Of a stretch of DNA of 64,000 bases, positions 1 through 64,000 are shown in pieces (within the stretch, counting starts at the first letter, position 1; every line of letters begins with the position of its first letter). Position numbers and translations under genes: made by a program. The stretch spans positions 18,228,001 to 18,292,000 of the forward strand of contig CM069143.1 in assembly GCA_035221665.1 (NCBI GenBank), given 5' to 3'. Under the pieces are notes generated by a model, which saw only the letters and a program-made list of their open reading frames with translations, searched no databases and was not told the DNA's origin. The stretch is from Okamejei kenojei (lineage: Eukaryota).

Positions 1-741
1 AAACAACTCAAGGACTGGTTGTGGAGAGGCGGTGATAGCCATTCTTCATCATCATGCCTTCCCAGCCAGTTTATTAGGTGACACAAAGAAATTATCACTG
101 CCAGACACAATGCCTGGCAGACCTTTGCAAAGGCCTTGGAAACACTTCTGCAGTTGATGGCTAATCACGGGAAGGAATCAGGATATACGTGAACAAGTAA
201 TCAAAGTGGGTTTGACTGAGTGGGCAAAAGCAAAATTGCAACTCTCGTTCTTGCCATCCAAGCCCCACACTACTAATTCAGCCTAAAAAGCATTTCATAT
301 TGTTAATGTGGCTTTTTCGGTTTGAGTGACTGTTAATAATCTACAGTTCAACAAATTTAGTTAAAGGCCATTATATGTGCTGCAATAAGTTCCATGTTAA
401 ATAGGTAAATATATGAGATGAAATATTTACTGTCTGGAAATAAAGATCTGATATCTTCAGGAAAAACATTATGTAATCAGAATGAAATTGGCATTGCATA
501 TTCTTATATATTCAACACAACCAACACACATTTGTAATTGAGGATCATCCACAGTTTACAGTGATCTTATCTAAACATTTGGAGAATTATAAAGTGTTGT
601 TCAGAGGTGATGGTTACAGAGTTCCACGAAGCAAACACTTTAAAGGAGTCTATGGTAGGATTCACATTATGAAAGCTTTTTCCTTAAGATTTTTTTTACC
701 TGATACTTTGCTTTCTTTGAAGGGTCTTTGCAATTGTTACT

Positions 742-997
742 ATAGAGGCATAGTGTAATACAGCATGGAAACAGGACCTTCGACCAAACTTACCCATGCC
801 AACCAAGGTGCCCCATCTACACTTGTCCTACTGGCCTGTGTTTAGCCATCTAAACATTTCCTAATTTTAAACACGTACCTGTCTAAATATCCTTTAAATA
901 TTGGTATAGTACCTGTCTCAAACTGCTTCTCTGCTGCTCATTCCATTTACCCTGTAAAAGGAAAAGTCTGCCTTTCAGGTTCCTATGAAATTATTCT
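742..997 (-). mobile_element. Old CR1-type LINE 3' fragment; host of later insertions, continues at 4123-4608 and 7868-8370
   Basis: Reverse-complement CR1 3' UTR (atacagcatggaaacagg...ccttcg...). The sequence resumes collinearly after the younger CR1 and after the Helitron block. Confidence 0.7.
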
Positions 998-3900
998 TAG
1001 AAACATAGGAAAATAGGTGCAGGTGTTGGCCATTCGGCCCTTCGAGCCTGCCCCGCCATTTCAATCTGTTTCAGGCTGATCATCCATATCTCAGTATCGA
1101 AGTACTTCCTGCTCTCCATGTCCCCAATCCCTTTAGCCACAAGGGCTCACATCGAAACTCACCCCTCTTTTATATAGCTAATGATCTGGCCTCAAATACC
1201 TTCTGTGAGCAGAGATTTCCACAGATTCACACTCTGTTGTGAAAAATGTTTTTCTTCATCTCGGTTCCTAAAAGGTTCCCCTTATCCTTAAAATGTGACC
1301 ATTGTTCTGAAACTTCCCAACTCGGGAACATCTTCCTGATCTAGCCTGTCCAAACCCCTTAAGAATTTTGTACGTTTCTATAAGTTCCCCCTCATTCTTC
1401 TAAATTCTAGCGAGTATCAAGCCGAGTCTATCCAGTCTTTCTTCATTTGAAAGGCCTGGACCATCCCTGGAATTCAGTCTGGGTGAACCTTCTCTGTACT
1501 CTACTCTCATGGCAAGAATTGTCTTCATCTGATTTGGAGACCCAAAACTGTACACAATACTCCAGGTGTGGTCTCACCTCAAGGCCCTGTTACTAAACTG
1601 CATGTAGAACCTCCCTGCTCCCTTTACTCAAATCCTTTTTTGCTTTTGAATTGTTATCAGTCCATTTGCTTTCTGCACTGCACTGCTTACACCTGCATGC
1701 CTACTTTCAATGACTGGTGTACCATGGACACCAGGGTCTCGTTGCATCTCCCATATGCCTAAGACGACCACCATTTAGATAATAGTCTACTTTTCTGTTC
1801 TGGCCTCCCCACATGGATATACCTAACATTTATCACATTTTATACAGCATCATGCCCATGCAGTTTCCCACCAACCAACTATCCAAGGCACCTTGCACGC
1901 TTTCCTAGCATCCTCCTCACAGCTAAATTCTCCCCCCCGGCTTAGTGTCATCCGCTGTATTCAATTCCCTCGACCTAAATCTTTATATATATATTGTTAA
2001 TAGCTGGGTGTCCGAGCATGAGCCTTGTGGTACCCCACTAGTCACGGCCTGCCATTCAGAAAAAGGGGCACAGTTACTCTACACTTGCTGCCTGTCTGCA
2101 GCCAATCTCTATCCACTTCAATACTGATACCCCATTTCGTGTGTTTTAAGTTTGCATACTAATCTCTTATGTGGGCTTGTCAAAAGCCTTCTGAAAGTCC
2201 AGATATATCACATCCATGGTTCTCCTTATCCTCTCTACTAGGTATACATCCTCAGAATTTTCTAAGAGTATTCTTCAGACATGATTTACCCTTTCTAATT
2301 CCTTGCTAACTTTGTTCCCATTTATTTCACCACTTTCCAAATGTGCTGATATCCCATCTTTTATAACTGATTCTAGCATTTTGAACACTACATGATTGTT
2401 AGACTAACCTGGTGCCTGTAATTCCAGTTTTCTCTCTCCCTCCATTTTCAAAAAGTGGAGTTACATTAGCTACACTTCCAATCCTTCTGAACTACTCCAG
2501 AATACAAGAGTTTTGAAAAATTATCACTAATAGCATTCTCATATTTCTGGGGCTACTTCATTAAGTACTCTGGGATGCAGATATTGGCCCTGGGCGATTT
2601 ATGGCCCTATAGTCCATTCCATTTACTAACACCACTTCTCAAACTAAATCTGGATTTCACTCAGTTCTCCATTTCTCCCATTTGACCCCCGGGTCCCCTG
2701 CTCTTCCGGCTGCTTATTTATGTCTTCCTTTGTGAAGACAGAACCAAAGTAGTTATTCAATTAGTCTGTCTTGTCCTTTGTTCCCCGTGATCAATTCACC
2801 TACGTTTTAACTGCATTGGGCAACTACTTTTGTTTTAACTAACTCTTTTTCTCTTCACATATCTATACAAACTTTGGCCGTCTGTTCAGTGTTTTTTTGC
2901 TTCCCTGCCTGTTTCTTTCATAATCTATTTTCCCTTTCCTAAGTAAGCCCTTTTGTCCTCTCTGCTGGACTCTGAGTTTTTCTCAGTCTCTGGTAGGGCT
3001 GCTTTTTCTGGCTAATTTGTATGCTTCATCTTTTGTTTTGATACGATGCTGATTTCCCTTGTTATCACGGATATGCCACTATTTCTCCTGATTTTTCTTT
3101 CACCAAATGGGATGATCATTTGTTGTAGTCCAATCCAAGCTAGTCTTTAAATGCACTTTCCATTGATATACACTGGTCATTCCCTTTTAAGAATCAATTG
3201 CTAGTCTATCTTGGCCTATTCCACGTTCATACCCTCAAGTTATACCCTTGTTTCTGAATTAAAGATGTCAACTCTCGATCCTAATGAAGAACTCAACCAT
3301 ATTATGGTCAATCTGCCAAGGGGTCACGCCTACAAGACTGCAACTAACCTTCCTCATTATCATATCCAGTCTAGATTGCCTGCTCTCTCGTGGGTCCTCT
3401 CATGTTGGTTTAGAAAAACCTTCCCGCAATACATTCAAGACTCCTCCGCCTCAGCACCCATGCCAATTTGATTCACCAATCTATATGTAGATTGACAAGT
3501 CACCCATTATAACTGTTTACCTTTGTTGCACGGCATTTCTAATTCCCATGTTTGATTGCCATCCCCTCTCCAATATACTGGTAGGTGCGCCGGTACAACA
3601 ACTCCCACTTGCGTTTTCTGCCCTTATTGATTTTGCAAGCTCTACCATATTGATTTCCACATCTCTAAGCAAATGTCCGTCCTTTCTCTGCGTTTATCTT
3701 CCTATATACCAGCAACGCTCCCCCACCTTCTTTTCCATTCTGTCTACCCGCGTGTATATTGAATATACCTGGGTGTTAAGCTCCCTAGCCTTGGGCACCT
3801 GGAGCCAGGTGTCCGTGATCCCAACTATATCATATTCATTAATAACCTATTTGCACATTCAATCATCCACCTTATTACGAATTGCTCCTGCTTTGTGACA

Positions 3901-4122
3901 ACATAAAGTCTTCAGGCCTTTTTTTTCCAACTTCTTAGCCCTTATACACAATTTATGTTGAAAAGTGGCCCTTTTTGATTTTTGCCTGGATTTGTATGCC
4001 TGCCACTGTTACTTTTCACCTTGCTTCCTATTGCTTCTTTCCTCTTTTTACACCCCTCTGTCTCTTGCTCATTGGGCTCCATTCCCCCTTGCCACATTAG
4101 TTTAAAATCCTCCCCGACAGCC
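998..4122 (-). mobile_element. CR1/HER1-like LINE, most of ORF2 (APE + RT), heavily frameshifted
   Basis: Begins with the reverse complement of a CR1 3' tail (tagaaacatagg...aaataggtgcagg...ggccattcggcccttcgagcc). Continuous CR1-like ORF2 sequence follows with many 1-bp indels. Confidence 0.8.
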
Positions 4123-4608
4123 ACTATTCAACCTTCACCTTAGACAAAGATTAGTTCCCTATGCTGGTGGATTTCGATTCCCTATTTGGATAAATAATGA
4201 TTCTGTGCATTCCTCCCTATCTATGGACCATCATGATGTTATGCGCCTAATGATATCCTCTGTTACTGCTCTCCAAGGAATAAAGTCCTAGCCGCAAAAT
4301 CTCTCCCTATAACTTAGGCCCTCAGTCTGGGCAAACATCTGTCTAAATCTTATCTACAATCTTTCTACCCTTAAACAATTTCTATCCTTCCTATAGCAGG
4401 GGTCACCCATACAATTGAACATATTAATCCAATGTGGCCTCACCATATGCTCTTCTGCACAAACTGTTACATTAAATCCCAGCTTCTATACTCAATACCC
4501 TCACTAATGAAAGCAACGTGGCCAAAAGCATTCTTTACCGCCCTGTCTACTTGCTATGCCAATTGCATGGGAAGTATGTATTCCAAAAAATCCTAGATCC
4601 TGTGCTCT
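4123..4608 (-). mobile_element. Old CR1 fragment (continuation)
   Basis: CR1 RT C-terminal sequence in reverse complement (ctccaaggaataaagtcctagcc...aatgtggcctcacca...). Confidence 0.7.
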
Positions 4609-5369
4609 CTAGACTAAGGGAGGGACTGGTTTCCCATGCAATATCCCACCTACCACCATTTCCAAATATTGTGGGCCCGTGAGGGGGGAGGGGGGGGGAC
4701 TTTCTGTAGCATTAGATGGGTTTTGTGGGCCGAAGGGTCAGGTTACCAGAGGGCTGGTATGGAAATTGTGGGCCGAATGGATTCTTGGGCTGGCAGCTCA
4801 GTCACTCAGACCTGGTAGGCTGGCAGCTCAGAAACTCAAGCCTGGTGGGCCGGCAGCTCAGAAACCTGCCAGAAATCAGGCAGAAAGCAGGTGGACACTC
4901 TGTGGTGAGAGAGAAGGGGGAGAGGGTTGACCATCAATTTTAGATGTTTTCATCTTTTTTTACAGATCACAGCAATGAAGTATGAAAGTCTATCATTGCG
5001 TGGATCTCTGGAGCGTTAGTAGGAGTGTTGTGGGCTGAAGGCATTGGCTTTTCTCCAGTGGGCTAGTATGACATTGCCCCCCTCACCCCCCTTTCTTGAC
5101 CCTCCATTCCCCTCGCTCCCCCCCCATGAATTCAGTCCATTCCCCTTAACCTCCCCCCCATGCACTCTTAGTGACTTTCCGACAGCACAGCCTATTAGGT
5201 ACCCATTGTGATGAAGAACACAAAAGACATGAACAAGTGAAAAAAGTTTTTTTTTAAGTTTAAAATGAGAATGAGTGTGACAAAATTGCATAGTCTAACT
5301 TGACTCACAGCAATCTAAGCAGAGTTAGCGGGCCAGCAAGTCCAACCACCACAGCCACTCCAAGCCTCC

Positions 5370-5750
5370 AAAAGAAGCACACACTAGTAATGCACACTCA
5401 GGGAAGCACACACAGGGAAACACACACAGGGGATGCACACACACACCTATACACACCCAAAAAAGACACTCCACTACACAACACAAACAAACAAACACAT
5501 ACATACAAAAAACACACACAACACCTTGCACTCACACACAGATAACACACCTATTAACACACAACAGACACACACCTATGCACACACAAACTAACATCCC
5601 TATGCACATAGCACAAAGACTAACACACACACACACACACACACACCCTATACACACACTCAAGACACACAACACAAGATGCACACACCCCAGAACACAC
5701 AACCCAAAACAATCACACCCAAAACACACAAACCCAGACACCACTACCAC
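5370..5750. repeat. Degenerate (CA)n-rich tract
   Basis: CA/ACAC-dominated low-complexity sequence with a pure (AC)n run at ~5624-5647. Confidence 0.85.
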
Positions 5751-5982
5751 AGCGCCAATACTAAAAATGCCCAAGAAACTCAGAATTGGTAAGCTTACTG
5801 AATCATGGTACTAAACCATATACTCTTAGTATGTTGTTTGGAAAATAAGAACACAGGTGTTTTAAACCAAATGATTAAAATGTTTTTAAAGACTTTTTTT
5901 TATTCTGAAACACTCCTCTTAGAAGCTTTCTACTGCAAATATGTGCTGTAAATAACTTTCCTCCACACTACACATCAAACAC

Positions 5983-6189
5983 NNNNNNNNNNNNNNNNNN
6001 NNNNNNNNNNNNNNNNNNNNNNNNNNNNNNNNNNNNNNNNNNNNNNNNNNNNNNNNNNNNNNNNNNNNNNNNNNNNNNNNNNNNNNNNNNNNNNNNNNNN
6101 NNNNNNNNNNNNNNNNNNNNNNNNNNNNNNNNNNNNNNNNNNNNNNNNNNNNNNNNNNNNNNNNNNNNNNNNNNNNNNNNNNNNNNNNN
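5983..6189. other. Assembly gap
   Basis: Run of N. Confidence 1.
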
Positions 6190-7867
6190 AAGGTTGGCAG
6201 TAAGTTCTCTTGATTTACTCAAATGGTTCAGGGCGGCGTTCCAATTCAGGCCTTCTTCTGCACTCAGCGCAACGCTGTCTCACCAGAAATGTCGCAATCA
6301 GCACCACCTCTCCCCCACTAAGCGGGAAACACGCATTCAGAGCCACCTCACCACTAAAGCGGAAGTCACCGAAATGAGTGGTAATTTTGCATTAAAACAC
6401 AGTCCCTGAATCTAATAAAACATTTTATTTCACGGTTTTCTTCCAAAAAAACTGTGTGCACAGGAAAGCAACATTTAATAACGCAAGCCACCATATTAAA
6501 AAGCCAAAACACATTTTAATATTAACAGGCACAGGGTTAAAGACTTTGCAATTAGCCACACTATTCAATTAGCGACACAGTTAAAAGGCCACAGTAAAAG
6601 GCACAGTAAAACATTATTCTCTTCCAAAACACAGTTCAAATAAACACATAATAATTACATAAAGCACAATCAGTTTTGTAGAAATGTGTTCATTGTTCGG
6701 TTGATTCAGAGATCTAGAATGGTTTTGAGTCTTGACCTCTCCATCCCCCATCTTGCAGTGACTGAGGCAGGTCACACTTCCTGGTTTTATGTCCCTCCTC
6801 CTCCCTCAGGAAGGGGCGTGGCCCTCTGGCATGATTGGCAGGGAGAGAATATCAACTTTTTTTAAACATTAATAAGTTTTTTATGTTTCATCGTATGGGG
6901 AAAAATCCTCGGGCCATGTCAGCTGGAGGCGGGTCTCTGATTTGATGTACATATATCACAGCGGTTAGTGGTTAGCCAAAATGGTTTTTCTAATTTTTGT
7001 ATTACCTCAGCGAAAACTGGCCCAATGTGGGTTAAAGAATGATGACTTTTTAATTATATAGGATTTTCAAAACTTCCTTTACTATATTGACACCATTTTT
7101 TCCTTATCATAAACCAACCACATTTTCCTTTTTCAAACGAACCAGCCTTGCTTGTTTTTTTCCAAACCAACCAACTTCCTTGCTTTGGGCTTTTTTTTTC
7201 AAACAAAAAAACCCATTTATTTTAGGGGCTTTGCTTTTTTTTCAATCCCCAACACATTTTTTGTGTCTTGGGCCCCTTCTTTATTTTTTACAAAAACCCA
7301 CCAACCATTTTTGGGGAGGGGGCAATGCGGGCATTTTTTTCCAAACCCCAAACCCAACATTTTTTGGCCCCTTGCTTTTCAAACCAAACCACATTTTCAT
7401 TTTTCCAAAAACTTTCATTTTCAAACCACATTTTCATTTTCAAACATCATTTTCAAACCACATTAAGGGCACTCACAGGTCAGTAAAACCACACTCACAA
7501 TTTAGTAGACATCTGTTCAGTTTTCAGTTGATCATAACTTCCCAGTCAGGAGTGTGTGCCTCTCCACTCCCCCATCGTGCAGCGACTGAGGTACGTCTAC
7601 ACTTCTGGGTTTATAGTTCCTCCCCCTCTCAGCAGAAGGGGCGAGGCCTTCATGGCATGATTGACAGGAGAGAGAATCTCAACATTTGTTAAACATTAAT
7701 AAGTCTTTTATTTTTCATCGATGGGAAAAATCCTCTTGCCCTGACAGCTGGAGGGGGACTCTGAGTAAGTTGGCCAAAAGTAACAGCCGTAAGTGGTAGC
7801 GTTTTTTCTAAAATCAATATACAGTGCAAACAGGAAATGGTCATGTTTAGACTTTTACTTATATAGA

Positions 7868-8370
7868 TAACACTCTCCCAGTGACCTGTCATTCATTGTC
7901 AAGGTCCTTACCAGGTTTGACTTCGCAAAATGTAACACCTCGCACTTATCAGCATTAACTTCCTTTAACCATTTTTTTATCCATTCCTCAATCCATTTGC
8001 CCATCTGATCAACTTACTAATCATGCCTTCTACATTCTCATCCAAATCGTTAATATAAACTTCAAATAATAGTGGGCCCAACACCAATCACTAAGGCAAT
8101 CCAATAGTCACAGTTTGCTAGCCCAAATAACAATCTTCAACCATGAAGCCAAATTTTTATCCATTCAGCTTTAACCTTCCAGACCAACCTACCATATGGA
8201 ACCCTATCAAGTTCCTTGCTTAATTCATGTAGACAACATCTACTGCTTTGCCCACATTAACCTTTTTGGTTACTCTTCAAAAATATATCAGCACTTATTG
8301 CTATTCCCAATTGCATAATTTATCCATCAGAATTTCATCTTCAGAATCTTTCTATCCCAATGCTTGCCTT
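7868..8370 (-). mobile_element. Old CR1 fragment (continuation)
   Basis: Reverse-complement CR1 RT sequence (aaaatgtaacacctcgcactt..., gtgggcccaacaccaatc..., agacaacatctactgc). Confidence 0.7.
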
Positions 8371-8799
8371 TACCCACCAAATTTCACCATGAAGAGTGGG
8401 TATCGCCAGGGTTGAGTTGATTGGGCATGGGTGGGATCCAAAGAATCTTATGTTTTAGGGGGGCAGGATGGGCTAATTGTGATTCCAGTACTTAATGCAT
8501 CTGTTCTCTGGAATTTCAAATATTCAGAAATTCCCCAAGGACCATTTCCCAATCTTTTCTATAAGATTGCATTTGAAATTAAAATTCCCTGGGGAAATTT
8601 AAAGGTTAAAAACATGAGTAGGCGTGTCATTATACCTATAACGGTAATAAATATTAAAAACCCTTATCCATATGCCCGTTGGGTGCTTTCTTCCTTTCTG
8701 TTGACATTTTTTCCCAGGAAATGTAGAATGATAGGAGGACCACCCAGGGAATTTTCGAACCTGGGTATTTCTCCTTTTCTCCCGGATAAAGGGGATTTC

Positions 8800-10250
8800 C
8801 AACCAGTTGGGCTGCACAGTAGGGAAATTTCCCCCAGCGGCAAAAGAATTACCTGTTGGGTTCAGGGTTTTCCCATGGTTTTTAATTTTATCCCCAATAT
8901 ATTCCAGTTTAACAGCCAAGGTATATTATGTTTTGATAAATGTAAATTGTAAATTTTTATATATGAATAATTGTTCTTTATTTTTTATAATACCTACTAA
9001 ATTTTCTAATATGCTCCATAATTTTTATTTTGGCCTAGTTCACACCACAGTGAAACCAACATTTTTTTTTTGCAAAATTACAGCTGTTTTGATTTTTTCC
9101 CAGTTGTACATCTGGGGGGGCCCCTTCAGCTTTTTATTATTTCATTGTTATTCCATAAATACCCCAAGGTCACACCTTCATTCAATAATTGTCCAAGGGG
9201 GCCGAAGTTATTGCGGGTGTGATTCGTGCGGTTGCTCGGCCAAAATCCCAAAATATTGAAGATCCCAGGCGATTTATATTTTTTACTCCAAAGGATGGTA
9301 GGTAATCGCAAAGGGGTTGGTAAATGGTTCAAGAACCAATTTAAATTTTGGGGTATAAACCCTTTTTCAAAATTGGAAACACAAAAACAAAACTTTTTAA
9401 CGGGAGTTAACCATTTGTCGTTTACCACTCCAAAATACCCCCATACCTTTTTTCAATTTTTTTTTTATCCCCCAAAGTGGGGGGCTTTAACCTTTTCGGT
9501 GGCAAACCCCCTAAAAAATCAAAAAAAATATGTTTTTACGCGGGGTTTTTGCTGTCTTACCCCGATAATGGGCTGAGGTTTCCATTTTTCACTACATTTG
9601 GAGGGGCATAATACCCTTTATATTAAAAGGGGATCACGTTCATTTGATTTTTTTTATACTTTAGGTGTGCTGGAAATTTTTTGGCGCTTTGCTGTATTTT
9701 TTTTTCTTCCTAATTTAAATTTCTTCTAATGGGGAAGCAGAGCCCAATTGCTATCCCATTGAAAAAATGGTATTTTTATGTACTTAAATGGACCATCATC
9801 GGGGGGGCATTAGGTTAAAACCTTACTTCTCGTTATTCCTACTTTCCATTATTGGGGGACAAAATTTATGGAATTTTGGGAGAGAAGATTCGGCAGAAAA
9901 TTGTGGCATTGGTATTGTGTTTTTATATTTTAAATTTAACCCCAATTCGACAAAACCAACTAATTTTTTTATATTTTATTTGGGCCATTATCCCCCAGAT
10001 GTGGTTTTTATTTAGGGCCAGACCATTTTCTGGCCCCCCATTGAGTTTCTGGCCACAAGGCAGATTATGTTAAAGTAATCACAATTCAATTACCCGGGGT
10101 TCCCTTTTGCTCTTTTTTATCAGAAGCCCTTGGGCAGAAACCATTGTAATTTTACCTTTTTAAAGCCCCTGTTTTCCTTAATCCTAAAAAATCTTTCTAT
10201 ATGGGATGTGGGGGAGTCTTAAGCCCCCCTCAACACAAATTCGGGTTCCC
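8800..10250 (+). pseudogene. Possible Helitron RepHel PIF1-helicase remnant in very noisy sequence
   Basis: Codon-like traces in the expected order: GDF..LP (~9269), YPIE (~9752), LLRN (~9822), GT.L (~9856), DV.FI (~9998), QFP (~10085), INKAQGQ-like (~10118), PCFS (~10166), LY..C..V (~10196). No intact frame. Confidence 0.4.
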
Positions 10251-11179
10251 TTTGCCTTTTCACTTTATTAAATTGTGTTCCCAGTCTATTTCAACCATCA
10301 GGTATATAATGGGCACCAGTTTGGCCCTTCCATTCCCCCAAATAGAGTAAATTGCCCTTTCTAAACCGAGATTATCATGCCGGATCCATATCCTTTTCCT
10401 TTACCAAATCTCCATCCTGTCAAACCAGATTGGCATATTATTCGGGAACATGAATAATGCTGTTAATTCCACCAGCTTGGAGACAGATGGAAATCAAGGC
10501 GCACCATAAAGTGGGGGTTTTGGTTATGCGCGGTTGGCCAGATTTTTTCATTTCTGGCAAGGGACCGTTTTTCAATGCAAAATTACACCCAATGTGGTGT
10601 ACATGAGTGGAAACTGGGTTTCAGCTCGGGATTTACGTTGTGTATCTTTCCATGTTCCACGGGGTGGGGCGCCCAAAACTTGGGGGGCGAAAATTATATA
10701 AAAAATGGCCCTTTTTTCATTTTTTCATCATTTGTGGAACTTTAGATTTTGGCTATCTTAAACTTATTTTTTGCACTTTGGCCTTTAAATATTATGGTCT
10801 AGCCCAGTTTGGGGAAATTTGCGTTTTTTGGGGTGTCGAGGGGTATAATTTTCCTCTTTTTTACGGGAAAGGGAAAAAGTTCAATATAGTTTCTTATTTC
10901 CTTTGTTGCGTTTTTAATTGGAAGGTAGGGAGGATAGCCAATTGATTCTGGGTCGACGCACGTTTTCTCAATTGTTTTCCTGGGACCAAATTTCCCATTT
11001 GTGCGGCCTTTATAAGCCAATAAATAAAGCAAGCTAAAGGGTGGGTGGGTTAAAGTGTATTTTTATCCTAACTTTTCTTCCAGGGGAAGCCTTAAATTTA
11101 TTCTTGAATGTTTTACCAAAAAGGGGTGGGGAATTTTTTGCCCCAATTTATATATATATTATTAGCATATTTTTAGAAA

Positions 11180-12430
11180 AACTAAATGGCGGTGACCGCG
11201 CCTTGGCGTGGGTCCCCATGTTCACAATGGGGTGAGGCTGGGTCCCCCCCAATGCAAAATTTCCAAACCTCTACCCCCACCCGTTTCCAATTTATTGGGG
11301 GGGTTGAGGTGGCTTTCCACGCCTCACCGGGGGTGCTCCTCCTACGGGCCCAGTGGGAAAGGGGCCCCCGGTGGCAGGGTCTCTTTCTGGAGCGCTAGTA
11401 TGGGTTGTTGGGTGATGGAATGGTTTTCCAGAGAGCTAGTATCCCGACATTGTGGGCCGCGGGAATGGATTCGTGGGCTGGCAGCTCAGTCCAACCCAAG
11501 GCCTGGCATGCTGGCAGCTCACTCCCGCAGCAGGCGGGTGCCGGGCTGGCAGTGGACTCACGGATATTCCTTGAAATTCCATTTCAAGCAGGGTCAGCAA
11601 GGACACCTATTCAAATGTAGTTTCCTACCCATTTCAACCACGGGTGCAAGGCCACCAAATTCAAGTGCAGTTCCTACCAACATCAAGCAGGATGCAAGGC
11701 AATCAATTTCAACGGGCAGGTTCCTACACTTAACTAAGGGTACTAGGCCTTCAAAATCAAGGGCAGTTCCTACCACTTATCTCGGGTGCAAGGCATCAAA
11801 TTCATGTGCAGTTTCTTACTCTTCAAGAGGGCGTGCATGGCCACCCAAATTCAAGTGCAGTTTTCAATACCATTTCAAGCAGGTTGCAAGGCCATCAAAT
11901 TCAATGCAGTGTCATGCCTTTTCAAGCTGGGTGTGGGACCACCAAATAATTAAAGTGCAGTTGCAAATCCTTTTCAAGCAGGGTACAATGGCACAAATTC
12001 AAGTGCAGTTTCTTACCATTTCAAGCTTTTCCAACCTACTAACCAGCAATTTGCTTTTGCTTTTTCAAACCAAAACCAACCAACCACCAGCACATTTGCT
12101 TTGCTTTTTCAAACAACTAACAACCACCATATTGCTTTTTTTCAAACCACATTAATGGCACTCAAGGTCAGTAAATCCTCTCACTGTTTAGTAGACATGG
12201 GTTCCGTTGTTTATTCACGCTCAAAGGGGGGGGGGGACTGAGTGTCTGACCTTCGCTCGCCCCATCTTGCAGAGACTGAGGCAAAATCCACACTTCCATG
12301 TTTTATAGTCCTTCCCCCACCCACCGGCAAGGTCGTTGTGGACAAAATCCTCTTGTCTCGGCACAGCAGAGTGGGACTGGAGTAAGATAGCAAAAATCAC
12401 AGACGTAAGTGGTTGCATTTATTTTTAAAT
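11180..12430 (-). mobile_element. Non-autonomous Helitron-like element, degraded
   Basis: Shares the subterminal modules of the 4609-7867 and 28985-30918 elements (gacattgtgggccg..atggattc.tgggctggcagc; cccatcttgcagagactgaggca...cacacttcc). Confidence 0.6.
11570..12030. repeat. ~48-50 bp minisatellite, ~9-10 copies, inside the Helitron
   Basis: Repeating unit aattcaagtgcagttcctaccatttcaagcagggtgcaaggccacca. Confidence 0.85.
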
Positions 12431-12433
12431 CAT

Positions 12434-14096
12434 GGGGAGGAGGAGGGGGAGGGGGGAGAGAGGGGGGGGGAGAGAAGGAGGGGGAGAGAGGGGGGGAGGA
12501 GGGTGGGAGGAGGGAGGGGGGGAGATGGGAGGGGGGGAGTGGGGAGGGGGGGAGGAGAGGGAGGGGGGGAGAGGGAGGGGGGGGAGTGGGAGGGGGGCGG
12601 AGGTGAGGGGGGAGTGGGAGAGGGGGGGAGAGGGAGGGGGGGAGAGGGAGGGGGGGGGTGAGGGGAGGGGGGGAGAGTGAGGGGCGGAGGGGGGGGGAAA
12701 GGGAGGGGAGGGAGGGGTGGGGAGAGGAGAGGGGAGAGGGGGGAGAGGGGGGGAGGGCGGAGGGTAGAGAGGGGGGAGAGAGAGAGAGGGGGGAGGGAGA
12801 GGGGGAGAGAGAGGGGGAGGGAGAGTGGAGGAGAGCGGTGGGGGAGGGCGCGAGAGGGGTGGGAAGGGAGTGGGGAGGAGGAGAGGGGGAGACGAGGGGG
12901 AGAGAGGGGGAGAGAGGGGGAGAGAGGTGTCGAGAAGGGAGAGAGAGAGGGGGAGAGAGATGGTGAGAGAGAGGGGGGAGAGAGATGGGGGAGAAAGAAA
13001 GGGGGAGAGAGAGGGGGTGAGTTGTGGGGAAGAGAGGGGGGAGTAGAGGGGTGGAGAGAGGGCGGGAGGGAGAGGGGATGAGTGTGAGGGGGTAGGGGAG
13101 AGAGAGGAGGGGAGAGAGATGTGGGGAGAGAAAGGGGGGCGGAGAGGGAGGGAGGGGGAGAGAGGGGGGGAGGGGAGAGGGAGGGGGGGGGTGAGGGGGG
13201 GGTGAGGGGGGACGGAGAGAGGGGATGGGGAGATGAGGGGGGGAGAGAGGGGGAGAGAGGGGGAGAGAGAGGGGGTATAGAGGTGGGGTTGAGAGTGGGG
13301 AGGAGAGGGGGAGAGAGAGGGGGGAGAAGAGAAGGGGAGAAGAGAGGGGAGAGAGGAAAGGGGGATGAGAGAAGGTGGGAGTGAAGGTGAGGGGGAAGAG
13401 AGGGGGAGAGGAGGGAAGAGAGGGGGGAAGTGAGAGGGGGAAGAGAGAGGGCGAGGGGGGAAGAGAGAGGGGGGAGAGGGGAGGAGAAGTGTGGGGTGTG
13501 CAGGGGGGATAGAGGGGGGAGAGGGAGAGAGAAGGGGGAGAGGAGAAAGGGGAGAGAGAAGGGTAGATGAAGAAGGGGGAGAGAAGGGGGAGAGAGAAGG
13601 GGAAAGAGAGAATGGGGGAGTGAGCAGGGGAGAGGGTGAGGGGGAGAGAGGGGGGGCAAGAGAGAGGGGGAAGAGAAGAGGGGGGTTTAGAAGAGAGTGG
13701 GTGAGAGAGAGGGGGAGAGCGAGGGGGAGAGAGTGGGGGAGGAGAGGGGGAGGGAGAGGGAGGGAGTGGGTGCGAGGGGGAGAGATTGAGGGAGATGAGG
13801 AGGGGGGAGTGGAGGTGGGGTAGAGGATGAGGGGTGAGAGGAGGAGGGGGTAGAGGAGGAGGGGGAGAGGATGAGGGGGAGAGGAGGAGGGGGGGAGGAG
13901 GATGAGAGAGAGGAGGTTGGGATAGGGAGGATGGGGTGGTAGGAAGAAGGGGATGTCGTGGAGGCGGGAGAGAGGAGGGGGATAAAAGTCGAGGAACGAG
14001 GGGGTGTGAGGATGGAGCAGAGGAAGAGGGAGGTGAGAGGGGAGGGAGAGGAGGGAAATGGGTTGGGCAAAACAGCGGGAGGTGAGCAGCGAGGGT
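12434..14096. repeat. G/A-rich polypurine low-complexity tract (~1.7 kb)
   Basis: Almost entirely G and A; abuts a gap. Confidence 0.95.
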
Positions 14097-14596
14097 NNNN
14101 NNNNNNNNNNNNNNNNNNNNNNNNNNNNNNNNNNNNNNNNNNNNNNNNNNNNNNNNNNNNNNNNNNNNNNNNNNNNNNNNNNNNNNNNNNNNNNNNNNNN
14201 NNNNNNNNNNNNNNNNNNNNNNNNNNNNNNNNNNNNNNNNNNNNNNNNNNNNNNNNNNNNNNNNNNNNNNNNNNNNNNNNNNNNNNNNNNNNNNNNNNNN
14301 NNNNNNNNNNNNNNNNNNNNNNNNNNNNNNNNNNNNNNNNNNNNNNNNNNNNNNNNNNNNNNNNNNNNNNNNNNNNNNNNNNNNNNNNNNNNNNNNNNNN
14401 NNNNNNNNNNNNNNNNNNNNNNNNNNNNNNNNNNNNNNNNNNNNNNNNNNNNNNNNNNNNNNNNNNNNNNNNNNNNNNNNNNNNNNNNNNNNNNNNNNNN
14501 NNNNNNNNNNNNNNNNNNNNNNNNNNNNNNNNNNNNNNNNNNNNNNNNNNNNNNNNNNNNNNNNNNNNNNNNNNNNNNNNNNNNNNNNNNNNNNNN
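14097..14596. other. Assembly gap
   Basis: Run of 500 N. Confidence 1.
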
Positions 14597-17594
14597 GGCA
14601 GCTATTCGGCCAGTGCTAACCACCCGAATTGGGCGAGTTGTGCAAACTACCATGTAACCATCACGAAATCTGTTGTTTGGCGGTTAACCTTGCAAAAATC
14701 CAAGATGTTATGAAGTTGTTATAACCATGGCCCTCCAATAAGGCCAGCTGAAGCAAGGCAAAAAAGTTCTTCTACAAGAAGTCGAGGACACTAGCCTCAA
14801 GGAAAGATGCTGGTAAGGAATATAACATTTGACAGACGATGAATTAAACTATGTTCCTGTTCAAATTGGGGAAGGATAAAATTGTTCTCGACAATGGCAG
14901 CAGTTGACATCAGATTTGTTCATACCAAAGTGTATTGAAGGTGAAAAATTGATTACTATACAGTCACATAATCACATTTTCCTATCGTAAACTATTTTCC
15001 ATATGAGGAAAATGTGCCTTATTCAGCAAGATTCAGCTCGTTCCATAAGAAGGGGTAATTGACCTTCTCTGTTTATCAAAGTCAACAAGTTCTGTCAAGA
15101 ATATTTTCCCAGATCTAAAAGACTGGGGGATGTAGAATTATCTGATTTTTACGAATTTGAACACATTAGAATGTTTATAGGCATTTCAAAATGGAGAACT
15201 TTACCACGGCAAACATCTCGTGTCCAAAGGTATTATATGCAACCATTGATTTTAAAGAATGCGTATTACGCAGTGACTATTCATGGTGATGATAGAGATA
15301 TATGAAATTTATTTGGAAGACTGAGCTGTGGCAAGTCAGGATCATTGCCGAATGGATTAACTTCAGCTCTAGATTATTTCCAAAATTGGTAAAACCGTGT
15401 TTAGCATTGCTTAAGCTCAGGGGGCATGTGGTAATGGCCTATTTAGATGATTTTCGATTGTTTGAACGCCTCATCTGAAACTCAATCATCAGTTTCAGTG
15501 TAAAAATCAACTTTTGAACAAATGGGATTCTTGTATTCACCCAGGTAAATCTAAATTATCACCAGTCCAAATTATTGATTATCTGTGGGATTTTACCATT
15601 AAATCCAATCACATGTTGGTAACTTTGCCAGGGATAATTGATACATTTTAATGAGACTGTGTTAATCCGTTGGAGAACACGCCCTTTGATTAGACAAGTA
15701 CCCGTTTTATTGGGAAGTTGATGCAGCCTTCCAGCTGTGGCAGTATGGTCCTCTGCAGTATCAACAATACAACTATCAAAGGACAGGCACTGAGAATACA
15801 AAGGGGCCATTTTGATAGGCCTATCCGTTTGTCACTGGGGCGATTGCTGACTTACATTGGTGGATTATCCATGTTTCAAAAAATTTAAGGAAGTTTTCGT
15901 GGAATTCACCGTCCACTGATATTACAGACTGATGAGAGTGCACTGGGTTGGGTGCAACAATATGTCTAGTTTTGGATGCCAGAAGGATGTGGATGAGACA
16001 TCGCTTCCTCAATTAAAGGATTGATTATTTAGAGTTGTTGGGCACCTGGTATGGGCTCAAAGCTTAATGTTCTACAAAGGAGGGATCTGCATGTGCAGCT
16101 CAGATTCACAACACCACAGCAGTGGCATATGTAAAACCACATGGGTGGAGTTAAGTCACAGTCTTGTGATAGACTGCTAACCAGATTTGGAGCTGGTGTA
16201 TGCTTGACCAGGGGGAAATATCTGGCTTTCAGCAACTTTAGTTGCCAGGAAGAGGTCACGTCAGTTAATGACAACTTGAATGATGTTAATCAGGATGTGT
16301 TTAACCAAATGATTGATCAGTATGCATTGCTAGATATTGACTTGTTTGCATCTCGATTAAATCATCAGTTACCTAGATATGTTTTCATGGTAACCAGATA
16401 CTGGGCAGTAGCAGTGGATGCATTTTCGCTGCATTAGGGGGGGGAATGTTTGTGTATGTATTTCCCTTCATTCTGTCTCATCACAAATGATGTTTGCCAA
16501 AAGATCAAGGAGGACACCGCGGAGGTCAGGTTTGGTAAGTGCCAGATTGGCCTACCACCGAGCAGGTTTCCCGTTGTATTACAAATGGCTAGGGAGCCTT
16601 GCATGCTTATGCCCATAATAAAAATCTACAGGTAAATCCAGTCACTGGGGATCAACATCCTTTATAGGATCGTATTGATCTGTTAATTTGCAGATTTTAA
16701 GGAGGCCATACCTGGGGAGAGGACTGTCTCATCGGACGGTGGATGTTCTCACGTCGGCCTGCAGGGGATAGTACACAGCAGCAATATATCACCTATATAA
16801 GGAAGTGGAGCAATTCTGCCTACAGCAGGATATTGTATATCACCACAGCAGGGATCACGGGAAAAATTTTGTTTTATTGGAGTTTGTCAACTCTTAATTT
16901 GACCAAAAAATTAAGTTACAGTGCAATTAATTCAGCCAGAAGTGCTCTGTCTTCTTATATACCTATGAATGCAGAATTGCATACAGTAGGACACATCCGT
17001 TAGTTCACGATTCATGAAGGGAGTTTTCAAATCTAAATCCTCCTAAACTCAGGTATGCCGGTATTTGGAATGTGAGTGAGGTTTTTTATGCTTCTTCGCC
17101 AATGGGCTCCAGTTACATAGCCTATCTGTAGCCAAATTAACTATGAAGGTGGTCATGCTTCTGTTGTGTTGGTTTCAGCCTCAACGTGTACAAACTTTGC
17201 AAAAGCTACGGCTAGATAGAATGCATGTGTCGGCTATGCCATTAAATTTATGTCTATGATTTGCTTAAACATAATATAAAAGAGGAACCATGGACAGGAT
17301 GTAAGATTGTTTTTTCAGCATACCCCGCAGATGATCGTTTCTGTATATTCCCTCACATTTATCTCGTTACATTGAAATTAACTAAACCTCTGAGAAGGAA
17401 CAGAGTTGGCTTTGTTTATTAGTCACAAAAAACCACACAGTAAGGTGTCGGTGCTAAACGATTTCAAGGTCCTCGCGGCCGCAGGATGGTCCAGTGAGCT
17501 AACTTTTCAGAGGTTTTGTCACAAGCCGATTACAAGGCTCGGGGTGTTTAAAGATCAAACTTCAAACTGGTAGTTCTCGTTTAATCTTACTATT
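14597..17594 (+). mobile_element. DIRS1-type retrotransposon copy 1 (5' part lost in gap; YR internal deletion; ICR region missing)
   Basis: Inverted near-copy of ~18350-21340. Carries RT YLDD (gcctatttagatgat ~15437), MT DIDLFASRLNHQLPRY and the YR N-terminus. Ends in the right-terminus sequence ...gtttaatcttactATT. Confidence 0.9.
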
Positions 17595-17802
17595 CTGAAG
17601 GTAACATTCAAGCACTCCACAGCAAAGATCATAGCTCGTGAGCCTCCCCCAGCACTGTGTGTTGAAAAAAATATTTATCAATCCCCAATTGCAAAACTGT
17701 GGAGCTAAGGAGCTCCTCCAGCTCCACAGCTACACAAGATATCTAAACCTCATCAAATTGAAGCCCCTAGGTTAACTTTGATTTTAAATTGCTCCAACAT
17801 TT

Positions 17803-20800
17803 AATAGTAAGATTAAACGAGAACTTCCAGTTTGAAGTTTGATCTTTATTTTATGAGGAGTCCGATTTGAGGGACTACGTGAAATAAAGCCACGTACAGC
17901 CGTTGGTGCGTCAATCTTCAAAGCAGCGGAATGAATTCACAGCTATCAATGACCGAAGTATAACGGTAAGAATGATAAAACTAGAACTACCAGATGAGAT
18001 CTATGAGGTGGGAGCGGAGGGCAACGTAGTCCCTCAACTCGACTTCCTCATAAAATAAAGATCAAACTTCAAACGTGGTAAGTTCTCGTTTTAATCTTAC
18101 TATTTTACTTCGGAGATTCACGTGAGTGACTACGTGAAGACTTCAAAGCACTGTGAATTCACGCCGCTGACTCATATCCGACGTTCACACTGCCTGGATT
18201 GACTCAAACGTCGTTAACAATCAATCATGCATCAGTAATACATTTGTTAAATGAAATAACAGTGGTTAATTACAAACAAATCATAACAAACCCCTCTAAC
18301 TCAGGGGAAAAATATAACAGTACTGACACCAGAATCAGGCAAACCCAACCCCGAGCCTTGAAATCGGCTTGTGATAAATCCTCTGAAAAGTTTAGCTCAC
18401 TGGACCATCCCTGCGGCCGCGAGGACCTTGAAATCGTTTGCACCGACACCTTACTGTGTGGTTTTTTGTGACTAATAAACAAAGCCAACTCTGTTTTCCT
18501 CTCAGATGTTTAGTAATCTCATTGTAACGAGATAAATGTGAGACTATACAGAAGCGATCATCTGCGGGTATGCTGAAAACACAATCTTACATCCGTGCCA
18601 TGTCATGCCTCTTTTTATTATGTTTAAGAGAATCATAGACATAAAATTAAATGGCATCAGCCCGACACATGCATTCTATCTAGCCGTAGCTTTGCAATGT
18701 TTGTACACGTTGGGCTGAAACCAACACCAGAAGCATGACCACCTTCATAGATAATTTTGGCTACTGATAGGCTTGTAACAGGAGCCCACTGGCGACGAGC
18801 CATAAAAACCTCACTCAAATTCCAAATACCGGCATACCTGGGTTTAGGAGGATTAAAATTGAAAAAGCTCCCTTCATGAATTGTGAAACTAACGGAATGT
18901 GTTCCCTACACTGTATGCAATTCTGCATTCATAGATAAATAAGACCAGAGCACTTCTGGCTGAATTAATCGCACTGTAATCTTAATTTTTTGGTCAAATA
19001 AAAGAGTTGACAACTCCAATACATCCGTGATCCCTGCAGTGTGATATACAATACCTGCTGTAGGCAGAATTGCTCCCACTTCCTTATATAGGTGATATAT
19101 TGCAGCTGTGTACTGTCCCTGCAGGCCGACGTGAGAACATCCACAGTTCGATGAGACAGTCCTCTCCCCAGGTATGGCCTCCTTAAAATCTGCAAATTAA
19201 CAGATCAATACGATCCTATAAAGATGTTGATCCCCAGTGACTGACATTTACCAGTAATTTTTATTCTTGGCATAAGCGTGTAAGGCTCCCTAGCCATTTG
19301 TAATACAACGTGAAACCATGCCCGTGTAGGCCAACCTGACACTACCAATACCCCTGAAGCGGAGTCCTCCTTGATCTTTTGCAAACATCTGCTGATGGGA
19401 CAGAATGGAGGAAATACATACACAAACATTCCTCCCCCAATGCAGCGAAAATGCATCCACTGCTACTGCCCCAGTATCTGGTTACCATGAAACATATCTA
19501 GGTAACTGATGATTTAATCGAGATGCAAACAAGTCAATATCTGGCAATGCATATTGATCAATCATTTGGTTAAATACATCCTGATTAACATCCATTCAAT
19601 GTTGTCATTAACCTGACGTGACATCTCCCTGGCAATAAAGTGCTGAAAGCCAGATATTTTGGTCAATACACCAGCTCCAAATCTGGTTAGCCAGTCTATC
19701 CACCAAGACTGTGACTTAACTCCACCCATGATGTTTACATATGCCACTGCTGTGGTGTTGTGAATCTGAGCTGCACATGCAGATCCCTCCTTGTAGAACA
19801 ATAAGCTTTGAGCCCATACCAGGTGCCCAACAACTCTAAATAATTAATCCCTCTAATTGAGAAGCGATGTCTCATCCACATTCCATCTGCCTCCACAACT
19901 AGAAGACATATCTGTTGCACCCCAACCCAGTGCACTTACATTCAGTCTGTAATATCAGTGACGGTGATTCCTCCAAAACCTTCCCTTAAATTTTTTTAAA
20001 CATGGTACTAAAAAAAATCCACCATTGTATGTCAGCAATAGCCTCAGCTGACAACGGCATAGGCCTATCAAAAATGCCCCGTTTGTATTCTCAGTGCCTG
20101 TTCCCTTTGATAGTTGTAATTGTTGATAATGCAGAGGACCATACTGCACAGCTGGAAAGGCTGCAACAACTTCCAATAAAGCTGGCTACTTGTCTAATCG
20201 AAGGCCGTTATTCTCCAACGAGATTAACACAGTCCTCAATTAACTGATTCAATTTATCCCTGGCAAAGTTACCAACATGTAGATTGGAATTAATGGTAAA
20301 TCCCAGATATCAATAACTTTGGACTGATATCGATAATTTAGATTTATCTGGTGAATAACAAATCCCATTTGTTCAAAAGTGATTTTAACAACTGAAACTT
20401 GATGATTGAGTTTTTCAGCATGAGTCTTTCACAACACTCTCTATCATAATATCACTCGAAAAGGCCATTACCACATGCCCTGAGCTCTAAGTAAAGCTAA
20501 CACAGGTTTTACCAATTTAGTAAATAATCTAAGAGCTGAAGTTAATCCATTCGGCAATGTCCTGAATTGCCACAGCTCAGTCATCCAAATAAATTTCAAA
20601 TATCTTCTATCATCACCATGAATAGACACTGCGTAATACGCATTCTTGAATCAATGGTTGCCATATAATACCCTTTGGACACTAGATGTTTGCCCGTGGT
20701 AAAGGTCTCCATTTTGAAATGCCTATAACAAACAAATTTGTTCAAATTGGATAAATCCAGAATAATTCTACATCCCCCAGTCTTTTAAGATCTGGGAAAT

Positions 20801-22536
20801 ATACTTGACAGAAATTGTTGACTTTGATATACAGAAGGCTCAATTACCCCTTCTTATGTAACAACATGAATCTGCTTGAATAAGCACATTTTCCTCATCA
20901 TCTGAAAATAAGTTTACGACTAGGAAAATGTTGACTAGGTAGACTGTCCTTATAGTAAAATCCAATTTTTCACCCTTCAATACACTAAGTATGAACAAAT
21001 CTGATTTCAACTGCTGCCATTGTTTGAGAAACAATTTAACCTTCCCCCATTTGAACAGGAAAAAAAAAACAAAATCAAAAGTTTTTTTTTAATTCATCGT
21101 CTGTCAATGTTTATATTTCCTTACAGCATCTTTCCTTGCGGCCTTGTTGTCCTCGACTTCTTGTAGAGAATCCTTTTTTGCCTTGCTTCCAGCTGGCTTA
21201 TTGAGGGCCATGGTTATAACAAACATCATAACAGTCTTTGACCCTTTTTGCAAGGTTACCCCCAAACAACAGATTTCGTGGTGGTGCACTGGTCGGTTGG
21301 CTCAACTCGCCAAATTCGGGTTAGCACTGGCCTAATAGCGGCCCTCCCGATATTATTAATTTCAAAATGCATTACAAAGGAATGCCAGTTCATCCTGGTG
21401 TGCTTCAACCATATCATTTGTATCAATAACTTACACCACAGCTGTAAAACCTGCTGACAACAGTTTAAAGCACTTTTTTTTAAAACTTCATCTCCTGGGG
21501 CCCTAGCAGGCAAACCCATCTATGCAAATTTGGTGATTAACCACCGGTACCTTCAGGAGATCACAATTAACAGGTGCTTTATAGTTCTTTGCTACTTCCT
21601 CCATAGCTAGCTCCTGTAACTGATGGGAGAGCATATACTGAATGGCTTCGGCCAATTCTACATCAATCGCCTTTCCTGCCTCTACACTCAGCAAACTTCC
21701 CAGCAATGTTCGGAATTACCTCCAACCGAACACCTTTACTGCTCTCCCCCAGCATAGAAACAGTGTCAGCAAACTGCCCTGATAGAACATCCTCCTCACA
21801 GGCAGGATAGTTCTGCAGCCCTGAAACAGGTGCTGCTAGCACAAGCTCTCCATCAGCCTGGCTTGGGCACCACTCCTCCCCACGGAGCTGGTCCCTGTCG
21901 AGCATTCTTTTGAAATAGAATCTCGACGTGGGAGAGCCGTGAGCAAACGGACTCTCCTATGGAGGGTATAACCTCCTGGCCCGACTCATTTACGGGCCAC
22001 AGAGACTTGCCAGTGGCCTTCCACCCTACTGACAAGCCTCCACTGCCCCCCGGCAGTGGGTCCGCAACCACTGGCTGTGTAGCCAGCACCGGACCAGGTG
22101 TACTAGACGGGCCTCCATCCTCAACACTCTCCTGCCACTTTTCCTTTCTACCCCCGGAGCGCCTTGCCAACACCTTCTTCCCTTTCTGCAACATTCTCTA
22201 CCCAAACCGTCGCAGAAAATTAAACATGCGGTAAAATTTTTTAAAAAAACCTTACCTCTTAAACTTAACGAAGAACTGCAAATGCTGGAGATTCGATGGT
22301 GATGTATGGAAGAAGGGTCTCGACCCGCAACGTCGCCCATCTCCTTCGCTCCTTAGATGCTGCTGCACCCGCCGAATTCTCCAGCTCTTCGAAAAAACCC
22401 GCGGTTTACACTTACCGCGTCGGAGGAGTGCTGCTGCTCCAACCGCCCCGACTGCACCACGTCTGACGTCATGACGCACCAACGGCTGTACGGGCTTCTA
22501 TTCACGTAGTCACGTCACGTGACTCCGAAGTAAAAT
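17803..22536 (-). mobile_element. DIRS1-type retrotransposon copy 2 with both termini (defective)
   Basis: Left end ATTttacttcggagtcacgtg (rc, ends 22536), right end cttactATT (rc, 17803), ICR ~18024-18140 with junction cttactATTttacttc. Frameshifted gag (AEAIQYMLSHQLQ), RT (VAAFPAVQYGPLHY), RNase H (INYLELLG), MT (YVFPPF) and YR fragments. Confidence 0.93.
22282..22390 (+). mobile_element. Penelope-derived short repeat inserted in the DIRS leader
   Basis: gaagaagggtctcgacccgcaacgtcgcccatctccttcgctcc...gatgctgc...ctccagc, the same family as 33427-33560 and 49500-49585. Confidence 0.7.
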
Positions 22537-23509
22537 GGCTGTGTTTTAGATGTCTTGGCATTAGGCTCTAAAATTCATTTCTTAAAATCCTCTACAAAAC
22601 CTACTTCTGTGAATGAGCTTGCTCAAATATCCTTTTTTGAATAATAATATATTTGTAGGTGTCTTGGGGTAGTTTAAAGTAGATTATTGATGCTGTGGAA
22701 ATGTATTTTCATGTTGCTTTTGAACAACAGGTCATAAGATGGAGACAGCTTCTGGAAAGCAGCAGTTACCCATAACTTATTTCTTAAAGTGTAAAATGTA
22801 ACTAAATTTTAACTTTATTTAACGATTATCCATGAACATCAAAAACAGCGGCCGGGGTATTTTAATGCATGACATCATGTCTTATATATTACATGGAATA
22901 ATTATATCTAAAATGTGAATATTAAGTATGATTGGATGCTCTCAACATCCTTTAAGGGCCTGTCTCACTTAGGCGATTTTTTATGCGACTGTCGGCGACT
23001 TGGCAATCGCCACACGGTCGCCGGGGTGTCGCTAGTATGCTCGTGAGTAGTCTCCTCAGTCGCACAAAGATTCGTAGCGTTTTTCTGGTCGCCGCTGGAT
23101 TTTGAAATGTTCAAAACTTTTCGGTGACAGTTGGTGACCGGGGGTTTGTCGTAGCTAGTCTTCACTTGAGGTAGGTGCTGTCATAGGTTGTTGCCAGGTT
23201 GTCGTCAAGAGAAGTCAAGAGAAGTCAAGTAACGACTTTGGAAAAACATATGATCATGTAAATATAAAGTGCATGGACTTCCTGAATTTTTTTTTTGGGA
23301 GACCTAGAGCATTGTAAAATGGCTCCTAGGAGAAGGAAGGGACAGCCCAGTGGCAATGCCAAAACCCCATCCGCACACACCAGGCAGGTGGAGTCCTTGG
23401 AGGAGGAGGCCCTGGAGGAGGAGGAGGTCCAGGAGGTGACCAGGGAGGTGGCCCGAGTCCCCACCACCAGCCCACCCTGGACTAGCTGCCCTGTCATGAC
23501 TACAGGTAC

Positions 23510-23514
23510 TGCTG

Positions 23515-23547
<33 letters not shown>

Positions 23548-23556
23548 ATGCTGCTG
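23510..23556. repeat. (GCT)n microsatellite (poly-Ala in the ORF)
   Basis: Imperfect GCT run. Confidence 0.9.
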
Positions 23557-23659
23557 ACCCAGACTCTGCTTCAGATTATGGTCAGGACACTGATGTCTCA
23601 AGTGAGGTGAAGAAGGGTAGGAAGGTACTTGCCTACGAATTCAACAGGGAACAAGAATT

Positions 23660-24563
23660 CGGTTCCGGTGACTCTGCGAGTCGGCTGCCTCGCATGCAGT
23701 GGTTCGTTGTTTCAAATATTTTTGGTTTTTTTTAAGCATGTCCAAAAGTATGTTTTAGTGTTTCTCTGTATGTCATGTGTGGGGGGTGGTGGGGGGGTGG
23801 GAATAGGGGGAAACCGTTTTTAGGCACCTACCTCGACGGAGATGCAACCTTTTTCCTTGTCGCTTCTTCATCCCCCACCTCGTGGACTTACTGCTGGTTT
23901 GGTGTGGCCTTACCCTGAGTCGGGCCCAGAGCTTCAGCGGTGGCAGAGCGGGGACTTTAACATCGCGGGCCCAGAGCTTCAGCAGCGGGGACTTTAACAT
24001 CGCTGACCCCCTTGCCAGGGGTTGCCGGAGAAGCGCTCCAACCGCTGGCCTGCGGCCTATAACATCTTGGAGTCTTGGTCTGTGGAGCTTCTGGTGGCAG
24101 GCGTGGAGCAGACCTTTCACTGTGGAGCGGGCGATCCCTCGCCGGGGTTCGCCGGATGAGAGCTCTGACCGCCCGCCTGTGGCCGACAATGTCTGGAAGC
24201 CACGGTCTCCGGTAAGGAGGTGGCTGACTTGGGAGCTCCGGGCCTTGGGGTGTGCTCAACCTGTCTCGACATTGGCGTTCCAACTATCCCGACCAGAGGG
24301 CTTGAACATCAGGCCGTCCGTAGCGGCAACTACAGTACTACGGAGGGTCAGGGCCCCGACCATGGGTGAACAAGAGAGGAGGAGGAGGACTGTCTGAACT
24401 GTATTGCCTTCCAGTAAAGAATGCTGTGGTGGATGGCTGTGTTGAATTATGTTGTGTATTGTGTCCTTTTTTAATTGTATCGCTGCATGGCAAATTACAT
24501 TTCACTGCACCTAACGGTGCATGTGACAAATACATTTGAACTTGAACTTGAACTTGAACTTGA
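23660..24563 (+). mobile_element. Non-coding GC-rich retroposon with a (TTGAAC)n tail
   Basis: 3' end ...gtgcatgtgacaaatacatt(tgaact)n. Shares modules with 31160-31930 and 39670-40425. Confidence 0.65.
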
Positions 24564-24784
24564 AGACTCTGAGCTCATTGAGTGGTATCAGGCAAACCAA
24601 GAAATTGAAACAGGAACTGTCATGTCAGGAATAGCCGTCTAGTCTGTTATACTATTCATGATTATGGCCAATGCAGTGGCAAATCCTTTTTCCCATCCCT
24701 CCCACACCAATCCCCTCAGATTACATTGTTTTCCAAGAATCTAACCTTTCCTACCTTGAATTTACTCCATGATAAACAACTGCC

Positions 24785-24880
24785 CATTTCTCCCCACAGA
24801 TGCTGGCTGACCCACCGTGATTTTTCAGCACTCTGCTTTTTTTGTTCAAGATTCCAGCATCTGCAGTCTCTTGTATCTCC
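24785..24880 (+). mobile_element. Penelope-derived short repeat remnant
   Basis: cagatgctggctgaccc...cagcactctgc...gattccagcatctgcagt. Confidence 0.55.
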
Positions 24881-25149
24881 ATGGAAGTCCTACCAGAGAA
24901 GAGGCAGCATTGAATTTAGCAAACTAAGTGGTTGAAGTGTTAGCGGGAACACATCTTGGACATAGTGGCCAGAACACTGTTTTAAAATAGCTATGGAAAG
25001 GGATAACAATGATCTGGAAATCAGATCTTGAAATGGGAGAAGGTCACTTTTCACATCATGGGAGCTGGCAAAGGTAAGCTGGAAGCAGCTACTCCCATGC
25101 CACAAATGCGAGGGATTCAACTGTGAAATATTGAGAGTTCAGAGCAGAG

Positions 25150-25440
25150 TAAAAGGTATGGACGTCATGTCCCAAGAAACCTAGATGTCAAGGGATAATG
25201 AGGGATAAAAAAAATTACACAAGCCAGATATCAATGGATGAAATTGAGAGATGTCTTTGGGGAGTGTAGAAAGTGTAACTGGATACTTAGCAAACAAATT
25301 AGAAGGACAGAAAGGGAGCACAAAATATCACAGGAAGGCATACTTAGGGAAATCCCAAACCATTTTGTAAGTATATGGAGGTGAGACGGTAACCAGGAAA
25401 TGGGGATGAACCATTAGGGATCAAAGTGGCATGAACCCAG

Positions 25441-25478
<38 letters not shown>

Positions 25479-27510
25479 GGGGGAGAAAGAGAGTGCCTGC
25501 AACCCAAACCCCCCACACGTCGAGTCCACGCTGCTCCCCCCCCACTATCTGCAACTCCCCCCCCCCCCCAACCCCCCACCCCCCCCCCCCCCCCCCAACA
25601 TGGGGACGATTGATTGCCTCCATAAATTCCATAATTTTCCTTGTGGGGGGTGATGGGGGTGATTGGCTCTGGGGGGGCGCCTGTCTCGGGGGCGAGCGCC
25701 AACGCCGCACCTACCCCTTCCCCCCCCCCCACTCGCGTTGAGGGACGGGGCCCAACGGGTCTCACTTGGTCTAGCTGTTAATAAAAACGAGGAAGTACAA
25801 GGTATCTTAACAGGCTATAAGATGATTGTCCATAAGGTCTGTGTAATGCACCCTAGGATGGTGCATGATGGAGCCCTGATGGAGATATTTAAACCTTTGC
25901 TGGCACAGATGAGATGCTAGAAGAATGAAAGGCAGCAAAGGTGGTACCTTTGTTAAATAAGGGTTGCAGGGATAAACCACATAATGTCAGTGGTAGGGAA
26001 GTTGTTGGAAACTGTTCTGGAGAACAAGGTTAATCTTTCCTTAAAGAAAGGCAGAATGACTTTGTTAGAGAGTGATCCTGTAAGACCATATTGGATAAGT
26101 TTTTCAAAGCAACAGTGTACTGACTGAACAGCATGATCTGACAAGGTCACACATGGAAAACTGGTCCAATGCTTCAGGAAAGCCCATGAAATCCAAGCAC
26201 TTAAAATCCCATGAAATTGACTTGGTAATATGAGGTAGGGGATGATGGGCTGTTTTGGGCTGTTTTTGTGACTGTGAGCACAATTATTTAATGATTTGGA
26301 CGAGAGGATTGAAGGCTTTGTGGGCACGTTTGCGGATAATATGAAAATAGGTGGAGAGGCAGGTAGTGTAGAGAAAGCAGGTAATCTGCAGAAGGACGGA
26401 CATTTTGAGAGAGTGGGCAGAGAAGTGGCAGATGGAATATAATGTAGCAAAGTGTGGAGTCATGCATTTTGGTAGTAGGAATAAAGGCGTAGACTATTTT
26501 CTAAATCGGAAGAGAATCCAGAAATCGGACGTGCAAAGGGACTTGGAAGAGCTGGTGCAGGATTCCTCAGAAGTTTATCTGCAAGTCGAATCAGTGGTAA
26601 AGAAAGCAAACTCAATTAGCATTTACTATCATTTATTTCAAGAGGGCCTGTATACAAAAACAGGGAAGTAATGCTGAGACTATAAGGTGCCGGTGAGGCC
26701 ACATTTGGAATATAGTGAACAATTTTGGGCAGTATATCAGAGGAAGGATGTGCTGGCTCTGCAGAGAGTCCAGAGGAGGTTGACAAGAATGATCCCAGGA
26801 ATGAGTAGATTAACCTATGATGAGCTTAGGAAGGAGATAGGAGGGGACATTTCTTTAATCAGAGGGTGGTGAATCTGTGCAATTCTTTGACACAGAAGGC
26901 TGTGAAGGCCAAGTCTGTGGATATTTTTAAGGCAAAGATAGATAGATTCTTGATTAGTACAGGTGTCAGAGATTATGGGAAAAGGCCGGAGAATGGGTTT
27001 ACGAGGGAGAGATAGATCAGCCATACCTGAATGGTAACGAGAGAGCTAGATAGGGTTCTTAAAAATAGCGGAGTCAAGGGATATGGGGAGAAGGCAGGAA
27101 CGGGGTATTGATTGGGGATGATCACCCATGATCACATTGAATGGCGGTGCTGGCTCGAAGGGCCAAATGGCCTACTCCTGCACCTATTGTCTATTGTCTA
27201 TTGTCTAAAATCCTTTCACTTACCGGAGGTATCTAAATCTGGAGGACTTAACTTTAGCACAACAGTAGGAGGTTTAAAGGGGATCTGAGGTAGAACTGTT
27301 TCACCAGAGTGTAGTTGAAATCTGAAGTGTACAGTCTGAGTAGGAGGTTGAGGTAAATGTTTCTAGGTGAGGCTTGAATCGCTAAGGCATTGAAGCCCAT
27401 GGTCCAAGTAGTTATTAAATGGGAATTGTACAAAGGGGTGCGTAATAGTTAAGATGGACAAGGTTGACAAGGAGCCTGTTTCTGTGCTGCACAATTCCAT
27501 GATTCTTTGT
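25150..27510 (+). mobile_element. Nested CR1 fragments; a younger RT 3' piece at ~26280-27207 has a (CTATTGT)n tail
   Basis: ORFs read EWAEKWQMEYNVAKCGVMHFG and VRPHLEYSEQFW...LQRVQRRLTRMIPG. Tail ctattgtctattgtctattgtcta at 27184-27207. Confidence 0.85.
25432..25774 (+). mobile_element. 5'-truncated Helitron 3' end with poly-G/poly-C tracts
   Basis: Hairpin gcccaacgggt followed by cacttggtCTAG (25771-25774), equivalent to the 3' end at 30892-30918. Confidence 0.6.
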
Positions 27511-28469
27511 CTCTTTCTATGATACTCGTTGCTCTCATGGAATTTACACTACACAATGCACCATTTCAAAAAAGGTTCTGACTTTCCTTTAGTACAGAGA
27601 CTAAAACTACACACAGTATACCAAATGTAATTTCAGTTACAGGGTTTATTTAAAGCTGAAATGGACTCATTTCTGGATGCAAAATCAATCAAGGGATTGA
27701 GGGATCTGATAGTAATGTGGACTCGAGGAAAATCTCAACTGTGATCCTATTGCATTGCTGTGATCCTATGTGATATGCCAAGCGACCAACTTCTGTTTCA
27801 TTTCTTATATGCTTATGCTCATCAATGTGGAGGTCATTATTTATATTTAAACTTATCCATTCCTCAGGCTTAATCCTCTTATTTGAAACTATAAATCTTT
27901 CAATTGACTATGATCTTTAGCTTCCTAGATATAGCTGAATCACACTTTCTACATTGTTTTAAGTAAGCAGAAGATTGTTTATTTATTTTGGTCAACATCT
28001 CTCCTGTCTTAGTCCCTGTACCTCACTGCCTCACAATCCATTCCGTGCTTCTGCCTTCAAGCAGCAGCCATAAGTCCCATTCATCTTATTCACGCTCTCT
28101 TTTAATGCTTAACAGCGTGTTTATAATGCAGCTACTCAAACATTACATGATCCTGTCCATTGTGGTTGATTTTAAAAGTTCATCAGCTTCACTTTAAGTT
28201 TAATCTGTTTGAGGAATTGAAATTCATAGAATCAATCAGTCTTCCATATTGTTTAAAGTGGAAAAGAAATAAGTTAGTTTTAACTGAAAACATCTTAAAA
28301 TATTGGATTTGTTATCCGTCACAAAATCTTCCTGGAAACATATTACTTTATTAAGCTTTTATAATTCTTCATAATGTCTTTTCTAACAGCATATGCTAAT
28401 TTCTATGGTAACATACACACAACTAAGTCAGCTTACAGAGCATTTGTAGAATTTGTGATACAATGCTGT

Positions 28470-28850
28470 AGCCCAATATCCGACATTTACGAATATACTA
28501 TTAAGTCCTTCTGAAAATAGTTACCATTGACAAGATACCACATGGTAGGCTGGTCTGGAAAGTTAGATATTTTGGGATCCAGGATAGGCAGCACAACTGA
28601 ATACACCATTTTCTTGAAAATAGGAGACAGAGGGTGGTGGTGGCGAATTGTTTTTCAGGCCGGAAGCCTATAACAAATAATGTGCCACAGGATCACTGTT
28701 AGTTCTACTAGTTGTTTGTTATTTATATGAACTATTTGAACGTGAATGCAGATGGCATAGTTAGTAAGTTTGCAGATGACACAAAAAACTGTAGCACAGT
28801 GGACCACTAAGCATCTTATTTCAGATCGCAATGCAATCTTGATCAACTAG
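28470..28850 (+). mobile_element. Old CR1 RT fragment
   Basis: tttgcagatgacac (FADD) and gtgccacaggatc (VPQGS-like) motifs. Confidence 0.65.
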
Positions 28851-28984
28851 TAATATTTTTGCCCTGGTTACCCTATGCATGTATATAGGACTCAGCATTT
28901 TCCTTAAACCAACTGATCAAAGACACCTCATCATCTCATTTGGTTCTTCTAATTGCCAACTTGAGTTAATTCCTGCTTGCTTTA

Positions 28985-30918
28985 TCTATATTACTAAAAG
29001 TCTGATCTTGACCGCTTTTGGCCCACTTTGCTGCGATTTCTGAGAGAACGCCGCCACTTACGGCCGTCATTTTTGGCCACCTCGCTCAGAGCCCCGCTCT
29101 GCCTTCCTGCACCAGAGGATTTTTCCCATCGATTAAAAATGAGAGAGATATTAATGTTTTTTTAAAAATCCCCATTCTCTCTGTTCTCTTTGCTGCCCCC
29201 GCTAGCAGCAGGGGGGAGTGGGGAGGGACTATAATATCCGGAAGTGTCGTGCCTCACTCAGTCTCTGCCAGACCCAGGAAGCGAGAGGGTCACTGCTCTC
29301 TGAGCTGTGAATAACACTGAACGGATGTCTACTCCACAGTGAGTCCCCTTTGATGTGGCTGCTGTCAAATTGTTTAACTTTTTTTTAAAGTTTGTGTTCA
29401 CAAAATGAATTTTGGTTGTCAGGTGGCTGCTTGCTGCCCAATTGTTTGCCTCACTTTTTTTTTAAGCTCGTGTTCACTAATTGAATTTAGTTGTCAGGTG
29501 GCTGCTTGCTGCCCAATTGTTTGCCTCGTCTTTTTAAAAAAAAGTTTGTGTTCACAAAATGAATTTTGGTTGTCAGGTGGCTGCTTGCTGCCCAATTGTT
29601 TGCCTCACCTTTTAAAAAAAGGTTTGTGTTCACAACATGAATTTTGGTTTTCAGGTGGCTGCTTGCTGCCCAATTGTTTGCCTCACATTTTCTTTTTAAG
29701 TTCCTGTTGACTAATTGAATTTAGTTGTCAGGTGGCTGCTTGCTGCCCAATTGTTTGCCTCGTCTTTCTATAAAAAGGTTTGTGTTCACAAAATGAATTT
29801 TGGTTGTCAGGTGGCTGCTTGCTGCCCAATTGTTTGCCTCACCATTTTAAAAAAAGGTTTGTGTTCACAAAATGAATTTTGGTTTTCATGTGGCTGCTTG
29901 CTGCCCAATTGTTTGCCTCACATTTTTTTTAATGTTCCTGTTAACTAATTGAATTTAGTTGTCAGCTGGCTGCTTGCTGCCCAATTGTTTGCCTCGTCTT
30001 TTTAAAAAAAAGTTTGTGTTCACAAAATGAATTTTGGTTGTCAGGTGGCTGCTTGCTGCCCAATTGTTTGCCTCTCCTTTTTAAAAAAAGGTTTGTGTTC
30101 ACAACATGAATTTTGTTTGTCTGGTGGCTGCTTGCTGCCCAATTGTTTGCCTCGCCTTTCTATAAAAAGGTTTGTGTTCACAAAATGAATTTTGGTTGTC
30201 AGGTGGCTGCTTGCTGCCCAATTATTTGCCTCACCTTTTTTTTTAAGTTTGTGTTCACAAAATGGATTTCGGTTGTCAGGTGGCTGCGGCCCAATTGTTT
30301 GCCTCACCTTTTTAAAGAGTTTGTGTTCACAAAATGGATTTTGGTTGTCAGGTGGCTGCTTGCTGCCCAATTGTTTGCCTCATCTTTTTAAAGAGTTTGT
30401 GTTCTCAAAATGGATTTTGGTTGTCAGGTGGCTGCTTGCTCCCCAATTGTTTGCCTTGCATTTTTAAAGAGTTTGTGTTCACAAAATGGATTTTGGTTGT
30501 CAGGTGGCTGCGGCCCAATTGTTTGTCTCGCTGTTTTAAAGAATTTGTGTTCACCAAATGGATTTTGGTTGGCAGGTGTCTGCGGCCAAATTGTTTGCCT
30601 CGCCTTTTTAAAGACTTTGCGTTCACATAATGGATTTTGGTTGTCAGTTGGCTGCGGCAAAATTGTTTGCCTTGGCTTGGCTTTTTAGATCATTGCAACA
30701 GTTGGCTTCCAGCCCAAGAATCCATTCGGCCCACAATGTCTATATTAGCCCTCTGGAAACCAGTATCTTCGGCCCGCAACACCCAAATTAGCGCAACAGA
30801 AAGCCCCCCCCCCCCCCCACTGGCGAGCAATATTGGAATTGGTGGAGAGGTGGAATATTGCGTTGGTGGACAGCCCTCCCGTGTGATGCCAGGACCCAAC
30901 AGGTCCCACTTAATCTAA
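28985..30918 (+). mobile_element. Non-autonomous Helitron with both termini
   Basis: A|TCtatattactaaaagtct 5' end. Hairpin ggacc..ggtcc at 30892-30906, then CTAA (CTRR)|T at 30915-30918. Inserted between A and T with no TSD. Confidence 0.8.
29355..30675. repeat. ~72-78 bp minisatellite, ~17 copies, inside the Helitron
   Basis: Unit tttgtgttcacaaaatgaattttggttgtcaggtggctgcttgctgcccaattgtttgcctcacc(t)n(a)ng. Confidence 0.95.
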
Positions 30919-31159
30919 TATTCCATAAAAGCTCTGTCTGATTTCATCTTTCAAACGCTTACATGTGCTTCCTTTTTCTTTTTAACCAAATTTACATTCA
31001 CTTAGATCATCCAAGTTTCCCTTGCCTTGCCATCATTATTCCTCCTCCTAACTACAACATGCCAGTCCTGAACTCTGATGAACAGGCATTTAAACAACTG
31101 CCCCATGTTGGGTGTGGCCTTCCCCAATAACAACTGTTCCCACTTTCCTTATTCTTGCT

Positions 31160-31931
31160 GGTACCACCGGGTGGTGCCAGCAATGTCTGCCTCACCATCA
31201 GTCTGTCTGTCCTTTCCATCTTTGTGTTTTAATTGTATGTGTTAAATATATGTTTTTAGTGTTCTTTAATTTGTTTTATGTGGGAGGTGGGTTTGGGGGT
31301 TGAGGGTTGGGTTAGGGGTTGGGGGTAACTTTTTCCAATCTCTTACCTCAACGGAGATGCGATTTGTTTTTGTCCATGTCATATCTCCGTCTGCACTGCA
31401 GCCTAACATCAAGGAATTGGCGGGCTTTGCTGGATACCGTGGGGAGCCTATTGGACCTTAATATCACGGAGCCCGCAATCCCTTTGCCAGGGATCAACCT
31501 CGAAGCTCCAACCGTGGGTGCTTGCGGACTTAACATCACAGAGCCCACAGTCTCTGATCAGAGACTGATTCTGGGGATCCATGCCGCGGGAGTTTCGACC
31601 GCCCCGACACGGGAGACTCGATCACCCCAATGCGGGAGTTTCAATCACGCCGAAGTGGGGGCTTCGACTACTGGCTGCAGGAGCTTTGATCACCCCGATG
31701 GATGTTATGACTGCCCAGAAGGCTGGAGAATTAGGAGGAAAAATACATTTTTTGCCTTCCATCACAGTGAGGAATGTGGGGAATCCGCTGTGGTGGATGT
31801 TTATGTTAACTTTTATATGGTTGCGTGACGTTGTTCTTTTTTTTTGTATCTGTCGTATGGTAATTTGCATATCACTGTACCTTAATTGGTATATGTGACA
31901 ACAAAATACCTTTGAAACCTTTGAAACCTTT
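31160..31931 (+). mobile_element. Non-coding GC-rich retroposon with a (TTTGAAACC)n tail
   Basis: Shares ccttccatcacagtgaggaatgt...ctgtggtggatg with 39670-40425. Ends atgtgacaacaaaatacctttgaaacctttgaaacc. Confidence 0.65.
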
Positions 31932-32819
31932 AATTAATGCTGTTGGCCCATGATCGTCAATAAACACATCAGAAGCAAATGGGTAACCAAGGAAAGAGCA
32001 GATCCCCTTGTGTAGCACAGGAGTAATCTATAGTATGTATATCCATGTGCTCCAGTGATGTGTCTGACCCACTTCGTTACTTCAGCACTTTGTGTCTTTT
32101 TATCATTAAAACATTCACAATAGTGTTGTCATTTTGCTACAGACTCTTATTCTTCTTTAGTATTCTGGTTCCTTCAACAACTTACAGAAATTTGGAGGAG
32201 ACAAAATATTCTCCAAGGAGTTTCAAATGACTTGCAAGACAGTGCACCCTTGCATTTTTACTAAATTCTAGATTACCCTAAAAGTTATTTTTTCATCAAA
32301 AAGCTCTTACCTTAAAGGTCTCTAGACCACAGTCTATCTTTAACATAGTTTGATATTTTACTGTGACCTTTAGACAAACCAAGGGTTTCACTCCTCCTTT
32401 CGAACTCGTCCTCCTCCCCCTTTGCAGCAGGAGGCAAAGATCATTCCAGGGTCATGTGGAATGCAGCTCATAACAAACCTTGAATCTTCCCCAGCCAAAT
32501 ACTACATGGCTCCTCGGAAGTGGTCAGGACAGTCAAATTATGAAATCACTGTTCCTGTGCACTGATGATCTACTCTATGGCACAATAGTGCATGGATGTT
32601 GACTGGAACCAGGAGTCACATAGGTGGTAGCCATTCTCCAGTTTGACAAAATGGCTAAATATTGAAGATTGCAACGTGGAGAATTTTTCATCACTTCTTT
32701 CTGGAAATGGGATGATGATCATCATGATGCATTCATTATCGTCACATCAGCTGCATATTCAGGAAGTGAAAATCCTCCTGGTTGTGATGCATCTTGGAGT
32801 TCACACGTGGAACCTCTAA

Positions 32820-33075
32820 CCTTAGTGTTGCAGACAGATGCAGCCCGGAAACAGGCCTTTCAGCCCACTGAGTCCATGAAGACAATGGTTCACTCATGCA
32901 CACTAATCCTATATTAATCACATTGTTATTCGCAGAATTCTCATCAATTCGCATTGATTCTATGAATCCTCCTACATTCCAAAGGCAATTTCAGTTGCCA
33001 GTTAACCAACTGATTGATATCTTTGGGGATGTGGAAGGAAACCAGAGTATACAGAGGAAACCCCTGCAATATGAA
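32820..33075 (-). mobile_element. Degraded HE1-type V-SINE fragment
   Basis: rc of the CR1-derived tail (ggaaacaggcctttcagccc) and of the V-domain (tctttggggatgtggaaggaaaccagag). Confidence 0.6.
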
Positions 33076-33244
33076 TGCCATCAGTGTCAACAAAGTCTGC
33101 AATCCACGAGCAGTTGCCTGGCACTATTTAGGTTGCTGCTCCACTCATCTTCCTTCTTCCCCTCCTCATGTGTATCCTGTTCAGCTGTTCATCATATCGC
33201 TACACCTCTGGATAGAAGGAATGGGTGATGCTTCAGGCAGAGAT

Positions 33245-33560
33245 GTCACACCATTCCCACAATTACCTTTCTGTCCTAGGCCTTATCTCTATTGTCAAAG
33301 TGAGGCTAAACACAAATTGGAGGAACATCATCTCATATTTTGCTTGGGCACCTTTCCACCCAATGGTATGAATATTGATTGGAAAGAAGGAAAGGGTGAC
33401 GTTTTGGGTTGAGCCCCTCCTTCAGTCTGAAGAAGGGTCTCGATCCGAAACATCACCCTTTCCTTCTCTCCAGAGATGCTGCCTGTCCCGCTGTGTTACT
33501 CCAGCATTTTGTATCCATCTTTGGTTTAAACCAGCATCTGCAGTTCCTTCCTACACATTG
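33245..33560 (+). mobile_element. Penelope-like element remnant (GIY-YIG C-terminus plus hammerhead-like pLTR motif)
   Basis: Translates YCQSEAKHKLEEHHLIFCLGTFPPNGMNID, followed by CTGAAGA-stem-GAAAC. Confidence 0.8.
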
Positions 33561-35609
33561 TAACTAAGTTACCTCCTCAAGGTCATAAAAGTAGTGGATT
33601 TGGTTTTGCTTTTTAACTTTAACTAGCTAGAAATACCATTCGACCATTTTTTCCATCTACAAGTGTAAAAAACAAAAATTTAGAACGTATAAAAATCCGC
33701 TAATGTGAATTTTCTACCTCAGCTCCATTTTCCTGCAGTATCCCATGTCCTTTGATTTTCTTACCATCCATCACTATTTTGAGATATCTCTATCAAATTA
33801 GAAATTAATCCCTATTTGTTAATCTCTATTTTGATAGAATTCAGTAACCAAGACCACATTGCTGCAGTGAGGTCAATTCTAAATATTCCAGACTTTCTCT
33901 GTGAAAAACTCCCCTGAAACCTAAATGTTCACTTAATCTGAGTGTTACTGCAAGTTATTGACTCCTCGGCAAGGGGAATCAACAGTTTTGCGTGAACACC
34001 ATAGAGCCCTGCAAGAATATTATAATTTCACAAATTTCATCCTTCACAACTCTGAGGAACAAAGACCACCACTTAGTCTCTCCTCAGGGAGAAACCTGCA
34101 TTGCCTGGAACAAATTAGATGAGTCTGCTACATTCTTTCCATGATAAGTTCTTCATGCAAGAAGATCAAAATTGTACACTATACACCAGATACTGCCTCA
34201 TCAAGGCATGATCCAATTGCTTAATTCCTGTTCAGAGTCTCAGCGGTTACTCTAATCATTAATGCCTGTATCACCAGCTGTGGAAACCATCAGCTACAGT
34301 AAGCCAAGGAAGATTTTGCAAGAGCTAAGCTCTATGGGGAACTCAGTGTCACAACAGAGGACACTGCAAGTGTTCGTAGTTCCAGGAGTAATTACTAGCA
34401 GACATTTGGTAGATTTAATCCATTGCTTGCATGATTCCCAACTGAACAAATAGTGTCAGAAGAGAACACAGTGAAAATAAAATCGGCTTGATTCCAAACA
34501 TTCTGGGTTTGGAATTGTGTAGAAGTGCAGAACCACAGGTGAGGACATCATTGAAGATCAACATGGCAAAGTTACATTGTCAGACAGACCAATTAACAAA
34601 GGAAAGAAAATGTTTCAGCCAACAAATTAAACTGCTGACATAATTCAAAGAATCTGCCGTGAAGCAACAAATTCCACACACTTGACTAAAATGAGTTACA
34701 CAGTGAGGTAACTACATATGACAGGAGGCCATTTAGATCTTACAGTTAATTGATAGAGGATCAACTAATTTAAAGAGTCATGTACATTTTGTTATGCAAA
34801 TGAAATTATTACGATATAAAACAATTGAATGTCACATCTGTAGCATTAGTTGTGACTGCAAACATAGCAATTCCATTTAAATCATGCACAAACATCTCCC
34901 TATCATGAACTCATTATGTCATTCACAATTAATAGGTTTCGGAATAGTGCAAAACCATCAATTTTATTACTTGTGTAAACTGCAGACAATTAACAGAACC
35001 CCCAACAACTTTTTCTCAGTTACAGCAATTAATCTAATTGCTTAAACCATTGAAATAATCAAATCACTGTGATCCTAACTAGGATCCAGTGGCTTATTTA
35101 CTGATCCACACAAGTGAACTGATCCACACAAGTGAAGCCTTTGTTTAAAATCATTTTACTATTGCCTTATTATGTTTTATCATTCTAATTAATTTGATCG
35201 AGACAATGCTAGGGTGTGGTGAATATTCACAGCAGTTTTACTGGAAGTTGTAATTCAGCATGAAATGCTTTTGTGCAAAATGCATTTTATAATAAAGGGA
35301 AGAAATAAATGAAGCACCTACCTTTTTAAATCATGAGCTCTGTTCCAAATAATCAAACTAAAACGTAATATACTACTTGTCAGCATACACCTAATGAAGA
35401 AACCCTGATATAAGTGACAAGACGTGAAGCATTTGTTATGTTTTTAGCTCCATGAATAAATAAAAACACACGAGTTTTAAGTGCACTTTTTTAAATTAGT
35501 GAAGTAAAATTTTTATGTTAAATATTTTTATTAGACCTAATTACATATTAATAGAGTATACTTCTCACATACATTCGTAATTTAATTAATATTAACAATT
35601 ATGTCTTCT

Positions 35610-36466
35610 ATATTTCTATACTTTTTTTTACAGGTAAGAAAAGATAGAGAAAAATTAAGTAAGAGTAGAAATGAATGGAGTATTAAAAAAGTTATCCATC
35701 ATTGGAGATATATCCATGATTTGTTATACGTGATTCTTCATCTATTCCATTATTCAGGCTTCAGTCAGGCTCTCGTACCGAGCCATTTTGACCCTTTAGA
35801 TATTCAATAAATGGAGATCATATTCCTCTGAAAAGGTCCAACTTGTTCAATAGGACAAGCCTTAATCTTTCCAGATGAAGTGTCTCCGACATTTCTGTAA
35901 TCCACATTTTGATTATGGGGAATGTAGGACCTTTCCAGAATTTCAATATTAATTTTTTCCCAATTATTAAACTGTAATCAATAAAAATTCTTTGATTTGT
36001 TGTTATTAATTGATCTGTTTCTAATATTCCCAGTATTATTAACTTTGAGTCAGGGATCAGATTCATATTAACAACATTCAAAATTATCTTAAATATCTCT
36101 GTCCAAAATTTAGTAATTTTTACACAATGAGTGCGTTAAGTTAGCTTCTAAGTGCTGACATTTATCACATATGGCAGATACATTTGAAAAATTACTATGT
36201 AGTTTGGATTTTGAATAATGTAGTCTATGTAATATTTTAAATTGTATAAGAGAGTGTCTAGTATTTAACGAGCAGTGGCGTACATGTTGTAGACTTTCAT
36301 CCCATATTTCAGGTCTAATGATTTGACCTAATTCATTTTCCCATGATTGCCTATATATTTCTGTCATTGGGACATCGTTTGCCAGTAAAATATTATAAAT
36401 ATATGATATCAATTTTTCTGTGTTCGGGTGTTTATTTAGGCATTCATCTAAAAGTCTTAACAGCAA
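35610..36466 (-). mobile_element. L1 ORF2 3' fragment (zinc-knuckle region)
   Basis: ORFs read LIQFKILHRLHYS...CDKC...LTHSL and GKKLILKFWK...W; homologous to 40791-41537. Confidence 0.9.
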
Positions 36467-36519
36467 GATAGATATCTACCTGTGAGAGTGCCTCCAGAAT
36501 AAGGCAATGTTATTTTTTA

Positions 36520-37352
36520 CCATGAGAACTAACAATAACCAAGCAATGTCAGCAAGATGAAGGAGCTAATTATCGACTTTGGGGAGCATGGTGGAGTACA
36601 TGCCCCAATCAGCATCAATGGTGACAAATTGGAAATGGTTGAGAGCTTCTAATTCTTTGGTGTCAATGTCGTCAATGATCTGTCAATGACAAATCACATT
36701 GAAGCAACAGCCATGAAGGCACTCCAATGGCTTTACTTCCTCAGGAAACTAAAGAAAATCGGCATGTCTCCAATGACTCTTACAGACTATGGTGCACAGT
36801 TTCTATGGATGTACCATAGAAAGTGTACTGTCGGATTGCATCATCTTTTGGTTTGGGAAAAGCTCTGCCCAAGACAAGCATGAAATTGCAGAGATTTGTG
36901 GATGTAGCTCAGTCCTTCACATGCACACAGACTTCCCACTATTGACTCCATCTACACTACCTGCTGCCTCTGAAAAGCAGAACACATAATCTGCTCCCTG
37001 ATCCTGTCAGGCAGAAGATACGAAAACTTGCTAACATGCTCCACCAGATACAGAACACCTTTTTTCACTCTGTTATCAGGCATCAGAATGGACCTTCTAT
37101 AAGCTAGGGTGCTATTCAATTCACCTCTATCCCACTGCAGACATTGATCTTTGTCTCTGGAACTGGGGTGCTACAATGCTGAGATCTATATTCTGCACTT
37201 TGTATTTTTCACTTTGTTCCACTTATTGCACTTGAGATTGGCTTGATTATATTTATGTACAGTGTCACTTGATTTAATTGGATAGCATGCAAAACAAAAT
37301 GATTCACTGTACCTCGGTACACACGACTATAATAAACCTAAACCTAAACCAA
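36520..37352 (+). mobile_element. Rex1/Babar-clade LINE 3' fragment
   Basis: KELIIDF...ISING..EMVESF, ALQWLYFLRKLKK and FYGCTIESVLSDCI..WFG, with tail aataaacctaaacctaaacc. Confidence 0.75.
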
Positions 37353-37384
37353 GGTAAAGGGGAGATACAAGAAACTACAGTAAA

Positions 37385-38075
37385 ATGTAGGAATTTAGCA
37401 GGTCAGTGGGGGGGAGTGACATTTTGGAAAGCTGGAAAAGAGATGGGAGCAGTACAAAGCCTGACAAGTGATAGATAGATCCAGGTGAGGGTGTGATTCG
37501 CAGATGGGTGGAGTCAATGACAAAGGCTCGTGGATAAAAGGAGAGAAAAGAGTATCAAATAAGGAAAGAAGAGAAGTGAAATGTCAAATCAGAGAGAGAG
37601 ATGTGGGTGCAAGGCGACATGGCGAGGGAAAGAGAGGGGATTAAAGGGAAATTCCGGACGGGAAATGAGCTGCAGAAGAGGGGACAGGAGCATGGTGACT
37701 AGGGGTGGTGGGAGATGAGCGCGGGGTATTATTTCAAATTGGAGAATTAATTGTTCATACTGTTGGTTTGTAGGCTACCCATGTGGAATGCAAGGTTCTG
37801 TTCTTCCAATTTTAGGAAATAACAGCCTCCCACTCCTTCACTCTTCCCCCTGTGCCCCATATACCCGCATACACATTTCTCCCATTATCTCCTACCACCA
37901 TAGTCACCCTGAGCTTTCCCCTTCCTCCTTCTTTCCTTATCTGGCACCCTTTTGTTTACTTTTCATCTCTAGCCTTTGACACTCCACCCATCTGCTAATC
38001 ACACTCCTCACCTGTAAGCAGCTATCACTTGCCCCCACACCCAGCTCTCTATTCCAGCTTTCTCTCCCCCACTAT
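37385..38075. mobile_element. Penelope remnant with inverted pLTR/3' UTR arrangement
   Basis: Minus-strand GSLQTNSMN.FSN at ~37730-37785, followed by a plus-strand C/T-rich 3' UTR copy. ctatcacttg (38022) and ccagctttc mirror caagtgatag (37465) and gaaagctgg. Confidence 0.65.
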
Positions 38076-38874
38076 GTGCGCTACAATGCAGCGCATATAG
38101 TCAACTTGGCCAAGGGTATGGTGGCCTAAGGCCTTCATCTAGAAATGCGTATATATCCATTGCTGTACAGTAAAATTCAACTAACCGAGTAAAATCATTG
38201 AAATGTGTATGGTTTCACTTGGCTCTGAAAATTTGAAGAAGCCATCCTTTTACAATTGGTAAATTCCATAACTTTTTGCACCATTTACTTTTTTCAGATT
38301 AATTGGAAGAATAAAGTATTCAGTTCATCTGATTCATCTTTATGCTGATTAATGAAAACATTTAATAAAACTTGTAAGTTCACTTCTTTATCTCACTCAG
38401 AAAATAATATTAATGGCCTTGGAAATTTAAAAAAGAAGAGAGGGCAAGCTTTCTATTTTTCTAATGACTGAGAAACATGTACTACTGGAGTTCTACTGCA
38501 TTTCTGCATAATAACGTAAAGTAAGCACATCGTAAGTCAATGTTCACCTGTACCTTTATTAATGGTTCAACACTGCCCTCTTCAGTTGGATACAGTGCAT
38601 TACATAATTTTCTCTTTAACCATCTGATGCCAGGAGAAGGTCACACAAATTCACATGAACACACCATATTAGACAAATATATCTGCACTGATATCTCTAC
38701 ACAAAATACATCCTGCAATCATCCAAGTATTTTGTCACATCAAAGGAAAGTTGTCTATCCCAAACATATTAAACTTGAGGATTAGTGATAGCTTCAACAT
38801 AAAACAAGTAAGCTCTAAATTCCAGATTTAATTGGAGACCTTTTGTGCAGAGTCAGATATCTACACCCCGTAAC

Positions 38875-39235
38875 AAAGAAACATAGCAAAATAGGTGCAG
38901 GAGTAGGTCAGCACCGTCATTCAATATGATCATGGCTGATCATCTAAAATCAGCACCCCGTTCCTGCTTTTTCCTCATATCCCTTGATTCCTTTATCCCT
39001 AAGAGCTAAATCTAACTCTCTCTTGAAAGCATCCAGTGAATTGGCCTCCACTGTCTTCTGTGGCAGAGCATTCCACAGATACACAACTTTTTGGTTAAAA
39101 AAAATCCTCATCTCAGTCCTAAATGGCCTACCCCTTATTCTTAAAATATGACCCCTGGTTCTGGACTCCCCCAACATCAGGAACATTTTTTTCCTGCATC
39201 TAGCCTGTCCAATCTCTTAAGAATTTTATCTCCCT
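38875..39235 (-). mobile_element. CR1 3' fragment
   Basis: ORF GESRTRGHILRIRGRPFRTEMRIFFNQKVVYLWNALP. Confidence 0.9.
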
Positions 39236-39379
39236 TAAGAATTCAATCATGTTACTTCAGCCTAGAATATCTTTTGATTTTAAGAAAACGCATAAAGAAG
39301 GATGAAGGAGGGAGAGAGTCACACCAATAGGTCACAGATCTCCATCTCACCATGACTGCATCCAGACTGCAAGTCAAAT

Positions 39380-39472
39380 ATAAAAGTTTGGAGGAACTCA
39401 GTGGGTCAGGCAGCATCTGTGGAGGGAATGGACAGATGACATTTTGGGACATTTCAGACCTTTCATTTCAGA
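39380..39472 (-). mobile_element. Penelope-derived short repeat remnant
   Basis: tggaggaactcagtgggtcaggcagcatctgtggagggaatgg. Confidence 0.6.
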
Positions 39473-39669
39473 CATTTTATATAGGTAACTTACAAGAATG
39501 TCACCCAACAACTTTTTTTTGTAATCGTTATCTTGCTTGATTCTTACAGCAGGAGAAAACAGAACCATCCACAAACAAATTGAGGGAGAAAACTAGTTTG
39601 AAATACAAGGAAAATTGTGTAGTAAGAGACCAGCTGTATTTTTTAAAGAATTAATGATCTGTATAACAT

Positions 39670-40425
39670 CAAAATCAGAATCAGAATCAGATTTTATTCG
39701 CCAAGTATGTTTTACAACATATGAGGAATTTCACTGGCCAGGTCATGTGGATGGTTCTGTTTTCTCCTGTAAGAATCAAGCAAGATTACAATTAAAAAAA
39801 CATTTCACTGGCCAGGTCAGTCATACAATTAAAAACAACAGATCACTCAAAACACATTTTAACAAAAACATCCACCACAGTGACTTCTACACATTCCTCA
39901 CTGTGATGGAAGGTGAAATAAAGTTCAAGTCCTTTCCCTTAGTTCCTTCTCGGTCGTGGGCCTCGAGCCCCCATTGACGGGACGGTCTTGACTCCCGTAG
40001 CCGGCGGCGTTCGGGCCCTCTGCATCGCGGCGCATCGAGAGGATGTCAACTCCCCCGGGCGAACAAACCTCGCGTCAGGGCTGGACAAACCTTCTGCTGT
40101 GTTGGAGCTCCCGACCAGCCTCACCCGAGACTGCGAGCCCTTGGTGTTGATTCCACGGTGGTCGCGGCAGGAGCGATCCCAGGCAAGGGATCAGCTTCGA
40201 TGGTAAGTCAGCGCCCCGCGGTGGGGCTCACGACAGTCCGAGGACGCTTCCAGCTCCATCGAATGTGATCCGAAAAATGATCACATCTCCGAGAAGGTAG
40301 GAATCTAAAAAAAAGTATCTCCCGATCCCCTCCCCCTCACACAAAACAAACCGAGCAACATTAAAGCACACTTTCAACAAACGCTAAAAATTTAAAAAAG
40401 ATGAAAAAACCAGCGCCCCTGGTGG
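39670..40425 (-). mobile_element. Non-coding GC-rich retroposon with a (TCTGAT)n tail
   Basis: aatcagaatcagaatcagattttatt tail (rc). Shares the catccaccacag...cacattcctcactgtgatggaagg module with 31160-31931. Confidence 0.65.
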
Positions 40426-40790
40426 TCAGCAGTTTTGTCTCTGGGTTAGTAAAAGATACTGCCTTCAAAACATTTTTTTTTTTTTTGATTAGAAGTATGC
40501 ACATTACATTTTAATCGTACCATTTTACAGGTTCCCAGAATTATTAAAACATTATTTGTACAACTTCCTTTTTTATAAAAAAAACATTTTTTTTAGAAAG
40601 AAATGAGAAAGAAAGTAGTGAAGAGTGAAGAATAGACTAGTGAGTGTAGAGTGAAGAAAGAAATGTGAGAAAGTAAAGCAGAAAGGAGATTCTCCCACGC
40701 AACCAGTCGATGTTGTTTTTTTTAATATTCTTAGTCAATTTTCAGTCAAACCCAGAATTTTTAATTTTATGATGATATTACACCACATGA

Positions 40791-42034
40791 TTACACAAGG
40801 TCAATAAATGGAGACAAACTCATTAAGAATTGGTCTTTTTTTTCTATTAGGAGGAGTCTCATTTCTTCCAAATGTGCCGTTTCCAACATATTACCAATCC
40901 ACATTTTGAGTGTTGGTATAGTAGCCTTTTTCCAAAATTTAAGTATGAGTTTTTTCGCTATTATTAAACCATAGTTAAAAAATAAGATTTGGGATATATT
41001 TAATTTATTTACATCTCCAAAGATAATCATTTCCATGCTAGGTTCCATTTTTATCTTATATAAACTAGTGAATATATCAAATATATCACACCAAAAACTT
41101 TGAAGGTTTATTCAAGAAACGAAAGAGTGTGTAAGATTGGCATTTTGAGAAAGACATTTATCACAAATTGGTGAGATATTTGAATAAAATTCATTCAACC
41201 TAACTTTTGAATAATATAGTCTGTGTAATATTTTAAATTGAATTAAATTATGTCTAGAGTTTATCGAACATTTATGTATATATATCAAAAACCTCTCCCA
41301 TATTTCTTTAGAAATTTTTATCATTAAATCTTTTTCCCAATCTTCTCTAATTGCCTCTGTTGAAGGCAATTCTCTATTAAGAATACTGTTATATAGATAT
41401 GATATTAATTGTTGTGAGTCCGCCTTAATATTCATTGCTTCTTCCAGTGGGTCTATTGTTATATTCTGTAATCTTGGTATATATTTTTTTATGAAGTCAC
41501 ATATCTGTAAATATTTAAAGTATTGGTTATTATTCAAATTAAATTTTTGATTTTAATTGTTGAAATGATAATAAATTTCCCATTTCATACATGTCACCCA
41601 ACTTTTTAATTCCCAGTCTTTCCAATTGTCTATATGTTTTATCCATAATAGATGGTTTAAATATCGGGTTATTCACTATTGGTGTTAATGAAGATAAGTT
41701 TCTTAATTTTAAATTTAATTTTATTTGTTTCCAAATTCGAATTATATTGTGTATAATTGGATTCTTCTTATATAATATATTATTCAATTTTATCGGAGAG
41801 AAGAGGATCGCTCCTAAATCATAAGGGAAACAATCCTCTTTTTCCATTCTTATCCATTCCATCTGTTGAGAAGGACAATCCAACCAATAATAATATTCGT
41901 AATATGCACTGCCCAATAATAATATAAAAAATTAGGCAGTGTAAGTCCCCCTACATCTTTAGGTTTACACAAATGATTTCTTTTAATTCTATGTGCTTTG
42001 TAGTCCCATATAAAATTAGTAATATTAGACTCTA

Positions 42035-42074
<40 letters not shown>

Positions 42075-44658
42075 GTATAATATATTGGTATGGATTGAAA
42101 TAAATATAATATTTATGGTAGCACTATCATTTTTATAGCATTTATTCTGTTGGTTTATTCTGCCAATTAATGATAGTGGGAGCGTTTTCCAAAATGTAAT
42201 CAAAGCGTTCAATTTATTTAACAGAGGACTAAAATTAGCGTTAAATAATGATTTATATCTTCTGGTAACTTGAATACCTAAATACTTAAATTTTTCTGTT
42301 GCAATTTTAAATGGAAATTTTAATAGATGATTCACTTTCTGAGGATGTAATGACACAATTTCACTTTTATTCCAATTTATCTATATTTGTTCTCCAGAAA
42401 ATGAACCAATCCTCTATTACATTTAATACATTCGGATACTCGTTTCTGAATTTATAATATGTACACTAGAACAAAGCGAGTATATCATCACACGCTGCGC
42501 ATAAAAAGAAATTTATAAATAGAGTCCTTAGAATTAATTATCCCTGAATATTCGATGAGTTCTTATCATTTCAGCCAGTGGCTCAATCATAAGGGCAAAT
42601 ACCAGGGGTGATAAAACACATCCCTGCCTATTGCCCCGTGATAGTTGGAATTTTTGAGACAATGTAATATTAGTTAATATTCTTGCTGTTGGTTTATCGT
42701 ATAATAATTTTTACCCATCTAATAAAATTATCTCCCATATAAATTTTTGGAGCACTGTATAAAAATACTGCCACACTACCTGATCAAAATGCTTTTTTTT
42801 ACTGCATCCAAAGATATAACTGATAAGTCTTCCTTTTCCCATTTATGTGAATACATTATATTATAAAGTCGTCTCAAATTGTTAAATGATTGTCTTTTGG
42901 GTATAAAACCCCGTTTGTCCTGGTTTATGCAATTTAATTAATATATTGCTCATCTTCTTGCTAAAATTTTGCTAAAATGTTTTGGTCTGTATTTAAAAGT
43001 GATATAGCTCTATACGAGCCCGGATCTTCTAGATCTTTATCTTTTTTTGGTATAAGCGTAATTGTAGATTCTGCTAAAGTTTCTGGTAAGTTCTTATCGG
43101 TAAAAGCATACCTGTATAATTTAAGTAATCGTGGGACCATTAACTCCTGAAATCTTTTATAAAATTGATTAATAAAACCTTCAGGCCCTGGAGTCTTCCC
43201 ATTTTTCAATTCCTTTATTGTTTCTCTTATTTCTTCACTTGAAATCTGGGCTCCTAATTCCTCTTGTTCTAAGATATCCAATTTTGGCAAGTTACACTTA
43301 TCTAAAAAAATGTATAATTTTATTGTCTTCAATGTTAGTTTTAGATGTATATAAATTCTTGATAAAATTGAGCAAACCTTTTGTTAAATGTTTTATTTCC
43401 TTAGGTAAACTTAATAGTTCCCCTTCTCTGATTTGATTTTACTAATTGTTTTTTTTCCTTTTCTTTTTCTTTCAATTGTCGTGCTAGAATTCAGTAAGTT
43501 CCCAATTCAAATTGTACTTGTTTTGTGATCTGAAATAATCGTATTACTCTTGCCGAGATAATATTTCGATTAAAGTTTTAAATTTCTGTAATGTTATCTT
43601 ATAATGTTTATCTATCATTGGTCTTTTGCATTCCTAATTCAAATAATTTAAATTTCCTTTTTCTAACGTCCCTTTGTTCTGTCCTGTTTTTTTTTTTTAT
43701 TTAGAAAACTTTGATAATAAATTTATAACTGCACGAATGAATGCCTTAAAAGATTCCCATAATAAAGATGGTGAAATCCCACTGGGTCTCATTTTTTCAA
43801 AAAAAAATTATAATAAATAAAACTTGTTGTTTTAAAATACTCATAACCTTGTGAGTCGTTAGCTATTTGTTGTGTGTTAAATCACCAAAAGAATGTTGTA
43901 CCTGTCATTCCCTCAAGTTTTAAAGTAAAAGTCAGCGGGGAGTGATCAGAAATAATACTGTTGTGGTATTTAGGATTAATCGTATATGGTATTAGTTTTG
44001 AGTCCACTAAAAATTAATCAATTCTTGAATATGTTTTGTGTACTGATGAGTAAAACGAATATTCCCTTCCAGTTGGGTTAGTTATTCTCCATAAATCTAT
44101 TATATTAGTGTTTTTTATATAAGTGTTTAAGAATTCACTAGACTTGAATTTAGCACTACCCTTCCTAAATGTTGTTGATTTGTCTAAGTATGAATCTATA
44201 ACACAAGTAAAGTCCCCCCCAGTATTTTGAAAATTATACTCATCTATTTGATCCATAATTTTCTTAAAAAATTGGGGATTATCAAAGTTTGGAGCGTAAA
44301 TATTTATCAGAGTCAGTGGAGTGGAATAAATTTCTCCCACCACTATCGTGTATCTTCCTTCTTTATCAGATATTGTATTCTTTAATCTAACGGTATATAC
44401 CTTTTCCGAAAAATAATAGCGTTCCTCTGGCTTTAGCAGTAAATGACGAATGATACGTTTGGCCTATCCAGTTTGCCATAAATCTCATCTGTGTTTGTAG
44501 TGTTGTATGCGTTTCTTGCAAAGAAACGCTATATCCACCTTCAAAGCTTTTAAATGGCCATAATCTTGCCCCTTTTAATTGGATCATTCACACCTCCTAA
44601 TATTCCAACTACAAAATGTTGACTCTCCTCCATTCTTATTTTCCTTATTGTCCTGCAT
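40791..44658 (-). pseudogene. L1 ORF2 (APE endonuclease, RT, zinc knuckle), frameshifted
   Basis: Motifs SWNIR, LQETH, LINIYAPN, GGDF, YSRID, GKTPGPEG, YRAISLLNTD, RGNRQGC, FKYLGI, QFKILHRLY, CDKC..H. Confidence 0.92.
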
Positions 44659-45969
44659 TCTATAAATCGGTTTTTGTAATTTTACTTCATGTGGTGTAAT
44701 TAGGTAACTCAGACTTTTGGGTATATGGGTATCATCCCACACTTCTGACATTATTTTTACTCTCTCCTCCGTATATTGAACCACCATAAGAAAAAGAGAA
44801 AGGTGTGATGAACAAAATAGTGATGAAAAAAAGAAAAATCGTTAAATAAGCCACATAAGAGTAAATGCAACAACAACAAAAAAAACCACGTTGATTTAAG
44901 GGAATCAAAAAGGTGATACCCAAAATACACCATCTATAACTGGCTAAAATTTGATAAGTGACCTCCGAAAGATGGAATTATACATGAGTTCAGCCACCTA
45001 AAATACATTGGGATTATAATAAACTACATGCTGTTTCATCTAAATAAAATATCTTAATATGTCTTAATATATCTAAGGAAAAAAAAAGTCATCCTTAATT
45101 GATTCAAATAAACACAATTCTCTTCTACCCCGCGAATTTTTAACCCTTCAAAGTATGTTATCTCTGCGCTCAGTATCACCGAGTCCTAGTCAATAAATAG
45201 AAAATATGTAGAACATCCACTGCCCTGTCCCTGTCCGAAATACATGCGCTATTCAATCAGTACTTAATTACCGACATGTTTCGGAGAGGTTGCATTTGTT
45301 ATCTTAATACAACCATCTTCCAGAGCCAGATGTTCGACATCGCCGTCCGCCTCTGAACTTTTTCCACATTGTTAACCAACGAATACTCTTTCTTCCCACA
45401 ATGTTTAAGACGTGTGTTCTAATATTCTTATAGAGAGAGACCCACTTGAGGCCGCGAATCTGAGGACGCTCGGGGGAGAGACACGAAGTATGTTGTCAGT
45501 CGTACAAGAGGCGGGAGCTATCGCATGCGCCGTATTTCTTTCTCTTTACAACCAAGTTAACCTTAATCTCCGCTCCTATAATCCATTAGGTTGAAATACC
45601 TTGAATCCTCATATTAGTATATAACATTACTATAATAGCATAACCATTAATTAGTGATATTAAGTTTATATAGTTAATTAATTCTTTACATTATCATATA
45701 TACTTATGTAATTATAAAACATTTCTTAAGTCCATAATGTCGCCTGTGATTTTATTTCAATCTGATCGTGTTGTTTCAAAACGTTCTTTCAGTTATTTCT
45801 CCTTCTCCTTATTCTGTTCAAAGGTTGAAACCAGGGCCTGCTTATTTGCATACACATTCCTGACAGATAAGCCTGTCTGGTTAATGTCTAGAGCAAGTTA
45901 CCATTGTCTTAATTACAGCACACAATTCCAAAACAATAGCGCAACATTAAAACACTCATCCGCTTTTAC

Positions 45970-46504
45970 TTATCCAGAGGTTTTTTCTATTTTCTTTACA
46001 ATTTCTTGTGCCTTTAAATAAATGCCCAAATCCGGGTCTGTGAAGGCGCGTTGAATAGAGTTATAATTAATTTTCATTTTCGCGGGAAACACTACTCCAT
46101 ATTTCACCTCTGATTTGCCTTGCAGAATGCTGCTTACTCTTTTAAATTTATTTCTTTTTTCCAGTATTTCGCGTGGGTAGTCTCTGTAGAATCTGACAAT
46201 TCCTCCATCAAATGTAAGCCTCTCCCCATGTGGTATCATCTTCATAAGTTTATCCAAACTTAAAATGTCCAAAACTTTCACAATAATCTGTCTTGGGGGC
46301 GCATTTATTTCAAACATTCAAACTGTTCCTTTGATTCAGCACGCGCAGCCTCTGTTTTCTTGGAGAGATTAACCTCCATTTTAGATAATTTGCTCTCCAG
46401 TATCTTGTTCATATTAGTGAGCATTTTGGAGAATTCCTTAGTAAGATCTACGGTAAGATCTTTAGTAAGATTAGCTCTTACCGTTTCTTCCCACTGCTTC
46501 ATCT
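45970..46504 (-). pseudogene. L1 ORF1 fragments (coiled coil, then RRM end and CTD); internal deletion
   Basis: Heptad-rich segment joined out of frame to PRQIIVK...RFYRDYP...KYGVVFPAKMKI. Confidence 0.8.
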
Positions 46505-47261
46505 CTTCAAAACATTTAAATGCATAAATATTGTGATGCTTGCGCAGAAACATGCTTGGGGTAAATGAGCTTGACATTTTAGACTAAAGGTAATTAGTGG
46601 CAGGGCTGCACACCATTTCTGAATCATTTGCTCAGACCTGGTTTGATTAATTAATATCTGTCACAGATTTTATTGTTAGCAGCACACTGAGAAATGAGAT
46701 ACTGGACATTCAGATGACTTCAGTGATAATTATGCTGTTTGAATTATTTATACAACACTTACATTTAAGCTATTATTATGTGCTTGGAATTGCCAACAAA
46801 CTGAACTTTCCAAGTTTATTTTGTTAAATGTCCGTTTTGACAATAAATATGCATATTCAGGATGAAAGGAATAAAAATGGACATTCAAAATTATAATGAA
46901 GTGTACATTTTCCTGCAGCGGTATTTCATTTAATGTAATCAAACCAAATGAATCTTGCCAATATAGGGCCATGTTTATTCAGAATAAATGCTTTGAAATC
47001 TCTGTTAAACAGAAGACAGAAACTCAGTATAACCATGATAAACAATGTGAGTTGTATATGGCTTAATTCTTCATTTTCTCTGTGATTTTGAAACTGATAA
47101 GTGTTAAATCATATCATATGTTGCCACCCAGTGCCACAGCCACTGGCACCAGAAAAGGAATCATAATTAACTGGTACACTTCCATTTCACTAGTTTTCAG
47201 TGTCTTTGTTTGTTACTTTCCACTGTTAAGTTCCTCCAAACGTTGTATTTTGATGATTATC

Positions 47262-47290
47262 ATGATGACAATGACGATGATGATGATGAT
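47262..47290. repeat. (ATG)n microsatellite, imperfect
   Basis: atgatgacaatgacgatgatgatgatgat. Confidence 0.8.
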
Positions 47291-49499
47291 ACATTTGCTC
47301 AAATATCTAACATTTGCAGTCACTTTGTTGACACGTCTTTTCAGATGAATTGTTTTTCTCAGTTACTTATGCTTCCTTTTACTTTCTAACTCAAGGGCAT
47401 AATGTAGTTGGAGCCTTCATTATTTAACTGGTTGGAGTACGGCTTAGTACAGTATCTGTGAATCCAGCCCTAAAGATCAGAAGGCTCAAACTTTGGTCAG
47501 CAATTGGAATTGAGTAGTCTGAATTTCACCACAGTAGCAGTGGGACCCCAGCAATTAGCTTTAATGTCATTGGACTAGGAAGCTTTGAAAACAGGAAAAG
47601 AGAAGCAAAGGCAATCAAACCAGCAAAAAGCGAGTTGAAGATAACGGCGGGACCCTAATTATAATTTTGGTAGGAAGATTTACTATTGATACATCACAGT
47701 CATGGGGTCGTAGATTTTCTAGACCTCACTGTTTGACATGGGATTGAAGAGAAGTTCATCTTCAATTTATTCCCACTCTGATTGAACCTTTGGGGGTTCT
47801 GACAGGGTTGGCATTTTTGAGGTATTGTATTAAGCACTGAACATTACCTACAATCATAGCTTTGAGAAAACTAATGGATCAATTAATTTAGACTAGGCAG
47901 TTATTTGCAATTTAATTTCATTTCTGGTTCTATAATGCACCCCTGGTTCAAAGTCAGGAATATGTGCAATTAGAAATTGTGCCACTTTACTAGTTTTGTG
48001 AGAAAATAATACAATTATACAATTAACCTACTTGATGGATTTCAGAACATAGCAATTACCGTGGACAGCAAAATCCATTTGATTAGTATCCAAGGATAAT
48101 TAAATGTTACATTTCGACAACTCCGCCTTTTAAAAATGTTATGCCAAAATATAATCTGAATATTTGTAAAAAGATCATTGTAATGGTTGCATTTTTAATC
48201 ACTCGATATAAATTCTAGCATATATGAATCAATGCCAACACCAAGCATTTTTATGACAGGGTTGCTGCCACTGTCAGATTAAGAACAATGGTTGCACTAA
48301 ACTGTGACAAAGAAACAAAGTAACACTTCAAAAACAAAAAACTTTTTTACCATGAGCATTTTAGAATTACAATATATTTTTTTTTTTTCACAGCATCAGC
48401 CATTCTAACTTGCATAGCATTTATGGTTAATAAGTTAGTTCATTTGCTCAAGATTTTTATTTTCACAATAGACTTTTTAAAAAAAGATTGCTTTAGATCT
48501 TTCGCTATTGATTGAATTTCATTGACTCTCAAGATCATGATTCAGATTTGAGTCAGCAACATAATATTTGATTATTAATGCTAAGGAGCAATTAATCCAC
48601 AAGTAAAATAAAATGTTGTAAATGTACTGTTTATTTGAAATTCAGGGTTGTACAAAATAAATTTCCAGCCCTTCAGACACCAACCACAGTTTATTAATAG
48701 TAACAATAAGTCACCAGTACCTTTCCCCAAATGAATGCTGTTGTATTTGCAGATTACTAATATACTGGCACCAAACATCGATAGACATGTTCCAGAAACT
48801 AAACCTTATCCTCATTTTTATCACAGGTTGCAGGAGCCAAGCTGCTGATCTATTGACAAAGGCTGCAATGAAAGCCTCAAGCCACTACAAAATTCACATG
48901 GAAAGTGCACAGCTCACAGTTAGAAACTTAGGCCCTGAATTTTTTTCTTAGACCCAGTTGTGTTTCATTATAATGATATATAACACGTGCAATATTGTTA
49001 ATATATAAAGTTTCTCGGAAATAATAGGAGGTGACTTCTGCCTGGAGTTTTGTTGTACAATACTAGCACAACTCTGCCTTGGGTGGCCAGTACATGTACA
49101 ACTCAGCATTGCTCAGCCTTCCTTTGCAAGCAATTGCTAATTTGTGGACTTGCACCGTTATTTCTCCTGCAGCAGTTGGACCAAAATTGTTATGTGGATG
49201 ACCCAATAATATGGTAATTCTTAATGAAACTAACTTTTTCCCAACTCTGGAAACCAATGAATTGACAATAAAAACTATATAACCTCAGAAGTTTCTAATT
49301 TGTTTGAATAGTCTCTAATACAACATCTCACATTTTGACAGTTCATTCTTTCTAATATTGCCACTAACAGGGCTGTCACGGTGTAAATCAGTACCTTACA
49401 CCTTATGATGTGAAAATAAGTTGAGAGCATTGTAATAATATGTCCACTGGGCATTCTCTTGCCTCTGATTCTTTTGGACAATCAAATAATCCATAGAGA

Positions 49500-50088
49500 G
49501 GAAGCTGGAGAAACGTAGCGGGTCAGGCAGCATCTATGGAGCGAAGGAATAGGCGGCATTTCGGTTCGAGACCCTTCTTCAGGTGGATGTCGGGGGGGGG
49601 GGGGTGCGGGGAAAAAAGAGGAAGAGGCGGAGACAGTGGGCTGTGGGAGAGCTGGGAAGTGGAGCAGAAGGAGGAAGAAAGCAAGGACTACCTGAAATTG
49701 GAGAAGTCAATGTTCATACCGCTGGGGTGTAAACTAGCGAGGTGTTGGGGTGGAAGATTGCAACCTTCATATGGTCTGCCCTGTTTCGACTAATGCTATC
49801 AACTCGACATGCACAAACGGAAGATCAAATAGAACAAGTTGTCCAACAATTTTAGGCTGTGCACGCCACACGAAAGAAGAAGAAGAAGAAGCGGAGGTGT
49901 TGTACGAAGCAATCGCCAAGCCTGCGCTTGGTCTCACTGATGTAGAGCAGTTGACACCTGGAACAGCGGATGCATTAGATGAAGGTTGAGGAGGTGCACG
50001 TGAACTTCTGCCTCACCTGAAAAGACTGTTTGGGCCCTTGGAGGGGGGAGCTAAAGCAAGAAGTGTAGCATTTTCTGCGGTTGCAAGA
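49500..50088 (-). mobile_element. Penelope-like element remnant (GIY-YIG endonuclease plus pLTR)
   Basis: rc translates CNRRKCYT...QGPKQSFQVRQKFTCTSS...CIRCSRCQLLYISETKRRLGDCF and SLHPSGMNIDFSNFR. Hammerhead-like ctgaagaagggtctcgaaccgaaa at rc 49559-49582. Confidence 0.85.
49748..49890 (+). mobile_element. Short (GAA)n-tailed retroposon insert
   Basis: Ends aaagaagaagaagaagaa; flanked by gcgaggtgttg and gcggaggtgttg. Confidence 0.6.
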
Positions 50089-51533
50089 AATTCTCAGAAA
50101 GGGCATACAGACTGCAGTTCCGCTAAGAAGCAATTAGGTACGTAAGAGCACACTGAAAATCGAAATCTCCTGTCCTTCTCCTGCTTCACCTAATCAGTGA
50201 CAATCGACGGGAAGACTCTCTTGTTTGTGCATCTCTGCTTCCTTCCAGTCAGAAAGAGAAAACTACTCAGGCACTGAAGCAAGGTGCCATCAGCACTTAA
50301 GCAAGGTGTTGTCTTTGAAAAAAAGCCTTCCTCTGTAGGGCACCCAAATTTATTACGAGACATGCTCTTGAAAAGCCGAAAGACAACACTTTTGTGCCAA
50401 CAGGATTATTGGTTTACCCAAGATGCAGTGGGTGATTGACAAAGAAACAAGCTGCTGAACACACCGCATGAGGAACCTGTCACTTCCATCCACAGGAAAG
50501 ATTAATGCTTGCTAAATGTGCTAACCCACTGTGATGCTCAGCTGGGGATTCTGCACAAGATCTCAAATCATCAGTGAACAGTGATGTGTAATCACTGTAT
50601 ATAATATATTGCACTCTTTAAAATATGTCACAGTCAATAAAATACATTTTATTATTATAACATTATGAAATATGAGCAGACTTGATTTTAAAAGTTGTAG
50701 TTCTTATACCTTCTCTTACCACATCCCAACCTGGTTCTGGCTTACGTTGCCATTTATATAAATACCATGGAGTTACCCATTGTTTGGTCTGCCCACAAGA
50801 TCCTATTTCCCAATTGGCTTTAATGCATCATATATGGATCACATTTTTGGCAAATTACAGCATAAAAAATCAATCTTAACAGAGAGCTGAAGGAGTATTG
50901 TGTAACATCAAACATGCTGTTGTGCAAGGTCAAACTGATTATAACAGAAGCAACCTGATGTTGCCCATGAAATTAGATATCTGTGATTTTACACTTTGCA
51001 TAAATATTTCCTGTGGAGAAACAAAAGCATTATACAAATATTACTCCCGAGTTTTGTCTTGTGGAGTTCTTCGGAGTTCTGTATTTAGAAGGGGTAGCTA
51101 CATTTAAATTTGTATTTTGCATTTTCTTTAAGAAATAGAAAGTGTGTGATCCTGATATGACTTTTCAAGTTGATATGCAAGGAGACAAATCAAATAAATC
51201 TTAGAATTGAAGTGTTTATGTCATTTTTTTTAAGGCTGTATGGTACTCTGTCACAGAACAGAAAACTCAGAACGTAATGAGTTCGAGTTGACAAGGCTCA
51301 CAGTGGGGAAGGGAGCATTACGACTTACTTTGTATTCCTGCCCATTATTTTTTGATAAGACATCCTAGGCTGCAATGGTTTATATGCACAAAATCAAATG
51401 TTAAAACATCACTGCACTTGAGATTATGCAGGTTTTATGCAATCTCACTGGGAAGTATTTTCTAGCACATTTGGAGTGCATTGAATTATGTAAATTGACA
51501 TTCGAGATCTTCTGTATAACTATATAAAGTGTA

Positions 51534-51596
51534 ATTTTACTTCAGAGTCACGTGAGTGACTACGTGAAGAAGCCCCGCCTGGTGCTAGAACGGCAT
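51534..51596 (+). repeat. DIRS left ITR
   Basis: 5' part is complementary to ICR 56148-56183; 3' part is complementary to right ITR 56379-56413. Confidence 0.9.
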
Positions 51597-52072
51597 TACG
51601 TCGACGCTGACGGCAGAAGCAAGAGCTGCAGAGCGCAGCTCCTCGCAGCGGCCGGAACGGACCCGCAGGTAAGTGCAAGAAAAAAGTTAGGGGACGTTCT
51701 AAAAAAGAAGTTACGCTGGTAGAACCAGCAAAAATGAAAGTAAAATTCAAAAAATCAGAGTCACGCTGGCGTACTGATCCAGCCTAGATAATAAAAAATT
51801 GAAAATGGAGAAGTCTCAAAGATAGATTTCGCGGGTAAAAAGATCGTCCCGGGGAGAAGCTAAAGAGTCGGGACAAGAGACTAGTGCGGATCCGGTTCCG
51901 ATACCGGTGGCCGCTGATTCACCCGTTAGTGAGACTACAATTTCTCCAGAAATTCAAACCACGGAGGAAAATGTTCCTAGAAAAAGTAAAAAGAAATCCG
52001 TGAGGCCCGTGGTTTTCTGATGATGACTCTGATAATGAAAGTCCTCCGGATAATAAAGCTATATGGCTTAAA

Positions 52073-53428
52073 ATGGAACATATGGAGAAAGTGCTCCAAA
52101 ATATTATGAGACAAGGGTCAAAGTACCCAGAAATTTCCCAAAATGACCCTGAGGGGATTGAATATCCAGAATATGGCTATGTGCCAAATTGGGAATTTGA
52201 AACTCCAGACCCAGGAATAAGGGTGGAGGAAGTCTCATTGGATGAAATTCCAGGTGTATCAGGGCTGCAAAAGTCAGATCCTGCAAGTGGTGATGTGGAT
52301 TATGAGTGCACACCACAAATAAAAAAGAAGAGGCCATACGTGCCTGATATGGCAAAAGATTTTGCTATACCTGAAGGAAATGGTGAGGCTATGGAAGAAA
52401 ACCTAGCTGCCAGTATTAATTATATGGTATCTCACCAACTTCAAGATTCTGTGATGGTTGAAACAGCAGAATTATATAAAACACCGGAAAATTGCACCTC
52501 ATTGAAGGTACCTGCGGTTAATCCGTCTATATGGACACCTATGACTCCAGGCATGAGAGGACAAGAAATAAGATTTCAAAGAATCCTCAAACTGATTTCA
52601 GCTGCCATTACTGCTTTTGGCAGGCAAATGGAAGGGTCGGAAATGGTTAAAATCCAAAGAGATACTTTGGGCTTATTGTGCAATTCCTTTTATGAAATTA
52701 ATTGTATGAGGAAAATTGCGATTTGGCCCATATTTCATCCAAGGTTTGCAGGTCTGTGTCGATCAAGTGGTGTTCAAGCTCCTGGTTATCTATTTGGAGA
52801 AAACCTGCCTAAACAAATAAGAGAAATGGATGAAGAGGCTAAATCTATTCGCCACATGAGACCTTTCGTTTTTGGACAAAAAAGGTATTTTTCGTCAAGG
52901 AGGGGATTTGATTTTGGAAACAGAGGCAGGAATATGATAAGGAAATATTATCAGCCGGCACAGCCTAATGTTCACCTGTATACGGGGAGAAGGAGACCAC
53001 CACGTTCATATGGAGAGGTACAAAAACTTTATTCTATTCTTAAAGAAACTGTGGACAAATCTCCAGTTGGAGGGAGATTACAAATGTTTTATGATGAATG
53101 GCTTGCCATCACATCTGACCGGTTTATTTTACAAACAGGTACAGGAGCTACAATAACATTTAAAGAAGGTGTTAATTCTACGGTACAAAATAAACCTGCT
53201 TATGGTTTCATGTTTTCTGCTATTGAAGAGGCAGAAATTAATGTAGAAATTGACAAATTGTTTAAAAAAGGTGTTATTGAAAAAACTGTTGAACATAAAC
53301 ATCAATTTGTGTCAAATATCTTTCCGAGAAGTAAAAAAGATGGTGGTTGCAGAATTATTCTGGACCTTACAAACTTTAATACATTTGTCGAGTATAAACA
53401 TTTTAAGATGGAAACGTTCGACATTTGA
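52073..53428 (+). pseudogene. DIRS gag-like ORF running into the RT N-terminus
   Basis: PENC..LKVPAVNPSIW and YLFGENL (gag), then VGGRLQMFYDEW...FVSNIFPRSKKDGGCRIILDL..FN.FV...HFKMET (RT). The true gag start is probably upstream (~51805) and frameshifted. Confidence 0.88.
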
Positions 53429-54019
53429 TATCAGCAGGTTGTTATATGGCTACAATTGATTTAAAGGATGCGTACTATTCAGTACCAATACATTGATTTT
53501 TTCAAAAGGTATTTAAAATTTAATTGGCTGGGACAGCTGTGGCAATTTAAAGCTTTACCAAATGGGTTAAGTTCAGCTCCCAGGCTCTTCACAAAGCTGT
53601 TGAAACCAGCTTTAGCGCAATTAAGAGCACAAAAGCACATCATTATGGCTTATCTGGATGACATTTTAATTATCAGTAATAATCAGGAATCAGCTGGAAA
53701 ATCAGTTTCAGCAACTACAACTTTATTTGAGAAATTAGGTTTCTTGATTCATCCAATTAAGTCCCAGCTGCAGCCAGCACAGCCAATTAACTATTTAGGG
53801 TTTGTGATTAACTCGGTTACTATGTTAGTAACTTTGCCAACGGATAAGATTGATGATATTTTAACGGTATGTAGGGGCCTTATTCACAAACCTTATCCTT
53901 CCATCCGAGAAGTAGCGAAGGTTATTGGTAAACTAGTAGCAGCATTTCCTGCAGTAGAATTTGGTCCATTACATTACCAAAACCTTCAAAGGGACAAAAT
54001 AAGAGCTCTAAAAAAGTGA
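53429..54019 (+). pseudogene. DIRS reverse transcriptase core
   Basis: IDLKDAY (other frame), QFKALPNGLSSAPRLFTKLL, AYLDD and YLGF. Frameshifts near 53420 and 53490; TGA at 54017. Confidence 0.93.
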
Positions 54020-54040
54020 ACAGGCCATTTCGATAGGCCT

Positions 54041-54601
54041 ATGCAATTAGCAAAAGAAGCTTTATTTGAATTGCAATGGTGGATTGAAAATGTCCCACAA
54101 GCTGCTAAAAACATTTTAATACAGCAGCCTGAAGTATTTTTACAAACAGATGCAAGTGCTCTCGGATGGGGGGGCGACAGATACATTTACCAGTTGTGGG
54201 GGCAGATGGACTGTCCAAGAGGAAATGTTTCTCCAAACATATGGTATTAATTATTTAGAATTATTGGGGGCATTTTATGGATTAAAAGCCTATTGTTCTA
54301 CAAAAAGAATCTGCATGTACTGATACAATTAGACAATAAAACAGCTGTTGCATGTATTAATCACATGGGGGGAGTCAGATCGGTATCATGTGATTGTCTG
54401 GTCAATCAGATATGGCAGTGGTGTATTAAGCACCAAATTTGGATTTCAGCAAATTACATCCCAGGTAAAGACAATGTGGTGACAGACAACAGATCAAGGG
54501 TGTTTAAAGACAACACAGAATGGATGTTGAACCCAGTAGTTTTCAGTAAAATTGTGATTCAATATGGGTTACCAGACATTGATCTGTTGCATCAAGATTA
54601 A
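54041..54601 (+). pseudogene. DIRS RNase H
   Basis: TDASALGWG, INYLELLGA, DNKTAVACINHMGG and YIPGKDNVVTD, split by frameshifts. Confidence 0.9.
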
Positions 54602-54933
54602 ATCATCAATTGCCTAAATATGTGTCTTGGGAACCAGATCCAGATGCAGTAGCAGTAGATGCTTTTTCACTACATTGGGGGAATATGTTATTTTATGCTT
54701 TCCCTCCATTTGCTCTGGTTCAGCAATGTCTGAAGAAAATAGAACAAGATTCTGCCACAGGATTATTGGTGATTCCAAATTGGCCGACACAACCATGGTT
54801 CCCGTTGAAGTTAAACATGATTAAAGAACCATATATGTCAATTCCTAGCAGCAGTGATTTGTTAATAAAACCAGTAACCAAAGAAATTCATCCATTACAT
54901 GCTTATATGAATTTGTTAGTCTGCAGGTTTTGA
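54575..54933 (+). pseudogene. DIRS methyltransferase-like (N6-adenine MT-related) domain
   Basis: DIDL(F)ASRLNHQLPKYVSW.PDP.AVAVDAF...W...YAFPPF...IPNWPTQPWFP. Confidence 0.85.
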
Positions 54934-55019
54934 CCAGACCACTACAAGAGCTTGGATTGTCGGATAGAACTATGGATGTTATAGTCGCATCATGGTGAGA
55001 TAGCACTCAGAGACAATAT

Positions 55020-55901
55020 ATGACACATATAAAGAAATGGGAAAATTTTTGTAGACAATCAAATATATCCTATCATACTGTGAACATTGCAAACATATTG
55101 GAGTTCCTTGCCGAGTTGCATTTTGAGCAGCACTTAAGTTATAGTGCCATTAATAGTGCATGTAGTGGCTTATCATCTTATTTAGGACAAATCTCTGACC
55201 AGAAATCAATTGGATCACATCCATTAATATCCAGATTTATGAAAGGAATCGTTAACAAAAATCCACCCAAACCAAGATATACAGAAATTTGGGATGTGAG
55301 CATTGTACTTACTTTACTTAGGCAATGGACTCCAATCGAAGTTATATCATTGGAAAAGTTAACATTTAAATTAGTAATGTTAATGGCATTGGTATTATCA
55401 CAAAGGGTGCAAACATTACAAATGCTACATTTAGATTGTATGCATGTGGCTTCAGATAACATTGTGTTTTACGTTTACGATCTGATCAAACAAAGCAGAC
55501 CAGGGAGAACTGGAGCAAAGGTAATGTTTCAAGCTTATCCTATTGATCCAACTTTGTGCGTAGTTAGACATTTGACTCAATATATAAAAGTTACCAAAAC
55601 TCTTCGAGGTGATGAAAAAGCGTTAATGATTACGCATAAGAAACCACACACAAAAGCTTCAGTACAAACAATTTCAAGGTGGTTAAAACATGTGTTACTG
55701 TTAGCAGGAGTAGACACTGATGTGTTCAAATCTCACTCCACCAGGGCAGCAGCTACGTCCGCGGCGAAGTTACAGGACGTACCACTCGAACACATTTTAG
55801 AAACCGCAGGGTGGTGTAAAGAAGAAACTTTTTCAAAGTTCTACAATAAACCTGTTCGCACAATGACAGGCTTTGGACACGCGGTGTTGGGTTCACTATA
55901 A
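55020..55901 (+). CDS. DIRS tyrosine recombinase, 293-aa open frame with intact catalytic motifs
   Basis: SQRVQ (R), LIKQSRPG (K), HSTR, AGW and FSKFY. An in-frame upstream ATG at 54972 is separated by one TGA (54996). Confidence 0.9.
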   Translation: MTHIKKWENFCRQSNISYHTVNIANILEFLAELHFEQHLSYSAINSACSGLSSYLGQISDQKSIGSHPLISRFMKGIVNKNPPKPRYTEIWDVSIVLTLLRQWTPIEVISLEKLTFKLVMLMALVLSQRVQTLQMLHLDCMHVASDNIVFYVYDLIKQSRPGRTGAKVMFQAYPIDPTLCVVRHLTQYIKVTKTLRGDEKALMITHKKPHTKASVQTISRWLKHVLLLAGVDTDVFKSHSTRAAATSAAKLQDVPLEHILETAGWCKEETFSKFYNKPVRTMTGFGHAVLGSL

Positions 55902-56147
55902 TCACCTGCTTTGTTTCACTATCGATTTATATTATCGATTATGTTATCACTTATATCTTTTATCACTTTGTAATGGTTTTCCCCAGATGTAAAAAAGGGG
56001 GTTATTATATGTTCTTTTATCATTAAAGATTTATGAAAAGAACTAAAACTGATCTGGTAAAAGGTTATTTACTCATGTATGTGTTGACCTAGCCGGACTG
56101 TCGTATGGAATGACTCTACGACATGAAAAACACAGAAGCTTCAAAAT

Positions 56148-56259
56148 CTTCACGTAGTCACTCACGTGACTCCGAAGTAAAATAGTAAGATTAAACGAGA
56201 ACTTACCAGTTCGAAGTTTGATCGTTATTTTATGAGGAGTAACGATGAGGGATTACGTG
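56148..56259 (+). repeat. DIRS internal complementary region (ICR)
   Basis: cttcacgtagtcactcacgtgactccgaagtaa-AAT-agtaagattaaacgag...gattacgtg is the reverse complement of the right end joined to the left end. Confidence 0.93.
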
Positions 56260-56378
56260 CCCTCCACTCCCCACCCTCATAAAATAAATGATCATTTGGT
56301 AGTTCTAAATCTATGATGAGCCTTACTATCTTACTCCGGCTATTATGTTCTGTGTTTTTCATGCCGCTGCTTTGAAGT

Positions 56379-56487
56379 ATGCCGTTCTAACGCCAGGTGG
56401 GGCTTCTTCACGTAATCCCTCATCGTTACTCCTCATAAAATAACGATCAAACTTCGAACTGGTAAGTTCTCGTTTAATCTTACTATT
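56379..56487 (+). repeat. DIRS right ITR plus 3' extension
   Basis: 56409-56487 is the reverse complement of 56181-56259. Confidence 0.92.
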
Positions 56488-56609
56488 ACATTTCTAGAAA
56501 TATGTATCCCCACTAAAGGCTATAGTTTCCAATGGCACCAACACGCTGAGTGGTGGTGCTTATTTGGAACAACTTTTTCACTTAGATCATAGTTCATATT
56601 TCTTACAAC

Positions 56610-57004
56610 ATACAAGGAGGACATAATTAAAACGTACAGAATAGTGAAAGGCTTGAATAAAGTGGTTGTGGACAGGATGTTTCCACTAGTGGGAGAGTCA
56701 AGCACTAGAGGTCACCCTCAGAATTAAAGGATGTTCTTTTAGGAAGGAGGTGAGGAGGAATTTCTGTAGTCAGAGGATGGTGAATCTGTGGAATTATTTG
56801 CCACAGAAGGCTGTGGAGGCAAAGTCAGTGGGTATATTTAAGGCAGAGAGAGATAGATTCTTAATTGGTATGGGTTTCAGAGGTTATGGGGAGAAGGTAG
56901 GAGAATGGGTTTAGGAGGGAGAGATAGATCAGCCGTGATTAAATGGCGGAGTAGACTGGATGGGCCGATTGGCCTAATTCTACCACTATCACATGATCTT
57001 ATGA
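56610..57004 (+). mobile_element. CR1 3' fragment
   Basis: ggatgtttccactagtgggagagtc...gtgaatctgtggaatt...gatgggccga..ggcct. Confidence 0.88.
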
Positions 57005-57420
57005 CATTTGGCTAATCGAGTCTACATCAATCCTCAAAACAATCCATTCAATCCAATTCCCCAATTATTTTTTCTGTAGCCATCTCTCTGATTCATACCT
57101 ATTAACAACACCTCTCTCCCCACCCATCCTGACTCACTCCAATTCATCTACCATCCACCAACACAGAGGGGAGGGCAGTTTGTTGTTACCAATTTAGCTA
57201 CCAACTAGCACATCTTTGGGATGCAGGCGGAAACTGGACCAATAGGAAAACCCCCATGGCCACAGAGAGAAGGCAAGTAAAGTCAAGTTTAATGTCATAT
57301 GCACAGGTGCAGTGAAGTACAGGTGCAATGAAAAAGTTTACCTGCAGCTGTAACACAGGCTCATAAGTCATGTAGAAACCCTACAGCACAGGATGAGGTT
57401 CGAGCTATGACAGTTGCACT
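57005..57420 (-). mobile_element. Degraded V-SINE with an inserted LINE tail
   Basis: catctttgggatgcaggcggaaactgga...cccatggccacagagaga; aaagtcaagtttaatgtcatatgcaca tail at ~57280-57360. Confidence 0.5.
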
Positions 57421-58224
57421 ATCTGAATGAGAATAAGTAGCATGTTTCTGGTGAATAATAACAATGAGACATTGCAACCTGGGACAAGGATTGCAGTTGC
57501 CCAAAAGAAAGAAGGCCTTACCTTCAACAGGGAACAACAGCCCTTCCTCTCAGAACGCCATGGTGATCTGCAGTCTTTCTCCTTCCACACTATTCCAGCA
57601 AACTCACCTACGTTTTGTAACTCCACAGGCATTATCAAATTGGTGGCCATGATTCTACCCAGGGCTTTGTGTGACAACTAAACTCCAGATGGTGGTTCCT
57701 GAGACTCAGAGACATTAAAACAGATCAGATCATCAAATGATTAGAAATTGTTTCATTATTTAAGACATTTACTTTGGAAATTAAGAAATGAATTGAAAGT
57801 AAAATTAAAAAAAACATTTCATTTGCAAAACATCACTATCGGCTCTCCAGGGATGTTGGCTGACCCATTGAGTTACTTCAGTACTATTGGTCTTATTTTG
57901 TAAACCAGCATCTGCAGTTCCTTGTTTCTAACAAAAAACACTTCCCCTCCTCTACATTTTTAGTCAAGGTGGTTGACAACATTGAAATGCGTGGGTTTAT
58001 GTAAAGTCACCTATTGTGACGGGGACTTGAAGGAGTCCAGCCAAAAACGAATCTCAAATACAGCTCCCTACTCCTCTCCTGTCGTAGGTGTTGCCCAGCC
58101 TTAAATACCAACTCAGGTACCGACCCCATGACTAGCGCCTCCAACACGAAGACGCCACCCTCCAGAGCCGATGGTTCATTGTGCCCTTGGGTTGCCACCA
58201 GTTGCCGCCACACTATGGCCTTTT

Positions 58225-59985
58225 AAAGAACATAGAACAGTACAGTAGAGGACTGGAACCTTTAGCCCACAACATTTGTGCCAAAAATGATGCCAAGTAA
58301 AACTGATCACATTTGCCTGCACATGATCCATATCCCTCGATTCCCTGCGCTTCCATGTTCCTATCTAAAAGCCTTTTGAGTGTCACTACTGTATCTACCG
58401 CCACCACCCCTGGCAATGCGTTCTAGGCCCACGCCACTCTCTGTGTAAAATACTTGCCTCACACATCTCCATTAAACAATCCCCCTCTCACCTTTAAGCT
58501 ATGTCCTCGAGTGATGGACATTTCCACTCTAGGAAAAAAGTTCTGACTGTCTACCCTATCTATGCTTTTCATAATTTTATATACTTCTATCGTCTCTCCT
58601 CAACCTCTGACCAGGCAACATCCTGGTAAACCTCTACTGCACCCTCACCAAAGCCTCCACATTTTTCCTGCAATGTGGTGACCATAACTGAACACAATAC
58701 TCCAAATGCTGCCTACCCAAATTCCAAGGAGATGCATGATGACTTCCTGACTCTTATATACAATGACCCCAGCAATTAAGGCAACCGTACCATAGGCCTT
58801 CTTTACCACCATACTGTATCTACTTGTGTTGCCGCCTTTAGTGAACTATGAACTTGGACTCCAAGATCCCTCTTACACATCAATGCTGTTAGGGGTCTTG
58901 TCATTAACTATATACTCTTTCCTTACTTTCAACCTCACAAAGTGCACTACCTTACATTTGCTCGGGTTAAACCATCTGCCATCTATCTGCCTATTTCTAC
59001 AGCTGATCTTTATTCCACTGTATCTACATTCAGAAGCATTCTAGGGCAGCACAATGAAGCAGCAGTAGAATTGCTGCCTTACAGCACCAGAGACCCAGTT
59101 TGATCCTGACTGCGGGTGCTGTCTGTACGGAGTTTCGGTGTTCTCCCTGAGACAGCATGGGTCTTCTTTGGGTGCTCCAGTTTCCAACCAAACTCCAAAG
59201 ATGTGCAAATTTGTAGGCGAATTAGGTTTGGGAAAATTGTAAATTGTCCCTAGTATGTGGGGTGATGATAGTGTGTGGGGTGATCGCTGGTTGGTGCAGA
59301 CTCAGTGGGCTGAAGGGCCTGCTTCCCCGCTGTATCTCTAAATTAAAGTGAACTAAAGGTTCTTCACTGTCTGCGACACCTCCCATTTTGGTGTTGGCAG
59401 CAGACTTACTCACCAAGCCATCTACATTTACATCAAGGTCATTTATATATATCACAAACAGTAGATGTCCCAGCACAGATCCCTGCAGAACTCCACTGGT
59501 CACAGATCTCCAACCAGAATATCTACCTTCCACCACAACCTCCATTCTTCAATGAATAAGCCAGTTCTGAAACTAGACAACCAAGTCATCATGATTCCCA
59601 TACATCTTAATCTTCTGGGTCAGTCTCCCATGATGGACCTTATCAAAAGCTTTCCTAAAATCCAAATATACAACATCCACCATCAATCTCCTTTGTCACC
59701 TCCTCAAAAAACTCAATCATGTTGGTGAGACGCCACTTGCCATGTACAAAGCCTTGCTGGCGTTCCTTAATTAGCACATTCTCTTCCAAATGGGAGTAAA
59801 TACTATCTTGAAGAATTCTTTCCAATAGTTTCCTACCACTGACCTAAGGATCACTGGCGTACAATTTCCTGGATTCTCTCTACTTTCTTTCTCAAACAAA
59901 GGAACACATTTAGCCATTTTCCAGTTCTCCAGGAACTCACCTGTGACTGGAAAAGAAACAGAGATCCTCGTCAAGAGATCCACAT
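58225..59985 (-). mobile_element. CR1 RT fragment interrupted by a SINE
   Basis: ORFs read WRSVTSGVLQGSVLGHLLFVIYINDLD and WKMAKCVPLFEK..RENPGN; rc 3' tail aagaacatagaacagtacag. Confidence 0.9.
59044..59357 (+). mobile_element. HE1-type tRNA-derived V-SINE
   Basis: Degenerate A/B-box head (gggcagcac...gagacccagtttgatcc), V-domain (gggtgctccagtttcc...ccaaagatgtgca...taggc) and CR1-derived tail (gggctgaagggcctg...ctgtatctctaaa). Confidence 0.85.
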
Positions 59986-61053
59986 AAATAAATCATATAC
60001 TTGGCTTAATAAATATTTATGACCTGAATTTGCATGTGCAGGGTTTAGTTTCTACATTTGCAGATGATATTGGCATGCAGAGAAACATATTGTAGTGCGA
60101 GGTTAGGTCCATTTTGCACTACCATGGGTGGTAGTGGAAGCAGGCTTAATTGCAGTGTTCAAAAGAGAGCTGGATTAAAATCTGAAATTAAAATATTTGC
60201 AGGGCTACAGGAAAACAGGAGGGTGGAACTAATTAAATTGCTCACATAGAGCCAGCAAATACTCAGTGGGGGAATAGCCTGCTTCCGTGCTGTCACCTTC
60301 CCAAGTGTAAATACAACATCAATGCACAGACAATTACATTGCAATTTAGCACTTTAAATATCTGTGCCTAAATTCTTACATTGTTATTCAAAACCTTTTA
60401 CACTTTGCATTTCTGTGCCCTTTCATCTTAGTCCTCAGTCATTATAATCGAATGATATTGCTTGAAAATATAATATCTAGGCCCCATCAAAGCTTTCTTC
60501 TATTAGAATCTGTTGCCAAAACCAAATAGACTGGCAAGGTTCAATATGTCAGTTCAAGCTGCTAGTTGTGGTGTGGAATGTATGGGTGGTGGAGCAAAGA
60601 TAAACAAAGCAGAATTCATTTCATACTAGAATATATGGCGATTGACCCAGAGCAACATCAATAAAAGTTCATCTCTGCTGCCGTGTAAGATGATGTAGCA
60701 GGAAGGTACAATTATCTTCTCATTTAAATATTCATCAGATTCTAAAAACAAGGTGCTAAAAATGGATGACAAATAATAGAATGTGCAATACGGTGTGAAA
60801 TCACGACTTGCATCATGCTGTGCCCGCTCACAGCATGACCATGAACCTAAATTGGTGACATTATAAGTGACAGCATTTTAATGAGGGCAGAATCGACATT
60901 TTTTAAGCTATTAGCCAGATTTAATGCAAAATAAATGAGGATTCTACGGACATGTTCTAATTACGTTAATAAACCTTTCAAACAAGAATCTTGGCCCAGG
61001 ACAAATTTCCCTTGGCACATTGAAGCCAGCCTTAAGAACGCATCATGAGGTAA

Positions 61054-64000
61054 AATAGTAGGATTAAATGAGAACTTACCAGTTTGAAGTTTGATCCTTA
61101 TTTTCTGAGGAGTTACCATGAGGGATTACGTGAAGAAGCCCCACCAGAGCGCATGCTTGTCATACTTCAAAGCAGCGGCGTGAAAACACAGAAACCCAAT
61201 AGCCGAAGTAATATAGTAAGGCTTTTAGAAGACTAGAACTACCAGATGATCCTTTAGATTACGAGGGTGGGAGCAGAGGGCACGTAATCCCTCATCGTAA
61301 CTCCTCATAAAATAAGGATCAAACTTCAAACAGGTAAGTTCTCATTTAATCTTACTATTTTACTTCGGAGTCACGTGAGTGACTACGTGAAGATTTCAAA
61401 GCTCTGTGATTTCATGCCGCAGGTACAGTTCCATATGACACACTGCCTTGGTTGACACAGGATAACCAAATAATGTATCAAACATTGTTTAATTTATGCA
61501 ATAAATGTCTTAAACAATAAAATTTTACACAACAGTAATAACCCCTCTTTTTACAAAGGAGAACTCAAACAGAACCCAAAACAGCTTGCCCAATCTTTGC
61601 ATTGAGAGGACAGGTTTGTCAGAAACCCTAAAAGGTTCCTTAACTGGACTATCCTGCGGTGAGGAAAACGTCCTGCGCCCTGCGTACGTTGATGCCGCCC
61701 TTGTGGAGTGATTAAAACACATCAGTGTCTACTCCCACAAAATGCAAACCTGTTTCAGTCATTTACAATAACTGGCACCTGTGGGTTGATGACCAGCGCT
61801 CTTTCAGAGCCTCACTCTTGATGACCTTGATATTATTAGCTCAGAGGCGTAATTACATATAGTCCTTAGATCAATGGTATATTTTAAGCTTATTTTGGTT
61901 CCAGCCATCCCTGGCCTGCTCTATTTGATTAGATCCTATGCATAAAACACAATATCATCTACAGAAGAATGCATTCCAGTCATACCTTTTGCAATATTTG
62001 GTGCTGCACCATGAACATGATCACTTTGAGCGTTAACTTCCTGAAAGGCAGAGATGTAATTGGAGCCCTTTGCCAAAGCAGCGTGAGAACTAACATCCCA
62101 GATTTCTGAATAATGTCTGGGAGGGGTTAAAATACCTCCAATGAATTGGCCACCTAGTGTTGTCCGACCCTTGCCCTAAGTAGGAGGACAAAGAGCGCTA
62201 TAAATTGCACTATAGCTTAACTGGCAATGTAGCCAGGACTCCAATACATCCGGTATGCCTGCAACTTATGATAATATATTTAACTGTAAACAGGACATCT
62301 CCCATTTCTTAATATGACTACATATTATTTTTTAGAAATATTTCTCCAGACCATCGTAATCACATGCATAGTCTGATGGAGGAGCAGTTCCTGCAATAAA
62401 TTAATATGCTCATGTAAAGGGCAACTTTCCTCCTGTCCCAGAGTGAACCAACAAGTTACAGTAATTGGGATGATCATGAATGCTGTGTCCTCCGTCTCAA
62501 ACCAATGGAACCATGCTGTGTGGACCAGTTTAGAACCCACTAAACACCTAAGTGTTGTCATATTCGATTTTGGTGAGACATTGATTGAATGAGGAAGAAA
62601 TGGGGAAGCGTAAGAACATACATCCCCAATGTAGCGAGAATGTATCCTCCGCTACTGCCCCTAGATTTAGTTCCCATGCCGAATACAGGTACTGATAATT
62701 TAACCCAGATACAACAGATCTATGTCTGGCAATCCATACCAGCTAACAATGATTTTGAAACTTTTGGATTCTTAATTCATTTAATGTTTGCCATGGAATT
62801 TACATGACCTTGCATTATCTCTACCTGATAGGTAAATATCTGAGACCCAGGTGTCCCTTGTAATGCACCAGTGCCAGATAAGGCTAGGCAGACTGTTACA
62901 GAATAATGACCTCATTCTACCCATGTGATTGATATGGGTACCAGCTGTAGTATTGTGAATCTGAAACTGCACATGCAATCATGCTTTGTTGAGCAGAATT
63001 CTTTAGGCCATAGAATGCACCCAGTAATTCTACGCAGTTTACCCCAGCCTCTGCAGGGTTAATGCCTCTTTCACATTTTACCTGCCGTCCCAGCCAGACT
63101 TGATATCAGTGGCTCCTCATCCTGAAGCTCCCATCAGTTTGTAAACTAAGGTTATTGAGTCAGATTGTCGCTAGTACATCGCAAGACTTTTGTTACAATT
63201 TTGGCCCTAGCCAAAGTACTGTCATGTTAATTAACCAATGATGACCTCAAATAGCCAATCATTCTAAATAGTACTAATCTAAGTTCAATTAGATGGGTGA
63301 GGACCTAACCTCTCAACAGGTGTGTGGTAGCTGAATATTTATCTTTCAGATCTATGGCTGCCAATATAACACCCTTTTTTATGCATCATCTACCTATAGA
63401 GTTAGTGGTATTGAACCCCAATACCAAACTATGTCCATTTTGTACAAGTGGATGTATTCCGAGATACCTGGATATAGTCCAATATTCGAGATACCTGAAT
63501 ATAGTCCAATATTCAGTTACTGTTTCATAATCTGAATGGATATGGTTTTTGAGGTGGCATCCTGGCCTCAGTTTTAGTCTCATCGTCCAGGTATTCCCCT
63601 AGGTACTAGAGGATCTGCGCAAGGCTGTGAACCGTGGGCTGAGCATAGGCTGGATATTTATTCATAAATATTAAACTAACAAATGGGTATAATTCCTGCT
63701 TCCACCAGTTTTTTATATATTTATTTTTTAGGTCTTTTGCAGCCTTAATTCATGCGCCCTAATGATGCGCTCCTTTAGAGCGATGCACAGTAAACAGGTG
63801 TTTGATATGTGAAATTTTTTCCCCCATTATGAAGTCCTGGAATTGGTGAGGACCATTAATTTGCTGGCCAAATTGTCATCCCCAACTTCACCGGTATGGT
63901 AAATTGCTAACCACATCCGGGACACCTGGAACGTGGCACTTGTGCTTTGGTGTATGCACATAAGCAGTGACACCAACTTCAGGGTCAGCATTCTATTGCC
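61054..64000 (-). mobile_element. DIRS1-type retrotransposon copy 4 (degraded; continues past the window)
   Basis: Right terminus AATagtaggattaaatgagaacttacc. ICR 61281-61393 with junction cttactATTttacttcggagtcacgtg. YR (HSTRAASTYA) and RH (HNTTAGTHINHMG) remnants; RT largely deleted. Confidence 0.9.

Follow-up and report, generated by a model that had tools for sequence, protein, structure and literature searches.

An outer helix and twin CTTTRAA-type motifs beside the ICR of DIRS1-like elements, a possible scaffold for rebuilding the left end

The 3' region of the DIRS1-like elements studied here carries a genuine, apparently undescribed cis-architecture in a known element class. Its general core is an outer helix, P1, whose two arms enclose the ICR (the segment complementary to both ends of the element), with one CTTTRAA-type motif after each arm. 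It is very probable that P1 is real and under selection. P1 and the motifs may quite plausibly form a scaffold that places two template jumps at the left end, a reading drawn from sequence comparison. The portions available of two DIRS accounts (PMC7192593, PMC3266345) give the spacer between ICR and right ITR no role or structure, and hold none of the outer helix, twin CTTTRAA motifs, C-tract boundary, anti-ICR or poly(A) hexamer reported here. What is available of the wider DIRS literature, including bioRxiv 10.1101/2021.08.05.455354, likewise does not describe the fold; the Cappello, Goodwin and Poulter papers, the Repbase reports and the annotation file of PMC3266345 could mention the motifs.

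The window is the whole stretch analysed, 64,000 nt of Okamejei kenojei (GCA_035221665.1, contig CM069143.1, positions 18,228,001 to 18,292,000), and all coordinates are window positions. It holds four DIRS1-like copies:

about 15008-17594, plus strand: e1, ICR and spacer lost
17799-22536, minus strand: e2, DIRS1-like copy
51534-56487, plus strand: e3, DIRS1-like copy
from 61047, minus strand: e4, DIRS1-like copy

The features of e3, with the equivalent regions of e2 and e4, are:

51534..51596, plus strand: left ITR, beginning with ATT
52004..53428, plus strand: ORF1, gag-like, running into the start of pol
53465..54019, plus strand: reverse transcriptase fragment (RVT_1, E 1.2e-15)
54999..55901, plus strand: tyrosine recombinase ORF with HSTR motif
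56022..56027, plus strand: ATTAAA hexamer preceding the ICR, a candidate internal poly(A) signal
56122..56137, plus strand: P1 5' arm of the outer helix, upstream of the ICR
56138..56146, plus strand: first CTTTRAA-type motif (DR1), immediately preceding the left ICR
56147..56183, plus strand: left ICR, 36/37 complementary to the left end (51534-51570)
56181..56259, plus strand: right ICR, 79/79 complementary to 56409-56487
56260..56276, minus strand: C-tract doublets (minus-strand G-tracts), starting at the ICR boundary, degenerate in e3
56260..56339, plus strand: anti-ICR, with arms 56260-56264, 56275-56293, 56296-56306 and 56322-56339
56322-56339, plus strand: pseudo-junction (the last anti-ICR arm), with core ATC at 56328-56330
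56348..56363, plus strand: P1 3' arm
56369..56377, plus strand: second CTTTRAA-type motif (DR2), immediately preceding the right ITR
56379..56487, plus strand: right ITR and right extension, with left-ITR homology over 56379-56431
17799..18170, minus strand: equivalent 3' architecture of e2
61047..61420, minus strand: equivalent 3' architecture of e4

Homology of the e3 left ITR to the right ITR stops just past a CA, which marks the left ITR's inner end and is a putative transcription start. ORF1 found no match in a Pfam search and lies where a gag ORF is expected; the pol frame is broken downstream of the reverse transcriptase fragment. The left and right ICR overlap by AAT, and the ATTAAA hexamer lies farther upstream of the ICR than in most relatives. 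The element ends in ATT, with mixed flanks beyond 56488. This is an abundant family, with 38,491 contigs from run X1 mapping to a 571-nt stretch of e3 and showing mixed flanks at both termini. Copies e1 and e2 stand tail to tail, 205 nt apart (14794-21142), are up to 98-100% alike in places and form a large inverted repeat; e1 lacks ICR, spacer and right ITR, and only the end of its extension is left. Copies e3 and e4 are also tail to tail, with 4.6 kb between them.

The class assignment rests on several features. RVT_1 is found in e3 and in its relative L037. The 3'-end tyrosine recombinase has the HSTR motif and 530 homologues, with PF00589 in nearly all of the 120 listed, and its best named match is a skate protein (54%). 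In e3 the termini are inverted, with NTT ends, and the left and right parts of the ICR, which overlap by 3 nt, complement the two ends of the element. Reverse transcriptase plus tyrosine recombinase, inverted termini with ATT ends, an ICR whose parts overlap by 3 nt and complement both ends, and a short motif shared by ITR and ICR are common to e3 and the DIRS1-like elements of the Cappello ICR model, as set out in the available text of PMC7192593 and PMC3266345. Compared by published description, again from the part of PMC3266345 at hand, the ICR measures 37+79 nt here and 39-45 + 86-88 nt in short-ITR elements such as AcaDIRS1/2 and LgDIRS1/3. Three broken pieces of e3 after the RT/RNase H gave no Pfam match for a methyltransferase, and the intact relative L037 gave a weak Dam match (E 5e-5) below the cut-off. 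Rfam returned six matches, all far below their gathering scores, and no known RNA family; a candidate hammerhead ribozyme in e3 was rejected, as its core-like loop is not kept in e2 or e4.

Relatives were collected by a recombinase profile scan of prokaryote assemblies (31-sequence alignment, six loci) and by the conserved ICR core pattern, which gave at least 120 metagenome loci; viral contigs held no relatives by protein, pattern or alignment. The DIRS-like elements in prokaryote genome assemblies (L001-L006 and P0105; one such recombinase carries the name of a Sedimenticola integrase) are likely host contamination. Loci were oriented by recombinase or left-ICR motif, not by C-tracts (72 rows). 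Removal of loci short of flank and of 12 rearranged loci (spacer inverted in L015, L061, L072 and L118; deletions in L050 and L029; also L018, L019, L039, L096, L100 and L105) left 42 elements in 32 families. Four loci were dropped where the left ICR start was not located (L020, L042, L045, L085), and the 35 complete elements with a located left ICR gave 29 family representatives. Two loci were added by hand: L125, counted within the 29, and L086, which makes 30. Most loci were picked by one ICR motif, so the sample stands for one group; its repeat sizes resemble those of short-ITR mollusc elements in the tabulated part of PMC3266345 available. Two loci, L008 and L053, are only about 2.3 kb long with ends and P1 intact, which suggests non-autonomous derivatives. 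In the four loci with inverted spacer, spacer and right ITR are inverted together between ICR and extension, which is either an assembly error at the inverted repeat or real.

P1 was significant against shuffles in 23/29 families and fell short of significance in six. With arms cut by motif position alone, own pairs scored 21.6 vs 10.1 for cross pairs, the own arm was strictly best in 19 of 28 families, and the own-pair sum of 606 compares with a maximum of 400 in 100,000 permutations; the arms are only 25% alike between families at the median. By duplex energy, the own arm came first in 13/29 families for the true interval vs 1/29 for an upstream control interval, in which one row is invalid, its flank being too short. 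P1 is also present in three loci found by recombinase alone (p 0.002-0.026); it was not detected (p 0.75) in L005, which comes from a long-ITR branch and in which the searched core is missing. Mismatches amount to 41/428 in P1 vs 84/2325 between ICR and extension, and those of P1 are common within families. Being family-wide and more frequent than in the ICR/extension, they indicate that P1 is not simply recopied each cycle. At 56125, in the 5' arm, a G>A variant makes up ~41% of X1 depth; no partner change in the 3' arm is found among the variants listed, which come from contigs with the two arms unphased.

A CTTTRAA-type motif comes after each arm, and the second of the two was located in 28 of the 29 families. 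The motifs sit at the edges of the copied repeats: judged by eye in 13 full-length elements, left-ICR homology begins no more than 2 nt from where DR1 ends, and in 11 of 13, also by eye, right-ITR homology begins -1 to 5 nt after DR2. At its other side, ITR homology stops 0-4 nt past a CA in 12/12 resolved rows, and a strict initiator-like pattern occurs in only 7/13 (background 15%). In the left ITRs, GCGCATGCGC and CACGTG, presumably an NRF1-like site and an E-box, fill the part that would be missing from the transcript.

In the available text of PMC7192593, rebuilding of DIRS ends from an incomplete transcript has had one model since 1985, and an ICR requirement was shown only in 2020: the minus-strand cDNA copies the right repeat and then the ICR, which restores the ends. 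The same source gives DIRS-1 cDNA as single-stranded and mostly linear, with the ICR needed after first-strand synthesis. In the proposed scaffold P1 joins two of the three copying boundaries, each of which has a conserved signal. P1 with its two motifs would hold two reverse transcriptase landing sites side by side. Were transcription to start at the CA, the 3' end of the minus-strand cDNA would share about 1-5 nt with the right ITR, a homology so short that the end would presumably need positioning; retroviral reverse transcriptases can clamp 2-nt duplexes, according to the portion of PMC3035444 available. In the first jump, the cDNA 3' end would move to the right ITR beside DR2; in the second, after ITR copying, it would move to the left ICR beside DR1 by way of a shared TCTCA-type motif. 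Minus-strand G-tracts, possibly as a quadruplex, may then stop copying at the ICR end. D. discoideum DIRS-1 transposes with a marker between ICR and right repeat (PMC7192593, as far as available), which argues against extending the scaffold to all DIRS elements. With the helix, the twin motifs and the C-tract boundary, every predicted jump or stop is tied to a short sequence and becomes testable, and the same features can serve as markers for annotating DIRS ends.

Hepadnaviruses offer the nearest working parallel. From what is available of PMC8632529 and PMC10534774, their cis-pairings include epsilon/Phi on RNA and hM/h3E/h5E on minus-strand DNA, together with the repeats DR1/DR2, so that long-range pairing stands beside short direct repeats where the reverse transcriptase jumps; in our elements, too, long-range pairing adjoins the inferred jump sites. 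The likeness is one of working principle only, with no sequence relation. In the same portions of these sources the hepadnavirus repeats are themselves the jump homology and the template-switch pairing is proven by mutants, whereas here the CTTTRAA motifs stand immediately beyond what is copied, the guiding role of the pairing is a prediction, and the jump sites are deduced from homology boundaries.

The third boundary is marked by C-tracts: in 29/30 families they start 0-2 nt past the point where ICR and extension cease to be complementary. A four-tract motif is found at this place in 13/29 families vs 64/101,212 background windows, and L005, despite its missing core, has it too. The corresponding G doublets are absent throughout from the plus strand of the sampled families' spacers. 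A quadruplex appears in the predicted fold of only 8/30 windows (RNA parameters), and an arrangement of four G3 tracts with short outer loops is absent from the window copies. Alternatively, poly(C)-binding proteins could recognise the C-rich repeats on the RNA. Strand-specific G-tracts at discrete places are shared with the quadruplex sequences of plant LTR retrotransposons; compared with the part of PMC3902901 available, the motif here differs in starting where ICR copying would end, the stop itself being inferred and the motif degenerate in the window copies.

A different role for P1, which we consider unlikely, would place it on the RNA, masking an internal poly(A) cleavage site or its downstream element so that read-through transcripts carry the ICR and right ITR. 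In 15/28 families an A[AT]TAAA hexamer precedes the left ICR by 35-130 nt, mostly at -45 to -77, and this count exceeds the shuffles (mean 4.2, maximum 11 in 2000). Poly(A) cleavage falls 15-30 nt past the hexamer, which here would be at or just before the P1 5' arm. However, the hexamer is absent in 13/28 families, the P1 3' arm is synthesised 200-300 nt further on, P1 has few plus-strand G.U pairs (2/346 columns), and the CTTTRAA motifs and C-tracts at copying boundaries stay unexplained. Masking and scaffold can coexist, and the scaffold model for its part leaves the hexamer upstream of P1 unexplained. Mismatch type was rejected as proof that P1 works on the minus strand: its lean to A.C (10 vs 2 G.T, p 0.039) is not robust, with p 0.057-0.59 under other settings.

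Within P1, e3 has a further fold, through which the sequence-only reading first came upon the region; this is its least general part, and that reading missed the generality of P1, the CTTTRAA motifs, the C-tracts and the poly(A) hexamer. It had described the ICR-to-ITR spacer as a covarying antisense copy of the ICR forming a structural switch. All five pairings that it listed are present: 56122-56137/56348-56363 (P1, 16/16), 56172-56189/56322-56339 (16/18), 56198-56208/56297-56306 (one bulged U), 56220-56237/56275-56293 (one G.U and one bulge) and 56247-56251/56260-56264 (5/5). T56296 looks private to e3: C stands there in about 95% of X1 depth and pairs with G56209. The stretch 56110-56375 folds into a hairpin of -83.4 kcal/mol as RNA (z -7.8, equalled by 0/200 shuffles) and -51.0 kcal/mol as minus-strand DNA (z -8.5). 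Copies e2 (17925-18168) and e4 (61175-61420) repeat this pattern, and the quoted P1 arms of e3 and e2, the gatcN pair and the pseudo-junction cores ATC, ATA and GTT are as described.

The claimed covariation holds for P1 and hardly at all for the anti-ICR helices, and P1 is itself no anti-ICR because its arm lies upstream of the ICR, which starts at 56147. Among the 52 pairs of the four inner helices in e2-e4, 39 are invariant, four changed on one side, one on both, and eight are only broken; the whole-structure covariation score of 0.118 stays below that of a control slid by two columns (0.127) and is reached by 13/500 shuffles. As to the switch, the fold is real and, as had been predicted, mutually exclusive with pairing of the ICR to the right extension: once the extension is present, a 79-bp ICR duplex replaces it (-176 vs -83 kcal/mol). 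The anti-ICR is not general, and covariation inside it is weak.

A spacer complementary to junction and core is found in 5/30 families, namely e2, e3, e4, L037 and L125 (p at most 0.004), and is not significant in the other 25, including L086 with the same core variant; as a general feature of DIRS elements the anti-ICR fails, being limited to these five of the families sampled, and alone it matters less than the rest of the architecture. A short helix to the ICR 3' end occurs in 6/30. The anti-ICR is present in L037 even though its recombinase is only 47% identical to that of e3. Under strict scoring the window spacers reach 32-43 with their own ICR and 15-29 with the L037/L125 ICRs, and the L037/L125 spacers 37-43 with their own and 27-34 with those of the window. 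Inside a group, e4 and L125 each find a better partner than their own ICR, and a lenient ICR-vs-spacer cross-score does not favour own partners among e2-e4. That the anti-ICR tracks the ICR between groups at 47% recombinase identity calls for selection or repeated copying, and the anti-ICR is probably under selection. On the scaffold reading it would be a lineage-specific inward extension of P1 that keeps the ICR template folded until the second jump. Its presence goes along with a decayed four-tract motif: all four tracts are complete in 13/24 families without an anti-ICR vs 0/5 with one (p 0.048).

In the sequence-only reading the anti-ICR is a functional switch that would keep the ICR sequestered as long as no termini are available, and could time circle formation or limit perfect dsRNA; this we regard as doubtful. 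In its favour, the fold is more stable than the ICR's own hairpin in each of the five carriers (in e3, -83.4 vs -66.2 kcal/mol as RNA and -51.0 vs -27.3 as minus-strand DNA) and loses to the extension duplex, and it is kept in e2-e4, L037 and L125, tracking group-specific letters beside the junction. Against this stand its absence from 25/30 families, L086 among them, the single two-sided change in 52 pairs, and the point that an RNA ending before the extension would leave nothing to switch to. Replacement of the ICR's own hairpin by the anti-ICR was considered and dropped: carriers still have that hairpin.

We think it similarly improbable that the anti-ICR is a functionless relic of one or more fold-back ICR duplications, or is refreshed by template switching, so that only P1 and the motifs matter. 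The hairpin centre coincides with the ICR end, as fold-back copying would produce; spacer-side changes are one-sided and often break pairs; occurrence is patchy, from the full form to the short helix. A tree of 45 recombinase loci, in which L125 and L086 have no recombinase, has deep supports of 19-34 and cannot show whether the carriers form one clade or have a common origin. However, persistence at 47% recombinase identity is hard to explain without selection or repeated copying, and paired spacer sites are better kept in e2-e4 than unpaired ones (35/52 vs 16/36 invariant, p 0.048; upstream region 23/57). The complement of ACTTACC is spoiled in all five carriers, by a deletion common to four and a substitution in one; this amounts to about two events and argues weakly against a relic.

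An accessory role of the pseudo-junction, with the recombinase binding or recombining there, was another suggestion of the earlier reading and is very improbable: although it matches the circle junction in 16/18 letters in e3, its core is not ATT in e2, e3, e4 or L037, L125 has it displaced by one base, none of the 24 loose ends listed falls there, and 25/30 families lack it.

The ICR's own hairpin, of left with right ICR, shows a strand bias: in the ICR sense, which is that of the RNA and of the minus strand's rebuilt ends, G.T exceeds A.C by 30 vs 7 and three scorings agree, p values for such strand-bias counts being optimistic as families are not fully independent. The inner anti-ICR helices have no A.C/G.T lean. 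The integron attC site is a folded single-strand recombinase substrate, and both systems combine a tyrosine recombinase with an imperfect hairpin formed by the junction sequence; this likeness concerns the ICR's own hairpin rather than the spacer and rests on the 30 vs 7 bias. The conserved ICR core (56190-56225; for example in L034) forms a stem with a GAG/GAA internal loop that tops this hairpin and, with its AAC...GTT flanks, resembles integron attC cores. A fuller scheme, speculative and on balance unlikely, would see in this group of DIRS elements a complete cis-signal set for end rebuilding on single-stranded cDNA: a pseudo-symmetric helix whose arms each bear a CTTTRAA landing motif and direct two micro-homology jumps, a G-quadruplex stop at the ICR end, a product junction folded as recombinase substrate and, in one lineage, an antisense ICR replacing the quadruplex as a kinetic latch.

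We finally note some other features. (i) The right extension of e3 contains GGTAAGT at 56461-56467, in the same place in relatives, presumably a 5' splice-site/U1 consensus; its complement belongs to the locus-finding pattern, so that its conservation is partly due to locus selection. (ii) CAGGTAAGT at 51666-51674, about 70 nt inside the left ITR end of e3 and with a similar donor in e2, possibly marks a 5' intron. (iii) A G/A-rich low-complexity repeat of about 2.2 kb, including a 500-N gap, occupies 12419-14700. (iv) Tandem arrays lie at 29376-30727 and 11593-12016, with units of 72-79 nt and about 48-50 nt.
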